NCBI GenBank assembly: GCA_048887225.1
Contig: JBHLJY010000027.1
Location: 1 to 29,663 of the forward strand
Source: Candidatus Hodarchaeota archaeon
GTDB lineage: Archaea > Asgardarchaeota > Lokiarchaeia > Sigyniarchaeales > SOKP01
Length of the DNA: 29,663 nucleotides
Direction: 5' to 3'
Under the pieces are notes generated by a model. The model was not told the DNA's origin. It did no database searches and was given only the letters and a program-made list of their open reading frames with translations. Below are positions 1 to 29,663 of this stretch, in pieces. Both the position numbers and the translations under genes were made by a program. The number at the start of each line of letters is the position of its first letter. Positions within the stretch are counted from its first letter, which is position 1.

Positions 1-1241
1 GGATCTTCCAAACCAACGCTAAATCTAAAATGTGTATTTGATATATTCATAGACTTTCTCTCCCAAGGAGCTAGATCAACTCCCGTCATAATGCTAGTAT
101 ATTCCATTAAAGATGTTGTATCACCTAAAGATACTCCTACTTTAATTAGATTCAAGAGATCTATGAATTTATAACTGTCGTCGACTGATTTTAATTCAAA
201 TCCAATCATCGCGCCAAAATCTTTCATTTGTTTTTTAGCAATTTCATGACCTGGATGAGATTCTAGCCCAGGGTAAATAACTTCATCAATGTTAGGATGG
301 TTCGCAAGGAATTGAGCAATTTTCATTGCATTTGAACAATGCCTGTTCATCCGCATATTTAAAGTTCTCACACCTCGTAATATTAACCACGCATCAAATG
401 GACTTAGAACTTGTCCTTGAGTCTCTAACCAAAAATAACGGATATTTCTAATTTCATTTTCTGGACCAATTATAGCACCTCCAAGACAGTCCCCGTGTCC
501 ATTTATATATTTTGTTAAACTTTCAACAATTAAATCAGCTCCTAATTCAAGAGGTCGCTGAAGAGCAGGAGAAGCCCATGTATTGTCCACAATACATTTT
601 CCTCCGAATTCATGGACTAAACCTGCACACTCTTGTATATCTAAGATATCTAAAGTAGGATTTGAAGGAGTCTCAATAAAAACTAATTTCGTTTGCTCAT
701 CAATTGCTTTTTCTACAGCTTTAATATCATTCATATTAACTCTACGAAACTCGGTACCCATCTGAGGGTAGATTTTTGTGAATAATCGATATGCCCCTGT
801 ATATTGATTTGTATGGATAACCATATTAGGAACGTTCTCTGGATTTGTCTGAGGGAGTAGATTTCTAATTTTTTTAGGACGTATTCTTTCAATCCTTTTT
901 TGTAGTATACTTGAACAAGCAAGATGAATTGCCGCCATACCTGATGCTACTGAGACTGCTTGTTCACCTCCATGGAGAGTAGCTAATTTCTGATCAAGAG
1001 CAAATAAGGTTGGATTTTCTGTACGTGAGTAAAAATATTGATGTTGCAACATTTCTGTCATTGATGAATAGGTGTATGATTTAGCTGCATAAATAGGTGG
1101 CCGTATACTATGAGAGGTTTCTGGAAATGGATCTTCTCCTGCTCTTAATTGTTGTGTCTCAAATCTCAATTGATCCCATTTTTCCCTATTTTTTTTATAT
1201 CTCTCTTTAGATGTTTCTGGTATTTCTCCTTTTTTTTCCAC
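1..1241 (-). CDS. PLP-dependent trans-sulfuration enzyme (cystathionine gamma-lyase/synthase, methionine gamma-lyase family); C-terminus runs off the window
   Basis: Not in the ORF track because there is no stop in the window. Hand translation from GTG at 1241 (VEKKGEIPE...) is open to base 1 and gives the family motifs YSRTENPT, SGMAAI, ETPSNP, DNTWASP, ESLTKYINGHGD (PLP lysine), VSLGD and FRFSVGLED. An AGGT SD-like sequence lies upstream. Confidence 0.93.
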   Translation of the reverse strand, partial: MEKKGEIPETSKERYKKNREKWDQLRFETQQLRAGEDPFPETSHSIRPPIYAAKSYTYSSMTEMLQHQYFYSRTENPTLFALDQKLATLHGGEQAVSVASGMAAIHLACSSILQKRIERIRPKKIRNLLPQTNPENVPNMVIHTNQYTGAYRLFTKIYPQMGTEFRRVNMNDIKAVEKAIDEQTKLVFIETPSNPTLDILDIQECAGLVHEFGGKCIVDNTWASPALQRPLELGADLIVESLTKYINGHGDCLGGAIIGPENEIRNIRYFWLETQGQVLSPFDAWLILRGVRTLNMRMNRHCSNAMKIAQFLANHPNIDEVIYPGLESHPGHEIAKKQMKDFGAMIGFELKSVDDSYKFIDLLNLIKVGVSLGDTTSLMEYTSIMTGVDLAPWERKSMNISNTHFRFSVGLED

Positions 1242-1293
1242 AATAATTACCTAATTTTTGTTTAATTCAAATATTAAAATCAACATTTATTAT

Positions 1294-2811
1294 TTAATCT
1301 AATCTAATTCCCGAAATGGTTTTTGGTGCTTCTGCTTCGTCCATTCCTTCTGCTTTTCTATAATCTTCTATCGTTCGAGCAGCTACTTTCTTGGTATAAT
1401 CGTTTAATTTTTCTTCAATGTTAGGTTTTAAGCCGGGACCCTTTTGTAAGCTTAGAATTGATTCTACTTCTTCTCTTGCTGTTTCAATAATATCTTTTGC
1501 TCCATTTCTTTGCCAAACACTACGACGATTTCTATCAACTAATTTAGGAACAAAAATCTCTTTCCTTACATTCTTAGCTGTATGTTTTAAAGCAAGATAA
1601 TTTTTTCCTGTAATAGCTATACGTTTAATTTCTTCCAAAGCTAATGTATTATCGTTAACTTGAATACCATCTATTCCACGTTTAACAATATCAATCAACT
1701 CATCATCTATTACAAGTAGCTCCAATGCTTCTGTTAAAGAAGATTCATATGTACCAGCACAGGTGATGTAATTAATCCCCGCTGATGCTGCGCAGAAGAG
1801 AGTCATAAAACGCTCAAATCCATTTTGTAGATCAAAGCATTTTGCTTCTGTTACCGCTCCAGGACCTCGAGAAGGAATATTATAAAACCTAGCTAATTGT
1901 GCTGCACCAGCGGTTATTAAGCCTGTTTCAATAGAACCCCAAGCAACATTTCCTGTTGGAGGGTCCATTGGTGCTGACATTGAAGAATAAAATACTGGCG
2001 TACCTGGATTGATTAATTGTGTCAAAACAATTGAAGAGAGTGTTTCCATATTAGTTTGTACTAACAATCCAGCTAATGTTACAGGCGCCGTTGCACCACC
2101 GCTAGCTGCTGGTGCAATTATTAATGGTTGATTGTATTTTGCAAATATGAACATACCATTTAGTAATAATTGATCAAGGATAAGAGGGCTTGTTGGATTA
2201 AAAAATCCAATTAATCTTGGACGTAGTTTAAGCTCATCATCTCCGCCTACGATGATTGATGTTAAATTCATCATGTCTTGTGATGCAAGTCGACCGAGAC
2301 AACCTAGACCATACGGTTTAGTGCTATGCCTAGCCCATTCTCTTATACAATGGCAGTGTAATTCTAAAAATGGTATATCATTTGGCCATACATCTATGTG
2401 AGAACACATAATATTTTTCAAACTGTCGACAATTCGTATTTGTTTGATTGTATCTTCAAGGACCGATTTTCTTAATCCCTTCTTATTTAATGGATCGTAT
2501 ATTTTAACTGGAGTACCAACAGTAGCGAAATTAACGTCTTCAGTATTTACTTCAAATTTGAAGGATCCATCAGAACCCCATAGTGAGAATTTGTTAGGTA
2601 CAAGTTTAAGATTTTCTCTAACAAGATCTTCGGGAAATTTCACAAAATTTTCATTATCGTCTTCATTGACAATTGCTCCATGTTCTTTCAATAACTCCCT
2701 AGCTTCATTGGTTTGAATCTTCACACCTATGGTTTCTAATAATTCCAAAGTTGAGCTATGTATTTGTTGAATTTCATCTTTTCCCAAAACTTCAAATTTT
2801 GTTAACTTCAT
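1294..2811 (-). CDS. MttB-superfamily corrinoid methyltransferase, non-pyrrolysine type
   Basis: 505 aa with the typical MttB N-terminus (IQQIHSSTLELLETIGV), SGGATAPVTLAGLLVQTNME and GSIETGL. IPSRGPGAVTEAK has Val at the position matching Pyl. There is no in-frame TAG. Confidence 0.92.
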   Translation of the reverse strand: MKLTKFEVLGKDEIQQIHSSTLELLETIGVKIQTNEARELLKEHGAIVNEDDNENFVKFPEDLVRENLKLVPNKFSLWGSDGSFKFEVNTEDVNFATVGTPVKIYDPLNKKGLRKSVLEDTIKQIRIVDSLKNIMCSHIDVWPNDIPFLELHCHCIREWARHSTKPYGLGCLGRLASQDMMNLTSIIVGGDDELKLRPRLIGFFNPTSPLILDQLLLNGMFIFAKYNQPLIIAPAASGGATAPVTLAGLLVQTNMETLSSIVLTQLINPGTPVFYSSMSAPMDPPTGNVAWGSIETGLITAGAAQLARFYNIPSRGPGAVTEAKCFDLQNGFERFMTLFCAASAGINYITCAGTYESSLTEALELLVIDDELIDIVKRGIDGIQVNDNTLALEEIKRIAITGKNYLALKHTAKNVRKEIFVPKLVDRNRRSVWQRNGAKDIIETAREEVESILSLQKGPGLKPNIEEKLNDYTKKVAARTIEDYRKAEGMDEAEAPKTISGIRLD

Positions 2812-2822
2812 TGTAAAGTCAT

Positions 2823-2843
2823 AACTTATGTTACAAATAAGTT
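2823..2843. promoter_or_regulatory. Possible operator: 7-7-7 inverted repeat between the divergent mttB and corrinoid genes
   Basis: AACTTAT-gttacaa-ATAAGTT is a perfect inverted repeat in the 100-bp divergent intergenic region. The AT-rich context weakens its significance. Confidence 0.3.
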
Positions 2844-2911
2844 TTATTACGAATAATAGTTAATAGTTATTATAATAAGATTCAGTAAAATCTCACAAAA
2901 TTGTATTAACT

Positions 2912-3556
2912 ATGACGTTAGAGGATGATTTGAAAGAAGCCATCTTAGAATGGGATGAGGACGGTTTAAGGGATTTATGTAACACTTCAATGCAAAATAA
3001 AAAAAAAACACCAGCAGAATTGCTAAAAATAATAGGAGATGTTATGCGATATATTGGAGAATTATTTGAAAAAGAAGAAATTTTTCTGCCTGATTTGATT
3101 GGCTCAGCTGAGACTGTCAAAACTATAATAGATGGGATATTAGATCCTGCAATAAGAGCATCAGGCGAAAAGAAAGAAACTCGTGGTAAAGTAGTGATAG
3201 GCACTGTTGAGAGTGATGTTCACAGTATTGGAAAAGATCTAGTGGCATCTTTCCTTTTTTCTAATGGATATGAAGTATATAACTTAGGTGTTGAGGTACC
3301 CGCCTTAAAATTTATTGAAAAGGCTGAAGAAGTAGAAGCTCAAGTTATTGCTATGTCATCACTTCTAACTATGTCGATGGATTTCCAAAGAGAATTAATA
3401 GCAGAATTAGAAAAACAAGGTTTACGTAATAAATATAAAGTAATTGTAGGGGGCAGCCCTACTTCAGAAGATTGGTCTGAACAAATTGGAGCCGATGGTT
3501 GGGCAGACGATGCCATTGAGGCTGTCAATCTTGTAAATAAAATACTTTCTAAATAA
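2912..3556 (+). CDS. Corrinoid (B12-binding) methyl-acceptor protein, MttC/MtbC-like
   Basis: 214 aa with an N-terminal cap domain (IFLPDLIGSAE), the DxHxxG motif (GTVESDVHSIGKDLV), SSLLT, KVIVGG and IGADGWADDA. Confidence 0.95.
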   Translation: MTLEDDLKEAILEWDEDGLRDLCNTSMQNKKKTPAELLKIIGDVMRYIGELFEKEEIFLPDLIGSAETVKTIIDGILDPAIRASGEKKETRGKVVIGTVESDVHSIGKDLVASFLFSNGYEVYNLGVEVPALKFIEKAEEVEAQVIAMSSLLTMSMDFQRELIAELEKQGLRNKYKVIVGGSPTSEDWSEQIGADGWADDAIEAVNLVNKILSK

Positions 3557-3578
3557 TATAAAGGAGGTTTATTTCTTT

Positions 3579-5105
3579 ATGAAAATGAAAAATATTGAAT
3601 TTCTCTCTAAAGATGAAATCGAAAATATTCATTCAGCAACTTTAGAATTATTGTCAACCGTAGGCATTAAAATAGATGATGAAGAAGTTCGAACCCTTTT
3701 CAGCGAAAATGGTGCAGAAGTAGAACACGATACGAATTTTGTTAGAATTCCTGAAGATCTAATAAAGCAACAATTAAAAACTGTTCCAAATTCATTTAAA
3801 CTATACGGACGTGATGGGTCATTTAATTTTGAAGTAAACACCTATAGTACTAAATTCGCAACAATAGGTACGCCAGTGAAAATGTATGACCCAAATCATA
3901 AAAAGGGGATAAGAAAAACCACATTAGAAGACAATATTAAACAAATCCGGGTAGTGGATAGTTTAGAACATATTAATAATTCGCATGTTGATGTCTGGCC
4001 TGGCGATATTAAATTTACTACTGTGCATGTACATTGTATCTATCAGTGGGCCAAAAATACACGTAAACCATATGGACTCGGTTGTTTAGGCAAGATTGCG
4101 AGCCAAGATATGATAGATATGATGTCAATTATTGTCGGGGGTGATGATGAATTAATTAAAAATCCTCGCTTGGTAGGATTTATGAATCCAACTAGTCCAT
4201 TGCATCTACCTAAAATCATGACAAATGGCTTTAAAATATTTAATAAATATAAACAACCAGTAATAATCGCTCCAGAGGCACTTGCAGGTACTTCTGCTCC
4301 AGTTACCTTAGCAGGATTATTAACTCAGACAAACGCAGAAATCTTAGCAAGCGTGATTTTATCGCAGTTAAATAATCCGGGAGCGCCTGTATTTTTTGCT
4401 ACAGTCTCTCATGTAACTGATATGCGCTCAGGAAATGATGCCTTAGGAGGTGTTGAGACGGGACTCATTACGGCAGGGATTGCTCAGTTAGCACGATTTT
4501 ATAATATTCCTTCAAGAGGACCAGGAGGAGTTACTGATTCAAAATGTTTTGACCTTCAAAACGGTTTTGAGCGATATCAAACATTGATGTTGGCAGCACA
4601 AGCAGGAATAAATTACATTACGTGTGCTGGGACTTATGAAGCTACTTTATTAGAAGCACTTGAACTTCTTGTATTAGATGATGAATTAGCAGGAATGGTA
4701 TTAAGAGCACTTGAAGGTATTAATGTAAATGAAGACACTATAGGATTGGGAGTCATTAAAAAAATCGCGACAAGCACTAAAAAGGGCGTAACTTTCCTTG
4801 GAGAAAAGCACACACGTGAGTATATGAGAAAAGAATTATATATACCAAAACTCGTTAATAGATATAGACGAAGTACTTGGCGCAAGAAGGGATCTAAAGA
4901 TATCATCGCCGTAGCAACGGAAAAAGTAGAAGAAATCCTTAGAAATTTTACCGAATATGAGTTGCCAGCAGAAATAGATGCAAAATTAAAAGCTTTGATA
5001 AAAAAAGTGGATGAAAGAACCTTTGATTTCTACAAAAAAGCAGAAGGTATAACTGCTGATAGCATTACCATTGATAGCATTGAATTTAAAGGAGAAAATA
5101 GTTAA
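3579..5105 (+). CDS. MttB-superfamily corrinoid methyltransferase, non-pyrrolysine type (paralog of 1294..2811)
   Basis: 508 aa, preceded by SD AGGAGG. It shares long identical blocks with the first copy (APVTLAGLL, QLARFYNIPSRGPG, KCFDLQNGFER, AGINYITCAGTYE) and has Val at the Pyl position. Confidence 0.93.
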   Translation: MKMKNIEFLSKDEIENIHSATLELLSTVGIKIDDEEVRTLFSENGAEVEHDTNFVRIPEDLIKQQLKTVPNSFKLYGRDGSFNFEVNTYSTKFATIGTPVKMYDPNHKKGIRKTTLEDNIKQIRVVDSLEHINNSHVDVWPGDIKFTTVHVHCIYQWAKNTRKPYGLGCLGKIASQDMIDMMSIIVGGDDELIKNPRLVGFMNPTSPLHLPKIMTNGFKIFNKYKQPVIIAPEALAGTSAPVTLAGLLTQTNAEILASVILSQLNNPGAPVFFATVSHVTDMRSGNDALGGVETGLITAGIAQLARFYNIPSRGPGGVTDSKCFDLQNGFERYQTLMLAAQAGINYITCAGTYEATLLEALELLVLDDELAGMVLRALEGINVNEDTIGLGVIKKIATSTKKGVTFLGEKHTREYMRKELYIPKLVNRYRRSTWRKKGSKDIIAVATEKVEEILRNFTEYELPAEIDAKLKALIKKVDERTFDFYKKAEGITADSITIDSIEFKGENS

Positions 5106-5281
5106 TTTGAATCAGACTCGATTTCATCATTATGAATACGATGAATTTCTGAAGGTTTTGCTCCACAAAAGGCTTGGAACTTAAAAAAATTTACATCTTT
5201 CTGACACGATGGACAGTGATAAATACCAGGATCTTTATTTTCAAAAATATAATAGCATTCCTTACAAATTGCGTATTTCAT
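5102..5281 (-). CDS. 59-aa zinc-ribbon-like microprotein (CxxC-x13-CxxC-x12-C)
   Basis: Hand translation: MKYAICKECYYIFENKDPGIYHCPSCQKDVNFFKFQAFCGAKPSEIHRIHNDEIESDSN. It is just under the 60-aa ORF-track minimum. Its stop overlaps the convergent mttB stop, a TATA-like TTATTAAA lies about 22 nt upstream, and it is paralogous to 6089..6202. Confidence 0.8.
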   Translation of the reverse strand: MKYAICKECYYIFENKDPGIYHCPSCQKDVNFFKFQAFCGAKPSEIHRIHNDEIESDSN

Positions 5282-5400
5282 GATTAAAGAATGGAATTAG
5301 AGTTTTAATAATTTGATTTGATGATTTAAAAGAAATTTTCAATTTTTAGTGGCATTTAATAAATTATTTTAAGAAAAATTATACTATCCATAAATATTAT

Positions 5401-5415
5401 AAAAAATTGAAAAAA
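5401..5415 (-). terminator. Possible archaeal oligo-T terminator after the SECIS
   Basis: The minus strand reads TTTTTTCAATTTTTT at the 3' end of the SECIS hairpin. Confidence 0.35.
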
Positions 5416-5484
5416 CCCAGTACCGTTGCGAGGCAGTCATCGGGCGTCTCATTTTTTTACGCACGATTCATTCTTTTCTGGATT
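5414..5484 (-). promoter_or_regulatory. SECIS-like element (eukaryote/Asgard type) in the 3' UTR of the selenoprotein gene
   Basis: Minus-strand RNA: AAUCCAG aaaaga AUGAA UCGUGCGU AAAAAAAUGAG ACGCCCGA UGAC ugccucgcaacggua CUGGGUU. It has a 7-bp helix I, an AUGA.../..GA tandem-GA core, an 8-position helix II (7 pairs plus one U-C mismatch) and an A-rich apical loop. It starts 5 nt after the stop of a gene with an in-frame TGA and is a GC-rich island in AT-rich DNA. Confidence 0.82.
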
Positions 5485-5489
5485 TAAAG

Positions 5490-6008
5490 CTATAATTTTT
5501 TTTCGATTGCATCGATTAATGATTCTATTGGAGGTCTATCTTCTTTATTTCCTATATATTGCCACACAACGATTCCCTCCTTATTAATTAGGAATTTAGA
5601 TGGAATTGCGTGGTTTACCTGAAATTGATCGTGGTCAGGATGTTCTTCCGTTAAATATACATTATAGGATTTTGTAATCTTAGCACCTCGATCTGCTATA
5701 AATTGAAAAGGAATTTCATATCTCTCATGCAATATTTTTAATTTTCTTGGACTATCAACAGCGATTGAAATTAATTTTACATCGCGCTTTTCCAATTCAT
5801 TAAAATTTGGTATTAAAACACTCTTAAAATGTTTTTTACAATGCGCTCACCAATTTCCCCTAAAAAAGTCTATTAACACTCCTCTATGATTTTTAAGTAA
5901 ATTTGATAGACTTATTTCGTTTTTATCGATGTCTAAAGTTTCAAAATTTGGTGCTTTAGTTCCTATTGTGAGTCCCTTTTTTGGAGTTGAAATATGTTCT
6001 TCGGTCAT
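5490..6008 (-). CDS. Peroxiredoxin-like (AhpC/TSA, thioredoxin-fold) selenoprotein with a UxxC motif, 172 aa
   Basis: The ORF-track entry 5490..5795 is only the C-terminal part. The frame extends to ATG 6008 through a single TGA (5849..5847, codon 54): MTEEHISTPKKGLTIGTKAPNFETLDID...VLIDFFRGNW-U-AHCKKH. The TGA occupies the first Cys position of the FxRGxWCxxC redox motif, and the N-terminus (LTIGTKAPNF) is typical of AhpC/TSA proteins. Confidence 0.92.
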
Positions 6009-6088
6009 TAATCAACATATACATCTTAAGAAATTTAAAGAATATGACTATAAATTGTTAAAAATTCTTTTAATCATTAGTAAAGCTT

Positions 6089-6202
6089 CTAACATTTAAA
6101 AGTGAATTCAAAAAAATAAGTAATTTTTTTACACTGAGAGCAATAATAATATCCATCTTTATCATGGTTTAATAAAAATCCACATTTTTGACATACAATC
6201 AT
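6089..6202 (-). CDS. 37-aa zinc-ribbon-like microprotein (CxxC-x13-CxxC-x12-C)
   Basis: Hand translation: MIVCQKCGFLLNHDKDGYYYCSQCKKITYFFEFTFKC*. GAGG SD lies 4 nt before the ATG. Cys spacing is identical to 5102..5281 and the GxYxC and FFxF motifs are shared. Confidence 0.78.
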   Translation of the reverse strand: MIVCQKCGFLLNHDKDGYYYCSQCKKITYFFEFTFKC

Positions 6203-6452
6203 AATTCCTCGAAAAATAGATATTTTTCAATCATTTAAATGTTAATCTTATATTTTTAAGATTAGACTATAGAATTTTTTTATACTTTTTTCCTATAGTT
6301 TTCCTAAACAATATGGTAAGAATGATTAATAGCTTAAAACATGGTTTTTATAAGAGTTAACTTTATTATCAATGTCATTTTATGAATTATTTACATTATC
6401 ATAACTAAATGAAGTAGAAATAATTACTGTTTTGTAAAAGAACATATAATAG

Positions 6453-6938
6453 GTGACTAAATTTATTCAAACTACTGATTCTGATATTAATAAAAGAAAT
6501 CTTAGAGCTATCGAATTATTAAAAGAAACTAAATTGCTAAATATTGCTAGATTAGCAAAAATGCTTGTTGATTTATTTGGTATAGATGATCAATTCCAGA
6601 AAATGAAGAAATACGAGGGGAAAGAAGTAGAACTCGTTTTTCCTCATTACGATGGAAGTATTACTTTTATCCTCACATCAGATAGAAAAAAATTTGATTG
6701 CCGACTTGGCAAAGCTGATAATACTGCCTCTAAAATTACATTAAAACTAAAGGAAGATGATATTCTTAAGGTTTTAAGTAAAATTATTCGCTCGAAAGAT
6801 AACATATTTGGACTCCTAAAAGTAGGGAAATTATATATTCTTGGAAAAGTTAAAATTAATGGATCCTTACGTAGTGCCATAGCATTAACTAAATGTTTAA
6901 TGATTGGAAAGCACGAAATCTATAAAAATAAGAAATAA
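6453..6938 (+). CDS. SCP2 (sterol carrier protein-2)-like lipid/acyl-CoA-binding protein
   Basis: 161 aa. The C-terminal LYILGKVKINGSLRSAIAL resembles the SCP2 signature (GKLKIxGDxxxAxxL) and is preceded by GKADNTASKITL. The start codon (GTG) is uncertain. Confidence 0.6.
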   Translation: MTKFIQTTDSDINKRNLRAIELLKETKLLNIARLAKMLVDLFGIDDQFQKMKKYEGKEVELVFPHYDGSITFILTSDRKKFDCRLGKADNTASKITLKLKEDDILKVLSKIIRSKDNIFGLLKVGKLYILGKVKINGSLRSAIALTKCLMIGKHEIYKNKK

Positions 6939-6949
6939 GGCGTTATAAT

Positions 6950-8101
6950 ATGAGTTTGCGAAATGATCCGTTTCTTAATATTTCTAATTCAATTATGAAT
7001 CCCTACATTGAGGATTGGCAGAATAACAATAAAAAAGTAATTGGTTTTTATTGTACATATATCCCAGAAGAACTATTACATGCAGCCAATTTTCTTACTT
7101 TTAGAATTAGAGCAACTGGACATAAAGCCACTGATTTAGCTGATATTTATATGGTACGCTTTACTTGTTCGTTTGTCAGAGCTACTTTAGATCTGGCATT
7201 AAAAGGTAATTACGATTTTTTAGATAGCCTTTTGATATGCAATTCTTGTGATCATTCTCGTCGTATGTTTGAATTATTCGATTTAAAAATTTTTAAAAGA
7301 GAAGGCTTTGAAAAGGATGTTCCCAAATTTTATGTAGCCATGCCTCATATTGTGTCAAATGAAGGATTTGATTGGTATCAAAACGAGATTAAGGAATTGA
7401 AAGAAGAATTAGAAAAAAGTTATATTAGTAATAAAATAACTAATGAAGATTTGATTAATTCAATAGAAATTTACAATAAAAATAGAAGTTTGTTGAGAGA
7501 ACTCCACGAATTAAGGATTCAAAATATACCCAAAATTACTGGAAGTGAAGCCTTACAAATATCTATGGCAAATAGCTCGGTTCCAAAAGATATTGCAAAT
7601 CAAGAATTAAATCGAATTCTAGATTTGTTAAAAGACAGCGAAGGAATAAAAACAAATGCAAAAAGAATTATGCTCGTTGGAAGTGAAGTAGACGACACAG
7701 AATTTACTAAATTAGTTGAAGATTCTGGTGCTTTCATAGTTTCTGATTTCTTATGTTTTGGAACTCGAAATTTTTTAGATGATGTAAAGTTAAAAAATGG
7801 AGAAAATCCTTTAGAAAGCATATGTAAGCGCTTATATTATAGGATTTCTTGTCCTAGAATGATGGATGATCACCCAAGACGATTGGATTTTCTAAAAAAA
7901 GAAATCAAGAGAGCAAAAATAGATGGGGTCATTCTACAGAGAATTAATAATTGCGATTTATCTGGATGTGAAAATATGTATTTAGAACATGAATTTAAAG
8001 AATTAGATATACCGGCTCTCAATGTTGATCGAGAATTTTATCAAGCAGATACTACTAGATTACAAACTAGAATCGAGGCTTTCTTGGAAATGATCTCGTA
8101 G
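6950..8101 (+). CDS. 2-hydroxyacyl-CoA dehydratase/benzoyl-CoA reductase family subunit (HgdB/FldC/BcrC-like), copy 1
   Basis: 383 aa with YCTYIPEELLHAA, CSF, CDHSRR, SCPRM, CD and the C-terminal TRIEAFLEM (HGD-D family). Confidence 0.9.
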   Translation: MSLRNDPFLNISNSIMNPYIEDWQNNNKKVIGFYCTYIPEELLHAANFLTFRIRATGHKATDLADIYMVRFTCSFVRATLDLALKGNYDFLDSLLICNSCDHSRRMFELFDLKIFKREGFEKDVPKFYVAMPHIVSNEGFDWYQNEIKELKEELEKSYISNKITNEDLINSIEIYNKNRSLLRELHELRIQNIPKITGSEALQISMANSSVPKDIANQELNRILDLLKDSEGIKTNAKRIMLVGSEVDDTEFTKLVEDSGAFIVSDFLCFGTRNFLDDVKLKNGENPLESICKRLYYRISCPRMMDDHPRRLDFLKKEIKRAKIDGVILQRINNCDLSGCENMYLEHEFKELDIPALNVDREFYQADTTRLQTRIEAFLEMIS

Positions 8102-8142
8102 AATTTATTATTATAAGGATATGACAAAAGAAGTGAAGAAAA

Positions 8143-9432
8143 TTGGTAAATAGAAATGAAATGGAAAATAGAATAATTCCTTATAAAATGATTTTGGATG
8201 CTTTAACCACTACTAATAAAGTAGTTAAACTAATCCTTCCGGAACATGGAATTCCCTCGTTAAGAATTGGTACAGAAAAAATTATATCTGTTTTAGAAAG
8301 AAATTTCGAAAAGGCAAGAGAAGGGCTTCCCGTGATTGCATATCATTTTGCATTTCCAGGAGAATATCTAGAATGCTTCGATTGCATCCCTGTATGTATG
8401 GAAGGCGTTTCATTTTTCTTGGGTGCATTAATATTACATGGTGTAGAAAAATATTATGACTTAATAGGGAACTGGGGACATCCGTTTCACACCTGTTCTG
8501 CACAAAAAGGACCTATGGGAATGTGTCTCGATGATTTATTTAAATTTGATGCTATCATTACCCCAACTGCTCCATGCGATAGTACATGTGCATCATATCC
8601 ATTTTTCAAATTAAAAGAAAGATTTCCAGTTATTATTGCGGACTTACCATTTCATAAAAGTGAAAAAGGTTACAATTATTATGCTGAACAAATCAAACTT
8701 AGTTTATTTGAGCTTGGAAAAACGATTGGCCAAGAACCAGACTTTAATAAATTAAAAGAGGCCATAGAAATAGAAAATCAAGTTTCAAAATTAAGGCTTG
8801 AATTGTTTGAACTAATAAAAGCAACCCCTAGTCCCATTGAAAATATGTTTAATCCTGTTTCGGCAGGAACGAGTATTTTTATACCGGGAACATCTGAAAA
8901 CGTCGAATTTTACAAAGAGATGTTGGATATCACAAAAAAAAGATATAATAATAAAGAACATTACGGTGGTGAAGAAAAAATTAGATCTATATGGCCTTAT
9001 ATGTTAACCTTTTTCGATATTTCTTTATGTGAATGGTTAGACCGAGAATTAGGTATGAGCATACTTTTTGATATTTTTAACTATAATTTTTCAGAACCCA
9101 TAGATACGAAATCTGATTTAGATACGATGTTTTATGGCATGGCAAAAAGAGGGATGGGTTGGCCGATGGTAAAACAATCTACTGAATTTTACTATCCTTT
9201 CTTAGAGGATTGTGTAAGGATGGCAAAAGATTTTAGTGCTGATTGCTTTATTTACACTCAAAGTTTGGCTTGTAAGCAGTTTGGATCCGTTCCGCAACTT
9301 TTAAGAGAAGTACTTATGGACGAAGTAGGAATTCCTATGCTTACTATAGATTTTGATGTAGGAGATGCTAGAATGACTTCTTTAAAAACTTTTAAAGAGA
9401 AATTAAGTATGTTCGTACAAACATTATTATAA
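8143..9432 (+). CDS. 2-hydroxyacyl-CoA dehydratase/benzoyl-CoA reductase family subunit (HgdA/FldB/BcrB-like), copy 1
   Basis: 429 aa with TCSAQKG, PCDS, EKIRSIW, ACKQ and GIPMLTIDFDVGDAR. TTG start follows an SD-like GAAGTGA. Confidence 0.87.
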   Translation: MVNRNEMENRIIPYKMILDALTTTNKVVKLILPEHGIPSLRIGTEKIISVLERNFEKAREGLPVIAYHFAFPGEYLECFDCIPVCMEGVSFFLGALILHGVEKYYDLIGNWGHPFHTCSAQKGPMGMCLDDLFKFDAIITPTAPCDSTCASYPFFKLKERFPVIIADLPFHKSEKGYNYYAEQIKLSLFELGKTIGQEPDFNKLKEAIEIENQVSKLRLELFELIKATPSPIENMFNPVSAGTSIFIPGTSENVEFYKEMLDITKKRYNNKEHYGGEEKIRSIWPYMLTFFDISLCEWLDRELGMSILFDIFNYNFSEPIDTKSDLDTMFYGMAKRGMGWPMVKQSTEFYYPFLEDCVRMAKDFSADCFIYTQSLACKQFGSVPQLLREVLMDEVGIPMLTIDFDVGDARMTSLKTFKEKLSMFVQTLL

Positions 9433-9437
9433 AGAAG

Positions 9438-9521
9438 ATGAAAAAATTGGATAAAGAATTATTTGATAAATATATTTTAAGAGAAAAAGATATATCTTTT
9501 ATAGATAGACAATTCTATTAA
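9438..9521 (+). pseudogene. Probable 5' relic of an additional alpha-subunit gene
   Basis: 27-aa ORF MKKLDKELFDKYILREKDISFIDRQFY*. The first 12 codons match the N-termini of 10716 (MKKLDIETYQKY) and 14147 (MKRLDEETFKKY), after which similarity stops. Confidence 0.5.
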
Positions 9522-9588
9522 TTATTATCTGGCTAAATTTAGATAGATTATACATATATGTAAATTTAGATAAAATTGAACTTGAGAT

Positions 9589-10719
9589 TTGGATATGACT
9601 GTCTTAGAAAAATTTGCTGAAGCGGTTCCTCTCCATAATCCTTGGATTGAGAATTGGAAAAAAGAAGGAAAAAAAGTTTTAGGAACTTTTTGTTCTTATA
9701 TTCCTGAGGAGATTATTCATGCTGCAGATATACTGCCTATCAGAATCAGAGCGAGAGGGTGCACTGATACACCGATGGGAGATGCATATTTGGCTGATAC
9801 TGCCTGTAGTTTTACGCGTTGTTGTCTTGAGATGGCAAATAGAAAGCAATACAATTTTCTTGATGGTATAATTTCTTGTAATAGTTGTGATCAGATTCGT
9901 CGCCTCTACGACAATATAAGATTTAAGGCTCCGTTTCCCTTTCACCATTTTCTAAGCGTTCCAGGCAATATTAACGAAATTACCATAGATTGGTTTAAAC
10001 ATGAATTATCTAAGTTCAAAGAAACCTTGGAGGAGAATTTTAAAGTTGATATTACTGATAATAAACTCAGAGATGCCATTAGTTTATATAACAAATCCCG
10101 TACACTTTTAAAAGAATTGTACATGTTTAGAAAAAGCCTGGAACCTCCCGTTACTGGTACTGATATGATGAAAATACTTTTAACAAATGTTTCAATTCCA
10201 AAAGAGCAATTTAACGAACTATTGAGCCAACTACTACAGGAAATTGATGGAAAAGAAGGTATATCTAACTATAAGGCTAGAATAATGTTAGCCGGGAGCA
10301 CACTTGATGATCCTGATTATATAAAAATAATTGAAGATCTCGGTGGATTGGTGGTCACAGACTCTTATTGTCTTGGACCAAGATATTTCTGGGATAACGT
10401 TGATGAATCGGTAAATCCACTGGATGGTCTTGCCAATTATTATATGTCAAGAGTTTCATGTCCACGTATGGCTGGTAGACAATCCATGAGGGTTGAACAC
10501 TTTGTGGATTTAATTAAAGAATTCAATGTTGATGGTGTAATCCTGCAGAGAATGAAGTTTTGTGCTCTCTGGTGGGCTGAAATTTTCATTATTCGTAAGA
10601 AATTGAAAGAAGAACTTAACATACCATTTCTTGACTTGGAAAGGGAGTATATGTTAAGCGGTGTTGGAGCCATGAAAACTCGAGTTCAAGCTTTTATGGA
10701 AGTATTAGAGGCGAGGTGA
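9589..10719 (+). CDS. HgdB/FldC/BcrC-like subunit, copy 2
   Basis: 376 aa with FCSYIPEEII, CSFTRCC, CNSCDQIRR, SCPRM, KFC and KTRVQAFME. Alternative start ATG 9595. Confidence 0.92.
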   Translation: MDMTVLEKFAEAVPLHNPWIENWKKEGKKVLGTFCSYIPEEIIHAADILPIRIRARGCTDTPMGDAYLADTACSFTRCCLEMANRKQYNFLDGIISCNSCDQIRRLYDNIRFKAPFPFHHFLSVPGNINEITIDWFKHELSKFKETLEENFKVDITDNKLRDAISLYNKSRTLLKELYMFRKSLEPPVTGTDMMKILLTNVSIPKEQFNELLSQLLQEIDGKEGISNYKARIMLAGSTLDDPDYIKIIEDLGGLVVTDSYCLGPRYFWDNVDESVNPLDGLANYYMSRVSCPRMAGRQSMRVEHFVDLIKEFNVDGVILQRMKFCALWWAEIFIIRKKLKEELNIPFLDLEREYMLSGVGAMKTRVQAFMEVLEAR

Positions 10720-12044
10720 AAAAATTGGATATAGAAACTTACCAAAAATATAAAAAACTCGCAAGAGGAAGCTGGGGAAAGGATTTTCTCCTAATAAAAG
10801 GCATGTACACTGGAATGCTTAATATTTTAAACGAACAAGAAGAATTTACACCCCCTATGGAAATGATCTTAAAAATACTTCTTAGTATTGGTAAGGCGCG
10901 AAAGGAAGGAAGATCAATTATCATGTATCCATTCAATTATGGACCTGAGCTATTCCATACCATGAATATACAACCTCTCATGCAAGAAATTTTTAGCGTG
11001 GGCTTAGCTCCTCTCCATATGAATGAGCCCTATCTTGATCATGCCAATGAAATAGGATATGGAGATAATCCAACTATTTGTAACGCAAGTAGACCATTAA
11101 TCAGTGCTTATATGCAGGGAGCAGCACCTATTCCAGATCTTCTGTTCTTTTTATCGACCCCTTGTAATTCACTTTCAATGAATTATCAAGTTTTTGAAAG
11201 CTTAACTGGAGTTCCAACATATAACATAGATATCCCTTATTGGGCTTGTGAACAAGAGAGTGAATTTTACGACGAAAAAACTATGGAATATATTACTAAT
11301 CAATTAAAGAGTCTTATATCTTGGCTAGAAAAAGAAACGAAGCAAGAATTAAATATTGAAAAATTTCAACAATCGATGGTCTGGATTAATCAGGCACGAG
11401 AATATATAATGGAATTTAATGAACTTCTTAAAGTAGTACCTTGCCCTGCAGCAAGTATGACAGGATTTTGGAATTGGTTTTTTATGGCAACTATCGGTGG
11501 TACATCTGACGCTGTCGAAATAACTAAATATGTACGAGATACTACTGCTGAAAATGTTAAACAAGGTATAGGAGGTATAGAAGATGAAAAAATCCGAATT
11601 GCATGGCCTTATACTCATGTATTCTTTGATCGTGATCTACTTACTTGGTTAGAGGAGACTTATAATGCAGTTGCTATAATGGATATATTAGGGTATTACC
11701 AAGTTAGACCCCAAGATACATCAACGTTAGAAAAATGTTATGAAAGTTTAGCTATGGGTACATTGGACTATTCAATGATAGGTTCGTGCAGAGGACCAGC
11801 AGAATATTATATTGATTATGTTATAAACTATGTTAAGGATTATAAAATAGATTGTATTATATATCCAATGCAATATGCTTGTAAGCACGCTTATGCGATG
11901 GCACGAATTACTTCAGAAGTGGTACGTGAAGAAACTGACATCCCATCTTTGATTTTTGGTTGTGATCCTTACGATTCAAGAGAAGTCCCAGCAGAAGCAA
12001 TCAGGGGGAAGATTTCAGATTTTCTTACACAAGTAGTATTATAA
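10716..12044 (+). CDS. HgdA/FldB/BcrB-like subunit, copy 2
   Basis: 442 aa with TICNASR, PCNS, EKIRIAW, ACKH and DPYDSR. The true start may be TTG 10725, 5 nt after SD GAGGTGA. Confidence 0.9.
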   Translation: MKKLDIETYQKYKKLARGSWGKDFLLIKGMYTGMLNILNEQEEFTPPMEMILKILLSIGKARKEGRSIIMYPFNYGPELFHTMNIQPLMQEIFSVGLAPLHMNEPYLDHANEIGYGDNPTICNASRPLISAYMQGAAPIPDLLFFLSTPCNSLSMNYQVFESLTGVPTYNIDIPYWACEQESEFYDEKTMEYITNQLKSLISWLEKETKQELNIEKFQQSMVWINQAREYIMEFNELLKVVPCPAASMTGFWNWFFMATIGGTSDAVEITKYVRDTTAENVKQGIGGIEDEKIRIAWPYTHVFFDRDLLTWLEETYNAVAIMDILGYYQVRPQDTSTLEKCYESLAMGTLDYSMIGSCRGPAEYYIDYVINYVKDYKIDCIIYPMQYACKHAYAMARITSEVVREETDIPSLIFGCDPYDSREVPAEAIRGKISDFLTQVVL

Positions 12045-12060
12045 AGGAGGTTTAAAGTAT

Positions 12061-12843
12061 ATGATTGTTGCAGGTTGCGATGTTGGTTCCCTAACTGGTA
12101 AAGCTGTAATATTAAAAGATAGTTCGATCTTATCTTACGGGATTGTCCCAACTACGCCTAAACCAGAAAGAACTGCTCGGAATGCTATGGATGAAGCACT
12201 TAAGAAAGGTAATTTAACTTTAGAGGATATTGAGTTTATAGTCGGAACAGGATACGGCAGAGTGAAGATCCCATTTGCTAATAAAGAGATATCCGAACTT
12301 ACTTGTCATGGAAAAGGAGCCCATTCTTTTATTCCATCAATAAGAACGATTATTGATGTAGGAGGGCAGGATTGCAAAGTGATAAAGGTGAATAAAAATG
12401 GTAAAATTCTTGATTTTGCTATGAACGATAAATGTGCAGCTGGAACTGGAAGATTTTTAGAAGTAATGGCTAAAACTCTTGAATTGAAGCTTGATGATTT
12501 AGGGCCTATTTCTCTTAAATCGAATAATCAAGCAAAAATAACTGCTCAATGTAGTGTTTTTGCTGAAACAGAGGTTGTTAGTCTCATGGCCGATGGAACT
12601 GAGGTAGCTGATATTGTTGCTGGTATACACGATACAATTGCATCAAGAATCATGACTCTAGTTTATAGAGTAGGACTTGAAGAAGATATTACTATTTCTG
12701 GTGGAGTCGCAAAAAACATTGGAGTCGTTGAATTTCTAGAGAAAAAGATGGGATTAAAGACGGTAAAATTGCCAGTTGATCCTCAGATTATTGGAGCAAT
12801 AGGGGCTGCTCTTATAGCAAAAAATGAATTGGAATCTAAGTAA
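12061..12843 (+). CDS. ATP-dependent [4Fe-4S] activator (HgdC/FldI/BadF-BadG-BcrA-BcrD ASKHA ATPase)
   Basis: 260 aa with GCDVGSLTGK, TGYGR, ELTCHGKG, IIDVGGQDCK, MNDKCAAGTGRFLE, CSVFAETE and GGVAKN. SD AGGAGG. Confidence 0.95.
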   Translation: MIVAGCDVGSLTGKAVILKDSSILSYGIVPTTPKPERTARNAMDEALKKGNLTLEDIEFIVGTGYGRVKIPFANKEISELTCHGKGAHSFIPSIRTIIDVGGQDCKVIKVNKNGKILDFAMNDKCAAGTGRFLEVMAKTLELKLDDLGPISLKSNNQAKITAQCSVFAETEVVSLMADGTEVADIVAGIHDTIASRIMTLVYRVGLEEDITISGGVAKNIGVVEFLEKKMGLKTVKLPVDPQIIGAIGAALIAKNELESK

Positions 12844-12999
12844 TAAATCTTTATTTTCGAAAAATAAAATCTATTCAAAGGAAATATATTTTTAAGGGGA
12901 ATTAACATAATTATTAATTAAAATTCCAAATATCAAAGAGTCCTATGGTTTCTAGACTATGAATAATATTTGGATTTACACATAAATTAAATAAGAGAT

Positions 13000-14136
13000 T
13001 TGTTTATGACTGTTATGGAAAAACTCTCTCAAGCAATCCCGCTTGCAAATCCTTGGATTGATAGCTGGAAAAATGAGGGAAAAAATGTTTTGGGGTATTT
13101 TTGCACATATATACCTGAAGAAATTATCTATGCTGCTGATATTTTACCTGTTAGAGTGAGGGCTAGAACTTGTTCTGCAGGTGATACTCCAATGGGTGAT
13201 GCATATATGACTCCAACAACGTGTAGTTTTACCAGATGTTGTTTAGAGCTGGCAAATCAAAACCAATATGATTTTCTTGATGGTATAGTTTCGTGTAACA
13301 GCTGCGATCAAATTCGACGTCTTTATGACAATATAAGATTCAAGGCACCATTTCCTTATCATTATATAATCGGAGTTCCTGGTTGTGTGAGTGATACTAC
13401 ACTCGATTGGTTCAAACATGAATTATCTAAATTTAAAGAAAGCTTAGAAAATAATTTTAAGGTTAGTATTTCTGATGAAAAGCTCAAAAAAGCGATTCGA
13501 GTTTACAATAAGACTCGAGAATTGCTTAAAGAAATATATGATCTCAGAAAGCACGATAATCCACCTATTACTGGAACCGAAATGCTAAATATTATATCCG
13601 CAGGAATATCTATGCCTAGAGATCAATTTAATGAATTATTAAGTCAACAACTTCAGGAACTTAAGGAAAAAGAAGGTATTTCTGACTATCGAGCTAGGAT
13701 AATGATAGTCGGGAGCATGCTGGATGATCCTGAATATTTAAAAATAATAGAAGATCTAGGGGGATTAGTTGTAGTAGACTCACAATGTCTTGGAACAAGA
13801 TATTTTTGGGATTTAATTGATGAGAATAAAAATCCTATTGATGCAATTGGAGAGCGTTATTTGTCAAAAATCTCATGTCCACGTATGACCGGTAAATATC
13901 CCAAAAGAGAAGATTTCATGATGAAATTCATTAAAGAATTTAGTGTTGATGGAGTAATTTTTCAAAGAATAAAATTCTGTATTCTTTGGTGGGCTGAAAT
14001 TTTTCTGCTCCGTAATAAATTAAAGGAAGAAGGTATACCATTTCTTGAATTAGAAAGAGAATATGTGTTGAGCGGTGCAGGGGCCATGAAAACTCGAGTA
14101 CAAGCTTTTATGGAAGTATTAGAAGCGAGGAAATAA
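13000..14136 (+). CDS. HgdB/FldC/BcrC-like subunit, copy 3 (close paralog of copy 2)
   Basis: 378 aa sharing long identical stretches with 9589..10719 (e.g. SCNSCDQIRRLYDNIRFKAPFP, GAMKTRVQAFMEVLEAR). Alternative start ATG 13006. Confidence 0.92.
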   Translation: MFMTVMEKLSQAIPLANPWIDSWKNEGKNVLGYFCTYIPEEIIYAADILPVRVRARTCSAGDTPMGDAYMTPTTCSFTRCCLELANQNQYDFLDGIVSCNSCDQIRRLYDNIRFKAPFPYHYIIGVPGCVSDTTLDWFKHELSKFKESLENNFKVSISDEKLKKAIRVYNKTRELLKEIYDLRKHDNPPITGTEMLNIISAGISMPRDQFNELLSQQLQELKEKEGISDYRARIMIVGSMLDDPEYLKIIEDLGGLVVVDSQCLGTRYFWDLIDENKNPIDAIGERYLSKISCPRMTGKYPKREDFMMKFIKEFSVDGVIFQRIKFCILWWAEIFLLRNKLKEEGIPFLELEREYVLSGAGAMKTRVQAFMEVLEARK

Positions 14137-14146
14137 TTAAAGCGAG

Positions 14147-15511
14147 GTGAAAAGATTGGACGAAGAGACTTTTAAGAAATATAAAAAGCTAGGAAGAGGA
14201 AGCTGGGGAAAAGATCTATCCCTTTGGAAAACAATGTATAATGCATTTCTTACTTTAATTAAAGCGGAGGAAGAATTTACTCCATTTGCTTTAATTAAAG
14301 GGGAGGAAAAACTTAATCCATTTATGGAAATGTTCCTTAATATGTTTGTGAGAATACCAAAAGCACGAAAGGAAGGAAATCCCATTATTATGCATCCATT
14401 CAACTATGAACCTGCACTATTTTTTGCTATGAACATAGCTCCCATTATGCAAGAAACTTTTAGTGTTGGATTAGCCCCTTTGCACATTAATGAACCCTAT
14501 ATCGATCTTACAAATGAATTGGGTTATGGTGACACTCCAACATTGTGTAATGCTCAGAGACCTATAGTTGGCGCTTATATGCGGGGAGTTGCTCCTATTC
14601 CGGATCTGATGTTCTTTACTTCAACACCCTGTAATGCTTTAGCAATGAGTTATCAAGTCTTTCAGCAATTAATTAATGTACCTTATTTTAACATGGATAT
14701 CCCATACTGGGCTTATGACCAAACAAATGAGTTTTATGATGAAAAAATTATGGATTACATGGTTAAACAAAACAAAGAGTTAGTTTCCTGGTTAGAAAAA
14801 CAAACAAATCAAAAACTTGATGAGGAGAAATTCCAGCAAACAATGAAATTGGTAAATGAAGCACGGGAATATATAGTGGAATTTAATGAACTATTAAAGA
14901 ATATACCTTGCCCCATGCCAAGTATAGCTGGTTTTGGCAATTTCGCTACTATGGCGACTTCCAGTGGAACTCCTGAGGCAGTTAAAGCAACCAAATGGAT
15001 TCGTGATACAGCAGCTGAAAATGTTAAGAATGGGATAGCTGGAGTACCTGATGAGAAAATCAGAATTGCATGGCCTTATACTCATATATTTTTTGACCAA
15101 GAGCTCTTACCATGGATAGAAGAGACCTTTAAAGCAGTTGTCATTTTAGATATATTAGGATATTATCCAGTTTTGCCTCATGATGTATCAACAATCGAAA
15201 AATGCTATGAAAGTATAGCCAAGGGAGTTTTAGATTTTTCTATGGTTGGTACATGTAGAGGTCCTGCAGAGTATTATACGGAATTTGTCTTAAATTATGT
15301 TCAGGATTATAAAATTGATGCTGTAATAATTCCAATGCAATTTGCATGTAAACACGCTTATGCCATTACCCGTATTGCTGCTGAAGCAGTTCGAGAACAA
15401 TTAGGAATTCCTACTCTAATTTTTGGTGTTGATCCATATGATTCGAGAGAAGTTACATCGGAAACAATAAAAGAGAAAATTTCGGAGTTTTTAACTCAAG
15501 TTGTGTTATAA
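14147..15511 (+). CDS. HgdA/FldB/BcrB-like subunit, copy 3 (close paralog of copy 2)
   Basis: 454 aa, colinear with 10716..12044 apart from a 12-aa insertion. Alternative start TTG 14156. Confidence 0.9.
   Translation: MKRLDEETFKKYKKLGRGSWGKDLSLWKTMYNAFLTLIKAEEEFTPFALIKGEEKLNPFMEMFLNMFVRIPKARKEGNPIIMHPFNYEPALFFAMNIAPIMQETFSVGLAPLHINEPYIDLTNELGYGDTPTLCNAQRPIVGAYMRGVAPIPDLMFFTSTPCNALAMSYQVFQQLINVPYFNMDIPYWAYDQTNEFYDEKIMDYMVKQNKELVSWLEKQTNQKLDEEKFQQTMKLVNEAREYIVEFNELLKNIPCPMPSIAGFGNFATMATSSGTPEAVKATKWIRDTAAENVKNGIAGVPDEKIRIAWPYTHIFFDQELLPWIEETFKAVVILDILGYYPVLPHDVSTIEKCYESIAKGVLDFSMVGTCRGPAEYYTEFVLNYVQDYKIDAVIIPMQFACKHAYAITRIAAEAVREQLGIPTLIFGVDPYDSREVTSETIKEKISEFLTQVVL
14253..14324 (+). repeat. 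36-bp in-frame tandem duplication
   Basis: CTTTAATTAAAGCGGAGGAAGAATTTACTCCATTTG versus CTTTAATTAAAGGGGAGGAAAAACTTAATCCATTTA, 31/36 identical, encoding LIKAEEEFTPFA / LIKGEEKLNPFM. Confidence 0.9.
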
Positions 15512-15586
15512 ATATCTGAACTCTTTATAATTATGGATTAAGAAATTAATAAATTAAAAAAAAATTTTTTAAATATGAAATTTTGA

Positions 15587-16825
15587 CTAAATTATTTCTT
15601 TAACTATTTCTGAAAGATCAAGGGCTTGAATCTCGTTATTTTTGATATTGGCTTTAAATTGGTTTAGACAGAAAGGACAACAAGAAACTATTGCTTCAGC
15701 TGTGGTTTCTTTTGCTTCTTCTATCCGTTCATTTGCGGCAAAAGAGGATAAATCTTTAAATGCTGATCTTACCCCACCTCCCGAACCACAGCACCACGCA
15801 TTATGTCTATTTCGATTCATTTCCAAGAGTTCAAGACCGGGAATTTTTTTCAATACTTCTCTTGGTGGTTTATATATACCCATATGGCGGCCGATATGGC
15901 AGGGATCATGATATGTGATTTTCATGTTAAATTCTTTGGAAAAATTTAACTCTCCATTCTTTAATTTATCTAATAAAAACTCGGGGAGATGTTTGACTTC
16001 AATTCCGTGATTAAGACCAAATTTATTTGGATAAATATCTTTCCAAGTTCTATAACATCCCGCACATGATGTTATAATTTTTTCTATTCCATTATCTTTA
16101 AAGTTATTTACATTTGCTTCCGCTAATTCTTTTGCTTTTTCCATTTGGCCTGTCATGTAAACGGGAGATCCACAACAACTCTCATTTTTATGAATTCTGA
16201 AATCAACTTGTAAGGAATTTAATATTTGAACCGTGGCAATAGCAACTCCTTGTTCTCTATAACTTGATGTACAACCAACAAAATAAGCTGTCTTAGCATC
16301 GGGCGTCTGCTTAATATCTGATGGCAACCAATTTGATCGATCTCCATTTTTTTCCATATACGGATTGTATTCTTCCATAATATGTTCTGTATACTGTTTT
16401 TGTTCGGGCATTGGACCATAACCTTGTTTAACTGCTTCTTCTCTCATTGCCATTAACCATTCACCTGCATAGAGATGAATTTCTGGAACTTGACATTGCT
16501 GTAAGCATGCCATACACACAGAACATTGATAAAATATATTCGCCAAATGTTCCGTCCACTTGAGCTTACCCGATGTGACTCCCCAAGTTAATAAGTTTTT
16601 GCCTCCGAGATAATATGATTCAAATTTCCCAAATTCTCCTGAAGGACATGCTTTTGCCCAATCAGCCTCCTGATAAATAGTTCGACAATTGCCACATTTT
16701 CCACATTGGTAGATAATATCTTTGTAATGCTCTATATCCTGGTGCCTATCAATCTTATGAATCTCTTGTCTCATATCAACATGGGTGACTCCCATTTTCT
16801 TAACATATCTAACTCGTTTAGCCAT
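15587..16825 (-). CDS. Fe-S/CCG-domain oxidoreductase subunit (GlcF/GlpC/HdrD family)
   Basis: Two ferredoxin-like motifs (CGKCGNC...CP; CSVCMACLQQC) and two CCG domains (FVGC, SCCG, SCAGC; YHDPCH, WCCGSGGG, CCPFC). ATG 16825 is preferred over 16843 because it directly follows the upstream stop at 16827. Confidence 0.9.
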   Translation of the reverse strand: MAKRVRYVKKMGVTHVDMRQEIHKIDRHQDIEHYKDIIYQCGKCGNCRTIYQEADWAKACPSGEFGKFESYYLGGKNLLTWGVTSGKLKWTEHLANIFYQCSVCMACLQQCQVPEIHLYAGEWLMAMREEAVKQGYGPMPEQKQYTEHIMEEYNPYMEKNGDRSNWLPSDIKQTPDAKTAYFVGCTSSYREQGVAIATVQILNSLQVDFRIHKNESCCGSPVYMTGQMEKAKELAEANVNNFKDNGIEKIITSCAGCYRTWKDIYPNKFGLNHGIEVKHLPEFLLDKLKNGELNFSKEFNMKITYHDPCHIGRHMGIYKPPREVLKKIPGLELLEMNRNRHNAWCCGSGGGVRSAFKDLSSFAANERIEEAKETTAEAIVSCCPFCLNQFKANIKNNEIQALDLSEIVKEII

Positions 16826-16826
16826 A

Positions 16827-18251
16827 TTACTCGCCCCAACCATGTCCTGGATTCATAATCTTATTAGGATCTAAAAGACTCTTGACTTTTTTCATTAATT
16901 CTTTCGTAGTTGGAAGTATTTTCTCTTCATATACATCATGAGCCCATTTAGGTGCTTTATACATTACAACCCCATCTAAAGAAGAGACTTCATCATGAAT
17001 TTCTTTTAGAACTTCTCGAGCTGATTCGATTTCTTTTGGATCATTTTTATTAAAATTAATATTAAAACGCGAAACGCAATAATGACCTCCAAATAAAAGT
17101 CTGCTATAAAACTGAGATATGTGTCCATGCTTTAAAGAAACTTCCTTTGCTAAATCATAATATTTTACGATGTCTCGAATTGAACAATAGCTTCCAATCC
17201 ATTCACCTCCCCCTCCTCTAGATGAATTCCAAGCACCATGTTCTTGTAATGGAAGAAATTCGAGAGGATTCTCAATACCTCCTGGGGGTTCCATGAGGCC
17301 AGCTTCTTTGTATATTGTCTCAATAGCTTCACATTGAGCCTCATGCTGTTTCTTAGTATAGGCTTGTGTTGTGACAAATCCCACAAAATCAGGTAAATTA
17401 GCTTTTACAGGATCTGGCGGAACATTTTTTTCATAAATACCCAAACCTCCAGCTTGAACCCAACCATAACTGAATGTAAATATATCTACTATTCCTAATC
17501 CTGCTTTGGAGAGCTTTAGCAGCACAGGAACACCTATATCGAATGAATTTCCTATTAGAATAAAAAGTTTTTGGAAAGGTAATTTTGGCCATAATTTTAT
17601 AGCAGCTTTAGTTACTATTCCTGTAGATCCCTCCCAACCGATAAATAATCCTGCTAAGTCTGGTAATGGTTGTCTGCCATACCAACAATCGGATAAACTA
17701 CACGAGCCTACCTTAACCAATTCACCCGATCCTAATACTACTTCTAATCCATTAATAAATTCAGCACCTGTACCGCCAAGCATCCCTAAGTTGAACATTC
17801 CGTAGCTTAAGCAAGATGCTACAACACCGGTTCCCGGAGGAGAAAATGTAATACCTGCCATAAGGTTTGGATGATGTTTATCAAGATACCTTTTAAGATC
17901 CGCCCAAGTTGCCCCTCCTTCAATTATTACATACATATCATCTTCATTTACTTCAATTATACGGTTTAATCGTCTTAAATCAACGACAATACCTCCTTTT
18001 AGGGGTGTTGCCGTCGATCCCATATTAATACCAGATACCCAAGGAATAACTGGGATTTGATGCTTATTTGCTAATTTAACTATTTCTTGTACTTCTTCGG
18101 CTGTATTCGGCATAATTACGATATCGCATTTTCCCTCTGGTTCTGCTGTGATAAAATCATAATGGTAGAGATACGTTTCTTCAGGTTGGTCTGATACAAA
18201 CTGTTGTCCAACAATATTTTCTAATTCAGATACAATTTCATTATTATTCAT
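16827..18251 (-). CDS. FAD-linked oxidoreductase, VAO/PCMH/GlcD superfamily
   Basis: 474 aa with an FAD_binding_4 N-terminus (MPNTAEEVQEIVKLA, VDLRRLNRIIEV, GLEVVLGSGE, EGSTGIVTK) and C-terminal LDPNKIMNPG. SD AAGGGTGG. Confidence 0.88.
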   Translation of the reverse strand: MNNNEIVSELENIVGQQFVSDQPEETYLYHYDFITAEPEGKCDIVIMPNTAEEVQEIVKLANKHQIPVIPWVSGINMGSTATPLKGGIVVDLRRLNRIIEVNEDDMYVIIEGGATWADLKRYLDKHHPNLMAGITFSPPGTGVVASCLSYGMFNLGMLGGTGAEFINGLEVVLGSGELVKVGSCSLSDCWYGRQPLPDLAGLFIGWEGSTGIVTKAAIKLWPKLPFQKLFILIGNSFDIGVPVLLKLSKAGLGIVDIFTFSYGWVQAGGLGIYEKNVPPDPVKANLPDFVGFVTTQAYTKKQHEAQCEAIETIYKEAGLMEPPGGIENPLEFLPLQEHGAWNSSRGGGGEWIGSYCSIRDIVKYYDLAKEVSLKHGHISQFYSRLLFGGHYCVSRFNINFNKNDPKEIESAREVLKEIHDEVSSLDGVVMYKAPKWAHDVYEEKILPTTKELMKKVKSLLDPNKIMNPGHGWGE

Positions 18252-18290
18252 TTTAAAACCACCCTTATTTAGAAGAATAAGTTTGTAGTC

Positions 18291-18305
18291 TATATAAAAA
18301 TTTTC
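18291..18305 (-). promoter_or_regulatory. Archaeal BRE/TATA promoter for the flavoprotein-CCG pair
   Basis: The minus strand reads GAAAATTTTTATATA (purine-rich BRE plus TTTATATA) about 40 nt upstream of ATG 18251. Confidence 0.5.
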
Positions 18306-18364
18306 ATGAGTTTACAATTAATCTAACAAGGTACTTGAATATATTTCTAACTTTTAATTAGAAT

Positions 18365-19459
18365 CTAAATGAAAAATTCTAAAAAATTATCAATAACTTC
18401 GACAGTCTGATCTACCCTTCCTGATTTTGGAAAGATTCTATTAAGCAAATGCGTCTCTATTTCCATTACATCAAGACCAATTAATTCACATCTTTTTAAA
18501 TCCATATATTTTTTTATTTCTTTACCTGCATTTAAAATCACGGATTTCTCTATTCCAATTGCGTTTCTAAATCGAGCGGCAATAATTTCTTTTAATCCGC
18601 CAACATCTACATCAAATGAAACGTAGATATAAGGTGTATCGATCAGTTCTAAAGCAGAACTCAACCTTTCAACCATGTGAGTACCATCGTTTTTTGAAAT
18701 AAATTTAACTCCCTTTTTTTCAATGGAATCATAAAAATCAACGTATTCCAAAATCCTTGGATCGTTATTTGAACGAAAATCGTCGTCGGGATAATCTTGG
18801 CAGCCAAAGATTATCAGGTTTTCAGGTGTTATCTTTTCCTCTATTAAATAATATAAAAATGAGGCACATGTATAAGAATCCTTTATATTGAGGTCCTCAT
18901 CGGCTAATGATGCAAGTTCTGGAACTAATGGGTTAACTTGATCTGGATGTTCTATCGTATATTTTGCAATATTAGTAGATATACTTGCCGGTATTCCGTC
19001 GAAATGTGCGTCAAAAACCAGAACAAGGATGTTCTCAGATCCAAATTTATTGGATAATGCGCTTAATACTCCTCCTGTAAGAGAATGATCTACACCAATC
19101 ATTAAAGGAACATCGGGAAATACTTTATCTTTAATAAATTTCTCTAATAAATCTGATTTTTCCCTTACTTTTCCATTGCTCGTGAATTTCTGAAATTCTA
19201 ATTGATTCACATATGGATAGTCTTCAATTGCAGGTTTAGGGGTTATCCAAGATTCGACTGGAAATTTACCAATTTTAAGATACTTTTCTTTTGATAAGAG
19301 AGAAGAATATAAGAGAAATCCATCGTATGGATCCAGAAAATTTGGTTCTGTAATTAGATTTTGAGCTAAGCGACTTAAATATGCATGTTTGGTCTGAATG
19401 CTAAGCGGAAAATCAGTTGCATCTAATGCAGCTCCAAAAATTTTTATCCTTTTTTCCAT
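18365..19459 (-). CDS. Arginase/ureohydrolase-family metallohydrolase, atypical
   Basis: 364 aa with metal-ligand motifs GVDHS, DAHFD, SFDVD and GLDVME. Confidence 0.85.
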   Translation of the reverse strand: MEKRIKIFGAALDATDFPLSIQTKHAYLSRLAQNLITEPNFLDPYDGFLLYSSLLSKEKYLKIGKFPVESWITPKPAIEDYPYVNQLEFQKFTSNGKVREKSDLLEKFIKDKVFPDVPLMIGVDHSLTGGVLSALSNKFGSENILVLVFDAHFDGIPASISTNIAKYTIEHPDQVNPLVPELASLADEDLNIKDSYTCASFLYYLIEEKITPENLIIFGCQDYPDDDFRSNNDPRILEYVDFYDSIEKKGVKFISKNDGTHMVERLSSALELIDTPYIYVSFDVDVGGLKEIIAARFRNAIGIEKSVILNAGKEIKKYMDLKRCELIGLDVMEIETHLLNRIFPKSGRVDQTVEVIDNFLEFFI

Positions 19460-19566
19460 TTTTTACGTATTTGACGGTAAAGGGCTTAATCTCAATAATC
19501 TTTAAAAGGATTTATTATTAATTATTCGAAAAAGCATTTAAAATATTCAATAATCATATTTTAATA

Positions 19567-20595
19567 TTACATTCTAAATGGTAGTTTACACCCTTTTGGA
19601 ATCGTATCTATGTATTTCGCTCTGAACTCCTTGCTTAACATAGGGCATTCTTTATTTACCCAACTTTCGCAGAACATTGAGTGACCCCACATTCTTTCCA
19701 AAATCGTGTTCAGAGGTTCATCCCTGATATTTCCGAAAGTAAGTGGTATAAAACAGCAAGGCATAACATCTCCATAAGGAGAAATATAAAAGTATACATT
19801 ATCTGACATCCCTCTGCATTGACTTGATTTTTGGTTTTGAAAGTAGAAATCTCTACAAACAAATGGGAATTTTGCGATTTTCCTAACTTTCTTCGCTTCT
19901 TCGGCTGTCAGCACTACATCAGTATTATATAACCATCTACCGGCTGGTGTGGGTAATAAATATCTTACACCTGTTGCACCCAAATCTCTTGCCATTTTAA
20001 TTACATTTTCAAATTCACCGTTAGCCAGATTTTCCTTAGTAATATATGTGGATAACTCACAATATAATCCCACATCAAGTGCGTTTTTTATAGCCTGAAC
20101 GGCTTTTTTGAAACATCCTTGCACTCCACGCAATTCATCATGTTTTTCCGGAATTGGGCTATCGATACTAACATAAAGAATATCTAAGCCGTTATCCTTT
20201 AATTGTCTTGCATAATCCTTCGTGATATTTAATCCATTTGTATCACAAAACACATACATTGATCTCTCTGAAGCGTACTTTATTAATTCCATTAAATCTG
20301 ATCTCATAGTTGGTTCACCACCAAAGAAGTTGATTATAAAAGCTTTTGCAGCTTGATCTAATACATCCTTAATCTCTTCCGTTGTAAGTTCTCTAGGAGG
20401 TTCATTTTCGTAATTACCAACACAGCAATGAGGACATTTAAGTTGACAGTTATATGTTATACCGAACATTAAGTAAAATACTTGTCCTCTTTCTTCATTA
20501 AACCACTTAACGAGCTTTTCTTGATCAAAAGATAATGGAACTTTACTTTTTTGCCATGTATCCCTAACACCCGATACTCTTTCCCCATCTGACAT
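19567..20595 (-). CDS. Radical SAM protein with a SPASM/Twitch auxiliary domain
   Basis: CQLKCPHC, GGEP, TNG and VSIDS, with C-terminal C...YISPYGDVMPC...FGNI...C. Confidence 0.92.
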   Translation of the reverse strand: MSDGERVSGVRDTWQKSKVPLSFDQEKLVKWFNEERGQVFYLMFGITYNCQLKCPHCCVGNYENEPPRELTTEEIKDVLDQAAKAFIINFFGGEPTMRSDLMELIKYASERSMYVFCDTNGLNITKDYARQLKDNGLDILYVSIDSPIPEKHDELRGVQGCFKKAVQAIKNALDVGLYCELSTYITKENLANGEFENVIKMARDLGATGVRYLLPTPAGRWLYNTDVVLTAEEAKKVRKIAKFPFVCRDFYFQNQKSSQCRGMSDNVYFYISPYGDVMPCCFIPLTFGNIRDEPLNTILERMWGHSMFCESWVNKECPMLSKEFRAKYIDTIPKGCKLPFRM

Positions 20596-20653
20596 CTTTT
20601 AACATCTCATTTATACAATTTTATTCAAATAATAGACATCTAATAAATTTATA

Positions 20654-20902
20654 TTATTTTTTTTTTATTTTAATACTTATTGCGTTTTTAGGGCACATCT
20701 CGATGCAAAAATTGCAATCTTCCGAGTTTAAACATAATTGGGGGAAAACAGGAACAATTTTCCAATTCTTAGGGTCTTTATAATTTCTTTTATCCGTGAA
20801 AATTAAATTAAAGACTCCTGGTGGACACACTTGCAAGCATTTTCGACAGTTTTCAGGCTGAGGGCATTTCGAATAATCAAAATTAATTTTAACTTTACCC
20901 AT
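20654..20902 (-). CDS. 2x[4Fe-4S]-type ferredoxin with extended Cys spacing
   Basis: 82 aa with CPQPENCRKCLQVCP and CLNSEDCNFCIEMCP. Its start overlaps the upstream stop (TAATG). Confidence 0.85.
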   Translation of the reverse strand: MGKVKINFDYSKCPQPENCRKCLQVCPPGVFNLIFTDKRNYKDPKNWKIVPVFPQLCLNSEDCNFCIEMCPKNAISIKIKKK

Positions 20903-21774
20903 TAATAATCCCCTCTAGTTATTGGAATTTCATTTCTATCAATGAGTTTTATTCCTTTATTTTCACATTGATCCATACAAATGCCACAACCATAACATAA
21001 TTCAGGCTTGATTATTGGCATGTTAATTAATGGTGAAAAACTTAATGCTCCAAATTGACAAAAAGAAGCACATTTTTTACAGCCAATACAGTTATTCGGC
21101 TCTACTACTGCTACATATTCGCCTTTCCAACACGGTTTAACACCAAATCTACTTAAACGGAGTGCTCCACATGAGGTGATATCACATGCACATAATGCAA
21201 TAATAGCAGGAACAGGACCAGTCCATATTGTATGAATGTACCCTTTTTTTGACATATCATCTAAAAAAGCTGCTGCTTGATCTCTATCGAGAAGTTTTAA
21301 ACCATTTTCAGGAATGTATCTAGGTAATTTTGGAAGAACTTCAAGAAGCGGACTAAACGCTAGGCAACTTGCAGACTTCATTCCTCTGTTAAAATATTTG
21401 CATGGACAATATGCTCTTGCCACCACATCTGCCTTTTCTCTAACGATAATTTTTGCTTCTTCAAGTGGAATAACTTGACCAAAATGTCCTTGAGTAGCAT
21501 TTAAATTTAAATGCTTTTTCCGTCCATCTTTTAGGAAACCTCTATTAGCGTACCATTTTATAATTCGCCCTAAAATCGGTGTATTAGCATGCCTGCTCGC
21601 TCCTCTCATATTCAATATCCCAAACACTTTTCTTACATAAGCCCTCTCCCAAGTACCCCAAGTCTCTTCTAAATACTCATATGCATTTGCTTCTTCAGCA
21701 GTTTTTTTCAAGTAGTTTTTAGCGTTAAAATACCATTTTCCAGCAACTCCATGTTTAAGGCACATTTTACACAT
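20902..21774 (-). CDS. 4Fe-4S-binding protein (N-terminal CxxCxxH, central Cys domain, C-terminal 2x[4Fe-4S])
   Basis: MCKMCLKHG...WY, CPCK, GYIH, LCACDITSCG, CIGCKKCASFC and CYGCGICMDQC. Confidence 0.82.
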   Translation of the reverse strand: MCKMCLKHGVAGKWYFNAKNYLKKTAEEANAYEYLEETWGTWERAYVRKVFGILNMRGASRHANTPILGRIIKWYANRGFLKDGRKKHLNLNATQGHFGQVIPLEEAKIIVREKADVVARAYCPCKYFNRGMKSASCLAFSPLLEVLPKLPRYIPENGLKLLDRDQAAAFLDDMSKKGYIHTIWTGPVPAIIALCACDITSCGALRLSRFGVKPCWKGEYVAVVEPNNCIGCKKCASFCQFGALSFSPLINMPIIKPELCYGCGICMDQCENKGIKLIDRNEIPITRGDY

Positions 21775-22031
21775 TAAAAAGGTCTCCTTTTCTAAAAGAA
21801 ATGCATTATATATTCATCCATTAAACATATTTAAAGAGTTTAGTTTATAAACTTTTACTTTTAAATTGGATTTCATATTGAAACAGTGTCCAGAAACTAA
21901 GCAAGTAAGAAGTAAATAAAATTTGTAATAAAACAAGCAATTTTACTGAATTTTACAAAATTGTATGAAACATAGATACTAATTTTTTAAAATTGGGAAG
22001 ATTTTATTAATTTTCATATATAAATCTATAT

Positions 22032-23159
22032 ATGACAGAAATTGATTACTATGAACAAGTAAGGCAAAATTTGGAGTTAGGTCCATTACATGCGCCTAAA
22101 CATAAAAAAATAATTAAATTATTGAAAGTTTTCTGGAATGAGGAAGAAATAAAAGTTCTCTCTCATTTTGGGAAGGTTGGAGATTTTATAAACGCAAAAG
22201 AACTTGCAGAAAAAATGGGTATTCCTAAAATTGAAATCAAAAAAATCTTAGAGAGATCTATAAAGATCGGGACGTTAGCTAAGAAAGGTGCCAGTTATAC
22301 TCTATTACCCTTAATACCGGGTATTTTCGAGAAATATTTTATTGTACGGAAAGATACTGAAGAGAATCAGAAGGAAGCTGCTAAACTATATCGCGATATT
22401 ATGAAGAAATTTATGCCAGCAGGAGCTTATGAAGGTGAACACAGAACATTCCGCCCTTTACTTCCATATGAGGCTAAAGAGAAATTAATTGAAATTAATG
22501 AATCCTTAGATTATGAGTCCCAAGCGCTCTCTTATGAATTAGTAAAAGAGATGATAGATAAAAATGAGCATTTTGCCGTAATCCCTTGTCAATGTAGGTT
22601 AATCGGTGAATTATCTGGGGAACCATGTAAATGTGCACCAGCAGAGATGGGTTGCTTTTTAGTTGGAATTGCTGCCCAAATGGTTCCTACCATGTGCGAT
22701 GGCGCCCGAAGTTTGACTAAAGAAGAGGCTATTCAATTTCTTAAAGATACCGAAAAGGCGGGACTTGTACATAATGCGAGTTTTGGAACTACAGAAGCTG
22801 GTGTATTTATATGTAATTGTTGTAGTTGTCATTGTGGTGCGTTATATCCCGCACGACTAATGCATGTTAAAGGTGCTAGTACTTCCAATTATTCACCAAA
22901 AATTAATATGGAACTCTGTGTTAAATGTGAAACTTGCCTGAGAAAATGCCCAGGTGAAGCAATATACCATAGATTTCCTAAAGAAGCGGATTTGTCTGAT
23001 GAAAAAATGGTTATAAGGGAGGAATTGTGTATTGGATGCGGAGTGTGCGCAGCAAATTGCCCTAAAAACGCAATCAAAATGATAAAAGTCCGGGAAAATG
23101 TTCCCAAAAAAGCTCCTAAATTTGGTGATTATTCAATAGGAGACCTTATAATTTTGTAA
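22032..23159 (+). CDS. 4Fe-4S-binding protein (HTH-like N-terminus, Cys-rich centre, C-terminal 2x[4Fe-4S])
   Basis: AKELAEKMG (HTH-like), CQCR, GLVH, ICNCCSCHCG, CVKCETCLRKCP and CIGCGVCAANCP. Confidence 0.85.
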   Translation: MTEIDYYEQVRQNLELGPLHAPKHKKIIKLLKVFWNEEEIKVLSHFGKVGDFINAKELAEKMGIPKIEIKKILERSIKIGTLAKKGASYTLLPLIPGIFEKYFIVRKDTEENQKEAAKLYRDIMKKFMPAGAYEGEHRTFRPLLPYEAKEKLIEINESLDYESQALSYELVKEMIDKNEHFAVIPCQCRLIGELSGEPCKCAPAEMGCFLVGIAAQMVPTMCDGARSLTKEEAIQFLKDTEKAGLVHNASFGTTEAGVFICNCCSCHCGALYPARLMHVKGASTSNYSPKINMELCVKCETCLRKCPGEAIYHRFPKEADLSDEKMVIREELCIGCGVCAANCPKNAIKMIKVRENVPKKAPKFGDYSIGDLIIL

Positions 23160-23249
23160 ATTTTTTTTATTTTTTATTTCTCTATTTTTCAAAATAGCAT
23201 TTAATTTTTTTATAGGGAATATCTTAAGATCGTAGATATTTAAGAAAAT

Positions 23250-24032
23250 CTACATACTTAGTATTTCTTTTACCAAATTTTTAACGACTTCTAAACTTGG
23301 TGAATCTTCAGGTAAATCTATAATAGGTTTACCTTCTAAATCTTGTTTAATAATAGTTTCATCTTCAGGAATTGTTCCTAAAAGAGGAAAATTCAATTGA
23401 TTTAACTTTTCTAGTATAAGATCTACGTTTCCTTTTACTTTATTTACAACTATGCCCAATTTTTTATAGTTTGTAAATTTCTTAGCGCTATTTCTGATAG
23501 AATTTGCTGTGTCTACACTTCGAAGGGAGATATCAACCACAATTAAAATAACATCCACAGATTCTAATACCAACCTGTTGATTTGTTCAAGTCCTGCCTC
23601 ACAATCTATGAGAACTATATCGAAATCTTTAGAAATCGATTCAATTACTTTTTTCAAAAGTGCGTTTGATGGACAAAAACATCCAGGTCCTTCAGGTTGA
23701 CCAATTGAAAAAAGACAAAAATCCTTGCTTTCTGCCATTGAGTTATAGACTTCAAAATCAATGTTTTTTGCTAATTTTTTTGGAGTTTTTTCCTTTTTTA
23801 AAGTATTTTCTATGAGATCAGTTCTAATTGCTTCGAGACTTTTTTTTGGAACTAATTTCACCATATTAGAGAGATGTGGATGTGCTGGATCAGCATCAAT
23901 TAGTAATAATTTATAATTAAATTGTTGCGAAATAACTTTAGCTAAAAGAGTTGTTATAACAGTCTTGCCAACTCCTCCTTTTCCGACTACTGCTATTGAT
24001 AATGGAGTCTTTTCAAGCACCTTCTCTTTCAT
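23250..24032 (-). CDS. cooC: CO dehydrogenase/ACS nickel-insertion ATPase (CooC/AcsF)
   Basis: GKGGVGKT, IDADP, the GPGCFCP CxC Ni motif, DCEAGLE and VVNKV. Confidence 0.92.
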   Translation of the reverse strand: MKEKVLEKTPLSIAVVGKGGVGKTVITTLLAKVISQQFNYKLLLIDADPAHPHLSNMVKLVPKKSLEAIRTDLIENTLKKEKTPKKLAKNIDFEVYNSMAESKDFCLFSIGQPEGPGCFCPSNALLKKVIESISKDFDIVLIDCEAGLEQINRLVLESVDVILIVVDISLRSVDTANSIRNSAKKFTNYKKLGIVVNKVKGNVDLILEKLNQLNFPLLGTIPEDETIIKQDLEGKPIIDLPEDSPSLEVVKNLVKEILSM

Positions 24033-24798
24033 CTAATCTCTCTCTTTCTATTAATGTTTCTTTTACAATATAACAATCCTCTTTGTAAGGACATATTTCG
24101 CATGCCCAATCGTATTCGCAATCTATCTTTTTTTTCCATTCTTCAATCTTTTTTTTCCATTTTGCGCTAATTTGTTCCCGAATCTCAGAAGTGAGTTTAA
24201 TGAACTCATTTATTATGTTCGGATAAGAATTAATAAATAAAATCTCTATAGATTTTATTAAATTTTCAAATTTTTTTTTATATAAGTATATTATAGCGTT
24301 TCCTAAAAACTCAAAAGAAAATTTCTTTTTTATAACATTGGTGCTAATTCTACACCAGAATCTCCGAGGGATTGTTCTAATTATAAAACCTTCAATTCCA
24401 TTGGATATGAAATTAAATTGCCGCAGATTGTTTTTGTCATTTTCTGAAAGCTTTTTGGCACCAATTAAAATGAACATTCCAAAGTCTATACTAGGTTCTG
24501 AAATCTCGTTTATTTCTTGGCCTATCAATGTGATTTTTCCATCTTTTACAAATTCTAATTCTAATGTTGGATATATTATAGAAAAAGATTGCTTATTTGT
24601 ACCTCCCAGCTCTAATCTCGTCTCTTCTTGAAGTATTATTTCTTTATAATTATCTAACTCAACATTAATATTAAATTTTTTAAAATAATTTAGAGGATTT
24701 CGATTTTGATTATATCTATAATAAGGTATACTCTTTTGATTTTCAGTTTTTTTCCTAATAAAGTCTCTTATGTTATCAACGATTTTTTTATTTTCCAC
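24013..24798 (-). CDS. Stand-alone homolog of an acetyl-CoA synthase (CdhC/AcsB) non-catalytic domain with a C-terminal Cys motif
   Basis: ELGG, KDGKITLIGQEI, NGIEG, FWCRIS and FSFEFLG...LYKKKF...IKSIEILF resemble CdhC (ELGG, DGKVEVIGPDI, NYIEG, WIRIS, KVQVTF). It ends with CEYDWACEICPYKEDC. GTG start. Confidence 0.65.
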   Translation of the reverse strand: MENKKIVDNIRDFIRKKTENQKSIPYYRYNQNRNPLNYFKKFNINVELDNYKEIILQEETRLELGGTNKQSFSIIYPTLELEFVKDGKITLIGQEINEISEPSIDFGMFILIGAKKLSENDKNNLRQFNFISNGIEGFIIRTIPRRFWCRISTNVIKKKFSFEFLGNAIIYLYKKKFENLIKSIEILFINSYPNIINEFIKLTSEIREQISAKWKKKIEEWKKKIDCEYDWACEICPYKEDCYIVKETLIERERLDEREGA

Positions 24799-25005
24799 TA
24801 AATATTATAACCTTTTTTACTTTTTAAAATACCATATATTCTAATATGATTTTAACTCACTTAAATCAAATTAAATTAAAATGACGGTTAAAAGGCCTCA
24901 ATAGTGAATATTACAAAAAAGTGATTATTAAATATTCAAGATGATCATAATATTAGAAAAAAACGATAAATTCGATCAATTTCGACCTTTTTGTAGCTTT
25001 TATCC

Positions 25006-25021
25006 TAATAAAGTTTAAATA
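25006..25021 (+). promoter_or_regulatory. Archaeal BRE/TATA promoter for the giant ORF
   Basis: TAATAAAG-TTTAAATA about 45 nt upstream of ATG 25066. Confidence 0.45.
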
Positions 25022-25065
25022 ATAAACAAGAATTAGATGTAATTATAGCTTAAAAGTAGAACCCT

Positions 25066-28000
25066 ATGTTTAAAAGTAGAAGTGGATCATCCAAAAAATT
25101 AATAGCTGTAGCAATAATTTCAATTATTTTATTACCAATTAGTATACCGATCCTATCTGAATTTTTTAATTTAAATGATATAGAACGCGATAAAAACATA
25201 AATTCTGCCCAAAGTTTTGATAATTTTTTATATGTGAATGATGTTGATAGCACTGAGTACTATTTTAATGCGAAAGGAGAGTGCTATATTTTAGTAGAAA
25301 TTGAAGATATAGATTTCACGAATTTTACTCTTGATGGTCAGATTATAGATGTAAGTTTTGGACTGAATATATTACCTATAAAATTTTCAGACTCCTTTAC
25401 ACCTCATCAAATTACTCTCAACCCTGAATACTTCAAGTCATTAACAATAGAACCACTCTTTTTGGCAGAGGGAACGTTAGAAACTACATTAGATCAAGAA
25501 ACAGAAATTAATTTCCAAGCAGGGGGCCCGATTTCAATCTTAACTCGACCTACATTTGCATATAATTGGTTATATGTAGAATTAAAGGATGCAAATGATG
25601 AGAGTATTCTTCTCAAGAGAATCCATAATACAATTACGTATCCTGAAATTGATCCTTTATTTTATTGTTTATTAATTGAGCGTGGAACTTATATCCGGTT
25701 CGATATAAATCTTGAACCTGGTGAATACAAATTAGTATTAAAAGGAAATGGCTCTTTAGAATATAAAATTATGGTTAACCTAGATTGGGATCAAGATCTT
25801 TTAGATGATGTTGATGAGATACAACAAGAGGGCCTCTATGATTTTAATTTAGATCCTACATCTGCCGATATTTGGGGATTTTATGAGAAATCATCTGATA
25901 ATCAAATTTTTACTAGAGTGGATGAGACAAATTACACTGAAGGGTTGTTTACTTTTTTTATTCCTGAACTATATCAGAGTACTCAATTTGCAATTCGAGT
26001 TAATAGTGGTGAATTTAAAGAAATAGCTGTTGATGGGAATTATAGTTTTTTTGAAGATAGACTTTTTATATCAGATTTAGAATCTCCGCCAGATTATGAA
26101 ATATACGGAAATTTAGAACCAGGATGGCATTCCATAAGTTACCTCTATATATGCAATTTCACTGCTGATATAGATTTTCTAGCTAATGATGAAGAAATTA
26201 AAGTTTTAATGTTTCCAGAGTTGTTAGATTCTGATGGTGATGGATTTAAGGATTTTGCAGAAACTACTAGTGGGCTAAATCCATCTAAGATTGATACTGA
26301 TGACGATGAATTACCGGATAATTATGATAGTTCTCCATTAGCTAAATTGGTATTAGATCCTTTAGAAATTAATCAAATCATAATTCCAACAAATAGCGAA
26401 AATAATACTATCATAAACATGCATGTCAAAAAACCAATTAACGACTATTCTACTTACGGTGTCCCGAGATATTGGCATAATGTCTTTAATGTTTCCATAT
26501 ACCCCGTACTTAGGTTGTTTGGCAATAAATTCAATGATGATGATGATACAAAAAAGGATATGAACAGAGCAAAATTAATTGAGTTGTGGGGTAAAGATGT
26601 TTCATTGTTGTTCAAATCGGATGAAAATTTTGATGAAACTCAGATAGGCGACCCATTACCAGCTCCAGATGATCCTGATAATGAATATTATTTTGTTTTC
26701 CCAAAATCAGCAGAATCAAATTTTGAATATGATATTACATTTCCTAATGACCATGATTCAAAAAATGATGGTTTCTTAGATTTAAGATTTGATTTTATTT
26801 GGTTAGTAACAAAATATGATTCTAACACAAAAGAAACATCATTATTACATTTTTATGATTTCGAAGAAGATATAATTATTCAATCTATGGCAATGCGGGA
26901 GTTCTCAAACATAGATTATATTTTAGGTTCTCCTGACAGTTTCATTGAAAACCAAATACTTTGGACCCTTACTCAAAATCCTTCATTGGGAACTCCAGAA
27001 GAATATAATATTGATGAGGATATAATCGGAAATGGTGATGTAGATTATTTTAATTTACCTGATCGTTTAATACAAGATAAAATAAATAGTGAAGAGGAGA
27101 TTAACCAAACTGAAGTGCTATATGTCGCAGGATTATACCAAAATTATGACATTCTCAATAAAATTGCCTTACAGGAAATGAACAACCCATCATTCGAAAT
27201 AGTTCATAATGGAGATTTTGAAGCTTTCTTCAGCTATTACACTATATCAGATGTATATCAGGATCAAAATTATACTTTTGGGGATTTAGAAGTTCAGGGA
27301 GAAAGTAAAATCCTGTATCAAACCTACTATACTAATCTTTCTGTTGATAGTAATACCAATATCCAGAAGAGAGCAAATATAATGGGGATACCGATCTCCA
27401 TGAATGTTGAGGGAAGTTCAAATATATTAAAAATTAAACAAGCTCAGGGAACAAACATTCCTTTAGAAGAAATTCCTTTAATATTTAATTCACAGTTAAG
27501 TGAGAATATTAATATTCTAGAACAAACATATATTGAACAAAACGATCAGAATCAAGGTATACCATTACTTAATTTTCAAGTAGGGGTTGATATTTACAAA
27601 GAGTTTATAGATAACAGGCAAGAAACTGTAGTATTATCAGATCTCTTTTTTATTAACCAACCTTACATGCCTGCCGAATCATTTCAGAATTTTATAATCA
27701 ATTATTGGGATCAAGTCAATACACTTAATAATCAACTACATTTACTCCGAGAAAAATTTCTTAGTTCTCCAAATAATGAAATGTATATTGAATTAATAGA
27801 TATCCTGATAAATGATGTAAATCTTCTTTCACAACAGCATTCATATTCGGATTTGAGCTATTATAATTCTTTTTTTTCAAATGAATTGGATTTGAAAAAT
27901 GATTTTTTTAACTTACTAGAACCTCACTTAGTAAAAAGCTTTTTTACAGTTGTAAGTCCAACTGTTATGGGAGATATTGGAGAATTAGTTGCCAAAACGG

Positions 28001-29663
28001 CGGAAGCTATAGCTGACCAGTTAGCAGAGAAAGGACCGAAGATACCTAAATTAAATCAACATAAACAAAACAATAATAAAATGGGGAACTCAATAAAATC
28101 CCAAGCAAGAATGAGTAAATTTACAACAGTTTCGGGTGCTACTTGTGCAGTGCTTGGGATTGCGATGATTGTTTTTACTTTTGTTGAAATTTTCCATTTA
28201 ATTGGTCAAAAATTATCTGGAGAATATGACAATAAAAGCGCGCAATTTGCCATGAGATTGTGTAGCGCCTTCTGTACTATGGCTTTAGGAGCTATTGTTT
28301 TAGTAAAAGGAATTATGTTAATTTCAATGAAGTCTGTTAAAGAGGCAACCGTTGCCTCCTTAAAAACAGCAGGTAAGGTTTTAGGGGCTATTGGTATCGT
28401 TCTATCAATCCTTATTGTAGTGTTTGATTGGGTTAGTTTCGCAATTAAATGGCAAGCAGGAGATATTTATGACATGAAAGGAGCATTATTCGATATGGTT
28501 GCTAATACTGTTATAGCGGCAGTGGGAATAATTCTCTGTTTATTTGCGTCGGGTATTGGTGCTGCTTTTGGGATAATTGCTGGCGGATTACTTATTCTTG
28601 GTTCGTGGCTTTCATCTAAGATTAATAACCCTAGTATTGATGTAAAAGAAGAAAATTGTAAGATAATACTTCCAGCAGATACTTTATTAAACATGAGGAG
28701 ACATGGTGGCCTAGAAGTTGGAGATAAAATAAAATTTAGATTCCATGTAGTCGAAGATGGAGATACTGTTGTATATATGCATGCAAGATTTCGAGTTTTT
28801 GGCAAAGGATGGGAATGGTGGACGGATTGGGACGGATGGTATGGTGAATGGGAGGGGTATTGTAGCAAGCTTGACCATACTTTTTCCCGTGTAATCGAAC
28901 ACCCAACCCCCGATGTAGGCTATCAGCTCCACTTTCAAATGGATTGGCAAAAATTCACGTGGTATGTCTTCTGGTTCAGTTTTTCACGAGAATTTGGATG
29001 TGACGAGATAATTACACAATATTTAGGTATGCCAGCTCTTGAAAATTCTATTTCTAGTTTCTATGATCATACCGACGAGGTTTCCAGTCTCATATTCAAA
29101 CAGCTATATGACATAGCTGTTAGTGAGTATAGATACAAAGATGCGTTTATAGCTGCCTCGAATGTTATAACTGCTACTGAAGAGTATGCTGGAATCAGCA
29201 AATACAGTTTTGATGCTCTTCAATCAAGGCTAGTTCACCTAGACCCTTATGCAGCTCAATATTATTATACTTTAAAAACATATTCTAATTGGGAATATAA
29301 TTGGTACCTTACGAATTTTATTTCTGAGGGAATTATCCCACTTATTTTCTTTTACAATCCTGGTTGGCAGGCATTAGCATCGTATAGTACAGAAGAGTTG
29401 CAAGCATTATTACCTCTCGCCTTACAATATTATCACGCTTCAGCAGGGTTTTTATTAATCCCTCTTAGTTGGGTTATAACCACAAAGAATACCTTATCCG
29501 ATGTTCCTCGTTATCAAGCATATAGGAATCAATTGCCATTTTGGGCAAATTGGAGAGTTGATGGAGGAGATAATGAACTCCTGGTAGATCCAGCTACAGG
29601 GATAGGAGTAGCTAGTCTGCAATTTGATGTTGATTATATGTTTCCGTGGTTCAATGGACCCGA
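25066..29663 (+). CDS. Giant secreted/surface protein (>1532 aa, 3' partial) with TSP3-like Ca-binding motifs and an internal hydrophobic helical domain
   Basis: Not in the ORF track because there is no stop in the window. Hand translation is open to the end. It has a signal peptide/anchor (MFKSRSGSSKKLIAVAIISIILLPISIPIL), Asp-rich motifs DWDQDLLDDVDE...LDPTSAD and DSDGDGFKDFAE...NPSKIDTDDDELPD, and at least ten N-x-S/T sequons. Confidence 0.9.
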   Translation, partial: MFKSRSGSSKKLIAVAIISIILLPISIPILSEFFNLNDIERDKNINSAQSFDNFLYVNDVDSTEYYFNAKGECYILVEIEDIDFTNFTLDGQIIDVSFGLNILPIKFSDSFTPHQITLNPEYFKSLTIEPLFLAEGTLETTLDQETEINFQAGGPISILTRPTFAYNWLYVELKDANDESILLKRIHNTITYPEIDPLFYCLLIERGTYIRFDINLEPGEYKLVLKGNGSLEYKIMVNLDWDQDLLDDVDEIQQEGLYDFNLDPTSADIWGFYEKSSDNQIFTRVDETNYTEGLFTFFIPELYQSTQFAIRVNSGEFKEIAVDGNYSFFEDRLFISDLESPPDYEIYGNLEPGWHSISYLYICNFTADIDFLANDEEIKVLMFPELLDSDGDGFKDFAETTSGLNPSKIDTDDDELPDNYDSSPLAKLVLDPLEINQIIIPTNSENNTIINMHVKKPINDYSTYGVPRYWHNVFNVSIYPVLRLFGNKFNDDDDTKKDMNRAKLIELWGKDVSLLFKSDENFDETQIGDPLPAPDDPDNEYYFVFPKSAESNFEYDITFPNDHDSKNDGFLDLRFDFIWLVTKYDSNTKETSLLHFYDFEEDIIIQSMAMREFSNIDYILGSPDSFIENQILWTLTQNPSLGTPEEYNIDEDIIGNGDVDYFNLPDRLIQDKINSEEEINQTEVLYVAGLYQNYDILNKIALQEMNNPSFEIVHNGDFEAFFSYYTISDVYQDQNYTFGDLEVQGESKILYQTYYTNLSVDSNTNIQKRANIMGIPISMNVEGSSNILKIKQAQGTNIPLEEIPLIFNSQLSENINILEQTYIEQNDQNQGIPLLNFQVGVDIYKEFIDNRQETVVLSDLFFINQPYMPAESFQNFIINYWDQVNTLNNQLHLLREKFLSSPNNEMYIELIDILINDVNLLSQQHSYSDLSYYNSFFSNELDLKNDFFNLLEPHLVKSFFTVVSPTVMGDIGELVAKTAEAIADQLAEKGPKIPKLNQHKQNNNKMGNSIKSQARMSKFTTVSGATCAVLGIAMIVFTFVEIFHLIGQKLSGEYDNKSAQFAMRLCSAFCTMALGAIVLVKGIMLISMKSVKEATVASLKTAGKVLGAIGIVLSILIVVFDWVSFAIKWQAGDIYDMKGALFDMVANTVIAAVGIILCLFASGIGAAFGIIAGGLLILGSWLSSKINNPSIDVKEENCKIILPADTLLNMRRHGGLEVGDKIKFRFHVVEDGDTVVYMHARFRVFGKGWEWWTDWDGWYGEWEGYCSKLDHTFSRVIEHPTPDVGYQLHFQMDWQKFTWYVFWFSFSREFGCDEIITQYLGMPALENSISSFYDHTDEVSSLIFKQLYDIAVSEYRYKDAFIAASNVITATEEYAGISKYSFDALQSRLVHLDPYAAQYYYTLKTYSNWEYNWYLTNFISEGIIPLIFFYNPGWQALASYSTEELQALLPLALQYYHASAGFLLIPLSWVITTKNTLSDVPRYQAYRNQLPFWANWRVDGGDNELLVDPATGIGVASLQFDVDYMFPWFNGP

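Follow-up and report, generated by a model that had tools for sequence, protein, structure and literature searches.

Prx-like (PrxL) proteins are widespread in Asgard archaea and have, to our knowledge, never been characterised. As described, the family has no cysteine beyond its redox box (PMC4989117). Compared with the PrxL genes and lokiSECIS elements reported to date (Mariotti et al. 2016, PMC4989117; Huang et al. 2024, PMC11227280), the prxL gene analysed here is typical, with an AhpC/TSA fold, a U-x-x-C motif and a SECIS that combines AUGA, a 9-bp stem, an 11-nt loop and GA. The genes that flank it, and the selenocysteine (Sec) form of one of them, are absent from the lists in these two papers, the main texts of which make no mention of zinc or zinc-ribbon neighbours. 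A 2026 review puts the number of archaeal selenoprotein families at 11 (PMC13188914); no zinc-ribbon microprotein is found among those named there or in the Asgard surveys. We lean towards the view that the cassette described below forms a genuine module of three genes, specific to the lineage of one Lokiarchaeial (Promethearchaeota) family, in which PrxL would exchange bonds with two zinc-ribbon microproteins.

The cassette and its selenoprotein gene

The initial annotation of the window, the whole 29,663-nt stretch of DNA under study, had placed a hidden cassette on the minus strand, and all four of its elements are present there: a microgene (A), prxL, the SECIS of prxL and a second microgene (B). 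Gene A (6202..6089, minus strand) is an unannotated ORF that encodes a 37-aa zinc-ribbon microprotein and ends in TAG; the 80-nt spacer between it and prxL (6009..6088) contains no SECIS according to a covariance-model search with the filters off. The gene prxL follows at 6008..5490 and its SECIS at 5473..5416. Gene B (5281..5102), likewise unannotated and ending in TAA, encodes a 59-aa paralogue of A, and its stop overlaps the end of a convergent mttB-like gene. Inside the latter lies a weak Rfam match to PYLIS_3, below the gathering score.

The translation of prxL and its Pfam matches define a 172-aa thioredoxin-fold Prx-like selenoprotein (AhpC-TSA, 1.5e-23; Redoxin, 1.6e-18; the NCBIfam ResA-like model, at 1.8e-16, falls below its cut-off). 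The sole in-frame TGA of the ORF (5849..5847) corresponds to Sec54 in the redox box W-U-A-H-C, outside which the window protein has no cysteine, as in the described family. This TGA is kept, as UxxC or UxxU, in all 117 homologues examined, and PrxL homologues come, by source name, from Lokiarchaeota, Helarchaeota and Promethearchaeota MAGs. No homologue fused to a zinc ribbon is present among those of 94–301 or of 302–2000 residues; the 233-aa entry P0067, considered as a fusion, proved to be a read-through artefact in which the TGA had been called as W. A TTTAAAT box can be read about 30 nt ahead of the prxL ATG.

The SECIS of prxL is of the Loki type, that is, eukaryote-like, with AUGA, a 9-bp helix, an 11-nt A-rich loop, GA and a small GC hairpin. 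It was detected at 69.6 bits (E 5e-16), as the only SECIS in the region, by a covariance model (R1) built exclusively from 58 other PrxL 3'UTRs, the training alignment of which shows covariation in 12 of 14 pairs. Rfam yields no SECIS match in the region. Folded alone, the 96-nt 3'UTR has a minimum free energy indistinguishable from that of shuffles (z −0.34); it is the covariance model, and not fold energy, that identifies the element. Directly 3' of the element, two T runs (5401..5415, minus strand) may constitute an archaeal terminator that separates prxL from B; T runs of this kind are found after most PrxL SECIS elements.

The microprotein family

The product of gene A contains a ribbon of the form C4-x2-C7-x13-C21-x2-C24 and closes with Lys36 and a final Cys37, the gene ending AAA TGT TAG. 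B has the same four-Cys ribbon, and its Cys39, which aligns with residue 37 of A, is followed by a conserved G-A-K-P tail. The gap-free alignment of the two with the spacing C-x2-C-x13-C-x2-C-x12-C that had been noted from the sequence holds, with 32% identity in BLASTP (E 3e-7 as a single comparison). A family profile run over the complete 3.27-Mb genome recovers exactly two copies, A and B, each less than 200 nt from the only PrxL gene of that genome, which they flank; their likeness and their bracketing position exceed what chance would produce.

On a wider scale, 134 genomes were sampled from one Lokiarchaeial family (f1), and the profile identifies the microproteins in 100 of them; it finds none in 21 genomes of four sister families (f2–f5), and its matches in f6 and f7 are weak (E 1e-4 to 7e-6). 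A search of 1.84 billion protein representatives returned only 62 matches, and a public metagenome encodes a protein 88% identical to B. A scan for related loci with a single protein as query yielded just two matches, both bacterial and spurious. Conserved homologues, looked for as a check on the initial annotation, are thus present in about 100 genomes, with linkage to PrxL in seven genera. Across a 35-sequence alignment the four Cys, G19 and F32 are invariant; A-type alignments add M1 and K36 to the ribbon cysteines C4, C7, C21 and C24 as invariant positions, and the window protein, the first row of these alignments, has the Met1, Gly17/Tyr18, Phe30 and Lys36 that are invariant in the A type. 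In B, the residues C6, C9, Y21, C23, F32, G40 and P43 do not vary. Mean pairwise differences at codon positions 1, 2 and 3 amount to 0.39, 0.31 and 0.54 for A and to 0.33, 0.26 and 0.52 for B; the third position is the most variable in both, which bears out the earlier suggestion of selection on the protein. A and B are almost certainly expressed genes.

The AlphaFold model of B is a four-strand ribbon with a pLDDT of about 90 and a low-confidence tail. In the PDB, Foldseek finds no significant match to it, the best being generic ribosomal zinc ribbons and a truncated rubredoxin (E about 0.4–1). A complex prediction of A, B and two Zn gave an ipSAE of 0.03–0.04, a score that speaks neither for nor against binding.

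A probable Sec-terminated relative of gene A

Codon 37 differs among the 22 A-type copies: it is TGA in 17 and TGT (Cys) in five, the window being one of the five. Relatives that appear to end at Lys36 have, in 17 of 17 cases, a TGA with TAA or TAG as the very next codon. Every one of these TGA-form genes is accompanied by a SECIS of its own, detected by the model trained solely on PrxL 3'UTRs (42–62 bits) and located 28–48 nt downstream in 16 and 138 nt downstream in G003, while none of the five Cys-form genes has one, the window included, where the search was run with filters off. The main helix of 18 elements behind TGA-form A genes shows covariation in all nine pairs, and such elements are found also at loci that lack PrxL (L025, L029–L032, L040, L043 and L044). 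Where a Sec-form A lies directly upstream of PrxL, the spacer measures 134–278 nt and holds the SECIS that belongs to A. One copy, G158, has an additional TGA at the fourth zinc Cys, behind which the family sequence resumes.

Because the TGA relatives each have a SECIS and the TGT copies do not, gene A of the window is, as judged from these comparisons, very probably the Cys orthologue of a Sec-terminated microprotein family. The initial annotation had regarded the fifth Cys as surplus to the ribbon. The presence of selenocysteine at this position in relatives marks the surplus Cys of the window as the functional residue, probably the working residue of the protein, and the idea of a reactive residue gains strong support from a TGA codon with a dedicated SECIS in most A orthologues; the position is not, however, a Cys throughout the family, being Sec in 17 of 22 A genes. 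Most B copies have Cys there, the B2 sub-paralogue has Asp with the G-x-K-P tail kept, and the acidic-tailed C type lacks the position. No Sec codon occurs at the homologous Cys of B in the loci examined, and the stop codon of B and C genes is mostly TAA.

Linkage across genomes

The arrangement A–PrxL–B, or a variant of it, recurs in seven of nine PrxL-bearing genera (g1, g3, g5, g7, g9, g11 and g12). The proposed synteny with PrxL therefore stands for these genera but is not universal: 17 of the 111 PrxL genes in the family adjoin a microgene, 94 are unlinked, and A–B pairs without PrxL exist. In genus g2 and most of g11, A, its SECIS and B are retained with PrxL elsewhere; genus g4 has the C type only and no PrxL; the PrxL genes of sister family f2 have no microgene neighbours. 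Co-occurrence at the genome level is weak (both in 69 genomes, microproteins only in 32, PrxL only in 17, neither in 17). A loss of Sec use was considered as the cause of missing A and PrxL in some genera and rejected, as G006, G012, G016, G024 and G033 keep two to four SECIS each.

The linked loci stand in at least four left/right contexts (LRR/GDH...AlaX, HGD-D...MttB, Ras...DnaJ and RtcB), and most of the basal branches in the PrxL tree contain linked PrxLs, the labels changing 8 times as compared with 16.2 times in shuffles. The wider block of LRR, GDH and AlaX is conserved in many genomes too, so that inherited order may account for some of the synteny.

Possible function of the module

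Functional coupling of the three genes appears on balance probable, and its best reading, which we infer and hold tentatively, is a thiol/selenol relay. The Zn(Cys)4 ribbon would act as the scaffold for a single reactive chalcogen, placed 12 residues beyond the final knuckle Cys. In A the residue concerned would be the terminal one, Sec in most species by means of UGA-UAA/UAG and a dedicated SECIS, and Cys in the window; in B it would be Cys39, ahead of the conserved G-x-K-P tail. PrxL, as a U-x-x-C oxidoreductase, would engage residue 37 of A and Cys39 of B in the exchange of disulfide or selenenylsulfide bonds, and the two microproteins would serve as its dedicated redox partners, either as substrates or as electron shuttles. 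Somewhat more doubtful is the specific form of a dedicated relay in which A and B are diffusible Sec/Cys-tipped carriers, each joined through its single reactive residue to the U-x-x-C/U box of PrxL by mixed Se-S or Se-Se bonds.

Several observations fit other explanations. The Asp of B2 is more in keeping with a role in metal binding than in redox chemistry, which counts against the relay and, with G-x-K-P kept around the Cys-to-Asp change, favours a metal-handling module, where the fifth position (Sec, Cys or Asp) would be a ligand, A, B and B2 would bind or pass a soft metal (e.g. Fe, Ni, Zn, Hg), alone or together, and PrxL would at most keep the ligands reduced. Such a role, unlikely in our estimation, would also accommodate the B copy of G019, which has lost the fourth ribbon Cys and retains the fifth, the discussion of the Sec-ending bacterial SaoC and UXX-star as metal binders (PMC13188914), two weak resemblances of B, one to the rubredoxin-like end of rubrerythrin (NCBIfam E 0.014, under the cut-off) and the other to a rubredoxin with a truncated loop (Foldseek probability 0.60), and a gene with a CxxCxxCC metal-chelating domain that several loci have at a distance of a few genes. 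Yet the matches to iron proteins lie under every threshold, no metal transporter, chaperone or resistance gene adjoins the microgenes consistently, and it is a thiol-disulfide oxidoreductase-like protein that persists most as their neighbour across rearrangements. Less probable again, though drawing on the unlinked majority of PrxL genes, the weak genome-level co-occurrence and the adjacent A–B pairs that g2 and most of g11 retain apart from PrxL, is an absence of functional coupling, with A and B acting alone or alongside different proteins, and with inherited order in a slowly rearranging region accounting for where they lie around PrxL. The unrelated LRR, glutamate dehydrogenase and AlaX genes conserved around the pair, and the B–B2 genes just upstream of a co-oriented alaX in other genomes, are in keeping with this; each gene, as read from the sequence, may have its own promoter, which counts against coupling, as do the T runs after the SECIS. 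Set against it are the persistence of the trio in at least four surroundings into which LRR, GDH and AlaX do not follow, the flanking of the only PrxL by the only two family copies of the genome, and the single predicted reactive Sec/Cys site in all three products, an unlikely coincidence.

As a further alternative, A, B and C might bind RNA or the ribosome in the manner of small archaeal 30S Zn-ribbon proteins, with a possible link to tRNA or Sec decoding. The best sequence match of known structure is indeed an HVO_2753-like small zinc-finger chain (9fhl and others, where uS14 is another chain; E 2.4e-5), the NCBIfam PRK14890 'putative Zn-ribbon RNA-binding protein' is hit below its cut-off (E 6e-5 to 6e-4), and AlaX and RtcB are among the neighbours. 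These matches, however, span generic CPxCG knuckles only, in families with four such motifs against two here, RNA binding is not a known function of terminal Sec residues, and the RtcB gene is convergent rather than co-oriented; we consider this explanation very improbable.

If the relay is correct, A and B would be the first physiological partners for the PrxL family; neighbours with one predicted reactive Sec/Cys each already turn the question of PrxL partners into a testable hypothesis. The A family would add an archaeal selenoprotein family and, if confirmed, a new class of archaeal micro-selenoprotein, with a eukaryote-like SECIS that follows, at only 28–48 nt (138 nt in G003), a UGA directly preceding the true stop. 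Standard gene calling misses the A family because its genes have only 37 codons and a UGA adjoining the stop. A Loki-type SECIS that would work so near a UGA-stop would offer a natural test of termination versus Sec insertion in the lineage closest to eukaryotes.

Comparison with known systems

The initial annotation had also likened the microproteins to rubredoxin, as possible partners of the Sec enzyme, a likeness that finds no support: A and B have no Pfam or NCBIfam match above cut-off, and the spacing is 13 and not about 29. Rubredoxin (PF00301) gives no Pfam match, the rubrerythrin model reaches 15 bits against a cut-off of 200, and the best rubredoxin in Foldseek has an E of about 1. 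The microproteins HVO_2753 and PRK14890 have in common with A and B their size class, CPxCG-type knuckles and ribbon fold but contain four C(P)xCG motifs as opposed to two CxxC pairs; no Sec or Cys fifth position is reported for them, and scores of 16–23 bits against cut-offs of 61–80 place A and B outside these families.

In thioredoxin 2 of E. coli (TrxC), a zinc finger with two CxxC motifs forms the N-terminus of the chain that goes on to the thioredoxin fold. The cassette similarly associates a four-Cys zinc finger with a CxxC-type thioredoxin-fold protein, finger first, but here as separate genes, and the TrxC model matches PrxL weakly (E 1e-4, below cut-off). In mammalian thioredoxin reductase, a mobile C-terminal Gly-Cys-Sec-Gly tail carries redox equivalents between a buried site and substrates. 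That tail provides the working analogy for A, with the difference that it is one part of a large flavoenzyme and that the Cys beside its Sec is the partner of this Sec, whereas A has no Cys neighbour in its tail.

The bacterial selenoproteins SaoC (Cys-Sec-COOH, NF040734) and UXX-star (NF041114, NF041211), which have their Sec at the C-terminus or close to it, resemble A in being small, in having the UGA at the extreme 3' end next to the true stop and in the existence of Cys forms, and because of this position of the UGA all three are truncated or missed by annotation. The likeness is one of gene architecture only, as A and B have no match to these families in NCBIfam at E up to 1. In SaoC the Sec is preceded by Cys, whereas in A it is preceded by Lys and the body is a four-Cys zinc ribbon. 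SaoC and UXX-star use a bacterial hairpin within the ORF, whereas the A family combines an archaeal host with a eukaryote-like SECIS in the 3'UTR.

The cassette and its known parts

Four elements occupy 6202..5102 on the minus strand: a 37-aa ORF (A, 6202..6089), an AhpC/TSA-Redoxin-type ORF with one in-frame TGA (6008..5490; Pfam, 1.5e-23), its structured 3'UTR with a SECIS element (5473..5416) and a 59-aa ORF (B, 5281..5102). The larger gene encodes a Prx-like selenoprotein (PrxL) with a thioredoxin-type redox box, W-U-A-H-C, and no other cysteine. A and B align without gaps at 32% identity (BLASTP E 3e-7 in a single comparison) and have the spacing C-x2-C-x13-C-x2-C-x12-C in common, in agreement with the initial annotation. 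These ORFs, their gap-free alignment and a SECIS score of 69.6 bits confirm the initial annotation's picture of a selenoprotein bracketed by two paralogous zinc-ribbon microproteins, all missed by standard ORF listing, A and B because they are too short and PrxL because the TGA splits it. The window's genome (3.27 Mb, 98% complete) has a single PrxL gene and, according to the family profile, exactly two microprotein copies, A and B.

The SECIS score comes from a covariance model trained on 58 PrxL 3'UTRs, all from other genomes, in whose alignment 12 of 14 pairs have compensatory changes and 89% of cells are paired, compared with 24–54% in slid controls; with filters off, the model found no further SECIS within 4900..6400. 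Both PrxL and its SECIS are of already known kinds. Mariotti et al. 2016 (PMC4989117) described selenoproteins with one (UxxC) or two (UxxU) Sec residues at this box, together with the Loki-type, eukaryote-like SECIS (AUGA, 9-bp stem, 11-nt loop, GA), and a survey of PrxL and its SECIS across Asgard archaea was given by Huang et al. 2024 (PMC11227280). Going by the organisms named as sources of PrxL homologues, the lineage belongs to Lokiarchaeota/Promethearchaeota.

UxxC and UxxU paralogues are often tandem neighbours with separate SECIS elements (loci L067, L071, L075, L089, L102, L103, L118 and L124; genera g11 and g3), and UxxU forms are scattered over several clades of the PrxL tree. Four public full-length entries (P0065, P0067, P0072, P0078) have W at the Sec positions (W-W-x-x-C/W), a result of gene calling in which TGA was translated as Trp. 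One of them, P0067 (233 aa), was rejected as an A-PrxL fusion protein, since it reads through out of the region of the upstream A gene into PrxL and in this way mimics one. A weak PYLIS_3 match in the window (4530-4629, plus strand; 25.5 bits against a gathering score of 38) falls within an MttB-family gene (3579..5105) that contains no in-frame TAG there, and is probably coding-sequence similarity rather than a functional element.

A narrow family of microproteins

The microproteins form a genuine family of restricted distribution. Their profile matched 100 of the 134 other genomes in the Lokiarchaeial family of the window's genome (f1), establishing conserved homologues, and none of 21 genomes in families f2–f5, with weak matches in f6 and f7. 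Among 1.84 billion protein representatives it found only 62 matches at an E-value no higher than 1e-3, and roughly half of these proteins are 31–61 aa long. B has relatives in most f1 genomes, and a public metagenome protein is 88% identical to it. Across a 35-copy alignment four cysteines are invariant and Gly19 and Phe32 nearly so. Pairs of A genes differ on average by 0.39, 0.31 and 0.54 at codon positions 1, 2 and 3, and pairs of B genes by 0.33, 0.26 and 0.52; the third position is the most variable in both, a pattern of purifying selection on a protein. Selection on protein had been proposed in the initial annotation.

Subtype A has 36 residues up to an invariant Lys, then one more codon. 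Subtype B (50–62 aa) has the tail F-x-F-x-A-F-C-G-A-K-P, with G40 and P43 invariant; the tail of its sub-paralogue B2 is L-F-D-G-x-K-P, and subtype C (36–45 aa) has an acidic tail and no fifth Cys. The AlphaFold model of B is a four-strand ribbon (pLDDT about 90 at residues 1–30) with a low-confidence tail, and no sequence or fold search with the microproteins went beyond generic matches to zinc ribbons or knuckles, none of which reached a family threshold. One B-type copy in G019 (L033:1916-2104, plus strand) has Tyr in place of the fourth ribbon Cys (C-E-N-Y) and keeps the fifth (F-C-G-G-K-P); its close relatives in G074 and G099 have Cys at the fourth ribbon position.

A predicted terminal selenocysteine

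End codons, tabulated for every A-type gene, fall into two forms. Copies ending at Lys36 continue with TGA and then immediately TAA or TAG (17/17); those with Cys as residue 37, from the window and four g11 genomes, have TGT and then TAA or TAG (5/5). B and C genes stop mostly with TAA. Behind all 17 TGA-form genes lies a same-strand SECIS (42–62 bits, E 1e-7 to 1e-11, with the model trained on PrxL elements only), at a distance of 28–48 nt for 16 of them and 138 nt for the copy in G003. Eight loci devoid of any PrxL gene still have it, and where PrxL follows a TGA-form A there is a second SECIS belonging to PrxL. The same model detects none between A and PrxL in the Cys forms (5/5), where the spacer is 78–109 nt as against 134–278 nt in the eight TGA forms directly upstream of PrxL. 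An 18th match, in G036, lies at a contig start that cuts off the A gene. Aligned by MAFFT independently of the covariance model, the 18 elements covary in 9/9 main-helix pairs. Paired cells make up 89.5% of the main helix and 82.5% of the structure as a whole; for the latter, slid controls give 27–45%.

When one aligned codon alternates between TGA and TGT and a SECIS is present or absent accordingly, the pattern is the usual hallmark of selenoprotein families that include Cys orthologues. On this ground the 37-aa gene of the window is predicted to encode the Cys form of a microprotein ending in Sec, and the fifth position of A, judged from codons and SECIS elements, is predicted to be Sec in most species. 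Cys39 of B shares its column of the ungapped alignment with residue 37 of A, so that the family keeps a special residue 12 positions past the final Cys of the ribbon. In A this residue is Sec or Cys and in B it is Cys or Asp, while C lacks it.

One A-type gene in G158 (L141:5353-5469, minus strand) has two in-frame TGA codons, one replacing the fourth zinc-binding Cys (C-P-L-U); the family sequence runs on past the first TGA to a final K-TGA-TAA, with its own SECIS at L141 5324..5267, and Sec in this copy may act as a zinc or iron ligand. Elsewhere in the window's genome a SECIS (46 bits; G000:C14:30220-30279, plus strand, locus L149) directly follows a frame of roughly 105 codons with a hydrophobic helix, an acidic stretch and a G-G-G-U-G-C motif. 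This frame does not resemble SelD, VhuU, VhuD, HdrA or PrxL and may be another unannotated selenoprotein.

Gene order and linkage to PrxL

Among 117 PrxL genes (111 in f1, 6 in f2), each taken with roughly 2.5 kb of flanking sequence, 17 adjoin a same-strand family microgene. The order is A-PrxL-B in G000 (the window's genome), G001 and G003; A-PrxL-B, A-PrxL-B-B2 or A-PrxL-B2 in G019, G074, G099 and G108; A-PrxL in G004, G011 (where the contig ends right after PrxL) and G013; A-PrxL-C or PrxL-C-B in G020 and G015; A-PrxL in G030, where a degenerate B-like gene lies 1.6 kb further downstream; PrxL-B with A 4 kb away in G017; and related orders in G158 and G159. These arrangements span 7 of the 9 PrxL-bearing f1 genera, and their surroundings vary between lineages. 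In g11, genes for a leucine-rich-repeat protein and glutamate dehydrogenase lie to the left and AlaX lies to the right; the window has a 2-hydroxyacyl-CoA dehydratase operon together with a non-Pyl MttB gene, and its left side recurs only in G030; G001 and G003 have genes for a Ras-family GTPase and a J-domain protein; and g3 has RtcB. When f2 is used to root the PrxL tree, most basal f1 branches include linked genes, and the linkage label changes 8 times compared with 16.2 in shuffles. This is consistent with A-PrxL-B as the ancestral order, PrxL having later been duplicated and relocated, and the cassette is conserved.

The synteny with PrxL that the initial annotation proposed to test holds in 7 genera but not for most PrxL genes, and the following observations count against tight coupling. 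In f1, 94 of 111 PrxL genes are unlinked, and g2 and most of g11 have A-SECIS-B (often followed by B2 and alaX) with PrxL elsewhere. Genome-level co-occurrence is weak (both 69, microgenes only 32, PrxL only 17, neither 17, the relatives being non-independent), and the six f2 PrxL genes examined have no family microgene neighbours (0/6). Genomes lacking both microgenes and PrxL still use Sec (2–4 SECIS each in five genomes tested).

In G001 and G003 a 117-aa J-domain (DnaJ) gene in opposite orientation separates PrxL from B (L026:9284-9637 and L027:2736-3089, plus strand); in G013 (L042) it lies upstream of A. A conserved wider block divergent from A, comprising genes for an FAD-linked oxidase, an SCP2-like protein, glutamate dehydrogenase and a leucine-rich-repeat protein, occurs in L025, L029-L033, L039, L040 and L043 (g2, g3, g10, g11, g12), with a co-oriented gene for an AlaX-type editing protein after B/B2; at some loci a Ras-family GTPase replaces the leucine-rich-repeat gene beside A.

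Possible function and relation to known systems

A, PrxL and B are three adjacent genes, each product having one reactive Sec/Cys site, and their order has been kept through rearrangements. We hypothesize a thiol/selenol relay, in which the ribbon would be a structural Zn(Cys)4 scaffold while A, through residue 37, and B, through Cys39, would undergo selenenylsulfide or disulfide exchange with the U-x-x-C box of PrxL, a protein with no resolving Cys of its own beyond that box. The initial annotation's interpretation is partly supported and becomes more specific: the cassette is borne out and A gains a place in a predicted Sec-ending family; the relay with PrxL is still hypothetical. Its main rival is that the fifth position serves metal handling, a role favoured by the Asp found there in B2 and by current views on bacterial C-terminal Sec proteins. 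Two further readings are less probable: synteny simply inherited, with no functional coupling between microproteins and PrxL, and a role of the microproteins with RNA or the ribosome.

Five Loki selenoprotein families were reported by Mariotti 2016 (PMC4989117), seven Asgard families, detected by homology to known ones, by Huang 2024 (PMC11227280), and 11 archaeal families were counted in a 2026 review (PMC13188914); no zinc-ribbon microprotein was found among the families that these papers name, and a full-text literature search for selenoproteins with a zinc ribbon or zinc finger in archaea or Asgard returned nothing relevant. The A family is thus apparently an undescribed archaeal selenoprotein family, of which the window holds a Cys form. 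Its closest parallels in gene architecture are bacterial proteins, SaoC and the UXX-star families, which likewise end in Sec but are unrelated to A in sequence.

Follow-up and report, generated by a model that had tools for sequence, protein, structure and literature searches.

The closest described relatives of the element studied here are the lokiSECIS elements found behind PrxL, VhuU and HdrA-VhuD genes (Mariotti et al. 2016, Mol Biol Evol 33:2441; PMC4989117), a class later named Asgard type I 'eSECIS-like' (Huang, Xiao and Zhang 2024, ISME J; PMC11227280). In the text of PMC4989117 these elements have an AUGA before a stem of 9 bp, an 11-nt loop, a GA after the stem and a position near the stop codon; the first five bases of the loop are mostly A, and its last base is G, usually preceded by A. 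The same text reports that eukaryotic and other SECIS models miss lokiSECIS, that no SBP2-like gene was found in the published Loki data, that SPS genes carry a distinct type II-like lokiSECIS, and that a methanogen VhuD subset has AUGA and GAC/AAC beside an extra short stem.

The lower part of the element is mentioned only loosely in this literature. The text of PMC11227280 speaks of an 'internal loop and lower stem' without conserved features, and cites the k-junction paper solely in connection with the GA_AA pairing. Neither PMC4989117 nor PMC11227280 nor a 2026 review describes, in its running text as distinct from figures and supplements, a hairpin that separates core from lower stem, a three-way junction or a G:C closing pair. 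Full-text literature searches (SECIS three-way junction; SECIS Asgard kink-turn) returned no description of a third arm, which may be drawn in figures.

We analysed a window of 29,663 nt, the whole of contig C27 in an assembly of 3.27 Mb (30% G+C, 98% complete). The element on its minus strand, from 5485 to 5413, belongs to the class of lokiSECIS or Asgard type I eSECIS-like elements and is ordinary among them. We conclude that it is very probably the SECIS of the adjacent PrxL gene, of lokiSECIS type and built as a compact three-way junction on a canonical kink-turn.

The PrxL gene and its 3' element

The PrxL reading frame (6008-5490) is a single open frame only when TGA is translated as U, which gives W-U-A-H-C at residues 53-57, and its product matches the Pfam families AhpC-TSA (E=1.5e-23) and Redoxin (1.6e-18). 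The gene corresponds to the single-Sec PrxL.2 type of Lokiarchaeota described in the text of PMC4989117. A protein search found PrxL homologues in 92 of 161 genomes of the taxonomic class, the full-length ones all with 1-3 in-frame TGA, and about 120 homologues keep the frame open through the TGA, which stands at the redox-box position. Sec is probably inserted at UGA54. The AUGA of the element begins 18 nt past the UAG stop.

The neighbouring genes were assigned tentatively by reading their translations. On one side of PrxL, a gene resembling those for B12-binding corrinoid proteins (2912-3556, plus) is flanked by two methyltransferase-like genes of the MttB superfamily (1294-2811, minus; 3579-5105, plus). 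On the other are two paralogues resembling 2-hydroxyacyl-CoA dehydratase / benzoyl-CoA reductase subunits (6950-8101 and 8143-9432).

Read 5' to 3' as RNA, the element is AAAUCCAG-AAAA-G-A-AUGA-AUCGUGCGU-AAAAAAAUGAG-ACGCCCGAU-GA-C-UGCC-UCGCAAC-GGUA-CUGGGUUU-UUUCAAUUUUUU, and its parts are listed in the table. The bulged strand reads AAAAGA at 5477-5472 and AUGA at 5471-5468, and we assign it as linker AAAA (5477-5474), G5473 (-1b), A5472 (L1), A5471 (L2), U5470 (L3), G5469 (1b) and A5468 (2b); C5436 pairs with G5473 as the closing pair. Helix II joins a 5' arm AUCGUGCGU (5467-5459) to a 3' arm ACGCCCGAU (5447-5439) through eight standard pairs and one internal mismatch, U5463.C5443, and carries the apical loop AAAAAAAUGAG (5458-5448). 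Helix I comprises 8 bp, with A5485-U5413 as its outer pair.

Features of the PrxL gene and its 3' element in the window
Feature	Positions	Strand	Remarks
PrxL selenoprotein gene (putative), peroxiredoxin-like, thioredoxin-fold	5490..6008	minus	172 codons and UAG stop
UGA codon 54, probably read as Sec; first position of UxxC redox box	5847..5849	minus	homologues have TGA at the same position
Helix I 5' arm AAAUCCAG	5478..5485	minus	pairs with 5413-5420; AAUCCAG at 5484-5478
Kink-turn bulged strand (predicted)	5468..5477	minus	AUGA invariant
Helix II, 9 positions, and 11-nt apical loop	5439..5467	minus	covariation in 9/9 pairs
Kink-turn non-bulged strand (predicted): G5438 (2n), A5437 (1n), C5436 (-1n)	5436..5438	minus	GA or AA invariant here
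Third arm (T hairpin): UGCC / loop UCGCAAC / GGUA	5421..5435	minus	conserved place and covariation
Helix I 3' arm CUGGGUUU	5413..5420	minus	no spacer after third arm; CUGGGUU at 5420-5414
U6 runs at 5415-5410 (sharing bases with the end of helix I) and at 5406-5401	5401..5415	minus	sequence read

Each published lokiSECIS feature is present: the position near the stop, AUGA and GA, the 9-position stem, and an 11-nt loop that starts with an A-run and ends in AG. The earlier note had listed an AUGAA...UGAC core, an apical loop containing AAAAAAA and a helix I of AAUCCAG/CUGGGUU, all of which are in place on the minus strand, helix I reaching 8 bp when A5485-U5413 is added. Its assignment to a eukaryote-like kink-turn SECIS, not the methanogen GAA_A type, is supported, and the element lies in the 3' UTR of an in-frame-UGA gene. 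The stem it described as helix II stands, and its count of eight positions is corrected to nine with one U.C mismatch, under an 11-nt loop, the lower count having come from assigning the first A-U pair to the core. Helix II is indeed shorter than in eukaryotes, as that note said; this length is the norm in PMC4989117, and given the published geometry it is thus a hallmark of the class and no peculiarity.

Taken singly, the sequence has no significant fold energy (MFE -16.9 kcal/mol, z = -0.48, with 58 of 200 shuffles folding as well); the evidence is comparative. As a pattern, the element is highly significant. A covariance model of the core alone, with 42 positions (R3), gives it 57.3 bits, with a genome-wide E of about 1e-7, and a three-helix model gives it 82.9 bits, the element itself having been in the training set among 21 others. 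A filters-off covariance-model scan of the 29.7-kb window found no second such element. Rfam, at gathering scores and at E<=10, returned no SECIS family, only noise matches (DnaX, GlsR6, Atu_L1).

Contigs from three sediment or soil metagenomes, 95-99% identical to the locus, depart from it at a few positions within the element. In helix I, the pair U5482.G5416 is C-G in three runs and U-A in one contig. Other changes fall in the apical loop, the third-arm loop, 3b:3n, or the outermost third-arm pair (at U5435, where the change would open it), and AUGA, GA and the inner pairs are untouched. In the one RNA run found, the marine-sediment metatranscriptome X20, a single 157-nt contig covers 5478-5634 in the 3' half of the gene; because it ends at the first bases of the element, it is uninformative on transcription of the SECIS and on the 3' end.

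Selenocysteine genes of the same genome

Across the assembly, a pattern scan followed by covariance models found 13 such elements, along with one type II-like element and one weak match. They sit behind in-frame-UGA genes: three VhuD/MvhD, one short MvhD-like, two VhuU, SelD, an HdrA-like and an AhpD-like gene, and genes for a small multi-Sec protein, for a small membrane protein containing G-G-G-U-G-C and for a protein in which two Sec are adjacent. The SelD of this genome itself contains Sec (L003; G000:C2:203900-205650), and its element at C2:205417-205492 is a plain type I 9/11 element, unlike the type II-like SPS element of Mariotti 2016.

Two elements depart from the common form. The type II-like element (L004:116-196, minus; G000:C3, about 218415-218495) has AUGA and GA on either side of a stem of 7-9 bp, whose loop of 23 nt contains an inner mini-stem; its closing pair is U:A, its third arm UACCU/AGGUA and its helix I AAAUCC/GGAUUU. 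It lies 10 nt past an ORF (L004:197-1063, minus) of 289 aa and unassigned family, whose sole in-frame TGA is upstream of the first ATG; possibly this ORF is an unlisted selenoprotein with N-terminal Sec, or the element is an orphan. Behind the HdrA-like gene with three Sec (U-U and one), an element at L021:1501-1563, minus (G000:C12:40257-40319), has AUGC...AA in place of AUGA...GA, so that 2b:2n would be C.A; its geometry is normal, with a third arm GCCC/GGGC and a helix I UCCGAA/UUCGGA.

Genes for Sec synthesis and decoding are also encoded. SelB (C4:38949-39836, a 482-aa frame) scores 248.6 bits, above the cut-off, and SepSecS (C4:44921-46066) scores 397 bits about 5 kb away on the same contig. 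The interval G000:C4:38949-46066 forms a small Sec-machinery neighbourhood. A tRNA-Sec was not found in the 98%-complete assembly by ARAGORN, with or without introns, or with RF01852, whose best match had 40.2 bits against a cut-off of 47; a 103-nt candidate was rejected as tRNA-His. The genome has two L7Ae-family genes, which we take to be L7Ae and L30e, and no SBP2-like third L7Ae-domain paralogue was seen in it.

Third arm and helix I across the class

Elements for comparison were gathered in two ways that are blind to the flanks, by PrxL protein search and with the core-only model R3, because sequences would otherwise be chosen by the very feature being counted. The 30 PrxL loci from the protein search yielded 36 elements by a core-only pattern, some loci having tandem paralogues, and a third-arm hairpin and helix I were read base by base at the same places in all 36. 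Their layout is a helix I 5' arm, uAAGA, AUGA, 9 bp, 11 nt, 9 bp, GA, C, the third arm and the helix I 3' arm, with a typical third arm of AACCUU-GCA-AGGGUU and a U-run about 15 nt past the helix I 3' arm.

The hairpin is also present in 13 elements behind other UGA genes of the same genome (VhuD, VhuU, SelD, HdrA-like, AhpD-like and others). Among the nine elements first found there, a hairpin of 3-6 bp starts 1-4 nt past GA in 9/9, and in the majority the stretch that follows this hairpin pairs with bases 4-6 nt ahead of AUGA. Third-arm stems vary by gene family, with their place fixed: UGCC/GGUA at this locus, and UGCCC/GGGUA, ACCUUU/AAAGGU, AUGGA/UCCAU, AGGAU/AUCCU or UCCCUU/AAGGGA. Both helices are again present in about 27 elements found with R3 behind varied genes in other genomes of the same family (f1), where, for example, UCCCUU/AAGGGA goes with a helix I of CCUCC/GGAGG, AUCCU/AGGAU with AACCCC/GGGGUU, and ACCAU/AUGGU with CCGA/UCGG. 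A few elements (C18, C21a) possess just a weak, AU-rich helix I.

In 82 of 83 distinct elements, the base two positions before AUGA is G and the one directly behind the 3' GA is C, which gives a G:C pair at -1b:-1n; in the remaining one, the VhuD element on C8, this pair is U:A. L2-L3 is A-U, and the order is that of a kink-turn: closing pair, 3-nt loop N-A-U, G.A, A.G and a variable 3b:3n, which is mostly non-Watson-Crick (U.U 22, C.U 9, A.G 7, and others). All 83 are compatible in sequence with a simple kink-turn with a 3-nt bulge, in which the G.A pairs would be sheared. A third helix on the non-bulged strand, 1-4 nt past GA and backed by covariation, reproduces the layout of the k-junction defined in TPP riboswitches (Wang, Daldrop, Huang and Lilley 2014, NAR 42:5322; PMC4005666). 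We regard this three-way, k-junction-like architecture, as far as it can be read from sequence, as a real and general feature of the class, and the structural refinement it brings (third arm, three-way junction) as possibly unpublished.

An alternative is that the core hairpin (AUGA, helix II and GA) is the SECIS by itself, and that the small hairpin and helix I, together with the U-runs, make up another module, one for transcription termination or protection of the mRNA 3' end, the two being neighbours merely through their shared place at the end of the transcript. The U6 runs start inside the helix I 3' arm, U-runs recur within about 10-25 nt past the element in most orthologous PrxL loci, published models find the elements from core, stem and loop only, and R3, itself confined to the core, detects them well. 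The U-runs are a probable archaeal transcription stop. Archaeal termination needs U-runs only, however, and no terminator-like hairpin was called: a scan for bacterial-type hairpin terminators and promoters gave nothing above chance. Moreover, helix I has its 5' arm upstream of the core, where a downstream terminator has no need of it, the G:C closing pair joins both strands exactly at the junction, and the fixed place of the hairpin past GA, with helix I enclosing the kink-turn, describes one shared junction and not two structures in series. We consider a separate module improbable.

Still less probable is an atypical eukaryote-type SECIS peculiar to this locus, with a 15-nt insertion acquired locally. 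Eukaryotic and published Asgard models have no hairpin at this site, and the segment does look like an insert when viewed alone. The earlier note had taken it for an extra 3' insert, able to form a 4-bp mini-hairpin and suggesting a three-way-junction variant. The hairpin and the junction are backed by covariation; the notion of an insert fails, as the hairpin is constant in all the class elements examined, in the same place in the 36 PrxL elements, the 13 behind other genes and the roughly 27 found with R3. The diversity of the flanks also excludes their being misassembled copies of one sequence.

R3, run on 151 genomes sampled evenly across the phylum, matched in 25/25 genomes of family f1 and in 0/125 of other families. 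Further PrxL loci of the family gave an R3 match in 18/18, bringing Sec-type PrxL loci with the core to 48/48; the expectation in the earlier note that AUGA/GA is kept behind TGA-bearing orthologues thus held at all 48 loci of family f1, and the core went undetected behind six homologues from family f3. The companion expectation, that the motif is not equally present behind Cys homologues, was confirmed to the extent that R3 at E<0.01 found no match in 17 loci of the nearest TGA-free AhpC/TSA homologues, from other Asgard families, which at 24-38% identity are distant and not strict orthologues. At E<=1e-10 the protein search detected no PrxL of Cys type in the class, and the data thus do not contain the ideal control. 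A search of the contig collection for the PrxL locus gave one unrelated bacterial match only. Gene content and the match to published elements suggest that the window's relatives are Loki-type Asgard archaea.

The six f3 homologues, from a sister family of the same order, keep 1-2 in-frame TGA and have no AUGA/9/11/GA core detectable by R3 (L088-L093: G021:C1:588700-589600 and 3623000-3623900; G016:C1:339300-340150; G019:C185:38900-39800; G009:C25:2300-3150; G022:C422:4640-5500). RNAfold gives their 3' UTRs a three-way junction, in which helix I is often AUGA.../...UCAU, the main arm has an 11-14-nt A-rich loop and a small hairpin has a GCA-type loop; one of them (L092) can alternatively be read as AUGA...GA with U:A closing. 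Either a SECIS variant whose kink-turn is not clear or a pair of competing folds may be present here.

Covariation was measured in two alignments. In A3, which holds 35 PrxL elements, ungapped, blind to structure and anchored on the core only, the three-helix structure pairs 79.8% of cells against 71.1 +/- 0.9 in shuffles, a value reached by 0/500, and slid partners give at most 51%; because the sequences are kin, these shuffle statistics exaggerate significance. By helix, the paired cells amount to 88% in helix II, 84% in the third arm and only 67% in helix I, the last because linker lengths differ. In A6, with 43 elements fitted to the three-helix model and seven of them from other gene families, paired cells reach 87% in helix I, 89% in helix II and 87% in the third arm, and both sides change in 22/23 pairs (8/8 in helix I, 9/9 in helix II and 5/6 in the third arm). 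A6 scores 0.596 for covariation, where shuffles give 0.228 and slid partners no more than 0.153, a significance that is overstated because the alignment leans to the model and the sequences are kin. Since the CC/GG core of the third arm is nearly constant within PrxL orthologues, covariation in this arm comes mostly from comparison across families on the model-fitted alignment.

Thermodynamic measures were taken with helix II forced. RNAfold then places the MFE structure as a three-way junction in 56/70 elements, and the flanks are more stable than shuffled flanks in 67/70 (mean z -1.72). A permissive parser for a hairpin plus a helix is positive in 89% of real elements and in 33-37% of random or shuffled flanks, a false-positive rate that makes this count weak alone and limits it to descriptive use. 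On PrxL elements outside its training set, the three-helix model scores 45-95 bits. MAFFT on untrimmed elements (A1) misaligned the 3' flank and was not used, and a first model, R1, set the PrxL third arms one base off register (A4), so that its hairpin figures are not relied on. The least credible reading, a chance stem-loop in AT-rich intergenic DNA behind a TGA that is a true stop or a pseudogene lesion, would suit the unremarkable single-sequence energy and the lack of an Rfam match, but it is contradicted by the frame kept across the TGA in the PrxL homologues, by an element conserved with covariation and matching a published class, and by a genome that encodes SelB, SepSecS and SelD.

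Proposed working and relation to known systems

With the element taken as a lokiSECIS-type SECIS, it would mark the PrxL mRNA at its very 3' end, 375 nt past UGA54 as counted to the AUGA, and archaeal SelB/EFSec with Sec-tRNA(Sec) would decode the marked UGA as selenocysteine, with no stop. From the co-occurrence of such elements with UGA genes and their absence behind the 17 Cys-type homologues, we infer that the element drives recoding. The RNA would probably fold in the cell as laid out here, with helix I of 8 bp followed by a 4-nt linker, the closing G:C, a 3-nt bulge A-A-U and tandem G.A/A.G pairs from AUGA and GA. Helix II, with its 9 positions and 11-nt A-rich loop, would come next, and the third hairpin would begin right after GAC and run straight into helix I. 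The third arm may stack on helix I, much as the third helix of the TPP k-junction is coaxial with its C helix, and may stabilise the kink-turn or present it to a binding factor.

A further and tentative proposal, which we hold to be possible without thinking it likely, is that the Asgard SECIS is a k-junction whose third arm, with its G-pyrimidine loop, and kink-turn together dock an archaeal SECIS factor or aSelB, and that eukaryotic SECIS would have lost this arm and kept its remnant as the asymmetric internal loop. If this is true, the third arm would be a concrete bait for the missing archaeal counterpart of SBP2.

These observations concern the recognition of SECIS in archaea and the origin of the eukaryotic SECIS/SBP2 system, for which the elements of Lokiarchaeia are the published 'intermediate'. 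Taken with its roughly 80 relatives, the element shows that the accepted model of core, stem and loop omits two conserved helices and the closing pair. The consequences extend to what should be cloned for reporter and binding assays, to the choice of bait, and to the design of covariance models for Asgard selenoprotein genes.

With eukaryotic SECIS (Rfam SECIS_1, RF00031; form 1), the element shares the 3'-UTR site, the AUGA...GA kink-turn core, unpaired A's that start the apical loop, and a helix I beneath an internal loop. It differs in a helix II of 9 positions, against about 12-15 in eukaryotes, in a conserved hairpin on the 3' side of the 'internal loop', where eukaryotic elements have a plain internal loop, and in a clean 3-nt-bulge kink-turn with a G:C closing pair. 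What it has in common with the methanogen SECIS (eaSECIS, GAA_A type; Methanococcales and Methanopyrus) is being an archaeal 3'-UTR recoding signal; on direct reading of 5413-5485, the GAA_A bulge and the GC-only 3-bp upper stem are absent and the geometry differs. The idea that the third hairpin is a vestigial eaSECIS was rejected, as the hairpin is too small and has no GAA_A bulge.

The likeness to the k-junction of TPP riboswitches (PMC4005666) lies in secondary-structure layout only, and implies neither homology nor common function; unlike that junction, the present class usually has 1-4 unpaired nt between GA and the third helix, and a linker of 3-6 nt between helix I and the closing pair. 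From lokiSECIS the element itself is no different. Only the description differs, the published papers modelling the core, upper stem and apical loop.
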